From NCBI GenBank assembly GCA_041603535.1, contig JBFIEE010000008.1, positions 3,169-67,168 of the forward strand: DNA of 64,000 nucleotides, given 5' to 3'. Origin of the DNA: Porticoccaceae bacterium (GTDB lineage: Bacteria > Pseudomonadota > Gammaproteobacteria > Pseudomonadales > Porticoccaceae). Shown here piece by piece: positions 1 to 64,000 of this stretch (the first letter of the stretch is position 1; the number at the start of each line of letters is the position of its first letter). The notes below the pieces were generated by a model. The model was not told the origin of the DNA. It worked only from the letters and a program-made list of their open reading frames with translations, and did not search any database. The position numbers were made by a program, and so were the translations under genes.

Positions 1-1
1 G

Positions 2-286
2 CCTGGAATGTTGGTTGAGGTAGTGCTGCGAAGTTCACCCGTGGCAGACACCTGGAAGGTGCCAGCGTCCGCTGTTCAGTCAGGTCAGGTTATCTGGCAG
101 GTGGATGAAAGCGCCACATTGCGTCGCGTTGAGCCGCAGATCATCGCGACCCTGTCTGATAGCGTGATCGTGCGATTGCCTGTGAACACTGACTCTGTGC
201 TGGTGGTGGATGCGCCCATCAGCGGTGTCATAGAGGGCGCCAAAGTCGTGGTGCTTGACTCGCAGGATAAGCCCGGCCGTGAGTGA
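2..286 (+). CDS. RND efflux periplasmic adaptor (MFP/HlyD family), C-terminal fragment; the 5' end lies outside the window
   Basis: The frame is open from the window edge. The stop TGA 284-286 overlaps the start region of the downstream RND permease, which is the typical MFP-RND coupling. The sequence is consistent with an MFP C-terminal barrel segment. Confidence 0.55.
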   Translation, partial: PGMLVEVVLRSSPVADTWKVPASAVQSGQVIWQVDESATLRRVEPQIIATLSDSVIVRLPVNTDSVLVVDAPISGVIEGAKVVVLDSQDKPGRE

Positions 287-302
287 GGGAGACGCGGGCC
301 GG

Positions 303-3300
303 GTGAATAATCGCTTATCGCTTGTTGGGTGGTTTGCCAACAACAGCGTGGCCGCCAATATCATCATGGTTTTTCTGCTGGTGGGTGGGTTTATAGCTGC
401 CCGCAGCATGATTACCGAAACATTTCCTTCCCTGGATCCACGCACCATTACCATCGCTACCCCCTACCCAGGCGCGACTCCCCACGATGTTGAGGAAAGT
501 ATAACCCGGCGTGTCGAGGAGGCAGTGATCGGTATACAGGGGGTCAAACGGGTGACCTCAAGCGCCAATGAAGGTGCTGGCGTGGTAACCGTGGTGATGG
601 AGGATTTTGCCAACCAGAATCAGGTGCTGGACGACGTACAAACTGCGGTGGATGGGCTGGTTGACTTCCCGCCCGAAGAGGCCGAGGAGCCGTCCATCAT
701 CAAAACCAAGCGGATTTCCAGCATGATGTCGCTGGCGGTGTTCGGCGCTGTCGATGAACGTACGCTTCACTACTGGGCGGAAAAGGTGGAAAGCGAGATG
801 TTGCAGTTGCCTGAGGTGACGCTGATTGATGTCACCGGTGGACGCAATCTGGAAATTGCCATCGAGGTCAGTGAAGAAACACTGCGCCACTACGGATTGA
901 CCATAGACGATGTCTCTCGTCGCATCGCCGAATTTTCTATCGACGTTCCGGGGGGAACCCTGCGCACTGAAGCCGGCGACATACTGATTCGAGTACAGAG
1001 CAAGCGCTATACCGGCGCAGAGTTTGCGGATATTACTATCCGTAGTCGTAAAGATGGCGCGAGGCTGAGGCTCGGCGAAATTGCAACCATTCGCGATGGC
1101 TTTGAAGATACGCAGGTTATCAATCACTACAACGGTAAACCGGCACTTTTCGTCCAGGTATCGCGCAGCGATACCCAGGATACCCTCGATACCGAGCGCG
1201 CCATCAAGGCGTATCTGGCGACCCTGCGATTACCCGTCGGGCTTAATATAGAAATATGGCGGAATTCTACCGATGTGTTGCGGGATCGTATTAGCCTGAT
1301 GGTGCGTAACGGCATTCTTGGCTACGTTCTGGTTTTCCTCAGCCTGTTGCTGTTTCTGGATTTGAAGCTGGCGTTCTGGACCAGTCTGGGTATACCTATA
1401 TCGTTCATGGGTGGTCTATTGCTGGTATCTGTTACCGGTATCACGATGAACATGATTACCCTGTTTGCATTGATTATCGTATTGGGCATCGTGGTTGATG
1501 ACGCCATTGTCACCGGCGAAAGCATTTTTAACGAGCAGGAGAAAAACCCAAATAATCCGAATGCGGTGCTGGATGGCGTGTTCCTGGTCAAGGCACCAGT
1601 TACCATCGGAGTGTTGACCACTATTGCAGCCTTTGCCCCATTGGTATTTTCGACGGGAGCGATGGCGCAAATCATGCTGCCAGTACCGCTGATCGTTATC
1701 GGTATTCTGGCGGTGTCATTGATTGAGGCGTTTTACATATTGCCAGCCCACCTGGCTTCTACCTCCCGCTGGAGCCTGGGTTTGTTAGCCGCTTTACGCG
1801 ATAAGACCCATGGGGGCCTGGCGCGCTTTATTGAGCATAGGGTGGTACCTTCCATTACCCTTGGCCTGCGTTATCGCTACGTTGCTGTTGCGATTGGATG
1901 TGCGACCATTATTATTGCGCTGGGTATTTTTCAGGGCGGCTTCGTGCGTTTTATTTTCTTCCCGCAGATTGACAGTGATCACATTACCGTTAACCTCAAA
2001 ATGCCGGTAGGCACGCCTTTCGAAACGACCTACCAGTACGCGGCGAAAATTCTTCAAGCCGGTGAAACAATGGCCCGTGAAACTGATGCCTTGATTGCCG
2101 CGGAGCAACCCGCTGAGCAATCTATTGTCGAGGCGATCTCGTTCACTGTCGGTAGTCAGGGAGCGGATACGACAGGGCCCATGGCGAGCAGTGCCAGTGC
2201 TAATGCAACCAACCTGGCGCAAATCCGCATGGAACTGGTTCCCGGTGATCAACGGCCATTCTCCTCCAGTGAACTCGAGCGTCGCTGGCGAAAAAATACG
2301 CCGCTGATCCCGGGCGCGGAGAGCCTGACGTTCAGCAGCAGCCTGGTTCGCGCGGGCGATGATGTAAATGTGGAGCTGTCTCACCGTGATGAGCGGGTCT
2401 TAGCCAGCGCTGCTACGCAGCTCAAGCAGTCCCTCGGCTTGCTTGAGGGTGTCAGCGAAGTAGAGGACAGCTTTGAACCGGGCAAACGGGAATATGTATT
2501 TGCACTCACCTCGGCCGGATTAGCGGCGGGCCTGACACCGGTCGACGTCGGTCGTCAACTACGTTTTGCCTACTATGGCGCAGAAGTGCATCGTGTCCAG
2601 CGCGGGCGCAATGAACTCAAAGTGATGGTGCGTTACCCCCAGGCACAGCGGCGAACACTTAGCGATCTTTACAATACCCGTATTCGACTTAAAGATGGCA
2701 CGGAAATGGATTTGCGCACGGCGGCGGTGATTAGCGAGCAGCGCGGCTATTCGCGAATTGAACGCGTCGACGGTCATCGCATTGTCAGCGTCAGCGCCAA
2801 CGTCGAAGAGGCGGTTACCACGCCGGATGATGTCATTGCCAGTCTGCGTGAAACGGTGCTTCCCGAGCTTCTGGTCGCGTATCCAGGCCTGTCTCACTCC
2901 TTTGCCGGGATCAGCCGCGATCAAAGCGACGATATGCAGTCTCTACTGCGCAATCTGGTGATCGCGGTGATGGTGATGTTTGTCATGCTGGCATCGCAAC
3001 TGCGCAGTTACGTACAGCCGCTGGTTATTCTCAGTGCGATTCCTTTTGGTTTTGTTGGCTCGCTGCTGGGTCACCTGATCATGGGTTTCGATATCTCGTT
3101 TATATCCATGTTCGGCATGATAGCTTTATCTGGTGTAGTGATTAACGATTCTCTGGTGCTGGTCGACTATTTCAATCATCTGCGGGCAGAGCAGGGCCTC
3201 GATATCAAAGATGCGCTGATCGCCGCTGTCGCCCGTCGGTTTCGGCCGATTTTGCTAACCACCATGACCACCAGCCTTGGCCTGTTGCCGATGCTCCTGG

Positions 3301-3473
3301 AAACTAGCTTGCAGGCAAGATTTCTTATTCCCATGGCCATTAGCATCGCTTTTGGCATTCTTTATGCCAGCACGGTGATTATATTTCTGGTGCCAGCATT
3401 AATTCTTATCGCTGAGGATTGCAAAGCGCTGGGCCGGACGCTTATTGGCCGCCAGCACGAAGCGTCTACATAA
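303..3473 (+). CDS. Efflux RND transporter permease (AcrB/AcrD/AcrF superfamily)
   Basis: A roughly 1060-aa ORF. The N-terminus NRLSLVGWFANNSVAANIIM is typical of RND pumps, and the protein has two large periplasmic loops and two TM bundles. The ORF opens at 255 (TTG); in-frame GTGs at 279 and 303 are alternative starts. Confidence 0.9.
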   Translation: MNNRLSLVGWFANNSVAANIIMVFLLVGGFIAARSMITETFPSLDPRTITIATPYPGATPHDVEESITRRVEEAVIGIQGVKRVTSSANEGAGVVTVVMEDFANQNQVLDDVQTAVDGLVDFPPEEAEEPSIIKTKRISSMMSLAVFGAVDERTLHYWAEKVESEMLQLPEVTLIDVTGGRNLEIAIEVSEETLRHYGLTIDDVSRRIAEFSIDVPGGTLRTEAGDILIRVQSKRYTGAEFADITIRSRKDGARLRLGEIATIRDGFEDTQVINHYNGKPALFVQVSRSDTQDTLDTERAIKAYLATLRLPVGLNIEIWRNSTDVLRDRISLMVRNGILGYVLVFLSLLLFLDLKLAFWTSLGIPISFMGGLLLVSVTGITMNMITLFALIIVLGIVVDDAIVTGESIFNEQEKNPNNPNAVLDGVFLVKAPVTIGVLTTIAAFAPLVFSTGAMAQIMLPVPLIVIGILAVSLIEAFYILPAHLASTSRWSLGLLAALRDKTHGGLARFIEHRVVPSITLGLRYRYVAVAIGCATIIIALGIFQGGFVRFIFFPQIDSDHITVNLKMPVGTPFETTYQYAAKILQAGETMARETDALIAAEQPAEQSIVEAISFTVGSQGADTTGPMASSASANATNLAQIRMELVPGDQRPFSSSELERRWRKNTPLIPGAESLTFSSSLVRAGDDVNVELSHRDERVLASAATQLKQSLGLLEGVSEVEDSFEPGKREYVFALTSAGLAAGLTPVDVGRQLRFAYYGAEVHRVQRGRNELKVMVRYPQAQRRTLSDLYNTRIRLKDGTEMDLRTAAVISEQRGYSRIERVDGHRIVSVSANVEEAVTTPDDVIASLRETVLPELLVAYPGLSHSFAGISRDQSDDMQSLLRNLVIAVMVMFVMLASQLRSYVQPLVILSAIPFGFVGSLLGHLIMGFDISFISMFGMIALSGVVINDSLVLVDYFNHLRAEQGLDIKDALIAAVARRFRPILLTTMTTSLGLLPMLLETSLQARFLIPMAISIAFGILYASTVIIFLVPALILIAEDCKALGRTLIGRQHEAST

Positions 3474-3526
3474 TGCGGGGCGCTGTTTCTACAGGTCTAT
3501 TGGAGCTTGCGTTGACGGCACGAAGG

Positions 3527-3555
3527 TTGACAGTCATATGTAGAGCTGTCTAAAT
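3527..3555 (+). promoter_or_regulatory. Sigma70-like promoter candidate for the zinc-ribbon gene
   Basis: TTGACA (3527-3532), a 17-nt spacer and CTAAAT (3550-3555), about 70 nt upstream of ATG 3628. Confidence 0.45.
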
Positions 3556-3627
3556 GAAGAGCGCGGAGTAGAGCTAAAAAAATACCGCGAGTCAAGCACA
3601 GATATAACGAACCAGGGAGTCGAATTC

Positions 3628-4005
3628 ATGGAGTGTCCTAAATGTCAGCGAGAAATGCTAAGGCGAACGTTTAACCGTGTCACTGTAGACAGATGCACCG
3701 GCTGTTTTGGTTTATTTTGTGAGCCAGCCGCCATTGAGGACGGCAAGGAAGTGTGGCTGGCTGAAGCGGTGGTCGATATCGGTTATCCGAGAACGGGGGC
3801 GCGTTACGATACGATTGACGATATCGACTGTCCTGAGTGCAAAGTCAAAATGGACAAAATTTCGGACCCGGAGCAGACACACATCTGGATGGAATCCTGC
3901 CCCCAATGTAATAAAATATTTCTCGATGCGGGAGAGTTTACCGATCTGAAATATAACACCGTTCTGGATCGTATTCGCGGTTGGCGTAAAGGTCAGCGAC
4001 TCTAG
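3628..4005 (+). CDS. Double zinc-ribbon protein (zf-TFIIB-like domains), function unknown
   Basis: Two CxxC...CxxC modules (CPKC...CTGC and CPEC...CPQC). GGGAG SD lies 8-13 nt upstream of the ATG. Confidence 0.7.
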   Translation: MECPKCQREMLRRTFNRVTVDRCTGCFGLFCEPAAIEDGKEVWLAEAVVDIGYPRTGARYDTIDDIDCPECKVKMDKISDPEQTHIWMESCPQCNKIFLDAGEFTDLKYNTVLDRIRGWRKGQRL

Positions 4006-4021
4006 GTCCTGGCCTGCGGTA

Positions 4022-4489
4022 TCAGGTTTTCTTGGTCATTCTATCGAGTGCGCCCATGGCAAACGCTGACGCCACAAAAGTTAGATGTAAAATGATGTAC
4101 CAGAGTAATTTGTCATTGCTAATGTTCTCTGCGTTCATAAATATTTTTAATAAATGAATGCTAGAGATAGCCACGATACTGGCGGCGATTTTCATTTTTA
4201 GCGAAGACGAATCCATTTTGCCCAACCAGCCGAGCTTTTCTTCTTCCTCCGCAACATTCAGCTGTGAGACGAAATTTTCGTAACCGCTGATCATGACCAT
4301 GACGAGGAGACCCCCAACCATGGCGATGTCGATGAGCGACAGGATGACCAGAATCAGGTCAGCTTCGGCAATCGCCAACACGCGCGGGAGCATGTGGAAG
4401 ACTTCCTGAAAGAATTTTATTCCCAACGCGAGTAGCGCCAGCGCGAGCCCCAGGTAGATGGGCGCAAGCAGCCAGCGCGATCGATACAT
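4022..4489 (-). CDS. yqhA: UPF0114 family inner-membrane protein (YqhA-like)
   Basis: [27 protein letters not shown]... matches the YqhA/TIGR00645-type N-terminus. The ORF extends to 4576, but ATG 4489 fits the family length. Confidence 0.75.
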
Positions 4490-4790
4490 GGTTTTTTCAA
4501 TAACTATTTCAAGCTGACTTATTGGCAAGCTGTGGCATCCTGTGTGGGTAGAGTTTGCGTTACATCGCCGCGCCAAAGCACGGCGAGTGCGATTCTACTA
4601 GCGTCTATGTCAGAGTGCTACCTGTCGACGTAGATGCTGATAACTGCCGACAACCTGATATGACTGCTCAGGCAAAGCTGAACAGGGAAAACCGATTTGC
4701 CATAAGCAGGTCTGATTAAGGCCGGGCTCTGGTTGGCTCGGGAGAACAGGCCGGATCGCGCGAACAGGGCGGCTTAGCCCGCCTGCCTCG

Positions 4791-4821
4791 TAGGCGCGGG
4801 GCAGGGGCTTTAGGCGCGGGG
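4791..4821. repeat. Direct repeat TAGGCGCGGGG x2 with a 20-bp period
   Basis: Copies at 4791-4801 and 4811-4821, immediately downstream of the amidohydrolase stop codon (4825-4827 on the minus strand). Confidence 0.6.
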
Positions 4822-4824
4822 ATG

Positions 4825-6021
4825 TCAGGGCTGGGGTGGGGTGAAATTGAACAGGCGTGCTGCATTGGCCCCCAACAGCTTTTTGCGGGTTTCCGATTTC
4901 AGATGACCCATGGTGCGTTCTATGGCTTCTGCGGAGTGGGGCCAGGTGCCTTCATGATGCGGGTAGTCATTGGCCCACAGAAAATTGTCGACCAGGCCAG
5001 CGCCTTCCACCAGCGCCAAACCCGCCGGATCTTCCTGGAAGCTTGAAAAGCCATGGGCGCGATAGTAGTCGCTGGGCAGGCCCTGTAGCTTTGGTCGCGC
5101 CCACATATGGTGTTTTTTGTAGGCTTCGTCCATGGCATTGAGCGCCCACGGAATCCAGCCAATACCCGCTTCGATGGTGGCGAACTTCAATTTCGAGTAC
5201 TTTTCGAGGACACCGGATGCACACAGGCTGGCAACCGGTTCAATGGTCGGGGACAGGGAATGGGAAACATAATTGATGACTGCGCCGCCATTACCTCTGG
5301 CGGCCCGCGGGTCACGACCGGTGGAAATATGAAAGGTGATCGGCAGGCCGGTTTCTTCAATCAGCGCCCACATAGGGTCAAATATTGGTAAGTTGTAGTT
5401 GGGGTCATCATGGTGGTGAGCCCCGAATACGGGCTTGCATGGCAGGCATAAACCCTTGAAACCGAGCGCCGCGCAGCGCTCGATTTCTGCCATGCCGGTT
5501 TCGATATTCGACGTGGTAATACAGGCCATTGGTGCGAGACGATCGTTGTAGGGGCCAAATAACTCCCAGGCCCAGTCGTTCCACACGCGGCACATCTCTG
5601 TCGCAAAGGCGGCATCGTTGGTGGCCCACATCATCAGGCCTTTGTTGGGGAAGAGGACTTCCGCATCGACACCGTCCATTTTCAGATCAGCCAGGCGACC
5701 TTCCGGCAACTTGCCAGCTTTATTGCGGGCCAGGTCTTCGCCGACAAAGGCATGTTCGCGAATTTTTACCCGGCGAGAACCTTCAGATAAGGTCCATTTC
5801 TCGCCTTTTTCATCAACTTCTACCCGTGGCAGGCGAGACCTGTATTTTTCTGCGACCCGGTCGCTAAATAAATTGGGTGGTTCGTTAACATGACCATCAG
5901 CGGAAACAATAAACAGCTTGTTGGGGTCATCGGCCCGCGCAGTTTGCGGCCAGCCCTCGGCACCAGGTGTTTCGAGACGCCACAGGTTGGGCTCATTGAT
6001 CTCGATGTTGCTCTGTTCCAT
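4825..6021 (-). CDS. Amidohydrolase-2 family metal-dependent hydrolase or decarboxylase (ACMSD-like fold)
   Basis: A 398-aa ORF. VSADGHVNEPP near the N-terminus is the metal-binding HxH-like start of amidohydrolase_2 proteins; HISTGRD and WANDYPHHEG motifs occur later. Confidence 0.75.
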   Translation of the reverse strand: MEQSNIEINEPNLWRLETPGAEGWPQTARADDPNKLFIVSADGHVNEPPNLFSDRVAEKYRSRLPRVEVDEKGEKWTLSEGSRRVKIREHAFVGEDLARNKAGKLPEGRLADLKMDGVDAEVLFPNKGLMMWATNDAAFATEMCRVWNDWAWELFGPYNDRLAPMACITTSNIETGMAEIERCAALGFKGLCLPCKPVFGAHHHDDPNYNLPIFDPMWALIEETGLPITFHISTGRDPRAARGNGGAVINYVSHSLSPTIEPVASLCASGVLEKYSKLKFATIEAGIGWIPWALNAMDEAYKKHHMWARPKLQGLPSDYYRAHGFSSFQEDPAGLALVEGAGLVDNFLWANDYPHHEGTWPHSAEAIERTMGHLKSETRKKLLGANAARLFNFTPPQP

Positions 6022-6041
6022 GTTTGCTGCCTCTTTTTTAT

Positions 6042-6091
6042 GGTGGGGCGAACTGTGGGCTGAATTGCGGGTTTAAAGGGTGGGGCGAACT
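6042..6091. repeat. 13-bp exact direct repeat GGTGGGGCGAACT x2, 37 bp apart
   Basis: Copies at 6042-6054 and 6079-6091, 21-70 bp upstream of the amidohydrolase start (6021, minus strand). Confidence 0.7.
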
Positions 6092-6182
6092 ACCAGGGGT
6101 TTGGCGTTGCCAAGTAAGTGCTGATGCGCAGCTATCTCCTTGTAGACCTTTTTCCATTAAGCAATCGTGTTTCCGCTAATGA

Positions 6183-6635
6183 TCAGGCCAGTTGCCACTG
6201 CACCAGCGTAAACGGTACTTTACCTTCGGGGTGGTGTTCGAATACGGCTGTAACCGGCGCACCGATGGAAATGTCCTGGCGAGGATCGCCCAGCAGGTTG
6301 CCGACCATACGAATATTGTTGGCTTCGGGTAGCTCAACGAGCACGACAATATAGGGGCCATGCTCCTGTAAGGCAGGGTGTACCGGATGCCAGACACGCT
6401 CCCAGCTATAAATGAGACCGGTGCCCGTTACTTCGCTCCAACCCAGATCAAAAGATCGGCAACTGTGGCACAGCCACTCCGGGCCCCACTGCCACTCATG
6501 GCATGATTTGCATCGCTGCACCAATAGTTTATTGTCTTTGAGCCCTTCCCAATAGGGTGTGTCCAGTCCGTCCCGGCTCGGCATGGGGGCTGGCAGTCCT
6601 GGGGGAAGATAGCTATTTGAGTCTGCGCTGCTCAT
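6183..6635 (-). CDS. Zn-ribbon/OB-fold protein (DUF35 family), partner of the thiolase-like protein
   Basis: CKSCHEWQWGPEWLCHSCRS zinc ribbon followed by an OB-fold-like C-terminus. The start overlaps the upstream gene's stop as ATGA (6632-6635). Confidence 0.8.
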   Translation of the reverse strand: MSSADSNSYLPPGLPAPMPSRDGLDTPYWEGLKDNKLLVQRCKSCHEWQWGPEWLCHSCRSFDLGWSEVTGTGLIYSWERVWHPVHPALQEHGPYIVVLVELPEANNIRMVGNLLGDPRQDISIGAPVTAVFEHHPEGKVPFTLVQWQLA

Positions 6636-7822
6636 GCGAGAGTCTCCTGGCTGCCAAAAATGCAGTTGCTGACGGGTGTCACCATGGGGCCTGAAGTGAC
6701 CATGGACACACTGGCTCCGACTACCTGATTGGTAGACTCTCCACGGATCTGGCGTACCGCCTCGATAATGAGCTCAAGGCCATGCATGTAACATTCCGCT
6801 AGATTGCCGCCGCTGGTATTGAGCGGCAATTTACCGGTGGGTGCCAATAGATTGTCATAACGAATGAACTCGTTGGCTTCTTCATGGGTGCAGAAACCAT
6901 GTTCAATGATTGACATCACCACACCGCCGGTAAAGTTTTCGTAGCTTTGCAGCACATCCACATCCTCAGGGCCGACACCGGCCATGCTGTAGAGGCGTGG
7001 CGCCAGCGAAGTAAAACTGGATGTCGCGTAAAGTGGTGCATTGTGACAGGGTGCCGCATTGCGGTATTCAGAACCAGCAGTTGCGCCGAGAAGATAGGCT
7101 GGTTTCTGTTTCATGTGCTTCGCTTTGTCGGCGGAGACCAGCACCATGGCCGCGGCGCCGTCATTTTCCATGCAGCAGTCGTAAAGTTGATAGGGCTCGA
7201 CGATCCAGCGCGCATCATCATATTTCTCGGCGCTCAGGGGGCGACCGTGCATTACCGCCCTGGGGTTATTCTGAGCGTGTTGATAGGTCGCCAGCGACAC
7301 GGCTTTATAGGTATCACGGGTGACGCCGGTCTCATGGAGGTGCCGGGTGCAGCGCATGGCGAACATCTGCGCTGGCGACATCATGCCATAGGGGATGGTG
7401 TAGGCCGGGTCTCCGGACACGCCGGACGATTTTGGCCCCTGGCCAAAGCGGGCAAACTGGCCCTGCGCCAGGGCACGAAATACCACCACGCAGTCCGCCA
7501 CCCCCGTCGCGATGGCCGCCGCCGCATTGGCAACCGCAGCACTGCCACCACCACCACCGCCACCCCACTGCATGTTGGCGAATTTTAGTTCGTGCATGCC
7601 GAGCGCGGCGGACAAACGCGACGGATCGCTGCGATCATTGCTGAATGACGAAAACCCGTCGATTTCGCGGGGGTCAAGGCCGGCGTCGTCACAGGCCGCG
7701 AGAACGGCTTTTAGCGCCAGGACAAATTCAGGGTCTTGCGAACCGCCGCGTTTGTAGTAGACGGTTTCACCAACACCGACCACTGCGACTTTGCCTCTGA
7801 GTGTTCTGTTGGTCATATTCAA
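6632..7822 (-). CDS. Thiolase-like (SCP-x/lipid-transfer-type) protein lacking the nucleophilic Cys
   Basis: A 396-aa thiolase fold (VAVVGVGET..., NTSGGNLAECYMHG). The nucleophile region reads QWGGGGGGGSAAV, with seven Gly codons at 7544-7564. Confidence 0.75.
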   Translation of the reverse strand: MNMTNRTLRGKVAVVGVGETVYYKRGGSQDPEFVLALKAVLAACDDAGLDPREIDGFSSFSNDRSDPSRLSAALGMHELKFANMQWGGGGGGGSAAVANAAAAIATGVADCVVVFRALAQGQFARFGQGPKSSGVSGDPAYTIPYGMMSPAQMFAMRCTRHLHETGVTRDTYKAVSLATYQHAQNNPRAVMHGRPLSAEKYDDARWIVEPYQLYDCCMENDGAAAMVLVSADKAKHMKQKPAYLLGATAGSEYRNAAPCHNAPLYATSSFTSLAPRLYSMAGVGPEDVDVLQSYENFTGGVVMSIIEHGFCTHEEANEFIRYDNLLAPTGKLPLNTSGGNLAECYMHGLELIIEAVRQIRGESTNQVVGASVSMVTSGPMVTPVSNCIFGSQETLA

Positions 7823-8260
7823 TTGCCAGTCATGAGTAATTTTTTTAATTGGTCTGTTTGTGTTGCTATAACGCCGAGCGGATCATCAGACTGTTTAGCG
7901 TGCTGGTCGCCATGTCTCGCGTGAACTGCCGGAGCGTATGTTGTACCACCGAACATAATTGAGACGTGGTGAATCTGCTGCGCCTGGCGAGACTGGTTCG
8001 GTGGGTCGCCCAGGCCACTGACAAATTCACGATACCGTAAATCGCCGACTCGCCCGTGTATGGCGTGAGCGCCCCGGTGATGGGGTAGTTATAGTTGGTT
8101 CTCGCATCGCCTGTCAAACGAAGCGGTCAGGGGCTGCTGATTATTTTCTGTTACGTGGCCTGTTTTTAGGTATATTCGTTGTCCAAAACTGAGTGCGTAT
8201 AACGTAGCGAAGTATCTTGTTGAAAACTCCGAAACCAGATAAAGGATAGAGAAGGCCGCC

Positions 8261-9295
8261 ATGAAAATAGATGTCATGAGTAATCCCCGGGAGCTCCACG
8301 CTATTCAAACTCAGGCTCGGGACATAGAGCAGTCGGGCTTCAGCGGCATTACCTTCACTGAGGGTGGTCGCACGGCTTATCTATCTGTAGCCGCAGCAGC
8401 GCTGGCCACGGAAAAACTTGAGTTTGCCACTGGCATTGCGGTGGCTTTCCCGCGTAGCCCCATGGTCACTGCCGCCTGCGCCTGGGAACTTCAGGAGGCC
8501 AGTCGGGGCCGGTTTCGGCTCGGCCTTGGCACGCAGGTGCGCGCCCACATCACTCGTCGCTACGGTGTCGAGTTCGATCCGCCGGGTCCGCGAATGCGCG
8601 ACTATATCGGTGCACTAAAAGCTATTTTCAAGGCGTACCAGGGTGAAGCAAAGCTTGATTACCAAGGCCCCTATTATCAGTTGACGCTGCTGAACCAGAT
8701 GTGGTCGCCCGGACCGATTGCTTACCCTGCGCCCGCCATCGACGCGGCAGCGGTCAACCCGTACATGCTGAAAATGGCTGGCGAATTGTGCGACGGCGTA
8801 CAGGTGCATCCGTTCCATAGTCAAAAATACATCACGGATATGTTGCTGCCTGCGGTCGCCGAGGGCGCAGCTAAGGCTCAGCGCGATCCAGCCGAGGTTG
8901 AACTGCTCGTTCCCGTGCTCACCATTGTCGGCAACAACGAAAAAGAAAAAGCGGCTTCGCGGGAGTTCTGCCGCCAGCAGGTGGCTTTTTATGGCTCGAC
9001 ACCAAACTATGCTTTTCAATTCGACTTGCTGGGCTTTGATGGCACCACTGCGAAAATACGTGAGCGCCAGAAGGCTGGCGATATGGCGGGTATGTCGGCA
9101 GTGATCAGCGATGAGATATTGCAACATTACACCGTTGAAGCCAGTTGGGATGATCTGGCAGACAGGCTGTTGGGGCGATATCGGGGCGTCGCTGAGCGCC
9201 TGATTATTTACACCGCGGGAATGGACTACGCTCGTGATCCGAGTTCCATTGGTCGTTGGGGGGAAGTCGCCAGAGCGGTGATCGCACAGGACTAG
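8261..9295 (+). CDS. Luciferase-like monooxygenase (LLM class flavin/F420-type oxidoreductase)
   Basis: A 344-aa ORF with LLM-type TIM-barrel sequence (RFRLGLGTQVRAHITRRYG). GAAGG SD lies upstream. Confidence 0.75.
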   Translation: MKIDVMSNPRELHAIQTQARDIEQSGFSGITFTEGGRTAYLSVAAAALATEKLEFATGIAVAFPRSPMVTAACAWELQEASRGRFRLGLGTQVRAHITRRYGVEFDPPGPRMRDYIGALKAIFKAYQGEAKLDYQGPYYQLTLLNQMWSPGPIAYPAPAIDAAAVNPYMLKMAGELCDGVQVHPFHSQKYITDMLLPAVAEGAAKAQRDPAEVELLVPVLTIVGNNEKEKAASREFCRQQVAFYGSTPNYAFQFDLLGFDGTTAKIRERQKAGDMAGMSAVISDEILQHYTVEASWDDLADRLLGRYRGVAERLIIYTAGMDYARDPSSIGRWGEVARAVIAQD

Positions 9296-9296
9296 T

Positions 9297-10004
9297 TCAC
9301 CGAGGTGGATCAAGACGGCTGCCGGTAGAATTATTCACCCGATACCAACCGGTGACGCTGTAGCGATTATTTTTCGTGGCAAGCACTTCGTGCGGGAAGT
9401 CTTCGCTGAGGAACACCGCCAGCGTGCCCGATAGTGGCGCGACCCGGGCGACGATGTCGCTACCTGCATCGGCGTAGATAACGAGTTCGCCAGCATCTTC
9501 GGGTACCCAGTTCGGGTTGAGATAGGCAACCACGGACAGTACGCGGTTAGCCTGACCCTTAAAGGCGTCACGGTGTATTTTGTAAAAGTCGCCGGGGCGG
9601 TAACGGGAAAAATGACTTTCAAAGGAAAACAGACCGAGCAAGAGCGTTCGATTAAGGTAGGTCTGGAGCAGCGCGGTCCAGGCTAACCATTGGCGTTGAG
9701 CCGCTGTTTCACCGCCAATCCAGAGGATGTCATTGCGGCGAACCCCCTTATTACATGTGCGATGGTTCTGCCGTCCTATACCGCCTCTGGCAAAAATGCT
9801 GTCTGGAACCTGCTGGATTTCCAGCAATAAAGCGCTGGCCAACGTAACCGGGAAAGCATTGGGCGTTATGCTGTAACCGTGCTGCAGGAGATCGCTTGCC
9901 ATGCGGGCGAAGGTGGTCTCTCCGCCGGCGACGCCAACCGTTTCATAAGGCCGATGACCGGATAGCAGATGGACTGATGTGGGGCGAAGTTGCGATACGG
10001 TCAT
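9297..10004 (-). CDS. 2OG-Fe(II) oxygenase superfamily protein (prolyl-hydroxylase-like)
   Basis: HRD...H facial-triad context (FYKIHRDAF ... FPHEV ... RYSVTGWYR). Confidence 0.7.
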   Translation of the reverse strand: MTVSQLRPTSVHLLSGHRPYETVGVAGGETTFARMASDLLQHGYSITPNAFPVTLASALLLEIQQVPDSIFARGGIGRQNHRTCNKGVRRNDILWIGGETAAQRQWLAWTALLQTYLNRTLLLGLFSFESHFSRYRPGDFYKIHRDAFKGQANRVLSVVAYLNPNWVPEDAGELVIYADAGSDIVARVAPLSGTLAVFLSEDFPHEVLATKNNRYSVTGWYRVNNSTGSRLDPPR

Positions 10005-10120
10005 TAAAGGTCTTCTCGGTATCGGGGACTGCGCAGTATTTGCCTCCTGGCCGGTGGAGTAAAGGAATTTGTCTGTATCGGGTCAAGGTGGAATTTAATG
10101 CTGGTTGTTCAATTAATGTC

Positions 10121-10149
10121 TTGCCATTTTTGTGGTTTGGTCTTATATA
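10121..10149 (+). promoter_or_regulatory. Sigma70-like promoter candidate upstream of ptsP
   Basis: TTGCCA (10121-10126), a 17-nt spacer and TATATA (10144-10149). Confidence 0.4.
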
Positions 10150-10295
10150 GCACCCGCAATGGGTGAGGCGTTCTGCCCGCTCAAAAAGATCGTGATTGCC
10201 GACTGCACTGGTGTCGGTGCTCTGGGTAGCATGACTGATATCAGATGGAAAAGCTCGGGGCGTAGACTCGGGACAAGGTGCCGGACAAGAACTGT

Positions 10296-12533
10296 ATGAG
10301 AAGTGTTATTCAAGAGCTGACCCATATTGTTCAGGCCGTTTCGCTTGCCGATTCGCCCGACCAGCAGGTGTCGTTGATTGTCGAGTCGATCAGCCGCTCG
10401 ATGGCTGTGGATGTCTGCAGCCTTTATCTGGTCAACGAGCAAGGCGATATGGTGCTGACGGCGACCCACGGCCTGGCTGGCGCGGCAGTGCGTAAGGTGA
10501 TTTTGCCTGCTGGTAAGGGTCTCGTTGGCCTGGCCGCCGCCAGCCGTCGCCCGGTTAATATCGCCGATGCGCCGCAGCATCCCGCCTATTTTTATGTACC
10601 TGAGGCTGCGGAAGACCGCTTTCACGGTTTTTGCGCAGTGCCGCTAGTTTCTTTGGGAAAAACCATCGGTGTCTTGGTGGTGCAAAGCAGCGAGATGCGG
10701 AAGTTTTCAAACGATGAAGAAGGCTTTTTCGTCACGCTGGCTGCCCAGTTAGCGTTGCTGCTGGTTAATTTTTCGCTGTCACCCTACGGTACCGAGAACA
10801 ATGTGCGCGTATTCGGTGTTAGCGGTGCCCCCGGTGTGGCAATCGGGCATAGCCAATTCTGTGATCACGGTGAACTCTATCAGGTGCCCAGCGGGGTTTG
10901 CGAAAATATCGAGACTGCGCTCGCTGACTGGCGCGCCTTGTTAAAGCAGGTGCGTTATCAACTGGAGGATGAAAGAAAAGCGCTTGGCAAGGTGCTGAGT
11001 GACGAGGCAGGCGGTATTTTTACGGCTTACAGCATGTTGCTTGAAGATCCCGCATTTAATCTCCGAGTAGAGACCCGTATTCGCGAGGGAAACTGGCTGC
11101 CGGGTGCTTTACGCTTGACCATACAACATTTTGCCGAGTGCTTCCTGGCGATGGAGGATCCTTATCTGCAAGCCCGGCATGAAGATATTCGTCATCTCGG
11201 TAACAAGTTGTATCAGGTGTGGCAGGGCGACAAGGGAGCAACGTGTCAAGCGGCAGTGGATGTGATACTGGTTGGGTCACAGGTTAGCGTGTCAGATATC
11301 GCCGCCGTTGCCGCGGGCCACCTACAGGGCATTGTCAGTTTTGGTGGATCGCGTTTATCTCATGCGGCGGTGTTGGCTAACGCACTTGGCATCCCGGCAG
11401 TGATGGGCACGGGGACAATTCCCGGATTGATGGATGGGCAGCCGCTGATTGTCGATGGACAACAGGGCCAGGTCTTTGTCAATCCGAGTGAAATCGTGTT
11501 GGGCGAGTATCGCAAGCTGATTCGTGAACACGATAAATTTATCCGTCAGCTAGATAATCTCCGTGAACAACCAGCGCTAACCATGGACGGCCAGTTCATT
11601 CATCTGTATACGAATACCGGGCTGTTGGCAGATATATCGCCTGGGCTGCGAGCCGGTGCACAGGGTATTGGCCTGTACCGCACGGAAATACCGTTTATGG
11701 TGCACGAGAGTTTTCCATCGGAAGACGAACAGGTGGCGGTGTATCGGCAGGTACTTGAAGCGTATCGAGGCAAGCCTGTTTATATGCGAACGCTTGATAT
11801 TGGCGGTGATAAACAGTTGCCGTATTTTGCCATACGGGGCGAAGACAATCCTGCGCTCGGCTGGCGGGGCATTCGTTTTTCCCTGGATAACAGTCAGTTG
11901 TTTATGACGCAGATCAGGGCTATGTTGCGAGCTGCGGAAGCTAGGAGCGATTTGCATATTCTGTTACCCATGGTGAGTTCGACCCAGGAGATCGACGACT
12001 TCCAGGTGTTGCTCATCGAAGCCATGCGCCAGCTCATTGAGGAGGGTGTAACGGTAGCGTTACCGCGGCTGGGGATCATGGTCGAAGTGCCTGCGGCTAT
12101 TTCACAGATTCCGATTTGGGCCAGAAAACTCGATTTTATTTCAATAGGTTCCAATGACCTCAGTCAGTATCTACTGGCCCTGGACAGAAACAACGCGCGG
12201 GTTGCATCGCGCTACGACCATGTGCATCCGGCTGTATTACACGAAATTCAACGTATCGTGATGCATGCCAGGGCCGGTCAAATCCCGGTCAGCTTGTGTG
12301 GTGAAATGGCCGCCGACCCCGTTGCTGTCGTGCTGCTGCTGGGCCTGGGACTGCGAACCCTGAGTCTGAGTGCCGCGAAGCTGCCCTATATAAAATGGTT
12401 AATAAGGACTATTTCCATACAGCAAGCTGAGGATGTCGTTAATCAGGCGCTGCTAATGGACAACGCCAAAACTATCAGGAGTCTGGTCGAAACAACGCTG
12501 AAAGAACTGGGGTTGACGGAAATTTTCCGTTGA
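10296..12533 (+). CDS. ptsP: Phosphoenolpyruvate-protein phosphotransferase PtsP (EI-Ntr) with N-terminal GAF domain
   Basis: N-terminal GAF domain, then PEP-utilising enzyme domains with the phospho-His context GGSRLSHAAVLANALGIPAV. The ORF opens at GTG 10278; ATG 10296 fits the family N-terminus. Confidence 0.92.
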   Translation: MRSVIQELTHIVQAVSLADSPDQQVSLIVESISRSMAVDVCSLYLVNEQGDMVLTATHGLAGAAVRKVILPAGKGLVGLAAASRRPVNIADAPQHPAYFYVPEAAEDRFHGFCAVPLVSLGKTIGVLVVQSSEMRKFSNDEEGFFVTLAAQLALLLVNFSLSPYGTENNVRVFGVSGAPGVAIGHSQFCDHGELYQVPSGVCENIETALADWRALLKQVRYQLEDERKALGKVLSDEAGGIFTAYSMLLEDPAFNLRVETRIREGNWLPGALRLTIQHFAECFLAMEDPYLQARHEDIRHLGNKLYQVWQGDKGATCQAAVDVILVGSQVSVSDIAAVAAGHLQGIVSFGGSRLSHAAVLANALGIPAVMGTGTIPGLMDGQPLIVDGQQGQVFVNPSEIVLGEYRKLIREHDKFIRQLDNLREQPALTMDGQFIHLYTNTGLLADISPGLRAGAQGIGLYRTEIPFMVHESFPSEDEQVAVYRQVLEAYRGKPVYMRTLDIGGDKQLPYFAIRGEDNPALGWRGIRFSLDNSQLFMTQIRAMLRAAEARSDLHILLPMVSSTQEIDDFQVLLIEAMRQLIEEGVTVALPRLGIMVEVPAAISQIPIWARKLDFISIGSNDLSQYLLALDRNNARVASRYDHVHPAVLHEIQRIVMHARAGQIPVSLCGEMAADPVAVVLLLGLGLRTLSLSAAKLPYIKWLIRTISIQQAEDVVNQALLMDNAKTIRSLVETTLKELGLTEIFR

Positions 12534-12572
12534 TGATTTTGGGAAAGGCTCATTTATCTGAGGGAATGCAGA

Positions 12573-13073
12573 TTGAAGGGTGATAACTTACTGTCCATCG
12601 CGCCATATGACTGGCCATCCATTGCCACGGCAATTTTTTGTGGCGCCATCATCGGTCTGGAGCGTCAACTTAGAGGCAAGCCGGTGGGAATTCGGACCTC
12701 ATCAATAATCACCATGGGGACGTACATATTTCTACATTCGGCTATGTTGCTCAATAACGATGTTAGCGACCCTTCCCGCGTGATTGGTCAGGTGGTTACT
12801 GGTATTGGGTTTTTGGGCGCGGGGGTAATGCTGGCGCGCGATGGCACGGTAGTGGGGGTTACTTCCGCCGCGTCAATTTGGGTGCTGGCTGCGATAGGCG
12901 TTACGATTTCTCTTGGTCATCTGATGGCCGCGATAAAATTGTCACTGGTCACGGTGGCGATTCTTTATGGCGTTGAGTTTCTGGAACAACACACCAAGAC
13001 ATTTAGTCGTGGCGTGCATTCGCGATACAGCAATCGCCGAAAAACGGACAAGTCTGGAGGGAGTAAGTTGTGA
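12573..13073 (+). CDS. MgtC/SapB family membrane protein
   Basis: 166 aa from a TTG start. It has an MgtC-type hydrophobic core (GLERQLRGKPVGIRT, GIGFLGAGVM) and lies 39 bp after the ptsP stop. Confidence 0.8.
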   Translation: MKGDNLLSIAPYDWPSIATAIFCGAIIGLERQLRGKPVGIRTSSIITMGTYIFLHSAMLLNNDVSDPSRVIGQVVTGIGFLGAGVMLARDGTVVGVTSAASIWVLAAIGVTISLGHLMAAIKLSLVTVAILYGVEFLEQHTKTFSRGVHSRYSNRRKTDKSGGSKL

Positions 13074-14536
13074 CCAATGTGCTGGTAATCGTCGACAATG
13101 TAGAAGATATTGAGGCATATGATGCCAACGGTGTTGTGATTACCTTTGCTGAGTATCTGCAGGAACATCCCAAGAAAGGCGAAAAGAAAATCCGTCTTAT
13201 TAATCTGTGTGATACCACGCATTACCTGAGCCGTGGTTATTATTGCTCTCTGCTGGCGGAGGCCCGTGGTCATCGGGTATTGCCGTCAGTTAACACTATC
13301 AACGACCTCCGCAACGAACAGCTTTACATGGCGCAGATTTCGGAAGGGTTGTTCCCTGATAAAGGGAAAGAGCAGGACCCTGAGCCGGGTACCAAAGAAA
13401 CGATTTATGTATATTTTGGACACGCGTCCGATCAGCGTTATGAAAAACTTGCACAGCGTTTATTTACGCTATTTCCCGCGCCCAGCCTGAAAGTGGTGAT
13501 GACCTGGAAATCCCGATGGAAAATCAATAGCATCCAACGCGTTGCTTTTGCCGGGTTGCCCCACAAGCAAAGACCGGCTTTCATGGAGGCATTGAATCGC
13601 TTTACTGAGCAGCACTGGAAAAGGAGCACCAGCAGGAAACGCTATCGTTGGGATATGGCTATTCTGGTTGAACCTGATGAAGCGATGCCGCCGAGCAACA
13701 AACTTGCATTGAGTAAGCTGATCAAAGCCGCAGAAAAAATTAATATCAATGCTGACCTGATCACCTCCGCCGATTACGCCAGGCTTAACGAATACGATGC
13801 CCTGTTTATCCGCACGACAACCGCCATTGATCACTACACCTACCGGTTCTCTCGCAAAGCGGATATTGAGGGTATGGTCGTCGTCGACGATCCCACATCT
13901 ATTTTGCGCTGTTGCAATAAAGTATTTTTACAGGATGCGTTTACCTACAACAAGGTGCCATCTTTAGCGACGCAGGCGGTATTTGGTTTTGATGGCAAAA
14001 CTGTCAGGGATATAGAACAACAATTTGACTACCCCATGGTATTGAAGGTGCCTGAGAGCTCCTTCTCGCGCGGTGTTTTCAAGGTCGCTGGACGAGAGGA
14101 GCTGGTCAATCGGCTGGAGCAGTTGCTGGCTGAAACGGCCATCGTACTCGTGCAGGAATACCTTTATACAGATTATGACTGGCGTATTGGTGTGTTCAAC
14201 AATAGGCCGCTGTTTGCCTGCCGGTATTTTATGGCGAGAAACCATTGGCAAATTTATAATCACAGCAGTGAACGCCATAGCAGTGGTGACTTCGAAACAA
14301 TGCCCACATTTGAAGTGCCCAAACCAGTGCTCGATGCTGCGCTTAAAGCGTCGAAAGTGATTGGTGATGGCTTATATGGTGTTGACATCAAGCAGCTGGG
14401 AAAGCAGGCCTATGTGGTGGAGGTCAACGACAACCCGAGTCTTGATCACAAAGTTGAAGACGTCTATTTGGGTGATGAATTATATATGCTGGTGATGAAC
14501 GAAATGGTCAGGCGCCTGGAGCTGCGAGGGCGATAA
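13070..14536 (+). CDS. RimK-type ATP-grasp ligase with an N-terminal RLAN-like domain
   Basis: The N-terminal ~200 aa contain INLCDTTHYLSRGYYCSLLAEARGHRVLPS. The C-terminal ATP-grasp core includes MVLKVPESSFSRGVFKV, VLVQEYL and GVDIKQ...YVVEVNDNP. The GTG start overlaps the mgtC-like stop (GTGA), and GGAGGG SD lies upstream. Confidence 0.8.
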   Translation: MTNVLVIVDNVEDIEAYDANGVVITFAEYLQEHPKKGEKKIRLINLCDTTHYLSRGYYCSLLAEARGHRVLPSVNTINDLRNEQLYMAQISEGLFPDKGKEQDPEPGTKETIYVYFGHASDQRYEKLAQRLFTLFPAPSLKVVMTWKSRWKINSIQRVAFAGLPHKQRPAFMEALNRFTEQHWKRSTSRKRYRWDMAILVEPDEAMPPSNKLALSKLIKAAEKININADLITSADYARLNEYDALFIRTTTAIDHYTYRFSRKADIEGMVVVDDPTSILRCCNKVFLQDAFTYNKVPSLATQAVFGFDGKTVRDIEQQFDYPMVLKVPESSFSRGVFKVAGREELVNRLEQLLAETAIVLVQEYLYTDYDWRIGVFNNRPLFACRYFMARNHWQIYNHSSERHSSGDFETMPTFEVPKPVLDAALKASKVIGDGLYGVDIKQLGKQAYVVEVNDNPSLDHKVEDVYLGDELYMLVMNEMVRRLELRGR

Positions 14537-15013
14537 GTGGCGGCTTCACTGGTTATTCGAAATGCCACTGCCGCCGACATCCCGATGCTGCTGGATATTG
14601 AAGGGAGCAGTTTTCCCAGCGACCATATTTCAAAACGGCAATTCAGTTATTTCCTGAAAAAAGCTAAAGCCAGGACATTCGTTGCCCTTGTTGACGGTGT
14701 AGTTAGTGGCTATGGCATTGTGTTATTGCCTGCACGGAGGAACTACGCGCGACTGTATTCGTTGGCGGTGGCCAAAAATATGAGGGGGGTTGGTATAGGC
14801 GATCGCTTATTGACGGCTGTCGATCAAGCGGTGGAAAATATGGGCTATTCTGCGCTGGGGCTGGAGGTTCGAGTTTCCAGTGTGGGCGTAAGAAGGCTCT
14901 ATGAAAAACACGGGTTTGTAGTTTGCTGCGTTCTGAGTGGATACTACGGCGATGGCGAAGACGGGCTCAAAATGAAAAAGCAGATGGGGAGTAGCGATAC
15001 TAAAAAATCGTGA
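14537..15013 (+). CDS. GNAT family N-acetyltransferase (RimI-like)
   Basis: Acetyl-CoA loop RGVGIGDRLL, and the RimI-like C-terminus YYGDGEDGLKM. The GTG start immediately follows the ligase TAA. Confidence 0.8.
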   Translation: MAASLVIRNATAADIPMLLDIEGSSFPSDHISKRQFSYFLKKAKARTFVALVDGVVSGYGIVLLPARRNYARLYSLAVAKNMRGVGIGDRLLTAVDQAVENMGYSALGLEVRVSSVGVRRLYEKHGFVVCCVLSGYYGDGEDGLKMKKQMGSSDTKKS

Positions 15014-15034
15014 ATATTGAGGGAATTATTTTTT

Positions 15035-15484
15035 ATGCTGAATAAAAACAGAAAAACTACTTGGTATGGAAAATTGGAAACCGCTACGTCGAGTACGGAG
15101 GTTATTTACGATCCGACACTACCGGAAGCACCAAAAAACCGAATCTATCTTTACAATGTCGAGCGTGGGCAAGTTATCCCGTACGTCTGGGAGATTGTCA
15201 AGGACTTGCTGAGTGAGGCTGAAGGTGAAGAGCGGACCGGGATTAAAAGCCGGGCAGGCAAACGCTGGAAGACCGCCCGCAAGACCTTTATGCAGGGCCG
15301 TATTATGTTGCCAAGGCAACCGATGTCCCCGGTGGAAACTAAAGTGGCCAGGCAGTCAGATGATGAAGAAATTATCGATCTGGGTATTCGCTTTGCAGAC
15401 GATGTGGACGATGTGGATGATGTGGATGATGTGGGTGATGTGGACGAAGTTGATGAGGAGGAAAGCTGCGAGGAAGATAGCTGA
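15035..15484 (+). CDS. Hypothetical 149-aa protein with a poly-acidic C-terminal tail
   Basis: ATG with GAGGGA SD 10 nt upstream, 21 nt after the GNAT stop. It ends ADDVDDVDDVDDVGDVDEVDEEESCEEDS. I recognise no domain. Confidence 0.6.
   Translation: MLNKNRKTTWYGKLETATSSTEVIYDPTLPEAPKNRIYLYNVERGQVIPYVWEIVKDLLSEAEGEERTGIKSRAGKRWKTARKTFMQGRIMLPRQPMSPVETKVARQSDDEEIIDLGIRFADDVDDVDDVDDVGDVDEVDEEESCEEDS
15398..15460 (+). repeat. In-frame 9-bp tandem repeat (GAYGATGTG, encoding DDV) in about 7 units, within the acidic-tail gene
   Basis: gacgatgtg gacgatgtg gatgatgtg gatgatgtg ggtgatgtg gacgaagtt gatgaggag, read directly from the sequence. Confidence 0.9.
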
Positions 15485-15597
15485 GCGTGGCGAGGGTCAG
15501 CATCGACGGCCACGCAGCTGTGCTGTTACGCTGGACCTTGGTTAGCTGGACAATCACTGTACCCGTCCTGGACATGATTGCTCAGGGCCTGATTGGT

Positions 15598-15661
15598 TCA
15601 GTACGCGGTTAGTGTAGTACCAGGTTAATGTAGTACGCAGTTAGTTCCGTGCCAGGTTGGA
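15598..15661. repeat. 16-bp degenerate tandem repeat x4 (consensus GTAGTACSMGGTTAGT)
   Basis: tcagtacgcggttagt / gtagtaccaggttaat / gtagtacgcagttagt / tccgtgccaggttgga. It lies in the convergent intergenic region and abuts the speB stop codon. Confidence 0.85.
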
Positions 15662-15662
15662 G

Positions 15663-16559
15663 TTATTCTGCGGATGTCGAACGTTGAATAATCCCCATCA
15701 TTTTGTAAACCAGTAAAGCGGCGGAAAACTCGTAGGTGTGAAAGCCCTGGATAGGAGAAAATTCCATTAAGTCAAAACCGATGATATTACGCTGCTTTGC
15801 TACAGACTCGAATAACGACAGCGTTTGATACCAGCCTAGACCACCCGGCACCGGGGTGCCGGTCGAAGGGAATATTGAAGGGTCCATGCCATCAATATCC
15901 AATGTGAAAAATACTTTGTCAGGAAAATCATCAGGTAAGTTTATCTGCATATGATTTTTCGGAACTAATACGTCAGCGTCGAGATGATGTATTGCGTATA
16001 GCTTTCGTGTGGCGATTTCTTCTTTACAGATGGCCCGAATGCCCAGCTGAAATAGCGGTATGTCTTCGTCGACGATGCGTTTCATTACCGACGCATGACT
16101 GTAAGGGTTGCCCTCATATGCATCGCGTAGATCTGCGTGGGCGTCGATTTGGACAACACCGAAATCACTAATCCCGGCGGCCAGCAAGCCTTTAATTACG
16201 CCGAAGGTCACGGTATGTTCCCCGCCCAGTGCAACAGGTATGCCGCCATGTTTAGCGATAGCTTGAGTCGCCAGGGTGATATTGGCTATGGTCTGATCGG
16301 CATCGCCACTGACGTCAACCGGAGGATGCGTGAAAATACCTTTTTCACAGGGTGAACTGGTGCCGTCCCAGGTTTCAAGTTGCCAGGAAGCGCCCAGAAT
16401 GGCGGCCGGCCCACGCGCTGTTCCACTGCCGTAGGAAACGGATTTTTCGTAGGGTACCGGCAGAACATGAAAGAAGGCTTCGTCCGGCTCCGGTTGCTTG
16501 AGCTCCGAGCCAAGGAAGATGGGGTAACCAGGTGCGGCGAGCTGATCAAATTCACTCAT
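15663..16559 (-). CDS. speB: Agmatinase (arginase/ureohydrolase family)
   Basis: Mn-site motifs GGEHTVT, QIDAHADLRD and TLDIDGMDPS. The ORF opens at 16574; the second ATG at 16559 is also possible. Confidence 0.9.
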   Translation of the reverse strand: MSEFDQLAAPGYPIFLGSELKQPEPDEAFFHVLPVPYEKSVSYGSGTARGPAAILGASWQLETWDGTSSPCEKGIFTHPPVDVSGDADQTIANITLATQAIAKHGGIPVALGGEHTVTFGVIKGLLAAGISDFGVVQIDAHADLRDAYEGNPYSHASVMKRIVDEDIPLFQLGIRAICKEEIATRKLYAIHHLDADVLVPKNHMQINLPDDFPDKVFFTLDIDGMDPSIFPSTGTPVPGGLGWYQTLSLFESVAKQRNIIGFDLMEFSPIQGFHTYEFSAALLVYKMMGIIQRSTSAE

Positions 16560-16649
16560 AACCTCTGCTTCCATATGCCGTTAGGTCTAACGTTCATTAA
16601 GGTTGTCTGCATTTGAATTAATTTGGTCATTGCACAGTCTATGCGACTA

Positions 16650-17849
16650 TCAGGAAAGTCGGCTTTTGAAATCATGGTATGAAAATGTGCGGACAATTCT
16701 AAGTTCGTCGGTGGTTGAATTCCAGATGGCAATTGAGGGTAAGCCAATCCCGTTAAACGTACTCGTTTTAACCATGGTGTAGTGGGCCATGTCGTCGAAA
16801 ATCAGGCGTTGCCCAACCTGCAACGGATTATCAAAACTGTAATCACCCATCACGTCCCCTGCAAGGCAGGTCTGGCCACCAAGACGATAGGTGTGGGCTT
16901 TGGTGTCGGCTTCTCCGGCACCAAAAATGTTGGCGCGATAGGGCATTTCCAGTGTGTCGGGCATGTGGCATGTGGCGGATGTGTCGAGAATTGCCAGATC
17001 CATGCTGTTGCGGGTGATGTCGAGGACCTCGCTCACCAGTACGCCGGTATTAATGGCCGTTGCTTCGCCGGGCTCCAGGTAGACCTGGACGTCGTATTTC
17101 GTCTGGAAGCATTTTATGCATTCGATGAGGGCATCAACTTCATAGTCCTCGCCGGTAATATGGTGGCCACCGCCAAAATTAACCCATTGCAATTGTGGTA
17201 AGAGTTTGTGGAAATGCCGCTCAATGACGGCGAGAGTCCTTTGCAGCGGCGCGAAATTCTGTTCGCAAAGGGTATGAAAATGCAAGCCGCTAATGCCGTT
17301 TAGTTGCGAGTTTTCAAGCGGCTGGTTTTTTGAAAGCAGGGCATTAAATTCGGTCAGTGGGATGCCCAGTCTGGAACCGGGTGCACAGGGATCGTAAATC
17401 GCTGCGGCGCCTTCGGAATGGAGCGGGTTGATTCGCAGGCCAAACTGAAGTTCTGGACGCGTTTGCCTGGCCATTTTTAGAAGTGGTTGGTAACGCTCCC
17501 ATTGGCTGAAGGAGTTAAATACCACATGATGGGAAATCTTGAGGATTTCCCTGAGATCTGCTTCGGTGTATGCCGCTGAGTAAGTGTGAACCTCGCCGCC
17601 GAATTCTTCGTGGCCTAGTCGGGCTTCAAACAGGCCGCTGGCGCAGGTACCGGTGAGGTATTGACTGATCAGCGGTGCGAGGCTAAACATCGAAAACGCT
17701 TTTAGCGCGAGTAGAACCTTTCCACCGGATTCGGTTTGTACGCGACTGAGGATTCTGAGATTCCGTTCAACCGCCACTTCATCCACCACGAAACAGGGCG
17801 AGGGTACGCGCGCTGCGTTGAAGTTGAGGAAGGTTTGACTTTTAATCAT
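16650..17849 (-). CDS. nspC: Carboxynorspermidine/carboxyspermidine decarboxylase
   Basis: Its N-terminal sequence (VPSPCFVVDEVAVERNLRIL) and GGGHHITGEDY motif resemble PLP-dependent NspC-type decarboxylases. ATG 17849 fits the family N-terminus. Confidence 0.88.
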   Translation of the reverse strand: MIKSQTFLNFNAARVPSPCFVVDEVAVERNLRILSRVQTESGGKVLLALKAFSMFSLAPLISQYLTGTCASGLFEARLGHEEFGGEVHTYSAAYTEADLREILKISHHVVFNSFSQWERYQPLLKMARQTRPELQFGLRINPLHSEGAAAIYDPCAPGSRLGIPLTEFNALLSKNQPLENSQLNGISGLHFHTLCEQNFAPLQRTLAVIERHFHKLLPQLQWVNFGGGHHITGEDYEVDALIECIKCFQTKYDVQVYLEPGEATAINTGVLVSEVLDITRNSMDLAILDTSATCHMPDTLEMPYRANIFGAGEADTKAHTYRLGGQTCLAGDVMGDYSFDNPLQVGQRLIFDDMAHYTMVKTSTFNGIGLPSIAIWNSTTDELRIVRTFSYHDFKSRLS

Positions 17850-17893
17850 GCAGTTATGCCAATCTGGTATTCTACCTAATAAACTCATGGCAC

Positions 17894-19090
17894 CTAAACA
17901 AGCGAGTAACCTGGCTCTTCTATGACCGTCCACGGTAAGCCGTATTTATTCATATCGGCCATAAATGGGTCAGGGTCAAGCTGTTCCATATTCCAGACGC
18001 CTGGCTTCATCCAGGTTTTCTCCAGCATCATTTTAGCCCCGATCATGGCGGGTACGCCGGTGGTATAGGAAATTGCCTGCGATTGTACTTCTCTGTAGCA
18101 AGCCTGATGGTCGCAGATATTATAAAGAAAAACGGTTTTTTCCCGCCCATCCTTAACGCCGCGAACCACGCAACCGATACAGGTTCTTCCCTGGGTGCGT
18201 GGTCCAAGTGTTGATGGATCCGGCAGCAGTGCTTTTAGAAACTGGATAGGAACAATTTGTTGGCCCTGATAATCTATGGGATGGATGCCGGTCATGCCCA
18301 CGTTACCCAATACTTCCAGATGCTTGAGATAATTGTCGGAAAAACTCATCCAGAACTGCGCCTTTTTTAAGCCTGGAAAATTTTTGCTTAGAGATTCCAG
18401 TTCTTCATGATACAGCCTGTATATATCGAAAGAACCCACGTCTTCAGGGCAGGTAAAGCGCTGTTTGAGCGACATGGCTGGGGTGGTCACGAATTCACCA
18501 TTTTCCCAGTGTCGGCATTCTGCCGTCACTTCGCGGATATTAATTTCCGGATTAAAATTAGTGGCAAAGGCGTAGCCATGGTTACCGCCGTTGACATCGA
18601 TAATATCGAGGTAGTGGATCTCGTCAAAATAATGTTTGGCGATATACGCGGTGAACACATTTGTGGCACCAGGATCAAAGCCGGAGCCCAGTAGGGCCAT
18701 TAGACCAGCCTTCTTAAACTTTTCCTGGTAGGCCCATTGCCATTTGTATTCAAATTTCGCGGTGTCCTGCGGCTCGTAATTAGCAGTATCCAGATAATGC
18801 ACCCCCGCTTCCAGACAGGCATCCATGATAGTCAAATCCTGGTAGGGCAACGCAACGTTGATCACTAAATCAGGCTTTTCTTTATTAAAGAGGGATACCA
18901 GTTCCGGAACATTATCGGCATCAACTTGTGCCGTGCGTATTGGACGCTTCAGCTGGCTGGCGATAGCCTTGCATTTGCTTTCAGTGCGGCTGGCCAGAAC
19001 AATTTCATTGAAGATCTGGGGTAGTTGCGCACATTTGTGGGCGACGACACCACCAACGCCACCAGCACCGATGATTATTACTTTTGACAT
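17894..19090 (-). CDS. Carboxynorspermidine/carboxyspermidine synthase (dehydrogenase; saccharopine dehydrogenase family)
   Basis: Rossmann N-terminus MSKVIIIGAGGVGGVVAHK. Length and sequence are typical of CANSDH, and it sits next to nspC. Confidence 0.88.
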   Translation of the reverse strand: MSKVIIIGAGGVGGVVAHKCAQLPQIFNEIVLASRTESKCKAIASQLKRPIRTAQVDADNVPELVSLFNKEKPDLVINVALPYQDLTIMDACLEAGVHYLDTANYEPQDTAKFEYKWQWAYQEKFKKAGLMALLGSGFDPGATNVFTAYIAKHYFDEIHYLDIIDVNGGNHGYAFATNFNPEINIREVTAECRHWENGEFVTTPAMSLKQRFTCPEDVGSFDIYRLYHEELESLSKNFPGLKKAQFWMSFSDNYLKHLEVLGNVGMTGIHPIDYQGQQIVPIQFLKALLPDPSTLGPRTQGRTCIGCVVRGVKDGREKTVFLYNICDHQACYREVQSQAISYTTGVPAMIGAKMMLEKTWMKPGVWNMEQLDPDPFMADMNKYGLPWTVIEEPGYSLV

Positions 19091-19201
19091 AATATACTCC
19101 CGGGTATTGGTTATCAGGGATAAAGGTAACAGCCAGTTGCCAGCTGGTTTCTGGAAGCGGAAATATTGTTCCAAAAGGCTATGGTCAATAGATCCGAGCG
19201 C

Positions 19202-21151
19202 TTAACGTTCAAAATAGGTGTAACCCTGCATGCTTTCCCTGAATGCGGTCAACATGGTCTGGCGCATCGCTACTGATATTTTGCCCTGACGGACAGCTTC
19301 CTCGGCGATGCGGCGAAACTGTTCCAGCATTATTTTCGGGTCGTACTCAACGTAACTTAGAACATCAGCGATGCTGTCGCCATGGAATTCGCGGACAAAT
19401 TCAAAACCGCCATCCTCGGTGATACGCACGCTGACCACGTTGGTGTCACCAAATAAATTATGTAAATCCCCTAATGTTTCCTGATACGCGCCCACCAGAA
19501 AGACACCGACGAGGTAGTCTTCCCCTTCTTTGAGCGAGTGCAGCGGCAAGGTTTTTCGCAGGCCGTCAGGTGAAGAAAAGTTATCAATTTTTCCGTCACA
19601 ATCGCAAGTCAGATCAGCAATAATGGCCTCTCGTGTCGGTCGTTCGTCGAGACGGTGTATGGGCATAATGGGAAATATCTGGTCTATCGCCCAAATGTCT
19701 GGCAGTGATTGAAAAAGGCTAAAATTGCCGTAGTAAATATCAGAAAGCAACTCCGGCAAATTCTCCATCTCCGGAGGGATACGCTCAACTTCGCTGAGCA
19801 AACTAGCAATACGCTCCAGTGCCGCCAGCGTTATGTTTTCGGCCAGCGCGCGGTCGCGCAAAGTTGCCTGGCCGTGGCGAAATAACTCCCTTATTTCGTC
19901 TCGATAGTACAGCGCGTCGTTATAACACTCCTGAAAGGTCTTCGATGTGATCAGCGTTGGCACCGCAAACAGATTTTCTAACAACTCGTGACAATCGTCT
20001 GGGAGCGTCGTTGGAAGTGGGGTAGGTTGATGGTCGCGGACATCCAGAATGTTGAATATCAGCACGGATGAATAGGCGATAGTGGCGCGGCCGGACTCCG
20101 TGATGATGACGGGGTGAGCAATATCCAGCGGGTCGAGACTTTCGCGAATTGTTTCGACGATATTAGTGCAGTATTCCTGCAACTTGTAGTTCATGCTGTG
20201 CGTGCTGTTGGTGCGGGCACCCTCGTAATCAACTGCGAGGCCGCCGCCCAGGTCGAGATAGCCCATCGGTGCGCCTTCGCTAATCAGGCCGCTATAAAAT
20301 CGGCAAGCTTCGAGTACCCCGCCCCGGATGTTGCGGATATTGGGGATTTGCGATCCTAGATGGCAGTGCAGTAGCTGCAGGCAATGCAACATATTGGCCT
20401 GTTTGAGCACATCGACTACGTCAAGCAGGGCATTGGTAGAAAGACCAAAAATTGAGCGATCCCCGCTGTCTTCGTTCCAGTGCCCGTCAACGATCACAGA
20501 GGGTTTAATACGAACGCCAAGCAAGGGCTCAATGCCGAGCGCGCGGCTACGCTCAAGGATAGTGGGCAATTCTGCTGGCGTTTCAAGGACAAAGAAACAG
20601 GGAATACCTATTTGCCTGGCGTACAGGCCGAGTTCGACAAATTCGGAGTCTTTAAATCCGTTACAGATAATCAGGCTGTCGTGATCCTGCAACTGTGACA
20701 GGGCGACAATCAATTCCGCCTTGCTGCCTGCCTCAAAACCGTGATGGTAATGGCGACCAAAATCGGCTATTTCTTCAATGACGTGGCATTGTTGATTGAC
20801 CTTAATCGGGAAAACGCCGCGGTAGTGATTGTTGTATCCGTCCTGCTCAATAGCACTTGCAAAAGCCTCATTGAGCGTTTTTATGCGGTGGTCCAACAGG
20901 TTTTCAATGCGCAACACCGTGGGCATTTCCAGGCCCCGGGCTTTCATGCCAGCAATAATATCCATCAGTGGCACGGCAACGGTTTTGTCCCCAAAGCTGG
21001 CGTGAACCACCGTCTCACCCTGCTCTGAAATACTAAAGTATCCGCCGCTCCAGTCGTGGATTCCATAGAGCTCGATACTTTGCGCGGACGACCAGTCGTT
21101 AGTTGAGGCTATGTTTTTGGTTGCGATCTGTGTGGTCAAGTGCTCGTCCAT
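19202..21151 (-). CDS. speA: Biosynthetic arginine decarboxylase
   Basis: A 649-aa SpeA-type PLP decarboxylase (FPIKVNQQ, HCHLGSQI, GGGLAVDYEG). Confidence 0.93.
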   Translation of the reverse strand: MDEHLTTQIATKNIASTNDWSSAQSIELYGIHDWSGGYFSISEQGETVVHASFGDKTVAVPLMDIIAGMKARGLEMPTVLRIENLLDHRIKTLNEAFASAIEQDGYNNHYRGVFPIKVNQQCHVIEEIADFGRHYHHGFEAGSKAELIVALSQLQDHDSLIICNGFKDSEFVELGLYARQIGIPCFFVLETPAELPTILERSRALGIEPLLGVRIKPSVIVDGHWNEDSGDRSIFGLSTNALLDVVDVLKQANMLHCLQLLHCHLGSQIPNIRNIRGGVLEACRFYSGLISEGAPMGYLDLGGGLAVDYEGARTNSTHSMNYKLQEYCTNIVETIRESLDPLDIAHPVIITESGRATIAYSSVLIFNILDVRDHQPTPLPTTLPDDCHELLENLFAVPTLITSKTFQECYNDALYYRDEIRELFRHGQATLRDRALAENITLAALERIASLLSEVERIPPEMENLPELLSDIYYGNFSLFQSLPDIWAIDQIFPIMPIHRLDERPTREAIIADLTCDCDGKIDNFSSPDGLRKTLPLHSLKEGEDYLVGVFLVGAYQETLGDLHNLFGDTNVVSVRITEDGGFEFVREFHGDSIADVLSYVEYDPKIMLEQFRRIAEEAVRQGKISVAMRQTMLTAFRESMQGYTYFER

Positions 21152-21561
21152 TCTCTAACCTCGTTACTGGACAGACGATGAATTGTCGCTGTTTTGCGGC
21201 GTCTGCTGCTTGCCTCTCCTGTCGATCAAGGTATGGGGCAGATTGGCGACACTTTGGGCGCTGGTTGCACGACGTGCTGATAAATAGACTGGCTGCGTCT
21301 TGCTGGAAGAGAGTGAGAATATCTGGCGAAGCCGTACACGGCCGTTGCGCGTAAGCGCATGACACCGGGTTGATATCTGTGGGTAAGAAGGCGTTGCCCT
21401 CATCAAGCACTCCTCACTGCTGAGCTTTAATCTGCTGAGCAATATAAAAGGTTGTTAGCAAATTACGTTGCTTTCACGCCTTCATGCTGTGAGTGGCAGA
21501 AAACGCTTGGGCTAGGTGTACATATAACTACAGGTAGAGCTTGAAATTCATATTTGTAAAG

Positions 21562-21648
21562 TGGTACCAGAGGCCGGACTCGAACCGGCACGCTTTTAAG
21601 GGCGCGGGATTTTGAATCCCGTGTGTCTACCAATTTCACCACTCTGGC
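21562..21648 (-). tRNA. tRNA-Leu (anticodon CAA), class II with long variable arm, CCA encoded
   Basis: The reverse complement reads GCCAGAGTGGTGAAATTGGTAGACACACGGGATTCAAAATCCCGCGCCCTTAAAAGCGTGCCGGTTCGAGTCCGGCCTCTGGTACCA. The anticodon loop is TTCAAAA. The cloverleaf is near-identical to E. coli tRNA-Leu(CAA). Confidence 0.95.
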
Positions 21649-21659
21649 GCAGGCCGAGG

Positions 21660-21687
21660 ATTATAACAGTGGCTGATGAGTGGTCAA
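21660..21687 (-). promoter_or_regulatory. Sigma70 promoter of tRNA-Leu
   Basis: On the minus strand: TTGACC (21687-21682), a 16-nt spacer, TATAAT (21665-21660), then the GC-rich discriminator CCTCGGCCT running into the tRNA 5' end. Confidence 0.65.
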
Positions 21688-21736
21688 TGTGCTGGCCTAA
21701 TTTGTTTGTTGCTATCGCCAGTCTGGATCTATTTAT

Positions 21737-21776
21737 CCAGAGGATAAAGGCAGTACCCAGAGGATAAAGGCGGTAC
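21737..21776. repeat. 20-bp tandem direct repeat x2 (CCAGAGGATAAAGGCRGTAC)
   Basis: Copies at 21737-21756 and 21757-21776 differ at one base. They lie between the tRNA-Leu promoter and queA. Confidence 0.9.
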
Positions 21777-21867
21777 GGGACTGGCGCGCACGAGGATTTA
21801 ATTTGGTGATCTCGATGTTTTCCGCTAGGCTGGCGCGATTTTCGCGTGAGCCAACACCGTAGCCGTT

Positions 21868-24047
<2,180 letters not shown>

Positions 24048-24176
24048 TTGCGAAAGTACGTTCAACCCGGACAACGAAGCCGTAAGGATTGGGTAGAAAG
24101 GATTGGTTCATATGCGTTCCGTTGCGCCATCTCCGTCCCTGTCACCTCAAGGGTGGGACGGCGATCTTGTCAGCAA

Positions 24177-24205
24177 TTGGTTGGCCTGGGTAATTACCCT
24201 ATAAT
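24177..24205 (+). promoter_or_regulatory. Sigma70-like promoter candidate upstream of secD
   Basis: TTGGTT (24177-24182), a 17-nt spacer and a perfect TATAAT (24200-24205), 34 nt before the secD ATG. Confidence 0.4.
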
Positions 24206-24238
24206 GCCTCGCTTTTATCGGGATACAAACGCCAGCCC

Positions 24239-26092
24239 ATGAATCGCTACCCGCTGTGGAAATACCTGTTACTTGCCATCGTTGTGGCACTAAGCTTTAT
24301 TTATGCCGTCCCCAATCTTTACGTGCCTGACCCAGCGATACAAATTTCGGGTCAGAGCAGCGCGATGGTTATGGACGAAGCGGTCGTAGACAAAGCTCTC
24401 ACTGCGCTGAAAGAAGATGGCATAGCCTATTTTGGTGAAACGCGTTCCGATCGAAATATTCTTATCAGGCTCGACCAAAGTGCGCATCAATTGGCCGCCA
24501 AGCGAGTAATTCAGCAGGCCCTGGGGCTCGATTACATTGTGGCGCTGAATTTGGCGCCGACGACTCCGGCCAGTTTGGAAGCGCTGGGCGGAAAGCCGAT
24601 GAAACTCGGACTTGATCTCAGCGGCGGCGTACATTTTTTGCTGGAAGTGGATACCGCCTCCGTGGTGAACAAGCATCTGGAAACCCAGTTCGGTGAGTTG
24701 AAGAAGGCTCTGCGGGAGGCAAAAGTTCGCTACAAGTCGGCGACGCAGGCGGAGGATCATCTGAGTTTTACATTTGCCGAGGCGGCGGCGCTTGACGAGG
24801 CAGTCAACGTTGTGCGCGCTGATTTTCGCGATTTATTACCCCTCAGCGAAGGGAGGACCGATCTGCCTCAGTTGACACTGAGCCTGTCCGATACCGCCGT
24901 TAGGGAAAACGAAGAGTATGCGGTTGCCCAGAACCTGACCACCCTGCGGAACCGTGTCAATGAACTGGGTGTCTCGCAACCCATCGTGCAGCGCCAGGGC
25001 CGTAATCGCATTGTCGTAGAGTTACCAGGCGTGCAGGATACGGCTGAAGCTAAACGAATTATCGGCAAGACCGCGAATCTGGAATTTCGTCTTGAAGCGC
25101 AGCCGGGTCGGGTAGTTGGCCGGGAGCAGTTTAAATTTCGGGATTCAGCCGCACAGCCGTCCACAGCCTGGCTGGAACGAAAAGTGGTGATTACCGGTGA
25201 CCGGGTGACCAATGCGTCGGTTGGCTATGATGAAAATGGCCTGCCCCAGGTCAACATCTCTCTCGATAGCGGGGGCGGTCGCGCCATGCACTACGCAACT
25301 CGGAAGAACATCAAACGTCGCCTGGGGGTTTTGTTTATTGAATCGAAAGCTCGATTCGAAGAACGAGTCAATGAGCAAGGCGAGAAAGAGTCGGTCGTGG
25401 TGCCTTATGCTGAAAAAAGTATCATCAGTCTTGCCACTATACAGAGCGCGCTGGGCGTGCAATTCCGCATCACCGGGCTTGATAACCCGGAAGAGGCATC
25501 CGAACTGGCCTTGTTACTTCGCGCCGGCGCGTTGGCGGCACCAATGCATTTTGTTGAGGAGCGCACGATTGGGCCGTCTCTGGGCGCTGAAAATATTGAC
25601 GTGGGGTTGACGTCCGTAAAAATCGCCCTGGTTCTGGTATTGTTATTTATGATCGTCGTTTACCGGGTCTTCGGAATATTTGCCAATGCCGCGCTACTGA
25701 TGAACGTGGTGTTGCTGGTCGCGGTGATGTCGCTACTGGGTGCGACACTGACGCTGCCTGGTATAGCCGGAATCGTACTAACGGTGGGTATGGCCGTCGA
25801 TGCCAACGTGTTGATCTTCGCCCGTATTCGGGAAGAGCTGGCAAACGGCGAGTCGGTGCAGCGTGCGATTGATGCGGGCTATGATCGAGCCTTTGTATCC
25901 ATCCTTGATGCTAACGTGACAACACTGATTGTTGCCGTCATCCTCTATGTCATTGGTTCCGGTCCGGTACAAGGTTTTGCGGTGACCCTGTCCATTGGAA
26001 TTTTAACCTCAATGTTCACCGCGATCATGGGTACCAGAGCCCTGGCCAACCTCGTTTACGGTGGCCGCGCCGTCGAAAAACTCTCGATTTAG
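24239..26092 (+). CDS. secD: Protein translocase subunit SecD
   Basis: A 617-aa ORF with an N-terminal TM helix, a large periplasmic domain and a C-terminal 5-TM bundle with the SecD motif GIAGIVLTVGMAVDANVLIFARIREE. Confidence 0.95.
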   Translation: MNRYPLWKYLLLAIVVALSFIYAVPNLYVPDPAIQISGQSSAMVMDEAVVDKALTALKEDGIAYFGETRSDRNILIRLDQSAHQLAAKRVIQQALGLDYIVALNLAPTTPASLEALGGKPMKLGLDLSGGVHFLLEVDTASVVNKHLETQFGELKKALREAKVRYKSATQAEDHLSFTFAEAAALDEAVNVVRADFRDLLPLSEGRTDLPQLTLSLSDTAVRENEEYAVAQNLTTLRNRVNELGVSQPIVQRQGRNRIVVELPGVQDTAEAKRIIGKTANLEFRLEAQPGRVVGREQFKFRDSAAQPSTAWLERKVVITGDRVTNASVGYDENGLPQVNISLDSGGGRAMHYATRKNIKRRLGVLFIESKARFEERVNEQGEKESVVVPYAEKSIISLATIQSALGVQFRITGLDNPEEASELALLLRAGALAAPMHFVEERTIGPSLGAENIDVGLTSVKIALVLVLLFMIVVYRVFGIFANAALLMNVVLLVAVMSLLGATLTLPGIAGIVLTVGMAVDANVLIFARIREELANGESVQRAIDAGYDRAFVSILDANVTTLIVAVILYVIGSGPVQGFAVTLSIGILTSMFTAIMGTRALANLVYGGRAVEKLSI

Positions 26093-26101
26093 GAGCCGGT
26101 C

Positions 26102-27019
26102 ATGGCGACACAACGTGTATTTAATTTTATGGGGCATCGTGGGCTAATCGGCCTGGTGTCAGTCGTATTGCTGGTCGGTTCCCTGATGTCGCTGATGACC
26201 AGGGGTCTGGTACTTGGGCTTGATTTTACTGGCGGTACATTGATCGAAGTTGGTTACCAGCAAAGCATTGATCCGGACGTGATTCGTACGCGGCTCGAAG
26301 CCAGTGATTTCCGTAATCCTACCGTTGTGCAGTTCGGTGCGGAAACCGAGCTGCTGATCAAGCTTCAGGGTGAACCGGCCGCCGACCTCGGCGATCGCGT
26401 GCTGGCGATCTTGCAGGCCTCGGGAGAGGCGGTGGAGCTACGGCGTATCGAATTTGTCGGTCCGCAGATCGGCGACGAACTGCGTGACGACGGCGGGCTG
26501 GGAATGCTGGCAGCGTTGGCCGTGGTGATGTTGTATGTGGCGATCCGCTTTCAGTATAAATTTGCCATAGCCGCAGTAATGGCATTGATCCACGACGTGG
26601 TGATTACGCTGGGATTTTTTTCACTGCTGAGCATAGAATTTGACCTCACGGTGCTGGCCGCGTTGTTGGCGGTTATTGGCTACTCGCTCAACGACACGAT
26701 AGTCGTATTTGATCGTATCCGGGAGAACTTTCGCCTGTTACGGGTCGCAGAGCCAATTGCTGTGGTCAATGAATCATTGAGCCAGACTCTGGGCAGAACC
26801 GTCATGACGTCCCTGACCACCCTGATAGTTCTTGTTGCGCTGTTTATTTTCGGCGGAGCGTTAATTCATAACTTCGCCATTGCCCTTATATTTGGCGTGA
26901 TCATAGGTACCCATTCGTCTATTTATGTTGCCGCCAATACCCTGCTCAGTTTCAATATTTGCCGTGAAGACTTGTTGCCTACGGTAAAAGAAGGTCCGGA
27001 GTATGACGGCCTGCCCTGA
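26102..27019 (+). CDS. secF: Protein translocase subunit SecF
   Basis: GLDFTGGT motif and the SecF TM bundle (GYSLNDTIVVFDRIREN). Confidence 0.95.
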   Translation: MATQRVFNFMGHRGLIGLVSVVLLVGSLMSLMTRGLVLGLDFTGGTLIEVGYQQSIDPDVIRTRLEASDFRNPTVVQFGAETELLIKLQGEPAADLGDRVLAILQASGEAVELRRIEFVGPQIGDELRDDGGLGMLAALAVVMLYVAIRFQYKFAIAAVMALIHDVVITLGFFSLLSIEFDLTVLAALLAVIGYSLNDTIVVFDRIRENFRLLRVAEPIAVVNESLSQTLGRTVMTSLTTLIVLVALFIFGGALIHNFAIALIFGVIIGTHSSIYVAANTLLSFNICREDLLPTVKEGPEYDGLP

Positions 27020-27361
27020 CGGAGCCGAAGTCCGGGGAAAGTGTTGCAATACCCTGCCCAGTATTGACGCTCAGCGGAGTCTGTGCCGAGCTACTGGCCG
27101 CTTAGCGCCTCTGGAACTTCTGTTCTAATCCCACACTAGAACGCCGTAGCTGCAAACGAAACAGCCAGGCTGAAGCTGCTATGCATAAGTTAAACCGGCT
27201 ACGCACAGGATGTACGACGCCTGCTGCGAACAACTCTGCGCATAGTTTTTGTCCGGCGAGTATGCCTTAATAGATGAAAAGGCGCGGTGACAGGTGAAAC
27301 GGCGCGACCAAAATTGCCGGCGCAATAAAAAATAATTCAAAAATAGTCGGAGGTAACTAGC

Positions 27362-28594
27362 GTGACTGAAAAACACGTACTGGACGGTATTCGAGTGCTG
27401 GATTTTACTCAGCATCTGGCCGGCCCCACGACCACCCGATTAATGGCTGAAATGGGTGCCGAAATCGTCAAGCTTGAACTCGCCCCCTGGGGTGATCAGG
27501 TACGCAAGGTGGGTTATCTCAAAGGCGGGCGTTCGGCTTATTTTTTATCTCAAAATCGTGGTAAGCAAAGCCTGTGTGTGGACGTAAAAACTGACCGGGG
27601 TCGCAAGATACTGCTCGATCTGATTCCCCACTTCGACGTGCTGGTGGAAAACTTTGCGCCCGGTGTGATTGGGCGGCTGGGCCTGGACTGGCCGACAGTA
27701 CATCGGCTCAACCCAAAATTGATCATGTGTTCGATCTCTACATTTGGCCAGACCGGACCGCTTGCCGACCGACCGGGTTTTGATTACATAGGTCAGGCTT
27801 ATGCCGGTGTGACCGGTTTGATCGGCGAGCAGGACGGCCCGCCCGTACTGCCGATGGTGGCTATGGGCGATGTGATGACCGGTGTACACGGACTCGCCGC
27901 TATTAACGCGGCTCTGTTTCGTCGTGCGATGGGTGGCCCTGGTCAGCTTCTCGATATTTCCCTGCTGGACAGTTATTTTCATTGTCACGAATCCAGTGTC
28001 GGCATGATTAGCGCCAGCGAGGGCCGCTTTGAACCGTCACGCGGTGGTTCCCATAGTCCGGGCCTGGCGCCGCTCGGGGCCTTCAAGGGTAACGACGGAT
28101 ATCTGATCATTATCGCGGTATTGCATCAATGGCCGGCACTCTGCAATGTCATGGGCAATCCGGGTTTATTGAAGGATCCGCGTTTTAAAAAAATTGGTGA
28201 CCGGGTCAAAAACCGTTATGAGCTGGTAAAAATCATTGAAGACTGGATCGCCAGTTGCGGCAGCGATGATGAAGTAATTGCCAGACTTGAAGCTGAAAGG
28301 GTGCCGGTTGCTCCAGTCCTGACGCTTAAGCAGGCAATGGAGCACCCGCATCTGATTGAGCGGGGAACGGTGCGCACTGTTACTGAACGGGAGTTTGGTA
28401 CGTTCCAGATGCCGGGTATGCCCTTGCGATTTTCCGAGTATGCCAATGATCTGGAGCTGCAGGCGCCGTTTCTCGGTGAGCACAATCGGCAGACACTACA
28501 GGCTCTGCTCGGCTATAGCGACGCCGAGATAGATCAACTCGAAGCGCAGGGCGTACTGGTCGCTGAAGTACTGCCCGATGCCAGCAGCGCGTAA
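27362..28594 (+). CDS. Family III CoA-transferase (CaiB/BaiF type)
   Basis: LDGIRVLDFTQHLAGPTTTRLMAEMGAEIVKLE and the GDVMTG loop are typical of the family. Confidence 0.85.
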   Translation: MTEKHVLDGIRVLDFTQHLAGPTTTRLMAEMGAEIVKLELAPWGDQVRKVGYLKGGRSAYFLSQNRGKQSLCVDVKTDRGRKILLDLIPHFDVLVENFAPGVIGRLGLDWPTVHRLNPKLIMCSISTFGQTGPLADRPGFDYIGQAYAGVTGLIGEQDGPPVLPMVAMGDVMTGVHGLAAINAALFRRAMGGPGQLLDISLLDSYFHCHESSVGMISASEGRFEPSRGGSHSPGLAPLGAFKGNDGYLIIIAVLHQWPALCNVMGNPGLLKDPRFKKIGDRVKNRYELVKIIEDWIASCGSDDEVIARLEAERVPVAPVLTLKQAMEHPHLIERGTVRTVTEREFGTFQMPGMPLRFSEYANDLELQAPFLGEHNRQTLQALLGYSDAEIDQLEAQGVLVAEVLPDASSA

Positions 28595-29671
28595 CTAGCG
28601 TTCGCTTTCCATGACGGCGACACTTTTCACCTGCAGATAAACAGGTAAACCCGGTCGTAACTTCAGCGTACTGGCCGCGCGCCGGGTAATTCTCGACAGA
28701 CAGCGCTGTCCAGCCAGGTCGACTTGCACCAATACCTGTGCGGGTTCATTGGTAGCGTTTAAAGAGACAATCGTGCCCTGTAAAAGGTTCTGAATGCTAC
28801 TTTGCGAGGGCTTGCTCAAGGCCAGGCTGATATCTCTGGCAAATAGTTGCAGCCGTACCTGGCGGCCAATCGGTAGTTTAGTGTGAGCGACCCAGATGTC
28901 ACCGGCAGGGAGGGCGACGGAGCTCAGGTGGAATTTACTGTCGTGTGCGACAACCGTGCCGATGAGGATTGCGGCGGCATCCTCTCTGTACGCAAGGGGC
29001 AGCGCGGGGTTGGTCAGTAACTCGTTGATCGCGCCGTTAGCTGAGACCCGCCCCTGGTCCAGCAGCAGCATCTGGTCGGCCAGGCGTGTAACTTCCATGG
29101 CCGAGTGGCTGACATAAAGGATGGGGATACCCAGGCTTTTGTTGAGCCGTTCAATGTAGGGCAGAATTTCTTCCTTGCTCTGTGTGTCGAGACTGGACAG
29201 CGGCTCGTCGAGCAATAGCAGACGGGGGCTGGTTAGCAGTGCTCGTGCGATGGCTACACGCTGTTGCTGTCCCCCGGACAACTGTTGAGGCATGCGATTA
29301 AGAAAAGGCTCAAGTCCCAGCAAAGTAACCGCTTCATCGACAGGGATGGTTCTGCCCGACTGAGCGACGCGGTTAAACCCATACAATAAATTGTCCCGCA
29401 CAGACAGGTGCGGAAATAAACTTTGTTGTTGAAAAACGTAACCCAGGGCACGCTGATGGACTGGTGTGAAGTTGCAGTCGCTTTGCCAGCGCTCGCCGTT
29501 GACCGTGACCGAACCAGTGGCTTGATCGAGTCCGGCAATACACCGCAAAAGAGAGGTTTTGCCGGCGCCAGAGCGACCAAAGATGGCAGTCACGCCAGCT
29601 CCGCTAAGCGACGTTGATACAGCGAGCGAGAAGCCCTGGCGCGTGAGCTTAAGATCGATATCAATACTCAT
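28595..29671 (-). CDS. modC: Molybdate ABC transporter ATP-binding protein
   Basis: Walker A GRSGAGKTS, signature LSGGQQQR, and a C-terminal TOBE/Mop-type domain. Confidence 0.9.
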   Translation of the reverse strand: MSIDIDLKLTRQGFSLAVSTSLSGAGVTAIFGRSGAGKTSLLRCIAGLDQATGSVTVNGERWQSDCNFTPVHQRALGYVFQQQSLFPHLSVRDNLLYGFNRVAQSGRTIPVDEAVTLLGLEPFLNRMPQQLSGGQQQRVAIARALLTSPRLLLLDEPLSSLDTQSKEEILPYIERLNKSLGIPILYVSHSAMEVTRLADQMLLLDQGRVSANGAINELLTNPALPLAYREDAAAILIGTVVAHDSKFHLSSVALPAGDIWVAHTKLPIGRQVRLQLFARDISLALSKPSQSSIQNLLQGTIVSLNATNEPAQVLVQVDLAGQRCLSRITRRAASTLKLRPGLPVYLQVKSVAVMESER

Positions 29672-30360
29672 GGCGGCCCGATGAGCCTGACGCGGCGGTT
29701 GCAGGTGAAGACCACGCAGAGCAGGACGAAGGACAGGCCGAGCAGCGTAAGTGAAAGAGCGTGTGCGGCGCCATAATCCATCGCTTCTACATGGCTGTAG
29801 ATGGCGATTGAGGCGACCTGAGTCCGGCCGGGAATATTGCCGCCGATCATCAGCAGCACGCCAAATTCCCCGAGTGTGTGTGCGAACGTTAATACGGTGG
29901 CAGTCAGAAACCCGCGCCGCGCCAGTGGCAAAACGACGCTAATAAAGCGATCAACAGGCGATGCCCGCAATGTCGCGGCAACTTCCAGCATATCCTTGCC
30001 AATCGCTTGAAAGGCGTTTTGCAGAGGCTGGATTGCGAAGGGCAGTGAATAGATCATTGATCCGATCACCAGGCCAGTAAAAGTGAAGGCCAGCGGCCGC
30101 TGGCCTGTGGCTATCATGAGCTCGCCGCCCCAGCCGCTGGGGCCGAGAAAGAGCAACAGGTAAAAACCGAGTACAGTGGGTGGTAATACCAGTGGCATGG
30201 CAACGATTGCCTCGACGACAGGGCGTAGCCGCCAGCGCGTGTGCGCCAGCCACCAGGCCAGTGGTATGGCGATAATAAGTAAGGCGATTACCGTGATGGT
30301 GGCCAGTTTCAAGCTCAACCAGAGCGCGGTGAGATCAGCTGAGGCGTACCAGTCGGACAC
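29668..30360 (-). CDS. modB: Molybdate ABC transporter permease
   Basis: A 230-aa ORF with the EAA-loop region EVAATLRASPVDRF. The stop overlaps the modC start. Confidence 0.9.
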   Translation of the reverse strand: MSDWYASADLTALWLSLKLATITVIALLIIAIPLAWWLAHTRWRLRPVVEAIVAMPLVLPPTVLGFYLLLFLGPSGWGGELMIATGQRPLAFTFTGLVIGSMIYSLPFAIQPLQNAFQAIGKDMLEVAATLRASPVDRFISVVLPLARRGFLTATVLTFAHTLGEFGVLLMIGGNIPGRTQVASIAIYSHVEAMDYGAAHALSLTLLGLSFVLLCVVFTCNRRVRLIGPP

Positions 30361-30369
30361 GGCGCTAGC

Positions 30370-31311
30370 CTACTTTAGGGCCGCTGCATCGGTGTGGTAA
30401 CCGGCTGCGTGAATGATGTTTACGGCGACAGGGTCTGAGATTAACCAGGCGCAGAAGCGGCGTGCTGCCGCGAGGTTTTTACTGGCTGCAAGAATAACGC
30501 CCTGCTGGACAATGGGGGCGTATAAATGTTGCGGAGGCAGCCAGTAAAAGCCGGGGTTATCTGGCGATTGCAGTGACTCAATGGCAGTTTGCGCCTGATA
30601 TGGCGTAGCGGCTGATCCAGGTGCTAAACCTGTTGGGCGGGCAGTGGGTCGGGCTTGCCGGAGTTGAGAAAGGGCAACAAATGCGACATCAGCGTTGCCG
30701 GTGGCCGCGTAGTGCCAAGCCTGACCAACACTTTCAGCCAGGGCCAGTCGTTTGCTCGCCACCAGCGCGTCCCACTGTTGCTCGGCGATCAATACCTGCC
30801 TGGCGGCACGTCCGTAGGGCGCATGACGAGGGCTGGCCAGGGCGACAATCCTGGTTGCGCCGAGATCAAGTCCACCCTTACTGGTGTTGTCAGGGTCTCC
30901 TCGGGCGTGCCATACCGCCAGCGTGCCGAGTGCGTAAGTGAAGCGGGAGTCGCGCAACGCTAATTGCTGGTTCGCCAGCATGACTGGAAGTTCGCTGTCC
31001 GCCGACAGAAAGATATCGTAGGGCGCACCCTGGACGATTTGAGCGTAGAGTTTGCCGGACGAACCGACACTCATTCGCACCGTATCATTGGACTGGAGTT
31101 GATATTGATGTACCAGGGTCCTGAGCGTAGCAGCAAAGTTGGCCGCCACGGCAACGCTGAGGTCAGCACCGCTGGTGGTGGTTGACCAACCGATTATCAG
31201 CACGGCCAGCAGGCGTTGGGGAAAGGCTGTTGCCAGGGGCGCGCTTGCCGCGCAATGGCGGCGGGACAAACCGATGAGGAGACTGATTGCCCTGCTTACT
31301 GACGGTCGCAT
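30370..31311 (-). CDS. modA: Molybdate ABC transporter periplasmic binding protein, longer than usual
   Basis: ModA-type motifs AAANFAATL, GSSGKLYAQIVQGAPYDIFLSAD and APYGRAARQVL, plus a signal-like N-terminus. An extra Pro/Ala-rich segment RPTARPTGLAPGSAATPYQ is present. Confidence 0.85.
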   Translation of the reverse strand: MRPSVSRAISLLIGLSRRHCAASAPLATAFPQRLLAVLIIGWSTTTSGADLSVAVAANFAATLRTLVHQYQLQSNDTVRMSVGSSGKLYAQIVQGAPYDIFLSADSELPVMLANQQLALRDSRFTYALGTLAVWHARGDPDNTSKGGLDLGATRIVALASPRHAPYGRAARQVLIAEQQWDALVASKRLALAESVGQAWHYAATGNADVAFVALSQLRQARPTARPTGLAPGSAATPYQAQTAIESLQSPDNPGFYWLPPQHLYAPIVQQGVILAASKNLAAARRFCAWLISDPVAVNIIHAAGYHTDAAALK

Positions 31312-31359
31312 ATAGGTTCGTTCAGTGCCTGATCTGGGCGGCCCGGGATACCCTTGTCG

Positions 31360-31980
31360 TCAGTTGGCCAGGCCCCGGGCAACCATCGACGCCATTTCGT
31401 CCGCTACCTCTCTGGTCGTCATTTCACCGCCCACCTGGTACCAGCGGGTCATCCAGTTTATGGCACCGAAAACGGTAAATGAGGCTATTTTGGGGTTGCA
31501 CCTGCGTATTGAGCCGTCGCGTATCCCCCCTTCAATCATCTGCCGCATCGCCGTGTCGAGTCGAAAATAGAACGGATCTATCTGTGAAAGATATTTTTCA
31601 GACAAGGGCTCAGGGCCAGGATGAGACAGGCAGCGGCCAAATTCGTCGTCAAATACTGACGTGAATACATGAATAAAGCGAACCAGCTTATCCATGCCGG
31701 GCAAGTCTGAATTTTCTATCTCTTCAGTTTTATCCAGTAACTGTGTGATCGCAGTGAGCAGGCATTGAAACAGGATGTCTTCCTTGTTTTCAACATAGTA
31801 ATAAAGCGTTGGCTTGGTGACCTGTAATTCGTCAGCGAGGTCATTGAGTGACGTTTCGCGAAAACCGTTTTGATTGAACAATCTTCCCGCCGTGCGCAAG
31901 ATAGCCATTCTTTTCAGCTCGTGCTGCACGTCTTTGCTTTGAATTGTTTTGCCCCAGCGCGTTTTATTGGATTTATTCAT
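31360..31980 (-). CDS. TetR/AcrR family transcriptional regulator
   Basis: HTH region ILRTAGRLFNQNGFRETSLNDLADELQVTKPTLYYYV. The ORF opens at TTG 32016; ATG 31980 is more likely. Confidence 0.85.
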   Translation of the reverse strand: MNKSNKTRWGKTIQSKDVQHELKRMAILRTAGRLFNQNGFRETSLNDLADELQVTKPTLYYYVENKEDILFQCLLTAITQLLDKTEEIENSDLPGMDKLVRFIHVFTSVFDDEFGRCLSHPGPEPLSEKYLSQIDPFYFRLDTAMRQMIEGGIRDGSIRRCNPKIASFTVFGAINWMTRWYQVGGEMTTREVADEMASMVARGLAN

Positions 31981-32410
31981 GGCTTTGTTTCGGGTGCATG
32001 ATGACTTGGCCCGCAAGTTTATCCAAATAGCGGCTCAATTGCCATGCAAAAGTAACAATTTCTACCTTCTGGTAAATAATTGATACCGTGTTTGCCTGTA
32101 GATAAATTATTTTAAAAACAGCATATTAAGCCAAGCTGCAGGTTGCATTTGATGTCGTTAGAATTTCCAGGCCGAGTATGCCAGCTTGCCGGTAACTGTA
32201 TTGACCATGTTGATGGTGATGGCAGGGCAGAGCAACGTCGAAGGCGAGTTCCTTCAGGCTTTTACACCGGCGGTTGTTACACGACATCGATGCCCGCACT
32301 TACGCCGGCGCAGGCTTGTTGCTCAGCAGCCCGTCAATACGCTTGTTTTGTGACACGGGGGGCGATACATTGACCGGCTTTTAACCGGGTGGGATTGGCC
32401 GCTTACGCCG

Positions 32411-32851
32411 ATGATAGAAGAAAAGTACATAGGCGAGACATTCCCGGCGCTTACGGTTGACGTCGAGATATGGCAATTGAAGTTTTTTGCCAAAGCGGTT
32501 GGGGAAACTAACCCGATCTATTTCGATGAACAGCGTGCCCGGGAGGCTGGCCACCGCTCGATTGTGGCGCCACCGACGTACGCGGTTACCTTGAGCTGCG
32601 CGGTGCCCAACCCTTTTGCCAGATTGACTCAGCTGGGTATGGATCTCACTAAAATTCTGCATACCAATCAGCGTTTTGAATACTTCGCACCGATTTATGG
32701 CCGTGACTGCATTACCTTCGTGGCAACCATCGTGGACGTTTATGAAAAACGCAACGGCAAGTTCCAGTTTATGGTGGAGGAAACTGTCGCCACCAATCAA
32801 ATGGGTGAGTTGACGACACGTTTCAGACAAACCATTGTTGAGCGCAGGTAG
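32411..32851 (+). CDS. MaoC-like hot-dog protein, N-terminal-type subunit of a split (R)-hydratase
   Basis: A 146-aa hot-dog fold (IYFDEQRAREAGHRSIVAPPTY) lacking the hydratase motif, paired with the next gene. Confidence 0.7.
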   Translation: MIEEKYIGETFPALTVDVEIWQLKFFAKAVGETNPIYFDEQRAREAGHRSIVAPPTYAVTLSCAVPNPFARLTQLGMDLTKILHTNQRFEYFAPIYGRDCITFVATIVDVYEKRNGKFQFMVEETVATNQMGELTTRFRQTIVERR

Positions 32852-32862
32852 CAGGTGGGCAT

Positions 32863-33306
32863 ATGACTGGGGCGCTCATGAACAAGATTGATTTTTTAAG
32901 CGTTGCAATTGGCGATGAACTACCCGCGTTGACCAAGCCGCCCATTACGCGGGCGACCTTAAGCTATTTTTGTGGCGCTTCCAACGATCACAACCCGATT
33001 CATGTCGACCTTGATTTTGCCCGTGCGGCTGGTAAGGACGACGTTTTTGCACACGGTATGCTGGGTATGGCCTACATGGGACAGTTGCTCACCAACTGGG
33101 TGCCGCAGCTGGCGATTGTCAGTTTTGAGGTTAAGTTTGCCGCCATCGTTTTCGTGGGTGATGAAATTACCTGCCGGGGGGTGGTCAGCGAGCGATTTGA
33201 GGGCGAGGGCGGACCCTATGTCAGGATTAAGTTAAAAGCAGTTGATCAACAGGGTGAAGCGAAACTAAGCGGTGAAGCGATTATTCGCCCTTTCGATCTG
33301 GCCTGA
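32863..33306 (+). CDS. MaoC family (R)-specific enoyl-CoA hydratase subunit
   Basis: Hydratase motif context SNDHNPIHVDLDFARAAGKDDVFAHG. Confidence 0.8.
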   Translation: MTGALMNKIDFLSVAIGDELPALTKPPITRATLSYFCGASNDHNPIHVDLDFARAAGKDDVFAHGMLGMAYMGQLLTNWVPQLAIVSFEVKFAAIVFVGDEITCRGVVSERFEGEGGPYVRIKLKAVDQQGEAKLSGEAIIRPFDLA

Positions 33307-33415
33307 GTGATCGCCTGCCTGAAGGCTTGCCGGACAGATAGATAACAGTTAATAGAATCCCAGTTAATTAATAAAATCCCAGTTAATACATAGACGCTCA
33401 AATAAGGATGATCAT

Positions 33416-34561
33416 ATGCACCCATACCGATCCCCGTGGATGGATGAAAATCTGGAAATATATCGCCAATCGGTGGCACGGTTTGTCGAAACCGAGATGG
33501 TACCCAGCGATGAAAAGTGGCGTAAACAACACTACGTGGATAAAGACCTGTGGCGCAAAGCGGGTGCCCAGGGCTTCCTGTGTAGCGATATTCCCGAACA
33601 GTACGGCGGTGGTGGGGCGGATTTCCGTTTTGAGACGGTATTTTACGAGGAGCAATGGCGTCGCGGTTTATCTGGCATGGGCCAGGGTGTGCACAGTATC
33701 AGCGCGCATTACATTCTGAATCACGGTACCGAGGCCCAAAAACTACGCTGGCTGCCAAAGATGGCGCGCGGCGAAATGATCGGTGCCATTGCCATGACGG
33801 AACCGGGCACGGGCTCTGACTTGCAGGCGATCACAACGCGGGCGGTGAAGGATGGCGACCACTACGTGGTCAACGGCGCGAAAACGTTCATCACCAACGG
33901 GTTTTTATGTGAGTTGCTGGTGTTGGTTGTCAAAACTGATCCCCAGGCCGGTGGCAGGGGCGTGTCCTTGCTGGTGCTGGAAACAGCGGGTTTGGCGGGC
34001 TATCGGGTCGGTCGCAAGCTGGAGAAGATGGGACAAAAAGCTCAGGATACCTGCGAGCTATTTTTCGAGGACGTGCGAGTCCACGAAAGCCAGTTACTGG
34101 GCGAGTGTGAAGGCGAGGGATTTAGACAATTGATGAGCGACCTGCCCTACGAAAGAATGACCGTTGGGGTCCAGAGCATCGCCACCATGGAGGGTGCTCT
34201 TGCAGAGACCGTCAAATACGTCAAGGAGCGCAATGTCTTTGGTAAGCCTTTGTTACAGCATCAAAATACGCGTTTCAAGCTGGGTGAATTGCATGCTCTG
34301 ATCAGGGCTGCACGGATTTTTGTCGACCGCTGTGTGGAGGATGTTGTCAGCGGTACCCTGGATACGGCGACGGCCTCCATGTGCAAGTGGTGGTCAAGTG
34401 AGCTGCTACAGAAAGTTGTCGACCAGTGTTTGCAGTTACATGGTGGGTACGGATACATGGACGAATACCTGATATGCCGCATGTACGCCGATGCGCGAGT
34501 GGCGCGCATTTACGCCGGAACCAGCGAAATCATGCTGGAGGTCATCGCGCGGGATCTCTAG
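33416..34561 (+). CDS. Acyl-CoA dehydrogenase
   Basis: A 381-aa ACAD: AMTEPGTGSDL, and a C-terminal catalytic-base region YAGTSEIM. Confidence 0.9.
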   Translation: MHPYRSPWMDENLEIYRQSVARFVETEMVPSDEKWRKQHYVDKDLWRKAGAQGFLCSDIPEQYGGGGADFRFETVFYEEQWRRGLSGMGQGVHSISAHYILNHGTEAQKLRWLPKMARGEMIGAIAMTEPGTGSDLQAITTRAVKDGDHYVVNGAKTFITNGFLCELLVLVVKTDPQAGGRGVSLLVLETAGLAGYRVGRKLEKMGQKAQDTCELFFEDVRVHESQLLGECEGEGFRQLMSDLPYERMTVGVQSIATMEGALAETVKYVKERNVFGKPLLQHQNTRFKLGELHALIRAARIFVDRCVEDVVSGTLDTATASMCKWWSSELLQKVVDQCLQLHGGYGYMDEYLICRMYADARVARIYAGTSEIMLEVIARDL

Positions 34562-34826
34562 CGGATTTATAGTCCCGGGATTTCGTCAGGGGGCAGTAAC
34601 ATCACGCAGTGCCACAGTTGAACTTTGATGCGGTCAGTCAATGGCCTGCAGTCCAATATTCCCCTGGGTAGCCGTTCGGGACAGCCAAATAACCATTGGG
34701 CGCTTACTCGGTGTCGATTGTTGCGCCGTGCTTGACCTTGTCCCTATACTCGGCTCCGCAAAAGAGGATACCAGGCCTGCTAGTGCCAACCTCGTTGGCA
34801 AACACATAATTTATACTGAGGCTAGA

Positions 34827-37070
34827 ATGGCCAAGGCAAAGCAAGTCGCGCGGCACCTAGGGATAGCAGCTTTATATGCCGCGGCGGGTTTTGCACTGCA
34901 GTATGCTGGCGGTGTGCTGGCTGTCAATAACTGGTTAACCTTCATGCTGTTGGGTGTGGCGTGGTTGCTGACCAGTGCCTACGTGCTTTATCGAAACTTC
35001 ATGGCCGATGTTGTTCCAGATCTTGGCAAAGGTGCCCTGCTGGACAGGGTGGCGACGGTGTCGCCCCTGATTGTCTGGAACATAGACGGCGGTGGCAGGT
35101 TGACCAGTGTAGTCGGGCGACCTCGCGATAACGAAAATTTGCCGCTCAGCGACATGGTTGGCTTGCCATTGGAGGGTTTTAAACCGTTAAGCGCGGATTT
35201 TTACTCCCTGTTGCAACGCGCTCAGACCGGTGAGCAGTTTGACGATGTCTGCTTTATCAGAAACCGCTGTTACCGCCATTATTTTTTCCCAGTCGACGAC
35301 GGACAAGCGGGGGACGACAATGGGCAGGGTGCTTTTCAATGTATCTCAATGGATGTCACGGCGGTCAACCAACTCAGGGCCAGGGCAGAGCTTTCCCAAC
35401 AAATTTTAGCAGGCGCGACCGAAGCAATTGTCGTCCTCGACCGCCGTCACAGAGTGACCAGCGTCAATCGCGCCTTCACGCAAATAACGGAGGTTTCGTC
35501 TGAGCGTGTGGTTGGCAAGCGCAGGGGTTTTGGTGTGCTTGGCACCCCCGATTTCGGCTTTTACCGGACAGTGTTAAAGGGCCTGAAGGAGTCCGGTTCG
35601 TGGCAGGGCGAAGTCCCGTTGCGGCGCAGCTCTGGCGAACTGTTTACGGCCAACTTTGTTATTAGTGTGATCAGGGATCGTTCCGGTTCGGTTAGTAATT
35701 ACGTTATTTTCTTCAGTGATATAACCCACATGCAGCGTACTCATGAGGAGTTACGTTATCTGGCGAACCACGACAATTTGACTGATTTACCCAATCGACG
35801 TCTGTTTCTGGACCGCCTTGAGCAGGGTATCAAGCGCGCCAAACGCGGCAACGCGCAGCTGGCAATCTTCTTTATTGACCTGGACAACTTCAAGTTGATT
35901 AATGATGCCCATGGGCACTATGTTGGCGATGAAATTCTCAAGGAGGTCGGACGTCGTTTGCTGTCGGTGGTGCGCCAAAGCGACACGGTCGCGCGCTTAG
36001 CGGGTGATGAATTTACCGTCATCACGGAAAACATTGAGGACGCACAGGAGGTAACGTCCATTGCCCGAAAGATCATGGGTTGTTTTGAAGAATCCTTTGC
36101 CGTTTCTGACGAGCGGCTGGAGATGTCGGCGAGTGTCGGCATTGGGGTTTATCCCGATGACGGCGAAGACCTGATGAGTTTGCTGAAGGGTGCCGATACG
36201 GCGATGTATAAAGCCAAGGCGGAGGGGCGTAACGGATTTTACAGTCTGTCCGAAGGTAAAACGGGTCACCTCCCCAGAGCGATGTTCTTCCCTTCGGAAT
36301 TACGCCTTGCGCTGAAGCGCCAACAGATGGAGCTGGTATATCAGCCATTGCACGATTTACGCAATGGGCGGGTGGTCGGTTGTGAGGGGCTGTTGCGCTG
36401 GAATCACCACCTTCGAGGCATTATATCCCCGGCCGACTTCATGACGTTATCCGAGGGCGCAGGTATTACCTCGGCCATTGGTAAATGGACCTTGAACGAA
36501 GCGTGCCAGCAGCTGCAGGCCTGGCGTGTGCAGCATGTCGATCTGCAATACGTGTCCATTAATATTGCTAGCTCGCAAATAAATGATCCCGGTTACCCGG
36601 AGTTGGTGATGGACGCGCTTGCCACACATCGTCTGCATCCATCGAGTTTGATGCTGGAAATCGCCGAGGGGGTGCTGTTACAGAACCTGACCAAAGCCTG
36701 TCAGTTTATGCGTCACCTCAGTCATGTCGGCGTCAAGTTTTGCGTCGATGAATACGGTTCATCTCATGCCGACTACAGCTATATCAGGGAGGTGCCGGTC
36801 GATGCGTTAAAAATCGATCAACGCCTGCTGGCCCGTATTCGAACCGGCAAAGAGGACTCCGCGTTGATAAGAGCCCTGGTTGGCATTGGTGATATCCTCG
36901 GCAAAAATGTCATTGCTGTGGGTGTTGAGCGACGCGGACAGGAGGAGCTCATGCAGGAGCTGGGCTGTCAGTGGGGCCAGGGTTTCCTCTACGCCAAACC
37001 GATGACGGCGGCAACGTTCAGTAAAACCTATGCCAGACCGACCATAAATCCTTATTTGTCGCGCAGTTAG
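34827..37070 (+). CDS. Membrane-anchored PAS-GGDEF-EAL signalling protein with degenerate motifs
   Basis: N-terminal TM helices and a PAS region. The GGDEF domain has RQSD (I-site) and AGDEF. The EAL domain has EGL, DEYG and VGVE in place of EAL, DDFG and EGVE. The ORF opens at 34641; ATG 34827 precedes the first TM helix. Confidence 0.85.
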   Translation: MAKAKQVARHLGIAALYAAAGFALQYAGGVLAVNNWLTFMLLGVAWLLTSAYVLYRNFMADVVPDLGKGALLDRVATVSPLIVWNIDGGGRLTSVVGRPRDNENLPLSDMVGLPLEGFKPLSADFYSLLQRAQTGEQFDDVCFIRNRCYRHYFFPVDDGQAGDDNGQGAFQCISMDVTAVNQLRARAELSQQILAGATEAIVVLDRRHRVTSVNRAFTQITEVSSERVVGKRRGFGVLGTPDFGFYRTVLKGLKESGSWQGEVPLRRSSGELFTANFVISVIRDRSGSVSNYVIFFSDITHMQRTHEELRYLANHDNLTDLPNRRLFLDRLEQGIKRAKRGNAQLAIFFIDLDNFKLINDAHGHYVGDEILKEVGRRLLSVVRQSDTVARLAGDEFTVITENIEDAQEVTSIARKIMGCFEESFAVSDERLEMSASVGIGVYPDDGEDLMSLLKGADTAMYKAKAEGRNGFYSLSEGKTGHLPRAMFFPSELRLALKRQQMELVYQPLHDLRNGRVVGCEGLLRWNHHLRGIISPADFMTLSEGAGITSAIGKWTLNEACQQLQAWRVQHVDLQYVSINIASSQINDPGYPELVMDALATHRLHPSSLMLEIAEGVLLQNLTKACQFMRHLSHVGVKFCVDEYGSSHADYSYIREVPVDALKIDQRLLARIRTGKEDSALIRALVGIGDILGKNVIAVGVERRGQEELMQELGCQWGQGFLYAKPMTAATFSKTYARPTINPYLSRS

Positions 37071-37326
37071 CGCCCAACAGCAGTCTGTTTAATACCGCAT
37101 AGCCTCCCTCGTTGTGTCGTCGAGACACGATGTCAAAACCCAAAAGTCACAAAACCTCATGAAAAAAACAGTCTCGGCAATTAAAATTGCTGGCCCGCCG
37201 TGACTGCGCATAGCTCGCATGGGGAGGCTGCTGACTGCAGAGCGATGCCATTGACTAGTGCCGCGAATGTAACGGGCGTTGCCTTAACGTATTACCGGTA
37301 TTTTTATTCAGGACGGAATTAGACTG

Positions 37327-39105
37327 ATGACCGATTACACACCGCCCGTTACTGACATGATGTTTGTTATCCGAGATGTGCTCGGGCTCGACGCTATCGC
37401 GGCGCTACCCGGGTATGAGGAGGCTGCGCCGGATCTGGTGGGCGCGATACTCGAAGAGGCGGCTCGATATTTTGGGGGAGTGATAGCGCCCACCAATCAA
37501 CCTGCTGATATTGAAGGTTGCAGGGTGGAAAACGGTGCCGTCGTGACACCGCCATCGCTGAATGGCTTATATGATGGGTTTAGGGATGCTGGTTGGCCTG
37601 CGCTAACCGGTGACGTTGACTACGGTGGTCAGGGGTTTCCACAGCTCGTTGGTATTGCTGTCGATGAAATGTTCCAGAGCGCTAACCTGGGTTTCTCCTT
37701 GCTACCCCTGTTGACCATGGGCGTGACAACCGCCCTGGAAAAGTTTGGCGATGCCAGGCAAAAAGCCCTCTATCTGCCGCGGCTGATCAGCGGTGAGTGG
37801 TCGGGCACCATGAATCTCACAGAGGCACAGGCAGGCAGTGATCTGGCCGCGGTTAGAACCCGGGCGGTGCCTGAGGATGATCACTACCTGATAAGTGGGC
37901 AGAAAATTTTTATCAGTTGGGGGGATCATGCGCTAGCCGACAATATTGTCCATCTGGTGCTGGCGAAAACGCCGGACGCCCCAGAGGGAGTCAAGGGCAT
38001 CTCCCTGTTTATTGTGCCGAAATTCCTCCACGACGAGAACGGTAATATCGGGGCGCACAACGATGTTTTGCCGGTCAGTGTCGAGCATAAAATGGGCATA
38101 CATGCGAGTCCAACGTGCGTGCTTAGTTACGGTGAAAATGGCGGTGCGGTCGGTTATCTGGTGGGCCGGGAAAACGAAGGGCTCACTTACATGTTTGCGA
38201 TGATGAATCATGCGCGACTGGCGGTTGGTCTACAGGGCGTATCGGTGGGTGAGCGCGCTTATCAGCAGGCTGTGACGTTTGCGAAAGAGCGGGAGCAGGG
38301 TTCGATGCCTGGTGTAGAGGGGCGCGCCACCATCATTCATTACCCTGATGTGCGCAGAATGTTGATGTTGATGAGGTCTCTGACCGAAGCTGGACGCCTG
38401 CTTTGCTATGCAGCGATGGGCCATTGGGACCGGGCCAGTCGCAGTGAGAGCGCCGCTGATCGGGACTATCATCAGCGGCGTGTTGATATTCTCACGCCGC
38501 TGGTTAAAGGCTGGTGTACCGAGGCGGGCAACGAGGTGACTTACTGGGGTGTTCAGATTCATGGTGGCATGGGTTTTATTGAGGAAACTGGCGTTGCCCA
38601 ATACATGCGAGATGCCCGTATCACGCCGATATACGAAGGCACGAATGGCATTCAGGCAATGGATCTGGTGGGTCGTAAGCTGTTACGAGATCGCGGCGCC
38701 GCTGCTCAGGAATTGCTCAACGAGTTGCGTGAAACGCTGCCGAAGCCAGCTGGGTCAGCATTGAATGACATGACGGCGTTGGTAGCCAGGAGTATTGACG
38801 CCTGTGAAGAAGCGATCAATCTGGTATTGACCAGGTCGGGTAGCAGCCCCGATTTTGCCGGTGCCGTGGCCTTTAATACGTTGTTATTAATGGGCACGAC
38901 GACAGCTGCAGCGTTGCTGCTGAAAAGCGCGGATATCGCTTGTCAACAGCTAGCTAGTGCGACAAATAACCGGTCCTTTTTGAACGCAAAGATAACGACA
39001 GCCCGGTTTTTTGCCGAACAGGTGCTGCCCCGTACCGACACCTATCTGCAAGTTATCAGATCCGGTGATACGGCCACGATGGCACTGGCTGAAGACGATT
39101 TTTAG
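37327..39105 (+). CDS. Large acyl-CoA dehydrogenase (about 590 aa, FadE-like with a C-terminal extension)
   Basis: NLTEAQAGSDL, IYEGTNGIQAMDL, and an extra C-terminal helical domain. Confidence 0.88.
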   Translation: MTDYTPPVTDMMFVIRDVLGLDAIAALPGYEEAAPDLVGAILEEAARYFGGVIAPTNQPADIEGCRVENGAVVTPPSLNGLYDGFRDAGWPALTGDVDYGGQGFPQLVGIAVDEMFQSANLGFSLLPLLTMGVTTALEKFGDARQKALYLPRLISGEWSGTMNLTEAQAGSDLAAVRTRAVPEDDHYLISGQKIFISWGDHALADNIVHLVLAKTPDAPEGVKGISLFIVPKFLHDENGNIGAHNDVLPVSVEHKMGIHASPTCVLSYGENGGAVGYLVGRENEGLTYMFAMMNHARLAVGLQGVSVGERAYQQAVTFAKEREQGSMPGVEGRATIIHYPDVRRMLMLMRSLTEAGRLLCYAAMGHWDRASRSESAADRDYHQRRVDILTPLVKGWCTEAGNEVTYWGVQIHGGMGFIEETGVAQYMRDARITPIYEGTNGIQAMDLVGRKLLRDRGAAAQELLNELRETLPKPAGSALNDMTALVARSIDACEEAINLVLTRSGSSPDFAGAVAFNTLLLMGTTTAAALLLKSADIACQQLASATNNRSFLNAKITTARFFAEQVLPRTDTYLQVIRSGDTATMALAEDDF

Positions 39106-39153
39106 GGCAAAAGAGTAATCCCGCGGCAGTGGTCGACGCTCGGAGTTGCTCGG

Positions 39154-39684
39154 TCACACGTCGGCGCCCCGTCCGAATTCAATGAGGATTTGACTGCACC
39201 AACGCTTGATTCTGTCGTCATTTAGCTCGAACTCATTGTCTTCGTCGAGGGCAAGACCAACGAAATGTCGACCGTCCGCAGTAAGCGCCTGTGATTCCCT
39301 GAAATTGTAGCCTGCGGTGGGCCACTGCCCGATGCTGTGCGCCCCGAGGCCGGTGACGTGAGTCCACAGATAGCCCATAGCATCCTGAAACCAGTCCGGA
39401 TAGCCTAACTGGTCGCCCAGGCCGTAGAGCGCGACGGTTTTGCCGTGCCAGTCGATATCGCCAAGCTCCGCCCAGACGTTTTCCCAATCCTCCTGCAGCT
39501 CACCGTAATCCCAGGTCGGGATCCCGAGTATTAACTGTTGATACTGAGCGGCCAGTGCGATCGGCTGGTGCGCGATATTGAACAGATCAACACGCGCCGG
39601 GCCAATGGTAGCGCGAATTTTTTCTGCAGCGATTTCCGTGTAGCAGGTAGCTGTGCCATAGAACAGGCCGATGTCACCGGGCAT
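39154..39684 (-). CDS. fldB: Long-chain flavodoxin, FldB type
   Basis: IGLFYGTATCYTEIAAEKIR and GIPTWDYGELQEDWE closely parallel E. coli FldB. Confidence 0.88.
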   Translation of the reverse strand: MPGDIGLFYGTATCYTEIAAEKIRATIGPARVDLFNIAHQPIALAAQYQQLILGIPTWDYGELQEDWENVWAELGDIDWHGKTVALYGLGDQLGYPDWFQDAMGYLWTHVTGLGAHSIGQWPTAGYNFRESQALTADGRHFVGLALDEDNEFELNDDRIKRWCSQILIEFGRGADV

Positions 39685-39686
39685 AA

Positions 39687-40151
39687 CTACCGCGCTCCGC
39701 AAAAATCCAGTTGCCGCCAGGCTTCATAGCAGACGATGGCGACAGCATTAGACAGGTTGATACTGCGATTATCAGGCAGCATGGGAATTCTCAACCGCGC
39801 TGATCCGGGCAACGTATTCAGGAACTCCGCAGGTAAGCCCCGTGTTTCGGCACCGAATACCAGTGTGTCGCCGCCGCTAAAGCGGGTGGTGTGGTAGTTG
39901 CAGCCACCCCTGGTGGTGATGGCGAAAATACGGCGGGGTTTGGTGTCGACGACAAAAGCTGGCCAGCTGTCGTGGACGGCAACTCGCTGAGTCTCCCGGT
40001 AATCGAGGCCCGCGCGACGCAATTTTTTATCATCCATCGTAAAACCCAGCGGCCTGATCAGATGCAGAGCGAAGCCCGTGTTGGCGCAGAGCCGAATGAT
40101 ATTGCCTGTATTGGGCGGAATTTCCGGTTCGTAGAGAACGATGTTTAGCAT
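39687..40151 (-). CDS. trmL: tRNA (cytidine/uridine-2'-O-)-methyltransferase TrmL (SpoU family)
   Basis: MLNIVLYEPEIPPNTGNIIRLCANTG... and a length of 154 aa match TrmL. The ORF's N-terminal extension to 40313 is judged spurious. Confidence 0.88.
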   Translation of the reverse strand: MLNIVLYEPEIPPNTGNIIRLCANTGFALHLIRPLGFTMDDKKLRRAGLDYRETQRVAVHDSWPAFVVDTKPRRIFAITTRGGCNYHTTRFSGGDTLVFGAETRGLPAEFLNTLPGSARLRIPMLPDNRSINLSNAVAIVCYEAWRQLDFCGAR

Positions 40152-40339
40152 GGTGGAGAAAGACCTAAAAAGTGCATTTTGACGGCTTCGGTGTTGCGGT
40201 GACAAGGATAGATCACTGGCGTTGGTAATAAACCGTCGGTGCGGTTTGTTCCTGACAGTACAGTGTGTAAAATCGCGCACTAGATGCCGGGACCCTGAGT
40301 GGTACCGGAGCATAATAAACGCTGGTCAAAGAGTGATCG

Positions 40340-43300
40340 ATGCGCCTCAAATGTATTAAACTTGCCGGATTCAAGTCTTTTGTTGATCCTACGACCGTGG
40401 CCTTTCCCAGCAATCTTTGCGCGGTGGTCGGTCCCAATGGCTGTGGCAAGTCCAATATCATTGACGCAGTGCGCTGGGTGATGGGTGAAAGCTCCGTTAA
40501 ACAACTGCGCGGCGAATCCATGGCGGATGTTATTTTTAACGGCTCCAGCGGTCGGAAACCGGTGGGGCAGGCCGCCATTGAGCTGATTTTTGATAATTCT
40601 GATGCGACGCTGGGCGGTGAGTACGCATCCTACGGCGAAATTTCAGTGCGGCGCACGGTCTCGCGTGACGGGCAGTCAAACTACTTTCTCAACAATAGCA
40701 AATGCCGACGTCGCGATATCACCGATGTGTTTCTTGGCACTGGCCTGGGGCCGCGTAGCTATTCGATTATCGAACAGGGCATGATCTCCAATCTGATTGA
40801 GTCGCGACCCGAAGACCTGCGCGGCTATATCGAAGAGGCAGCCGGTATTTCCAAATACAAGGAACGCCGCAAAGATACTGAAAGCCGTATTCGGCGTACC
40901 CGCGAAAACCTCGAACGCCTGACAGATATTCGCGAGGAGCTGGCGCGACAGCTGCAACGGCTTGAGCGGCAATCCCGTGCGGCAGAAAAATATACCGAAC
41001 TGAAGCGGGAAGAGCGGCTGTTACGCGGACAGTTGCAGGCTCTGCGCTGGCTTGACTTCAACGCGCAGGTCGACCAGCAGAACAGGCTTATTAATGATGC
41101 GACGTTGCAGACCGAAGCACTGGTCACTGCCAAAAGTCGTTGTGATACCCAGTTGGAGAAATACCGGGTCAGCCATTCCGAAAGCAGCGAGCAATTCAGT
41201 GAAATACAGGGACGTTACTATGCCGTCGGCGCTGAAGTGGCGCGTATCGAGCAGTCCATCAAGCATGCCAGGGAGCGGGCAGAGGAATTAAAGAACGACC
41301 TGGAGCAGACACAGCGCAATTTTGCCGAATCAGAATTACATCTGGTCGAAGACAATGCCAAAGCTGAGGGCTGGCAGGCTGAGCTTGGTGAGATCGTGGC
41401 GCAGCTTGAGCAGGCGAAAAGTGCCGAGGGTTCATCAGCTGAAAAACTCAGCGTTGCGGAGAATGCCATGCGTCAATGGCAATCGAGCTGGGATGAGTTT
41501 AATGAGCGGGCCGCGAAACCCCAGCGCGAAGTGGAAGTTCAGAAATCACGTATTGAACATCTGGATACCGCAATGACTGCGCTGGTAGAGCGCGTCTCGC
41601 GACTGGCTGATGAGCAGCAGGCGTTGGATGCTAAACCGGCGGCAGTTGATACTGGCGCCATCGCCGCGCAGATAGCGGAAACAGAGGCCCGGCGACAGGC
41701 GGCCGAGGCACAACACCGAGATTTGCTGGCAGGGATTGAAAAAAACCGTCGCGACAGAACCGAAGTGGCTAGCGCATTGAGCCAGGCGCGCCAGGTGCTA
41801 CAACAGAGCCTCGGGCGGAAAGCGTCGGTCGAGGCTCTGCAAACGGCCGCATTGAATGGCGATGCGGGGCGCGAGCGGTGGTTAAGCGAGCACAACCTCG
41901 CTGGTGCGGAACGGCTGGCCAGTCAGTTGCGGGTTGACGATGGCTGGGAAACGGCCGTTGAGACAGTACTGGGTGATTTTTTGCAGGCTGTCTGCGTGGA
42001 CGACCTTACCAACAACTCTGTGGCGCTTGAAAGCTGGTCGTCGGGCAAGCTGGTGCTGGTAGACAACGCGGCTTGCAGTGCGGTTGCCTCACCCGGGAAC
42101 GTCAGTTTGGCCAGCAAAGTGGCACCCTGTGTGGTCAGTCATCTGCTGGAAAGTATCCGCACTGTTGACACGTTGCATCAGGCGACCGTGATGCGCGGTT
42201 CATTAAGCGCCAACGAGTCGGTGATCAGCCGTGACGGCCACTGGCTGGGTAGCAACTGGGTGCGGGTGACGCGCGATGATAACAACGTAAGCGGTGTCCT
42301 GTTGCGTAAGCGTGAACTGATAGAGATCGAATCCAGGGTGACTGCCCAGCAGCATGAAGTGACACAACTGGAGAGCAAACTGCAGAACAACGAGCAACAA
42401 CTGGCTGACCTGGAGCGACAGCGGGAAAAGCTGGGCGCCGAGCTGACTGTGGTGCAACGCGGGGAAACTGAGTTGAAGTCACGCCTCAATATTGCCCGGT
42501 CGCAGCTTGAGCAGGCGAGCCAGCAGCGATCGCGCATTGTCGCTGAGCGTGACGAGGCGCTGGCGCGGCAGTTGAAGGACAGGGAGGTGCTTGCGGAGGC
42601 TCGGCGTTTACTGGCAGTGGCCATAGAAACCATGGCGACGGATAACGAACATCGTGAGGAACTACTCAAGCACCGGGATCAGTGTCGTACGACGCTGGAT
42701 CGGGCCCGTCAGGCTGCGCGGCACGACCATGATCGAGTGCACGAACTGGCGATACGAGAGCGCTCGGTGGGTGCTCAGCTCGGCTCTATTCGCGAGGGTA
42801 TTACGCGTCTTCAGACCCAGCTGCAACGCCTTGGTGAACGGCAGGCCTCGCTGCTGGCCAACTACAACCGTGAAGACGATCCACGTGAACAGCTAAAGAC
42901 TGATCTGGAGCAAAAACTGGCGCAGCGTCTCGATATCGAGAAAGCGCTCGGTGAAGCGCGGCAGGCAGTTGAACAAATTGACACTGGCATGCGCGAGGTA
43001 GAGCAGCAGCGCACTCGACTTGACGACGAAATTGAGCAAAGTCGCGGCGCGCTGGAAAACCTCCGAATAGCTGCCCGTGAATTGCAGACCCGGTGTAAGA
43101 CTTTAGCAGAACAAATCACTGAGCTTCACTTTGTTCTGGAAGATCTCGTTGCGGCCATGCCGGATGGTGCGGAACAAAGTGAGTGGCAGAATCGACTGAC
43201 CCAGATGGAGAACAAAATCCAGCGCCTGGGGCCGATTAATCTCGCCGCCGTCGACGAGTACAAAGTTGAATCAGAGCGTAAATCCTATCTCGACGCTCAA

Positions 43301-43837
43301 AATGATGAGCTGGTTGAGGCGCTGGAAACGCTGGAATCCGCGATTCGTAAGATTGACCGGGAAACGCGGACCAAATTCAAGGAAACCTACGATTCAGTCA
43401 ACGGCTCCCTGCAGCAATTATTTCCAAAACTGTTTGGTGGTGGCCATGCCTATCTCGAACTCACGGGTGACGACTTGCTCGATACCGGCGTCACGATTAT
43501 GGCGCAGCCCCCCGGAAAAAAGAATACCACCATCCATTTGCTGTCGGGCGGCGAAAAAGCGCTGACCGCGATAGCATTGGTGTTTTCCATATTCAGGTTA
43601 AATCCGGCACCATTTTGTATGCTTGATGAAGTTGATGCGCCACTTGATGATGCCAATGTTGGACGTTACGCAAACATGGTAAAAGAAATGTCGGAAACGG
43701 TGCAGTTCATTTATATTACCCACAATAAACAATCCATGGAGATGGCCCATCAATTAATGGGTGTGACCATGAATGAACCAGGTGTTTCGCGGCTGGTCAG
43801 TGTTGATGTGGACGAGGCCGTAGAGTTGGCACATTAG
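40340..43837 (+). CDS. smc: Chromosome partition protein SMC
   Basis: A 1165-aa ORF with Walker A GPNGCGKSN, long coiled coils, a hinge, the C-terminal signature LSGGEKALTA and Walker B CMLDEVDAPLD. Confidence 0.95.
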   Translation: MRLKCIKLAGFKSFVDPTTVAFPSNLCAVVGPNGCGKSNIIDAVRWVMGESSVKQLRGESMADVIFNGSSGRKPVGQAAIELIFDNSDATLGGEYASYGEISVRRTVSRDGQSNYFLNNSKCRRRDITDVFLGTGLGPRSYSIIEQGMISNLIESRPEDLRGYIEEAAGISKYKERRKDTESRIRRTRENLERLTDIREELARQLQRLERQSRAAEKYTELKREERLLRGQLQALRWLDFNAQVDQQNRLINDATLQTEALVTAKSRCDTQLEKYRVSHSESSEQFSEIQGRYYAVGAEVARIEQSIKHARERAEELKNDLEQTQRNFAESELHLVEDNAKAEGWQAELGEIVAQLEQAKSAEGSSAEKLSVAENAMRQWQSSWDEFNERAAKPQREVEVQKSRIEHLDTAMTALVERVSRLADEQQALDAKPAAVDTGAIAAQIAETEARRQAAEAQHRDLLAGIEKNRRDRTEVASALSQARQVLQQSLGRKASVEALQTAALNGDAGRERWLSEHNLAGAERLASQLRVDDGWETAVETVLGDFLQAVCVDDLTNNSVALESWSSGKLVLVDNAACSAVASPGNVSLASKVAPCVVSHLLESIRTVDTLHQATVMRGSLSANESVISRDGHWLGSNWVRVTRDDNNVSGVLLRKRELIEIESRVTAQQHEVTQLESKLQNNEQQLADLERQREKLGAELTVVQRGETELKSRLNIARSQLEQASQQRSRIVAERDEALARQLKDREVLAEARRLLAVAIETMATDNEHREELLKHRDQCRTTLDRARQAARHDHDRVHELAIRERSVGAQLGSIREGITRLQTQLQRLGERQASLLANYNREDDPREQLKTDLEQKLAQRLDIEKALGEARQAVEQIDTGMREVEQQRTRLDDEIEQSRGALENLRIAARELQTRCKTLAEQITELHFVLEDLVAAMPDGAEQSEWQNRLTQMENKIQRLGPINLAAVDEYKVESERKSYLDAQNDELVEALETLESAIRKIDRETRTKFKETYDSVNGSLQQLFPKLFGGGHAYLELTGDDLLDTGVTIMAQPPGKKNTTIHLLSGGEKALTAIALVFSIFRLNPAPFCMLDEVDAPLDDANVGRYANMVKEMSETVQFIYITHNKQSMEMAHQLMGVTMNEPGVSRLVSVDVDEAVELAH

Positions 43838-43919
43838 AAAAACAGGCGAGTTGACGACGGGTGCAAACAATTAAACATATGAGCGAACTGCTGGGGTGCG
43901 CTCAGTTGCGGGTATTGGC

Positions 43920-47295
<3,376 letters not shown>

Positions 47296-47326
47296 AGCGG
47301 GAAAACGTTGATTGATCGGAGTGAAA

Positions 47327-47746
47327 ATGCAAGAAGAATCAGTGGTGTACGGATGTATTAAGGACACTGTGCATGAACAGAATGTGTCGCACCGTATACA
47401 GACCAATCGCGATGCCCTGCTGGCGTTGCCCGCAGCGGAGAGCTGGCCGCTGTTAAGTCGAGAGATGTTTGCAGCGACGGCACATGCCGCAGACATCGCG
47501 GTGCATACGGAGGTGGTCCATTTTGGCGCATCTTACCTCGGCATTGAGTACGAGTGGGGCGTCTGGATGGAGCAATTCGAAGCCCTGCTAAGCAGGATGT
47601 ACTGGGTCACCGCAACGGTGCATCTGGAAACCGAAGGATCTGGAACACATTCATTCATCTGGGAAACCACCGACGAATACCATGAGCCGGGCAACTCGGA
47701 TATCCGGCTACGTTGCGAGTGGGTGCATGAAAGTTGGCTGGGCTGA
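47327..47746 (+). CDS. Hypothetical protein (139 aa), no domain recognised
   Basis: ATG with GGAG SD 5 nt upstream, 32 nt after the ligA stop. The sequence is acidic and Trp/His-rich (YEWGVWMEQFEALLSRMYWVTATVHLE). Confidence 0.55.
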   Translation: MQEESVVYGCIKDTVHEQNVSHRIQTNRDALLALPAAESWPLLSREMFAATAHAADIAVHTEVVHFGASYLGIEYEWGVWMEQFEALLSRMYWVTATVHLETEGSGTHSFIWETTDEYHEPGNSDIRLRCEWVHESWLG

Positions 47747-47847
47747 CACGCAGACGGCAATACGTGATTTCCTGCGCGATAACGGCAGACTTTCTCCCTA
47801 CTACCCGATCGAGCCGTGGGTATGTTGGCTAAGCAAATTAAGCGTAA

Positions 47848-47873
47848 CTGCTGTGCGAGATAGGGCACAGCAG
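47848..47873 (+). terminator. Perfect 9-bp GC-rich hairpin (CTGCTGTGC-N8-GCACAGCAG) with no U-tract
   Basis: Stem at 47848-47856 and 47865-47873, loop GAGATAGG. It lies between the hypothetical gene and the MFS gene, 20 nt before ATG 47894. Confidence 0.3.
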
Positions 47874-47893
47874 CACGCGTGTGGATTGACAGT

Positions 47894-49114
47894 ATGACGG
47901 CGTATCGTCGGCTCACCAGTTTTCAGCTTTACCTCGGCTGTTTAGGCAGCAGCGCCGTAGCGATGGGTTTGCAGGTGGTCATTTTCCCGTGGCTGGTGGT
48001 TGGCGTGCTGCACGAATCCGCGGATCGCGTCGGTCTGGCCCAAATGGCGGTGATGTTGCCTAATTTGTTGCTTATTCTGGTCGGTGGCGCGTTGTCTGAT
48101 AATCGCCATCTGGGTACTTATTTGAGTAAGTTGTATCTTTTGTACCTGGTGCCTTTTGGCGTCATGCTGGCCGCCGTTTCGATGGGTCACCTCAGCTATC
48201 GCCTGTTGATTGTGTTTGGGGTCACGTACGGCGTGATTACCGCATTTATTCAACCGGCGCGGGAAAGCCTGCTGATGCAGGTGTATACCGATAACCTGCA
48301 ACGTTCGGTTGCACGCACGACGTTTATCCAGTTTGCGGCGCAAAGTGTCGGTCTGCTGGCAGCGGGGCTATTTGATCGGGTTGGGTTGCCGGTATTACTT
48401 TGCATACAGATGGCCATGTTTGTGCTCGCCGCCTGGCTGATTCGCGCCAGCCAGCCACCGGGTGTCGGTTTGTCCGCCGGGCGGAATCGCTCGCGACTGC
48501 GGATCTGGTCAGGTGTGCGGGAGGTTTGGCACCATCCACGGCTGCGGCCGCTGATGGTGGTAGTGGCTGCTACCGGCTTCCTCGGCTTTGGTGCCTATCT
48601 GGTTGCTATGCCGCTGATGACGCGAGAAATATACCAGGGAGGTGCGATATTTTATGCTGGCCTGCAATTGTGTTTTACGGTCGGCGTATTGTTTTCCAGC
48701 TTTTTATACATGCGTCTGGCGGGCGGTTTTCGGTGGCCCGGTCGGGTCATGTTGCTGAGTCTATTTGCCCGTGGATTTATAATGCTGTTCATCGCGATGC
48801 AGTTGCCTGTTTATGCCTTATTTCCGCTGGTCATCGCCTGGGGTATGTGTTCCGGTATTTCCATCAGCCTGGGCAGGGTGATGACGCATACTGAAGCGCC
48901 AGAGTCACATCGCTCCCGCATTGTGTCGATATATCAGCTCTCATTGATGGGGACCGCACCGCTCGGCGCGTGGCTCTGCGGCCACGTGATCAGCTTATGG
49001 GGCGTAATGGAGGTGTTTGCAGTGCTCGGTGGGTTGACCTTGCTCGCTTCCCTGCTCGGTATTTTTAGCCAGTTGTGGCGATTACATCCCGAAAAGCCAG
49101 CAGTGCAGCAGTAA
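47894..49114 (+). CDS. MFS transporter
   Basis: About 12 predicted TM segments, and a GGALSDNRH loop resembling the MFS motif between TM2 and TM3. The ORF opens at GTG 47879. Confidence 0.8.
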   Translation: MTAYRRLTSFQLYLGCLGSSAVAMGLQVVIFPWLVVGVLHESADRVGLAQMAVMLPNLLLILVGGALSDNRHLGTYLSKLYLLYLVPFGVMLAAVSMGHLSYRLLIVFGVTYGVITAFIQPARESLLMQVYTDNLQRSVARTTFIQFAAQSVGLLAAGLFDRVGLPVLLCIQMAMFVLAAWLIRASQPPGVGLSAGRNRSRLRIWSGVREVWHHPRLRPLMVVVAATGFLGFGAYLVAMPLMTREIYQGGAIFYAGLQLCFTVGVLFSSFLYMRLAGGFRWPGRVMLLSLFARGFIMLFIAMQLPVYALFPLVIAWGMCSGISISLGRVMTHTEAPESHRSRIVSIYQLSLMGTAPLGAWLCGHVISLWGVMEVFAVLGGLTLLASLLGIFSQLWRLHPEKPAVQQ

Positions 49115-49832
49115 CCGCCACGTTTAGCGATTCGACACCGTTACACATGGGGATGTTCAATTGATGGTGCGCCAGGGCTGTAACTGGTTGGGAAACGCCC
49201 GTTGTTTCATTGCCGAGTACGTAGATTAACGGTGCTTCGACACGAAACGAGGCCAGAGACTGGCCCTGGTTTGCGCTGAGTGTACATACGCGCGCGCCGC
49301 GGGCGACAAATTCCGGCAAGGTCTGGGCGAGGTCGTCACACCGATAGATTGGGCAGTGAAACACGCTGCCAGCGCTGGCTTTGATGACAAGGGGTGAGAG
49401 TGGCGCGCATCCTTTGGTGGGTAATAACAGACCCTGCAAAGGGCTGGCGCAGACCGAACGAATGACCATGCCCAGATTTTGCGGGTTGGTTACGTGATCA
49501 AGTGCGATCAGTTGATACCGCGACGGCGCCGAGTCGAGAAAGTCCCGATAATGTCCGTAACGGGGGCATTGCAGGTCGAGGGCAACGCCCTGATCCTGAC
49601 GCTTGTTGCCAGATATTCGAGATAGCTCATCGCGGCTGTGATAAACGATTTCTATGCTGCGTTGTTGCGCAAGCCGGGTGATCTTGTCGACGCTCGCGCC
49701 CGCTCTATTGCTTTCAGCCAGGTGCAGGCGGTAAGCGGGCACGGTTACTTCCTGCAGAGCTTCGAGCACAGGGTTGCGACCGTAAACGGTCAGTAACTGA
49801 TCAAAAAATTTCTTCCGTTCTGCGTAGGTCAT
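49065..49832 (-). CDS. TrmH/SpoU family RNA 2'-O-methyltransferase (RlmB-like)
   Basis: YGRNPVLEAL N-terminal domain, and SpoU motifs NPQNLGMVIRS, VLGNETTGVS and IPMCNGVESLNVAVTAA. Confidence 0.85.
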   Translation of the reverse strand: MTYAERKKFFDQLLTVYGRNPVLEALQEVTVPAYRLHLAESNRAGASVDKITRLAQQRSIEIVYHSRDELSRISGNKRQDQGVALDLQCPRYGHYRDFLDSAPSRYQLIALDHVTNPQNLGMVIRSVCASPLQGLLLPTKGCAPLSPLVIKASAGSVFHCPIYRCDDLAQTLPEFVARGARVCTLSANQGQSLASFRVEAPLIYVLGNETTGVSQPVTALAHHQLNIPMCNGVESLNVAVTAALLAFRDVIATTG

Positions 49833-49857
49833 GGCCGATGTCTTTTAAACCTGCTTT

Positions 49858-49915
49858 GATGTCTGCGAGATTGATGTCTCAGAGATTAATGTCGGGAGAT
49901 TCATGGTCAGGGGTT
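49858..49915. repeat. 14-15-bp degenerate tandem repeat x4 (GATGTCTSMGAGATT-like)
   Basis: gatgtctgcgagatt / gatgtctcagagatt / aatgtcgggagatt / catggtcaggggtt, with partial copies on both sides (49837 and 49916). It starts about 25 nt upstream of the methyltransferase ATG (49832). Confidence 0.8.
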
Positions 49916-50100
49916 AATGGTTACCAGCCGCGCTGTGGAATCTGGCAGTTGGCGCCGGTTGCTGTATGGGCGGGCTGCATTATATACGGTTGAGCACATG
50001 GGGCAGGGCTCTTCGTTTTTCGCCGCTTCAGGGACAGTATTAAAGATCGGCATCGTCGCCCGCGCGCGTGGGCGAGCCTGTATTGTTAACACGGTTTGTC

Positions 50101-50976
50101 TCAGGAGGAAAACAGTGCGGTCATCTCGCTCAGGCGGGATTCCCTCAGCTGTTGTTGGTCCCGTGCTATGCGCACGGCAACTTTGCCGAGTTCTTTGTAG
50201 GCCGGCAGGTACTGCGGAATCTCCCTGGCGATGGCGTCGATATGTTTCGTCAATGTCTGGATGTCGCCTCGTGAAACGGGTCCAGTTAAGGCGTTGACGG
50301 AACCATTGTCACGGATATTGAGTAAGGACTGATCCATCAATGGTTGTAAGATTCGCTGGGCATCAATCGCGCCCATGCCCGCTTGCACGAGCATGTCCTG
50401 GCTGATTTGCTGTAGTGCGACGAGGTAGTTAGAAGCCACTACTGTAGCGGCGTGATAGACAGCTTTTCCGGCCGCCGAGAGCGGAATGACGCTGCTGCCG
50501 ATATTGCTGAACAGCTCGCCCAGTCTTAGTGTGGCAAGTGGATCGCCCTCAATGGTGCAGGCTGTACCGCGATAGCTGGTTAGCGATTGTGCAGGATTGG
50601 CGAAGCTGTGCACCGGATGTGCGCTTGCGACCGCCGCGCCCCTGTTTTTTAGCGGTTCGAGTAAGGTGGAGCTGTGCAAGCCACTGGCATGGAACACAAT
50701 TGTCTGTGCCCAGTCGTGCCGACAGGCCGCCAGAGAACAAGCGACTTCGCCGAGCACGTCATCCGGGGTCGCCAGCAGCCATAGTTCGGCAGACCCCATC
50801 TCCGCAAGTGACGGACTGCTTTGACCGCCGCCGCAGAATTTGACGGCAGCGGCACTGTGGGTCGCGTCGCGATTAAAGAAGTCACCAGGCTGTACCAGTT
50901 TTTGATCAACAAACAACCTGACCAGTGTGCGCCCTAGTTTTCCGGAACCGATGACATTGATGTGAGGTAATGGCAT
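50101..50976 (-). CDS. Rossmann-fold/DUF2520 domain protein (ProC-like putative oxidoreductase)
   Basis: INVIGSGKLGRTL N-terminal dinucleotide fold, and a C-terminal DUF2520-like segment LTGPVSRGD. Confidence 0.7.
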   Translation of the reverse strand: MPLPHINVIGSGKLGRTLVRLFVDQKLVQPGDFFNRDATHSAAAVKFCGGGQSSPSLAEMGSAELWLLATPDDVLGEVACSLAACRHDWAQTIVFHASGLHSSTLLEPLKNRGAAVASAHPVHSFANPAQSLTSYRGTACTIEGDPLATLRLGELFSNIGSSVIPLSAAGKAVYHAATVVASNYLVALQQISQDMLVQAGMGAIDAQRILQPLMDQSLLNIRDNGSVNALTGPVSRGDIQTLTKHIDAIAREIPQYLPAYKELGKVAVRIARDQQQLRESRLSEMTALFSS

Positions 50977-51001
50977 GGGTCTGGTTAGTGTTTCGCGAGT
51001 G

Positions 51002-51763
51002 CTAACCCGCTATTCGCTTTAACAGCATTTTATAGGCCTGCACAGCGCTGTGCAGGCCTATGTCGATAGCGTCAATGATCAGGGCATGACCAATTGAGAC
51101 TTCCAGCAACCCGGGCACAGTTGCAAATGTCGCCAGATTCTCGAGATTAAGATCATGGCCAGCGTTGACGCCCAGGTCAACCTCTGTGGCATAGCGTGCT
51201 GCCGCGCGGTAACGATCAAAGACCTGGTCGCGCAGCTGTGGGTCTGACCGCGCAGCTGCGTAGGGGCCGGTGTATAGCTCGATGCGATCTACACCGAGTT
51301 GCCGGGCTAGTTCTATCTGTGAAATATCCGCATCCATAAAAAGACTGACCCGCGTGCCCAGGTACTGTAGACGAGCGACAATTGGTGCCAGTTGGTCGGC
51401 GGTTTTGGTGAGATCGAAACCGTGGTCCGAGGTCAGTTGATTATTGGTATCGGGTACCAGTGTGCATTGTTGGGGTTGTGTTTGTTCAACCAGGGGTAGT
51501 AAGCCAGGGTAATTGCCCCGCGGTGCGGCGAAGGGGTTGCCTTCGATATTGAATTCTATGCCCGCAAATTGGTGGGTGAGCTGCGCCAGTTGGACAACGT
51601 CACCTGGCCTTATGTGGCGCTGATCGGGGCGAGGGTGCACCGTAATGCCATCGGCGCCCGCCTCAATGCAGCGCCGCGCGTGGCTGGCGAGATCCGGATT
51701 ATTCCCCGCCCGGGAATTGCGGATCAGGGCAATTTTGTTGACGTTGACGCTGAGTGCGATCAT
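51002..51763 (-). CDS. pdxJ: Pyridoxine 5'-phosphate synthase
   Basis: LSVNVNKIALIRNSR, HPRPDQRHI, EFNIEGNP and NAGHDLN are PdxJ hallmarks. Confidence 0.93.
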   Translation of the reverse strand: MIALSVNVNKIALIRNSRAGNNPDLASHARRCIEAGADGITVHPRPDQRHIRPGDVVQLAQLTHQFAGIEFNIEGNPFAAPRGNYPGLLPLVEQTQPQQCTLVPDTNNQLTSDHGFDLTKTADQLAPIVARLQYLGTRVSLFMDADISQIELARQLGVDRIELYTGPYAAARSDPQLRDQVFDRYRAAARYATEVDLGVNAGHDLNLENLATFATVPGLLEVSIGHALIIDAIDIGLHSAVQAYKMLLKRIAG

Positions 51764-51807
51764 CCGTTTTGTTCCTCAGCGCAGCGTAGCGATGCCCAGG
51801 TTGATCG

Positions 51808-52470
51808 TCAGGCCCATTCGGAATAGCCACGGCTCCGACGTCGCATGCGGGGCAACAGGATGGCAAGCAATGCCCCCATCACCACTGCGAGCGCGCCGTA
51901 GAAAAACCACTTCTGGGCATTGTTGTCGGTCAGGCGCTCGGTGGTTGCGGTTAAAACATCTATCTCGTTTTGCAGCATTTTATTTTGTTTGATGAGTTCC
52001 TGGTTTTGCGCATGCAAGGTCAATGTGTCAGTGGAAATCTCCCGTATTTCTGCCAGCTCTGCGGCCATTGCGTTGTTGTCTTCCTGCAGGGCGACGAGTT
52101 CATCCTGCAGCAGATTGAGTTCTGTTTCGGACTCCTCGAGACTGCTCCCAATACGCGCGTCTCGAGTTTTGATAGCTTCGTGGCGTTTCCGTAGCTCGGC
52201 GAGCTGCGTACGAGCTATGGGCTCGTCGACCAGATACTGACTTTCCATCCAGCCTTCAAGGCCGCCCGGCGTGGAGACATGGCTCCAGCCGTCCGCTGTT
52301 TCGATAACGGTTAGTTTCAGGCCTGATTTGAGGCCGTTATGCAAAATAGCGCAGTTGCCGCAGGGGCTTTTACGTAGCGGCACGCGCAGTTCGTCGTTGA
52401 TGTAGCGTATTGTCGCCAGTGCAGGGCCTGCGGTCACTAGCAGTATTAACAGGTAGACAAGTCTGTACAT
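51808..52470 (-). CDS. Bacterial SH3-domain protein with coiled coil and C-terminal TM anchor (TIGR04211/YgiM-like)
   Basis: Signal peptide MYRLVYLLILLVTAGPALA, an SH3b segment, a coiled coil and a C-terminal TM helix. The ORF extension to 52572 runs through a tandem repeat and is judged non-coding. Confidence 0.75.
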   Translation of the reverse strand: MYRLVYLLILLVTAGPALATIRYINDELRVPLRKSPCGNCAILHNGLKSGLKLTVIETADGWSHVSTPGGLEGWMESQYLVDEPIARTQLAELRKRHEAIKTRDARIGSSLEESETELNLLQDELVALQEDNNAMAAELAEIREISTDTLTLHAQNQELIKQNKMLQNEIDVLTATTERLTDNNAQKWFFYGALAVVMGALLAILLPRMRRRSRGYSEWA

Positions 52471-52537
52471 ATTTCCTGGCCTTGAGTTCCGTTGCATTGG
52501 TTTCAGTGGTGTTGCGAGTTCGGTCGTGCGGGGTTTG

Positions 52538-52582
52538 GCCGAGCCGGGTTTAGCCGAGCCGGGTTCAGCCAAGCTGAGTCTG
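52538..52582. repeat. 15-bp tandem repeat x3 (GCCGAGCCGGGTTYA)
   Basis: gccgagccgggttta / gccgagccgggttca / gccaagctgagtctg, 68-112 bp upstream of the SH3 gene start. Confidence 0.85.
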
Positions 52583-52675
52583 GCGCCTTAAGACGGAGAG
52601 CTGCCGCGTTAAATCGTGTCACGCAGGCACGTGTCACACAGGCCATGGAAATAGTATTGGTTTGAGTCAAATCCA

Positions 52676-52975
52676 TTACGGCAATACCTTTTTGAACGGC
52701 TTGACGGTGACCGATGCGTAGACGCCTGCGGCGAGATAAGGATCGGCATCGGCCCATGTCCGGGCCTCATCCTCACAGGCAAATTCGGCAATAATAATGC
52801 TGCCGGTAAAGCCCGCTGCGCCGGGATCACTTGCCGCGATAGCCGGGTTGGGGCCGGCAACCAATAACCGCCCAGCTTGCTGCAGGGCTTCCAGGCGCGC
52901 CAGGTGCGCTGGCCGAGCCCCTTGCCGTAACGGCAGGCTGTTGCCAATGTCTTCGCATACAATACTGAACCACAT
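52676..52975 (-). CDS. yciI: YciI family protein
   Basis: A 99-aa ORF with the YciI-like pattern ...[11 protein letters not shown]...GRLLVAGP...GSIIIAEF...[10 protein letters not shown]. Confidence 0.85.
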
Positions 52976-53721
52976 CAGTGATCGTCCTTCCCGTGGTGTC
53001 TAATGATCGATTCAAACGGCATGCCGGTTAGCCGGGTGATGCCACGAAACAGATAAATCATGGCGATTACCATGACCGCCATAGCAGGCAGGGCAATGAC
53101 TGGAAAGCTGAGCGCGGTCATCTTACCGAGTTGGGTATTGTACTCCACACTGCCAGGCTGACTGGTAACGATGAACGTCGCCAGTAAGTAATTTAACAGT
53201 GACGAAAGAAAAAACGAACCGGCAATAATCCATGAAGCGGTGATCAGTCGTTTGTCGAACGCCTGCGTACTGTCATTTTCAATTAGTGCGGTCTTAACTT
53301 TTTCGGTCTCCACCACAGTGTCGTTAAACAGCAGGGTGCGCACCAGGGGGTAGCGCGTTTTCAGTGATAGCAGCGTTGCCAGGCCGAAGATGGCTGGCAC
53401 CGCGGCTTCCTTGATGGCCAGAAATTGGGGGTCGAGGCCCAGTAAGCTGATACCCCCAGTGAGAAAAACGCTAAATACGCCAAGCCCGGAGAAAAAGTTG
53501 ATTTTGCGCCGCTGGTGGAAGTCTCGTAGCCCGTAGCTGATGGGAAATAACAGGGCTACGACGATAGCCCAGGTGGTGCCAAGGTACTGTGCATCACTCA
53601 GCTTTACCAGGATCAGGGTTGGCACGACAACATTAAAAGCCAGATTGACGAGCATATTCTCCCGGGGTGGTGGCTGTTCAGGGGTTGCGCTATCTGTCAT
53701 TGCTTTATCTGCTGGATTCAT
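52975..53721 (-). CDS. Multi-pass inner-membrane protein (possibly IspZ/YciB-related or VC0807-type)
   Basis: About 6 hydrophobic segments. It lies immediately upstream of yciI and overlaps it by 1 nt. The 89-aa N-terminal extension of the ORF (to 53988) is basic, low-complexity and judged spurious. Confidence 0.55.
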
Positions 53722-53793
53722 GAGCAGTGATTTTACCGGTTCCGTCTCGCTTTGGCACGGGTCCTCGCTTCCGGCCAATCGGCTGTGGATAAA

Positions 53794-53809
53794 GGATGAA
53801 AATTCATCC
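53794..53809. promoter_or_regulatory. Perfect palindrome GGATGAA-AA-TTCATCC in a divergent promoter region
   Basis: 7-bp arms at 53794-53800 and 53803-53809. A further ATGAA half-site lies at 53812-53816. The site sits between the membrane/yciI operon and yciO. Confidence 0.5.
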
Positions 53810-53824
53810 CTATGAATCGGCTTA

Positions 53825-53852
53825 ATGTGCCTGTCGCGATGTGCCTGTCGCG
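53825..53852. repeat. Perfect 14-bp tandem duplication (ATGTGCCTGTCGCG x2)
   Basis: Copies at 53825-53838 and 53839-53852 are identical. Confidence 0.95.
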
Positions 53853-53964
53853 GAATTTTGTATTTGGCTTGTCCCGTTTGGATCTGGCGTTGTGTCCGGC
53901 TATCGTGTTTTGGTGGTGAACGGACTATAGTCTGCAGCCTTATTTTGACCCCGTCAGGCTTCCT

Positions 53965-54588
53965 ATGGCGCAAATGCTTTACATCCACCCTGACAATCCC
54001 CAGGGGCGGTTAATTGAACAGGCTGTGGCGATTATCCGGGCGGGTGGGGTACTGGTTTATCCGACTGATTCGGCCTACGCGATTGGTTGTCATCTTGGCG
54101 ATAAAGCGGCCCTGGACAGAATTCGCCAAATCAGACAACTGGATAAGCACCACAATTTTACTCTGGTGTGCCGGGATCTTTCCGAACTGGCGATTTACGC
54201 CAAGGTAAACAATCAGGTATTTCGTCGATTGAAGGCCAATACACCCGGGGCCTATACCTTTATCCTGGAAGCGACTTCTGAAGTACCGCGGCGGCTGATG
54301 CACCCCAAACGCAAGACCATCGGCCTTCGCGTACCGGCCAACCCCATAGCCCAGGCCCTACTGGCCGCGCTGGGTGAGCCGCTGATGAGTAGTACGTTGA
54401 TCATGCCTGGTGCCGAGTACCCATTGACTGATCCCGATGACATCCGCGATATGCTCGACCGGCACGTCGATCTTATCGTCGATGGAGGTTACTGTGGGCT
54501 TGAAGCGACAACCGTGATTGATCTCACCAACGAGAGCCCGGTTGTGCTGCGCCGCGGCATGGGTGATGTTGCGGCTTTTGATCTATAA
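53965..54588 (+). CDS. yciO: YciO (Sua5/YrdC/YciO family, threonylcarbamoyl-AMP synthase-like)
   Basis: MAQMLYIHPDNPQGRLIEQAV...YPTDSAYAIGC...HNFTLVCRDLSEL aligns along its whole length with E. coli YciO. Confidence 0.92.
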   Translation: MAQMLYIHPDNPQGRLIEQAVAIIRAGGVLVYPTDSAYAIGCHLGDKAALDRIRQIRQLDKHHNFTLVCRDLSELAIYAKVNNQVFRRLKANTPGAYTFILEATSEVPRRLMHPKRKTIGLRVPANPIAQALLAALGEPLMSSTLIMPGAEYPLTDPDDIRDMLDRHVDLIVDGGYCGLEATTVIDLTNESPVVLRRGMGDVAAFDL

Positions 54589-54805
54589 GACTAGCGCTGA
54601 GCAGGGCAAGATTGCATTTTGGCTGAATCGGGGCCGTATTTAGGCGCAACAAGACTCCGTTTAGCGACACCGTTTCAGTATAATGCCGGTCACGACAACG
54701 TGATCGAGACCCCCAGTGACCGCAGAGACTGTAGGAGAAAATGCCAGCCTGGCAGCGCCGCCGCAGTTAACCAGCGGTCATTCATCTGGCCCTGCACAGG
54801 GTGAA

Positions 54806-55576
54806 ATGCCGTTTGTCATTGTGCATGGCAAACAACTGACAGAGTTACCCAAAGATCTTTATATTCCGCCTGAAGCACTTGAGGTTATCCTCGAAGCATT
54901 CGAGGGTCCACTCGACCTACTTTTGTACCTGATAAAAAGACAGAATCTCGACATTCTGGAAATTAACGTCGCTGAAATCACCCACCAGTACATGGCTTAT
55001 ATCAACATGATGAAAGCCATGCGCTGGGATCTCGCCGCCGAGTATCTGTTGATGGCTGCTATGCTGGCTGAAATTAAATCGCGCATGCTGCTGCCCCGGC
55101 AGGAAGAGCATGCGGAGGCCGAAGATGACCCACGAGCCGAGCTTATCCGCCGCCTTCAGGAGTATGAGCGTTTTAAACAGGCCGCCGAAGATATCGATGG
55201 ATTGCCGCGCGTTGGCCGCGATGTTTTTGTCGCCCAGGTTAAGCCGCCAGAGCGGGGTCGAGAACGCGCTTACCCTGAAGTGACCATTCAGGAGCTGTTG
55301 GTTGCGCTGGCCGCCACCCTGCAGCGAGCGACACTGCTTGGTAGTCACCATATTTCTTTTGAAGTGTTATCGACGAGAGAGCGCATGAGTCAAATACTAC
55401 ATCGCTTGCAGGGGGCGAAATTTTTACCGTTTTTGGAGTTATTTACCGTGGCAGAGGGGCGCAACGGTGTTGTTGTGACTTTTCTGGCATTGCTCGAACT
55501 GGTCAAAGAAACGTTGGTGGAAATCGTCCAGGGCGAATTCCTGGGGGCGATTCACGTCAAGGCGAGAACCCACTGA
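54806..55576 (+). CDS. scpA: Segregation and condensation protein A
   Basis: FEGPLDLLLYLIKRQNLDILEINVAEIT is the ScpA N-terminal signature. The ORF opens at GTG 54716. Confidence 0.9.
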   Translation: MPFVIVHGKQLTELPKDLYIPPEALEVILEAFEGPLDLLLYLIKRQNLDILEINVAEITHQYMAYINMMKAMRWDLAAEYLLMAAMLAEIKSRMLLPRQEEHAEAEDDPRAELIRRLQEYERFKQAAEDIDGLPRVGRDVFVAQVKPPERGRERAYPEVTIQELLVALAATLQRATLLGSHHISFEVLSTRERMSQILHRLQGAKFLPFLELFTVAEGRNGVVVTFLALLELVKETLVEIVQGEFLGAIHVKARTH

Positions 55577-56364
55577 TGCAGGGAGTTCAATTAAGAAATA
55601 TCATCGAAGCTGCCCTGCTGGCGGCGGGGCAGACGCTGGATGTAAGCGCTCTCGAAAAATTGTTTGATGAGACGGAGCGCCCGGATCGGGATGTACTTCA
55701 GGCCGCCCTGGAGGATATAGAAGCGGACTGCAAGGGGCGGGGGTTTGAGCTGAAACGCACTGCCAGTGGCTATCGATTGCAGATTCGGGAAGAGTTCGCG
55801 CCCTGGATTAACCGTCTCTGGGAAGAAAAACCGAAGAAATACTCGCGCGCCTTGCTGGAGACATTGGCCCTGATCGCCTACCGACAACCCCTGACCCGAG
55901 GTGATATTGAGCAGGTGCGTGGTGTTGCCGTGAGTTCCGATACGATCCGTGCTCTTCAGGATCGGGAATGGGTGCGTTCTGTTGGGCACCGCGATGTGCC
56001 GGGTCGGCCAGCGCTCTACGCCACCACAAAAAAATTCCTCGACGATTTTAATCTGGCCAGCCTGAACGACTTGCCACCCCTTAGTGAAATTCGCGACATG
56101 GATGTATTCAACGAAGAGTTTGGTTTCGATAATCCACAACCGTCCACAAGTAATGCGCCCAGCACCGTCGTCGCGGAAGACGGTGAAACTTTAGACGAAA
56201 CGGGTGATTTAGATCTGGGAGCTGACCCGGAGGTGCAGGCCATCCCTGGCGACAGCGAGTCGGAAGATGATCTTGATGACGCAGTGTCAAATAACGATAC
56301 TTCCACCAATGACGATACTTTAATGAATGGCAATACACCTGCAAGGACACCGACAGCACCGTGA
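55576..56364 (+). CDS. scpB: Segregation and condensation protein B, with an acidic C-terminal extension
   Basis: IEAALLAAGQTL..., and the winged-helix repeat LETLALIAYRQPLTRGDIEQVRGV. The start overlaps the scpA stop. Confidence 0.9.
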   Translation: MQGVQLRNIIEAALLAAGQTLDVSALEKLFDETERPDRDVLQAALEDIEADCKGRGFELKRTASGYRLQIREEFAPWINRLWEEKPKKYSRALLETLALIAYRQPLTRGDIEQVRGVAVSSDTIRALQDREWVRSVGHRDVPGRPALYATTKKFLDDFNLASLNDLPPLSEIRDMDVFNEEFGFDNPQPSTSNAPSTVVAEDGETLDETGDLDLGADPEVQAIPGDSESEDDLDDAVSNNDTSTNDDTLMNGNTPARTPTAP

Positions 56365-57191
56365 CTGAAAAAATTCACAAAGTACTCGCTCAGGCTGGTC
56401 TGGGGTCGCGCCGGGAGATTGAAAAGTGGGTCGCCAGTGGGCGGGTTTCGGTCAATGGCACCGTGGCGACGACGGGTGATCGTGTGGCCTGGGATGATCA
56501 GATCGCTGTCGACGGTAAACGAGTTAAGACAAATAATCGTGATGAACGTCTTCGGGTGCTGATCTATAACAAGCCAGTTGGTGAAATTTGTACACGTCGC
56601 GATCCGAAGGGTCGTCGCACGGTATTTGACTCTTTGCCGTCGATCAGCAATGGCCGTTGGGTAGCTATTGGACGACTGGATATCAATACCAGTGGCTTAT
56701 TGCTGTTTAGTAATCACGGAGAACTGGCCAATCGCCTGATGCACCCGTCCAATCAGATTGAGCGAGAGTATATTGCTCGCGTGCGCGGTGTGGTTGACGA
56801 TGCCATGCTGGGGCGCCTGCAGGAAGGTGTGCTACTCGATGATGGCATTGCGCGGTTTAGCAAAATTGGTGTGGGTGCGCGTTCCGGTACCCACCAGTGG
56901 TTCTCGGTGGTGTTGACCGAGGGCCGGCAGCGCGAGGTACGCCGTTTGTGGGAGTCCCAGGGGGTAGAGGTGAGCCGCCTGAAGCGCGCGAAATATGGCA
57001 CTGTGGAAATGCCTTCCTATGTAATGCCTGGGCAGTGGCTTGATCTTGCGCCAACAGAAATCGCGGTACTTGGCAAACTGGTGGGTCTGAAATTGAAGCA
57101 GGCGCCCCTGACGCCGGACGAGCGTAAGGAGCGCGAGCGTCAATTACATCGCTTGAAGGCGCGGGGTGGGGCGGCGAGCCGCCGAGTCTAG
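56361..57191 (+). CDS. rluB: 23S rRNA pseudouridine synthase RluB (RsuA/RluB family)
   Basis: S4 domain KVLAQAGLGSRREIEKWVASGRVSVNG, the catalytic motif GRLDINTSGLLL, and a basic C-terminal tail. Confidence 0.9.
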   Translation: MTEKIHKVLAQAGLGSRREIEKWVASGRVSVNGTVATTGDRVAWDDQIAVDGKRVKTNNRDERLRVLIYNKPVGEICTRRDPKGRRTVFDSLPSISNGRWVAIGRLDINTSGLLLFSNHGELANRLMHPSNQIEREYIARVRGVVDDAMLGRLQEGVLLDDGIARFSKIGVGARSGTHQWFSVVLTEGRQREVRRLWESQGVEVSRLKRAKYGTVEMPSYVMPGQWLDLAPTEIAVLGKLVGLKLKQAPLTPDERKERERQLHRLKARGGAASRRV

Positions 57192-57292
57192 ATTGTGATG
57201 AATCTGGTCTTTCTCGGGCTTAGCCTGTCACGGACCTGGCCTGTTTTGACTGGGTTGGTGACATTGCATTCTTTTTTGTCAGGTGTCTGGTC

Positions 57293-58048
57293 CTATTGGG
57301 CATCGACGGACTGACCGTTAGTGCCTTTACTGTCCGGTCCCATCAAATAGAGGTACGCGGGCATGATTTGCTCCGCGCTTTTCAGCGTTGACGGATTTTC
57401 CGCCGGGTAGGCGACAGCGCGCATGGCTGTGCGTGTGGCACCGGGATTGATACAGTTCACCCGGATATTGCTGACATCTTCAAGTTCGTTGCTGAGTACC
57501 TGGGACAGTCCTTCAATAGCAAATTTCGACACGGCGTAGGCACCCCAGAACGCGCGGCCATGACGACCGACACCGGACGACGTGAAGAGAATGGATGCGT
57601 CAGGAGAAGCCTTTAATGACGGCAGTGTGGCTTTGGTGAGCAGGAACGCCGCAGTGACGTTGACCTGCATTACCTGCTGCCAAATTGCCTGCTGGTAATT
57701 GCCAATGGATGTGCGTTGGCCGAGTAAGCCAGCGTTATGAAGCAGTCCGTCTAGTTGACCGAACTGATTTTCGATGGCGTCAGCCATGTGCTGATAATCG
57801 GCTTCCACGGCGGTTTCCATGCAAAGCGGAAAAATTACGGGTTCAGGGCCGCCCTGTTGCCTTATGTCATCGTAGACCTGTTCCAGTTTGGCGACGGTCC
57901 TGCCCAATAAAATAACCGTGGCGCCCCTGTCTGCAAAGGCTTTTGCAGCCGCCTTGCCGATGCCATCCCCAGCGCCAGTGACAAGGATAATCCTGTCTTT
58001 AAGCAGGTGGGGCGGTGCAGTATAGTTTTTCGGCGTGATATCAGTCAT
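57293..58048 (-). CDS. yciK: YciK-like SDR family oxidoreductase
   Basis: LLKDRIILVTGAGDGIG and YAVSKFAIEG, with full-length similarity to E. coli YciK. Alternative starts lie at 58054 and 58066. Confidence 0.88.
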   Translation of the reverse strand: MTDITPKNYTAPPHLLKDRIILVTGAGDGIGKAAAKAFADRGATVILLGRTVAKLEQVYDDIRQQGGPEPVIFPLCMETAVEADYQHMADAIENQFGQLDGLLHNAGLLGQRTSIGNYQQAIWQQVMQVNVTAAFLLTKATLPSLKASPDASILFTSSGVGRHGRAFWGAYAVSKFAIEGLSQVLSNELEDVSNIRVNCINPGATRTAMRAVAYPAENPSTLKSAEQIMPAYLYLMGPDSKGTNGQSVDAQ

Positions 58049-58159
58049 TGGCATCTTCAGTAGCATGTGGAGTGAACGAGGTACGCGGTGATTAGCCGGT
58101 GCGACGTCTGGTAACGGGGTTTATTGCTGACGGATCTGACGTTCCTCAGGCTGCCTCGG

Positions 58160-58819
58160 CTAAAACAGAATGTGCTGGAGTTCATCGGCGTTGGCAACGA
58201 CATGGTGGGCGCCCCAGGTGTCCGGGTGGTCCTCCTCTATATAACCGTAGGCAGCGGCAACCGTGATGACTCCAGCGCTGCGTCCTGCTTCGATGTCGCG
58301 GCGGTGGTCGCCAACAAACATGGTTTGTTGTGGTGTCACTGCCAGCTCCTGGCAGGCCAGCAGTACCGCCTCCGGGTGGGGTTTTGTGTTCGTGACGTGA
58401 TCGGGGCAGATAACGGTGCCTGGTGCGGGTTGCAAATTTAACGCTGCCAGAATGGGTGTGGTATAGCGACTCGGTTTGTTGGTGACTATACCCCACGGCA
58501 TACCCTGCTCACCCAGGCGGGTTAACAGAGCCTGGATGCCGGGAAAGGGCCGGGTTTGTCGGCATAAATTTTGTAGATATAGCTCAAGAAATTCGCCGCG
58601 GATGGTTTCAAATTCGCTGTCCTGTTCGGTGCAATTGAAGGCGTAAGCGACCAGACCTGCCGAACCGTTACTGATCAGGGCGCGAATGGCGGCTTCAGAT
58701 AGCGCGGGCCGATTTTTTTTTGCCAGTAATTGATTCATTGCTACCGCAAAATCGGGGGCAGTATCGAGCAGTGTGCCGTCCAGATCAAACAATACAGCCC
58801 GACAGCTTGTGGACCGCAT
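58160..58819 (-). CDS. HAD-IA hydrolase, phosphoglycolate phosphatase-like (Gph/MupP family)
   Basis: DLDGTLLDT motif I and GDHRRDIEAG motif IV. It sits between ubiG and yciK, as in pseudomonads. Confidence 0.8.
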   Translation of the reverse strand: MRSTSCRAVLFDLDGTLLDTAPDFAVAMNQLLAKKNRPALSEAAIRALISNGSAGLVAYAFNCTEQDSEFETIRGEFLELYLQNLCRQTRPFPGIQALLTRLGEQGMPWGIVTNKPSRYTTPILAALNLQPAPGTVICPDHVTNTKPHPEAVLLACQELAVTPQQTMFVGDHRRDIEAGRSAGVITVAAAYGYIEEDHPDTWGAHHVVANADELQHILF

Positions 58820-59553
58820 TATTCGGGCCTGCTTGCGTGCACCATGTAGTTGACGCTGACATCGGTGGGGTGCAGGCGATATTTGCGCAGGATAGGGTTA
58901 TATATGAGGCCGACAATGTGGTTAACCTCAAGGCCGGCTGCCCGAATCCATCGCGTCATCTCGGCAGGCCGGATCAGATTGGCGTAACTGTGTGTGCCGC
59001 GAGGCAGCAGGTTGAGCACGTACTCGGCACCGACAATTGCAAACAGGAAAGATTTTGGATTGCGGTTGATGGTCGAGAAATACAGGTCGCCACCGGGTTT
59101 GACGAGAGTCGCGCAGGCGTTGATTACCGATGCGGGATCGGGAACGTGCTCCAGCATTTCAAGGCAGGTAACGACTTCATAGCTGGCAGGGCGCTCAGCG
59201 GCGTGTTGTTCCGCAGTCGTCAGCTGGTAATCAATGCTGAGACCTGATTCGATACAGTGCAGGCGGGCGATCTCCAGTGGCGTCTGACCCATGTCGATAC
59301 CGGTCACGGAGGCGCCCCGTTGCGCCATGGCCTCGGCAAGAATGCCGCCGCCGCACCCAACATCGAGGAGGTGCTTGTCGGCGACGGGAGAGTGACCGTC
59401 GATCCAGTTAGCGCGCAGAGGGTTAATTTCGTGGAGCGGTTTGAATTCGCTATCGGGATCCCACCAGCGTGTCGCCAGCGCTTCGAATTTAGCGATCTCC
59501 GCCGCATCGACGTTATTGCCTTGATGTGTGTCGTTGCCTTGCTGTGTCGACAT
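58819..59553 (-). CDS. ubiG: Ubiquinone biosynthesis O-methyltransferase
   Basis: [10 protein letters not shown] and the SAM motif [13 protein letters not shown], with full-length UbiG similarity. Confidence 0.93.
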
Positions 59554-59558
59554 GAGAG

Positions 59559-60908
59559 CTAGCCGCCAGTGATTTTGTCTTGCCAGTATTTAGCCTTGCT
59601 GATGATTTCGCGCTGATCCATGGTCTGCAGCACACCGTCATTGACCAACAACCTGCCGTTAACCCAGACGTGGCTGACCTGTCTGGCGCAATCAGTATAA
59701 ATTAGCTGCGAGAGTGGATTATACAGAGGTTGCGAGTAGAGCGATGACATGTTGATAGCAATGAGGTCGGCCGCCATGCCGGCTTCAATAGTGCCGATCT
59801 GGTCGTCCATGCCGAGTGCTTTGGCGCCGTTGCAGGTAGCCATGGCGAGCGCCTGCGTGGCGCTGACGGCGGTGGCATCTCCGGTGGCACCTTTGGCGAT
59901 CAGCGCTGCCAGATTCATCGCAGCAAACAAATTGAGACTATTGTTGCTCGCTGCACCATCAGTACCCAATGCCACGTTGACGCCTGCTGCAAGCAGTTGT
60001 GATGTCGGGCAAAAGCCATTGCCGAGCTTCATGTTGGACTGCGGACAGTGCAGCACATGAGCGCCGGTGCGTTGCAGCGTGGCAATATCGGCTTCGTTGA
60101 CCTGGGTCATGTGGACGCATTGAGTCAGCGGTGAAAGCGCGCCCAATTGCAACAGCCTGTCCAGGGGGCGGCGACCGTCAGCGGCCAGGGCATCGTCAAT
60201 TTCCTGGGCCGTTTCATGGAGGTGAATCTGAATTCCCGCATCGAGCTCCCCGGCCAGAGCAACCACCTTGCGCAAGGCTTCATCGCCAACGGTATAGGGG
60301 GCGTGTGGGCCGAAGGCAACGTTGATCAGTGTGTCACTTTTGCACTCGTCATACAGGCTAAGGCCTTTGTGGATATATTCGTCGGCATCTCGCGCCCAGG
60401 CCGACGGAAACTCCAGAATCGGAAATGTCACCTGCCCCCTCATACCGGTTTTGCGCAGGGTGCGGGCAACCTGGTCGGGGAAAAAGTACATGTCCGCGAA
60501 ACACGTGATGCCGCTGAGTAACATTTCCGCCATGGCCAGCTCGGTGCCGTCCCTGACAAATTCATCGCTGACCCAGCGGCCTTCGGTGGGCCAGATGTGG
60601 TCGTTGAGCCACTGGTGCAGCGGCATGTCATCAGCAAAGCCGCGTAGCAGAGACATCGCCGAGTGGCTGTGCGTGTTGATTAACCCCGGCATTAACAGGG
60701 CATCGGGCAGGCTGTACTCCCTGTCCGCAGAGAAGCGGAGTCTGGCTTCATCGGTGGGCAGTACGGCGGTAATTCGCTGGTCGCGGATAACCACACTGCA
60801 ACCGGTGAGAACGCTGTCGAGCGGTTTCATCGGCACAATCCAGCCTGGGCTGATAATGAGATCGGCGCGGCCGGTGGTTACCCTGGGGGCAGTTACACTG
60901 GTGGTCAT
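59559..60908 (-). CDS. mtaD: TRZ/ATZ family amidohydrolase, probable 5-methylthioadenosine/S-adenosylhomocysteine deaminase
   Basis: Metal site [16 protein letters not shown] and GTDGAASNN. It lies upstream of ubiG, as in pseudomonads. Confidence 0.85.
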
Positions 60909-61148
60909 ATTACGCTGTTAGCCATAGATGTTGTTCTTACACGGGCGCAGATGCGGTGTCCTCGTCGATACATAACACAGGCGTCCAGTATACCCCATGG
61001 ATCGCGCCCATTCCGGTGCCTGGTGCTGGCGTTTTATGCCGACTTTATATGGTACAATTTGCGGCTTGCATTTGGCCTTTCGGTGGCGTTTCAACGAGCC
61101 TGCTGAGGCCTGTCATTTGACAGTGAAGTTCGGGGGTATAGGCGAAAC

Positions 61149-63686
61149 GTGGCTGAATTAGCAAAAGAAGTCCTGCTTGTAAACATCGAGGATGAGCTGA
61201 GTAAGTCCTATCTCGATTACGCGATGAGCGTCATTGTCGGACGTGCTTTACCCGACTTGCGTGACGGTTTGAAGCCGGTGCACCGCCGCGTACTGTTTGC
61301 CATGAGCGAGTTAAACAACGACTGGAACAGGCCCTACAAAAAGTCTGCTCGGGTGGTTGGCGATGTTATCGGTAAATATCATCCTCATGGCGATTCTGCG
61401 GTGTACGACACCATTGTGCGTATGGCGCAGTCGTTTTCGTTACGTTACCCGCTGGTCGACGGGCAGGGTAACTTCGGTTCGGTTGATGGCGATTCGGCTG
61501 CGGCGATGTGCTACACCGAAATTCGCATGTCTAAAATAGCTCATTCGCTCCTTGCCGATCTCGACAAGGAAACTGTTGATTTCGTGCCGAATTACGACGA
61601 AACCGAGATGATTCCGGCGGTAATGCCGACCCGTGTGCCCAACCTGCTGGTGAATGGGTCATCGGGCATTGCAGTGGGCATGGCGACAAACATACCACCC
61701 CACAATTTGCGCGAGGTGATCACTGCCTGTTTGCAGCTGATTGAAAACCCGGATATGTCCATTGATGAAATTATGGCGTGTATCCCGGGCCCGGACTTCC
61801 CCACAGGCGCTATTATCAACGGCCGTGCCGGTATTATTCAGGCTTATCGAACGGGCCGAGGCCGGATCTATATTCGCGCTCGCGCCGAAGTAGAGGTCGA
61901 TAAAAAGACCGCCAGGGAAACCATCATCATCAGTGAGATTCCCTATCAGCTGAACAAGGCTCGCCTGGTTGAGAAAATTGCCGAGCTGGTGAAGGAAAAG
62001 AAGATTGAAGGGATTTCTGAATTACGTGATGAGTCTGATAAAGACGGGCTGCGCGTAGTCATCGAACTCCGGCGCGGTGAGATGGGCGAGGTGGTGCTGA
62101 ACAACCTCTATGCGCAAACTCAGCTCGAAACGGTGTTCGGCATCAATATCGTGGGCCTCGTTGATGGTCAGCCGCAAACGCTGAATATCAAGCGGCTGTT
62201 GGAAGTGTTTATACGTCATCGCATGGAAGTGGTGACACGCCGTACAGTCTATCTGTTGCGCAAGGCCAGGGAGCGTAGTCATATTCTGGAAGGGCTGGCC
62301 ATCGCGATCGCGAACATCGATGCGGTAATCGCGCTGATAAAGGCTTCTCCGACACCTGCTGAAGCGCGCGAGAATTTGCTCAGGCAGAGTTGGGCGCCGG
62401 GTGATGTCACCGAGTTTCTGGAGCGGGCTGACGCGACCAGTCGGCCCGACGATCTCGACGAATCACATGGCCTGCGCGACGGCAGTTACTATCTGTCACC
62501 GCCGCAGGCTCAGGCTATTCTCGAGCTGCGCTTACACCGCCTGACCGGCATGGAGCACGATAAGCTGCTTGGCGAGTACCGTGAAAAGCTGGATGAAATT
62601 GCCGGCTATCTGTCGATTCTGGGCAGTTCGGTAAACCTGATGGCGGTTATCCGGGACGAGCTCGTTGAAATAGATAAAGAATTTGGCGATGTACGGAAAA
62701 CGGAGATTGTTGATTCTCGGCACGATCTTACAGTCGCCGATCTGATCCCGGTGGAAGACAGGGTGGTAACCGTGTCCCACGGTGGTTATGCCAAAACCCA
62801 GCCGATTGACGACTATCAGGCGCAGCGTCGCGGTGGTACGGGTCGATCCGCGACAGCTGTTAAGGACGAAGACTTTATTGAGCATTTGCTGGTTGCCAGC
62901 ACACACGACACGATTCTGTGTTTCAGTAATGCGGGGAAGGTTTACTGGCTTAAGGTGTATCAGATTCCGGTGGCCAGCCGCTCCGCCCGGGGCCGCCCCA
63001 TGGTCAATCTATTGCCCCTGGAGGAAGGAGAGCGAGTGACATCGATTCTGCCGGTTAGCGAGTATCGTGAAGATCAGTTTGTTTTTATGGCGACGTCCAG
63101 TGGAACGGTGAAAAAGACCGCGTTGACAGCATTCGCCAGACCCCGCAGTGTTGGTTTGAGGGCCGTTGAGCTGGACGAAGGTGATCGGTTGATTGGTACC
63201 GCCATCACCGATGGCAGTCAGGATATCATGCTGTTTTGCAGTTCCGGTAAGGCGACACGCTTCCATGAAACGGACGTGCGGGCGATGGGACGGACAGCCC
63301 GTGGCGTACGCGGTATCAAAGTACCGGCAGGAGAGAAGTTGATCGCGCTGATTGTGCCGGACCCCGACAAGACGCTGTTGACTGTCTGTACAAATGGGCA
63401 CGGTAAGCGAACCTCTGTAGACGAATTCTCTGTATTTAAGCGGGGTGGTCAGGGGGTGATTGCAATTCAGACTTCTGCGCGAAATGGTCAGTTGGTGTCA
63501 GTGGTAGATGTTAACGACAACGATGAAACGGTATTGATCTCTGATCAGGGCACAATGGTGCGCATCAGGGTCGATGAAATACCGGTGCAGGGCCGAAACA
63601 CCCAGGGTGTACGGCTGATCAGAGTTAAAGATGATGAGGCCCTGGTCGGCGTCGCCGTTATCAAAGACGAAGAGGTTGAGGCATAG
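61149..63686 (+). CDS. gyrA: DNA gyrase subunit A
   Basis: GTG start. The protein is collinear with E. coli GyrA, including the QRDR ([11 protein letters not shown]), the catalytic Tyr and the GyrA box [10 protein letters not shown]. Residue 121 is Cys rather than Arg. Confidence 0.96.
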
Positions 63687-63688
63687 CT

Positions 63689-64000
63689 GTGTCAGATCAA
63701 CAGCCGAAAAAGCTGCCTGATTTACGCAGGCAGATAGACGAAATCGACGCGCAGTTGCTGGCTTTGATCAGCCAGCGTGCCGCTTGTGCGCAAACCGTTG
63801 CTGAAATCAAAATTCAAAATGGCGATAGCGTATTTTACCGCCCTGAGCGCGAAGCGCAGGTGTTGCGGCGGGTAATGGAGCAAAATGAAGGCCCGCTTGA
63901 CGATGAAGAGGTGGCGCGGCTGTTTCGGGAAATTATGTCCGCCTGCCTGGCCCTTGAGCAGCCCGTAACAGTGGCCTTTCTTGGCCCGGAAGGTACGTTC
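63689..64000 (+). CDS. pheA: Chorismate mutase/prephenate dehydratase (P-protein), N-terminal fragment running off the window
   Basis: GTG 63689 lies 2 nt after the gyrA stop. My own translation reads SDQQPKKLPDLRRQIDEIDAQLLALISQRAACAQTVAEIK...VAFLGPEGTF, which covers the chorismate mutase domain and the start of the PDT domain. Confidence 0.85.
   Translation, partial: MSDQQPKKLPDLRRQIDEIDAQLLALISQRAACAQTVAEIKIQNGDSVFYRPEREAQVLRRVMEQNEGPLDDEEVARLFREIMSACLALEQPVTVAFLGPEGTF

Follow-up and report, generated by a model that had tools for sequence, protein, structure and literature searches.

Both RimK (S6--L-glutamate ligase) and LysX/ArgX act on protein C-termini, the acceptor of LysX/ArgX being the acidic C-terminus of LysW, a small co-encoded protein with a zinc ribbon and an EDWGE-type tail. 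In the Ngg system, a GNAT–ATP-grasp fusion is accompanied by AsnO and an M42 hydrolase. The logic of two further pathways is well established: NAAG is produced by an N-capping enzyme (NAT8L) and a RimK-type ligase (RIMKLA or RIMKLB) and turned over by aspartoacylase, and glutathione is synthesized in two steps by GshA and GshB. RimK-like ligases carrying an RLAN domain (PF14401) were reportedly placed in predicted amidoligase systems by Iyer, Abhiman, Burroughs and Aravind in 2009 (Mol Biosyst 5:1636). Our literature search found no functional study on RLAN ligases, DUF3335, the combination of RimK with MgtC, or PA1345, and no experimental paper on RLAN-type ligases, in agreement with the preliminary description of this DNA, which knew of no characterized member.

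Judged by its RLAN domain, its ATP-grasp core with intact residues and an adjacent GNAT gene, the ligase encoded in the window (the whole 64-kb stretch of DNA analyzed here) is a clear member of the RLAN type. It shares the association of ligase and GNAT seen in most RLAN loci, but the window differs from them in having a short GNAT, no peptidases, a gene for an MgtC-like protein upstream and, downstream, a gene particular to its lineage, hereafter gene 4. The features of the locus are as follows.

12573-13073, + strand: MgtC/SapB-family membrane protein, 166 aa (PF02308; membrane domain only)
13070-14536, + strand: RLAN + RimK-type ATP-grasp amide ligase, 488 aa (PF14401, PF08443)
13148-13588, + strand: RLAN domain, ligase residues 27-173 (Pfam, invariant columns)
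13997-14449, + strand: ATP-grasp catalytic core, ligase residues 310-460 (PF08443, PF07478, RimK alignment)
14537-15013, + strand: short GNAT acetyltransferase of the N-alpha-acetyltransferase type, 158 aa (PF00583)
15035-15484, + strand: acidic-tail small protein (gene 4), 149 aa (dN/dS, homologues, AF2)
15398-15447, + strand: 9-bp tandem repeat GACGATGTG x 5.6, coding for the (DDV)n of the gene 4 tail (Tandem Repeats Finder)

Organization of the four-gene locus

The preliminary description had portrayed these as four tightly coupled genes, and all ORFs and junctions are as it described; the two peptide strings that it quoted are present in the sequence, and its domain calls (RLAN with RimK-type ATP-grasp, RimI-like GNAT, MgtC family) are supported by Pfam and NCBIfam profiles. 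The MgtC-like and ligase genes overlap by 4 nt, the ligase and GNAT genes abut with no nucleotide between them, and gene 4 is 21 nt away from the GNAT gene. The MgtC-like ORF has a TTG start with GAGGGA 6 nt upstream, and its TGA (13071-13073) overlaps the GTG start of the ligase at 13070, ahead of which lies GGAGGGAG (13056-13063). The ligase TAA (14534-14536) is immediately followed by the GNAT GTG at 14537, and 21 nt after the GNAT TGA (15011-15013) comes the ATG of gene 4 at 15035, with GAGGGA 9 nt upstream. No terminators were predicted between the four genes in a scan of 10000-15800, a region where promoter and terminator counts did not exceed shuffle expectation.

The four-gene order recurs with identical junctions in two close relatives (L081 and L091; ligase 99% identical), and a three-gene version, mgtC-ligase-GNAT, is present in a third (L082; ligase 70% identity). 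The arrangement is thus conserved and does not represent a chance pattern of ORFs. One might still argue that the four genes are mere neighbours without a shared function, their tight packing being an accident of a compact genome, since neither MgtC nor gene 4 is a constant partner and, elsewhere, the gene 4 family has no link with the ligase. We consider this improbable, because the stop/start overlaps are kept in all three relatives, several genomes again have MgtC on one side or the other of the ligase–GNAT pair, and ligase and GNAT genes adjoin each other, in either order, in alphaproteobacteria as well as gammaproteobacteria. A defense-system reading was discarded, PADLOC having given no match.

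The RLAN ligase and its GNAT partner

The check proposed in the preliminary description, an HMM search with 13070-14536, returned both the RLAN and the RimK ATP-grasp family of Pfam. The RLAN domain (residues 27-173) scored 150.6 bits, the cut-off being 25 (E 3.3e-44), and includes the near-invariant motif NLCDT..YLS.GYYCSLLAEAR.H.V.P, and the ATP-grasp core (residues 310-460) scored 32.3 bits against 21 with PF08443 (E 9.5e-8) and also matched PF07478. In the core, K326, Q362, R372, D439, E451 and N453 are invariant in 33 ligase homologues and align with their counterparts in RimK (5zct), K326, D439, E451 and N453 being the Mg/ATP residues. The AF2 model of the RLAN domain (pTM 0.78) has ATP-grasp-fold proteins, including inositol-phosphate kinases of this fold, as all of its top 50 PDB matches, with a best E of 4e-5 and TM of 0.44-0.55. 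Only this fold search suggests that RLAN might have arisen by duplication of the ATP-grasp half; sequence does not support it, the hhalign profile comparison of RLAN with the C-terminal half giving a non-significant probability of 12%.

The window ligase and RimK belong to a common ATP-grasp clade, and by family precedent the ligase presumably also forms alpha-peptide bonds at a carboxylate. However, the similarity of its core to RimK (5zct, 4iwx) is remote (E about 5e-4), and RimK lacks the RLAN domain of about 200 aa. The RimK equivalogs NF007764 and TIGR00768 did not reach their cut-offs (27 bits against 331 and 66.7 against 143.4, respectively), and even the best NCBIfam matches, rimK_fam followed by LysX (61.4 bits against 275.6), are far below theirs. 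Moreover, the conserved partner of the ligase is a GNAT, unlike the partners of rimK, and S6 as a substrate is unsupported; rpsF is absent from the window.

The GNAT matched PF00583 (E 3.6e-15) and stayed under the cut-off of the rimI equivalog TIGR01575 (66.4 bits against 86.4). Its nearest solved relatives, SSO0209/Ard1, Naa10 and RimI, acetylate alpha-amino groups. We surveyed 80 other ligase loci at species level, which represent only the nearest shell (52-64% identity) among the more than 7,900 homologues of the ligase. Where flanks were intact, a GNAT was found within 5 kb of the ligase in 61 of 70 loci, in 55 of them directly 3′ of it on the same strand and mostly only a few nucleotides past the ligase stop. 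The pair also occurs, in reversed gene order, in Azospirillum and Tistrella (40-43% ligase identity). On the other hand, in seven genomes of Porticoccus, which are the relatives closest at species level, the ligase has been kept with no adjacent GNAT, and Pseudomonas aeruginosa has the ligase alone, indicating that the enzyme can function, or can at least be retained, with no GNAT next to it. The conserved core is nevertheless the ligase–GNAT pair, a widely conserved module common in marine gammaproteobacteria and present in Azospirillum, Tistrella and Legionella.

With Ngg, RLAN modules share the combination of GNAT, ATP-grasp ligase and an M42-like peptidase, the last being present in 19 loci. 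The window differs from it in lacking an amidotransferase gene, in having the two enzymes as separate proteins and in the RLAN domain of the ligase. The Ngg model TIGR03103 matched the GNAT only (16.3 bits against 569) and did not match the ligase.

Variable partners and candidate products of the pair

Around the conserved pair, the partners vary. The GNAT is fused to a C39-like (DUF3335) domain in 46 of the 61 GNAT-bearing loci, and the other partners are the M42-like peptidase, an M14-like protein (DUF2817) with a weak AstE/AspA match, DUF155 and MgtC. In Legionella adelaidensis, the ligase gene overlaps those of a GCS2-family glutamate-cysteine ligase and an N-formylglutamate amidohydrolase. 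The window GNAT, at 158 aa, is without the C39-like domain that most of its homologues carry, and no homologues of DUF3335, the M42-like peptidase, DUF2817 or DUF155 were found anywhere in the 64 kb.

Taken together, these observations lead us to favor, tentatively and with slightly less than even confidence, the reading that the ligase–GNAT pair uses ATP to make a small N-acetylated product, be it an amino-acid conjugate, a short peptide or an amide. The RLAN/RimK-type enzyme would convert a carboxylate to an acyl-phosphate and then add an amino acid, by family precedent probably Glu or Asp, through an amide bond, and the GNAT would cap a free alpha-amino group. The hydrolases of the fuller modules (the C39-like domain fused to GNAT, the M42-like peptidase and DUF2817) may trim or recycle the product. 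The module of the window would then be a minimal one, with a short GNAT, no peptidase in the 64 kb and translational coupling to an MgtC-family protein. By analogy, the accessory genes appear to encode enzymes that cleave small amides and peptides, or else a second ligase of the carboxylate-amine type, and this favors a small molecule as the product. The module would follow the logic of the NAAG pathway, with the GNAT as N-capping enzyme, a RimK-type ligase, and DUF2817 and the M42-like peptidase in the place of the amidohydrolases for turnover, and the pairing of GCS2 with an RLAN ligase in Legionella seems to parallel the two-step synthesis of glutathione; both are resemblances of pathway logic only.

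The preliminary description had entertained an N-acetylated acidic peptide linked to the MgtC-family partner. Its first half agrees best with the GNAT, the peptidases and amidohydrolases and the Legionella GCS2, whereas the MgtC link did not extend beyond one clade. The MgtC-like protein matched PF02308 over residues 18-139 (106.6 bits against 31.4, E 1.4e-30), but the matches to NCBIfam MgtC equivalogs were limited to positions 12-131 of a profile of 215 and 14-122 of one of 231, with scores well short of the cut-offs, and the full-length architecture of Salmonella-type MgtC (NF011912; 81.7 bits against 255), which includes a soluble C-terminal domain, is not present. MgtC homologues adjoin the pair, on either side, in about 12 of the 80 loci, and this accessory is found only in Cellvibrionales-like genomes.

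The setting of the pair had also raised the idea that it modifies polyamines, the ligase and GNAT attaching an amino acid, an acetyl group or both to spermidine, to norspermidine or to a precursor, for which glutathionylspermidine synthetase/amidase and SpeG provide precedents. In the clade of the window, the pair is convergent with speB-nspC-CANSDH-speA, and in an Oleiphilaceae MAG (L040) speA-CANSDH-nspC-speB-ligase-GNAT/C39 form a co-directional array with a 50-nt gap before the ligase. The combination of a papain-like amidase and an ATP-grasp-type ligase is also reminiscent of glutathionylspermidine synthetase/amidase. Yet this adjacency, which holds for the window clade and L040, goes no further: polyamine genes lie nearby in one of the 80 loci outside that clade, and there are none at the Porticoccus, Azospirillum, Tistrella, Legionella and Pseudomonas ligase loci. 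A spermidine acetyltransferase match to the GNAT was marginal (E about 7e-3) and confined to a fusion representative. We therefore hold polyamine modification to have a slim chance of being correct.

A protein substrate for the pair is also plausible, by analogy. The nearest solved relatives of the GNAT acetylate the N-termini of proteins, peptides or proteins are the usual targets of C39-like peptidases, and for both RimK and LysX/ArgX the acceptor is a protein C-terminus. Should the pair make an N-capped acidic peptide, this would be an unrecognized metabolite of bacteria, which might serve as an anionic solute, as a ligand for cations or for storage.

Gene 4 and its acidic tail

Gene 4 is a real gene under purifying selection, judging by its dN/dS (0.16 against L083 and 0.17 against L081, compared with 0.17 for the GNAT). 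It has no match in Pfam, NCBIfam, PHROGs or PADLOC, and its homologues amount to 94 representatives at 50% clustering. The AF2 model shows a folded N-terminal domain, beta-barrel-like plus a helix, and after it a basic linker and an acidic tail that is disordered; pLDDT is about 95 over residues 1-90, the folded part, and about 50 over residues 91-149. A Foldseek search of PDB and BFVD with this fold gave nothing significant, only weak PWWP/SH3/Tudor-like barrels (E 0.35 or worse). A foreign origin was considered and rejected, the GC and GC3 of gene 4 being the same as those of the neighbouring genes.

The position of gene 4 made it a tempting substrate. On a protein- or peptide-tailing reading, the ligase would add Glu or Asp to a C-terminus, the GNAT would acetylate the N-terminus and the C39-like peptidase would process the product, gene 4 being one possible substrate in the lineage of the window. 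The set-up would be comparable to RimK acting on S6 or to LysX/ArgX acting on LysW. Several observations point this way: rimK_fam and LysX are the top NCBIfam matches of the ligase, the nearest solved relatives of the GNAT are protein N-alpha-acetyltransferases and RimI, a C39-like peptidase is the usual fusion partner of the GNAT, and gene 4 itself, which starts 21 nt after the GNAT gene and is preceded by a Shine-Dalgarno sequence of its own, is under purifying selection and has a C-terminal core, EVDEEESCEED, that is invariant in five close homologues, where the last residue is S or G. Against it, the RimK, LysX and RimI equivalog scores are all far below cut-off, gene 4 lacks a zinc ribbon of the LysW kind as well as an EDWGE-type tail, and its conservation does not go along with that of the ligase. 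The C-termini across the gene 4 family are not conserved either; many are hydrophobic/acidic tips such as LEDMAFD, and these are more suggestive of interaction motifs than of acceptors for ligation. On balance, we regard protein tailing as rather unlikely, but as deserving to be kept in mind alongside the small-molecule reading.

The narrower proposal of the preliminary description, that the acidic-tail protein is the dedicated acceptor of the ligase, came with a census that asked whether an acidic-tail ORF always follows the ligase–GNAT pair. Neither phmmer, for gene 4 homologues near the ligase, nor a composition scan, for adjoining ORFs with an acidic tail (10 or more D/E among the final 20 residues), found any in the 80 other loci. 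In the nearest syntenic relative, L082, mgtC-ligase-GNAT abut speB with no fourth gene, and outside the clade of the window none of 18 gene 4 family loci has a ligase or GNAT nearby. By that test the dedicated-acceptor idea fails, because of these three results. It is still conceivable, though we would deem it very improbable, that in one marine lineage an RLAN ligase captured gene 4 as a dedicated acceptor or carrier, as with LysW or S6, and that the ligase extends or loads the gene 4 tail (…DEVDEEESCEEDS) while the GNAT caps it, a protein-tailing system newly evolved from a small-molecule module. With this candidate removed, the experimental focus narrows to the two-gene core.

Gene 4 thus represents an independent, stand-alone and unannotated family that adjoins the module in one narrow lineage only, where it was inserted between GNAT and speB and is probably co-transcribed. 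The conserved neighbours of the family reflect synteny within sub-clades, with no common partner. As a family of small proteins with an SSB-like acidic tip, it may merit a separate study. The only acidic tails recorded in the composition scan belong to an ORF of ~395 aa about 4.5 kb from the ligase in Porticoccus. Among the five close homologues of gene 4, the tails differ by indels, and the copy number of the (DDV)n-coding repeat varies among close relatives.

A compact four-gene arrangement

The ORF listing and direct reading of window positions 12400-15700 gave the following gene structure, to which the Pfam assignments have been added:

12573-13073, forward strand: MgtC-like gene, TTG start with GAGGGA 6 nt upstream; MgtC domain PF02308 at residues 18-139 (E 1.4e-30)
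13070-14536, forward strand: ligase, GTG start overlapping the TGA of the MgtC-like gene in GTGA, with GGAGGGAG at 13056-13063; RLAN domain PF14401 at residues 27-173 (E 3.3e-44) and RimK ATP-grasp domain PF08443 at residues 310-460 (E 9.5e-8)
14537-15013, forward strand: GNAT, GTG start immediately after the ligase TAA; PF00583 at residues 18-127 (E 3.6e-15)
15035-15484, forward strand: gene 4, ATG 21 nt past the GNAT TGA, with GAGGGA 9 nt upstream; no Pfam family

All four genes are co-directional, and the tight coupling claimed in the preliminary description is evident from the coordinates, the overlap, and the abutting and 21-nt junctions, all read in the sequence; a scan of 10000-15800 predicted no terminator-like sites between the four genes. 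Its domain calls likewise hold: the HMM check of the ligase returned both RLAN and the RimK ATP-grasp domain, and Pfam likewise returned MgtC and GNAT. In NCBIfam, the ligase is nearest to rimK_fam and LysX, with both scores far under the curated cut-offs, and the GNAT is nearest to rimI, its score too being far under the cut-off. The closest solved relatives of the GNAT are SSO0209/Ard1 (E 6e-12), Naa10 and RimI, which are acetyltransferases of alpha-amino groups.

Gene order and junctions are the same in two near-identical contigs (L081 and L091), and they recur, minus gene 4, in L082, a locus with a 70% identical ligase. Of the relatives beyond the window's clade that share its synteny, in which mgtC-ligase-GNAT converge on the polyamine genes speB-nspC-CANSDH-speA, L082 is the closest; it has no fourth gene, and its GNAT and speB stops adjoin. 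In the window, gene 4 and the convergent speB are separated by a spacer that holds 2.9 tandem copies of a 16-bp unit (AGTACGCGGTTAGTGT) at 15600-15645.

Gene 4 and its family

Gene 4 is a real gene under purifying selection, with dN/dS of 0.16 against its homologue in locus L083 (76% amino acid identity) and 0.17 against that in L081, the value also found for the adjacent GNAT. Its GC content matches that of the neighbouring genes. Yet it is unrelated to the module, as genomic context indicates. Neither a gene 4 homologue nor any acidic-tailed ORF adjoins the ligase in any of the 80 ligase loci, L082 has no counterpart, and at none of the 18 other loci of the gene 4 family is a ligase, GNAT or MgtC gene found within 5 kb; these 18 loci have no common neighbour. 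The proposal that the gene 4 product is a dedicated acceptor of the ligase must therefore be given up, ligase loci devoid of an adjacent acidic-tail ORF being what the preliminary description itself had named as fatal to it. On the other hand, a substrate may be encoded away from its enzyme, since ribosomal protein S6 is not encoded beside rimK. By this precedent, the gene 4 product might conceivably still serve as a lineage-specific acceptor, for which the single argument is adjacency. Protein tailing by the ligase in general, our second-ranked reading, we regard as rather unlikely.

Gene 4 (window 15035-15484; loci L085-L104) defines an unannotated family of small proteins. Among 5.8 billion proteins, a word-indexed search picked out no more than four close homologues; an exhaustive HMMER scan with residues 1-121 against 1.84 billion cluster representatives (50% clustering) found 94 relatives, one of them from a Holophagae MAG, and a profile search found 138. 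Every relative is named 'hypothetical', and no Pfam domain was detected among them. Family members, 120-150 residues long, have a conserved domain at the N-terminus (WYGxL…VIxDPxLPxAPxGxIYLYNxxRxxIVxY), followed by a basic linker and an acidic tail, which often ends in an SSB-like hydrophobic/acidic tip (LEDMAFD, LEDIDFE, FELEDLG). AlphaFold2 models residues 1-90 as five strands plus a long helix (pLDDT about 95), a barrel-plus-helix arrangement for which Foldseek returned no significant match in PDB or BFVD, and residues 91-149 as disordered. Close relatives differ in how many copies they have of a 9-bp tandem repeat in the tail, as would be expected if slippage makes the length of a disordered tail drift. 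Several loci (L100-L103) have two tandem paralogues.

Conserved partners of the ligase

Homologues of the ligase number more than 7,900, most of them from marine gammaproteobacteria, every one combining RLAN with ATP-grasp and annotated only as 'RimK family protein' or 'carboxylate-amine ligase'. Culturable carriers of the module include Catenovulum, Pseudoalteromonas, Paraglaciecola and Azospirillum brasilense. For the nearest of these we fetched 80 species-level genome loci, called ORFs and clustered the neighbours; GNAT counts refer to the 70 loci flanked on either side by 1.5 kb or more of sequence. A GNAT lies within 5 kb of the ligase in 61 of the 70, and in 55 it is directly downstream on the same strand, mostly overlapping the ligase stop or a few nt past it. 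In 46 of the 61, GNAT and DUF3335 (a C39-like cysteine peptidase domain) form a single protein of about 374 residues, and in 15 the GNAT is short, like that of the window. The nine loci lacking an adjacent GNAT comprise two others and seven Porticoccus genomes, the closest species-level relatives (64% identity), in which ptsP-(mgtC)-ligase precedes a small divergent gene, judged by eye to be rpsT.

Other recurrent neighbours of the ligase in the census
M42-like peptidase, directly upstream: 19 loci
DUF155: 13 loci
P4H-type 2OG-Fe(II) oxygenase: 13 loci
MgtC, on either side of the pair: about 12 loci
PtsP: 11 loci
DUF2817, M14-like with a weak AstE/AspA match: 8 loci

No DUF3335, M42-like, DUF2817 or DUF155 gene is present anywhere in the 64-kb window. 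MgtC is a clade-restricted accessory of the ligase/GNAT pair. The mgtC and 2OG oxygenase genes overlap in locus L049 and are 3 nt apart in L026, which suggests that they form one unit. An oxygenase of this type and PtsP, encoded in the window at 9297-10004 (reverse strand) and 10278-12533 (forward strand), recur near the ligase, GNAT and MgtC genes in orders that vary among L026, L049, L058 and L075.

The census was extended with distant homologues from annotated replicons. In Azospirillum and Tistrella (40-43% identity), the ligase is directly preceded by a GNAT-DUF3335 gene. Just upstream of this pair on Tistrella mobilis pTM3 (L108:2680-6506) is a gene for a GDT1-family divalent-cation/proton antiporter, like MgtC a cation-related membrane protein adjoining the module. 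In Legionella adelaidensis (NZ_LR134436.1, L109:41-3232), a GCS2-family glutamate-cysteine ligase gene overlaps the RLAN-type ligase gene, followed by N-formylglutamate amidohydrolase. Pseudomonas aeruginosa (NZ_CP133752.1, L105:5911-7500), a genetically tractable host, has a solitary RLAN-type ligase (43% identity), probably PA1345, which is flanked by an SDR and a PLP aminotransferase and lies near pagP and a glutamate/aspartate ABC transporter. We found no functional study of this ligase in the literature, nor any experimental study of an RLAN-type ligase/GNAT module. Pfam PF14401 already lists the association itself on computational grounds, as Iyer et al. reportedly did in 2009; what the window adds is a minimal variant of the module, which comes with an MgtC gene and, incidentally, an acidic-tail neighbour.

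Possible chemistry and the RLAN domain

The ATP/Mg-binding ATP-grasp residues of RimK (K326, Q362, R372, D439, E451 and N453 in the ligase) are invariant in 33 homologues, so the ligase is presumably active and, judging by these residues, would proceed through the acyl-phosphate intermediate established for the ATP-grasp superfamily. The accessory genes of the module encode hydrolases of small amides and peptides, and in Legionella the ligase is paired with another carboxylate-amine ligase, one of gamma-glutamyl type. Together with the type of GNAT, these partners share a logic in which an amino group would be capped first, by acetyl transfer or gamma-glutamyl ligation, and a carboxylate would then be extended by the RimK/GshB-type ligase. 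The same logic operates in the synthesis of NAAG (NAT8L and RIMKLA/B, with turnover by aspartoacylase), NAGGN and glutathione, whose GshA and GshB are paralleled by the Legionella set. By this analogy, we tentatively favour, at somewhat less than even odds, a small N-acetylated peptide or amide as the product of the ligase/GNAT pair, one of the readings offered previously. Conjugation of polyamines, another of these, ranks third and seems improbable: in one independent locus, of an Oleiphilaceae MAG (L040:598-8686), speA-CANSDH-nspC-speB-ligase-GNAT/C39 all share one orientation and the gap from speB to the ligase is only 50 nt, but this is the only locus outside the window's clade where polyamine genes adjoin the module.

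The RLAN region was modeled with AF2 (ligase residues 1-205, window 13070-13684; pTM 0.78). Its top 50 fold matches in PDB are exclusively ATP-grasp-fold proteins (TM 0.44-0.55), ArgX being the best (E 4e-5), with PsnB, LysX, RimK, D-Ala-D-Ala ligases and the ATP-grasp-fold kinases ITPK1 and PPIP5K2 also matched. Taken as a lead, the model points to RLAN as a possible second, degenerate module of ATP-grasp type; profile-profile comparison of the two ligase halves was not significant (hhalign 12%). The invariant RLAN motif, NLCDT..YLS.GYYCSLLAEAR.H, holds two Cys and one His.
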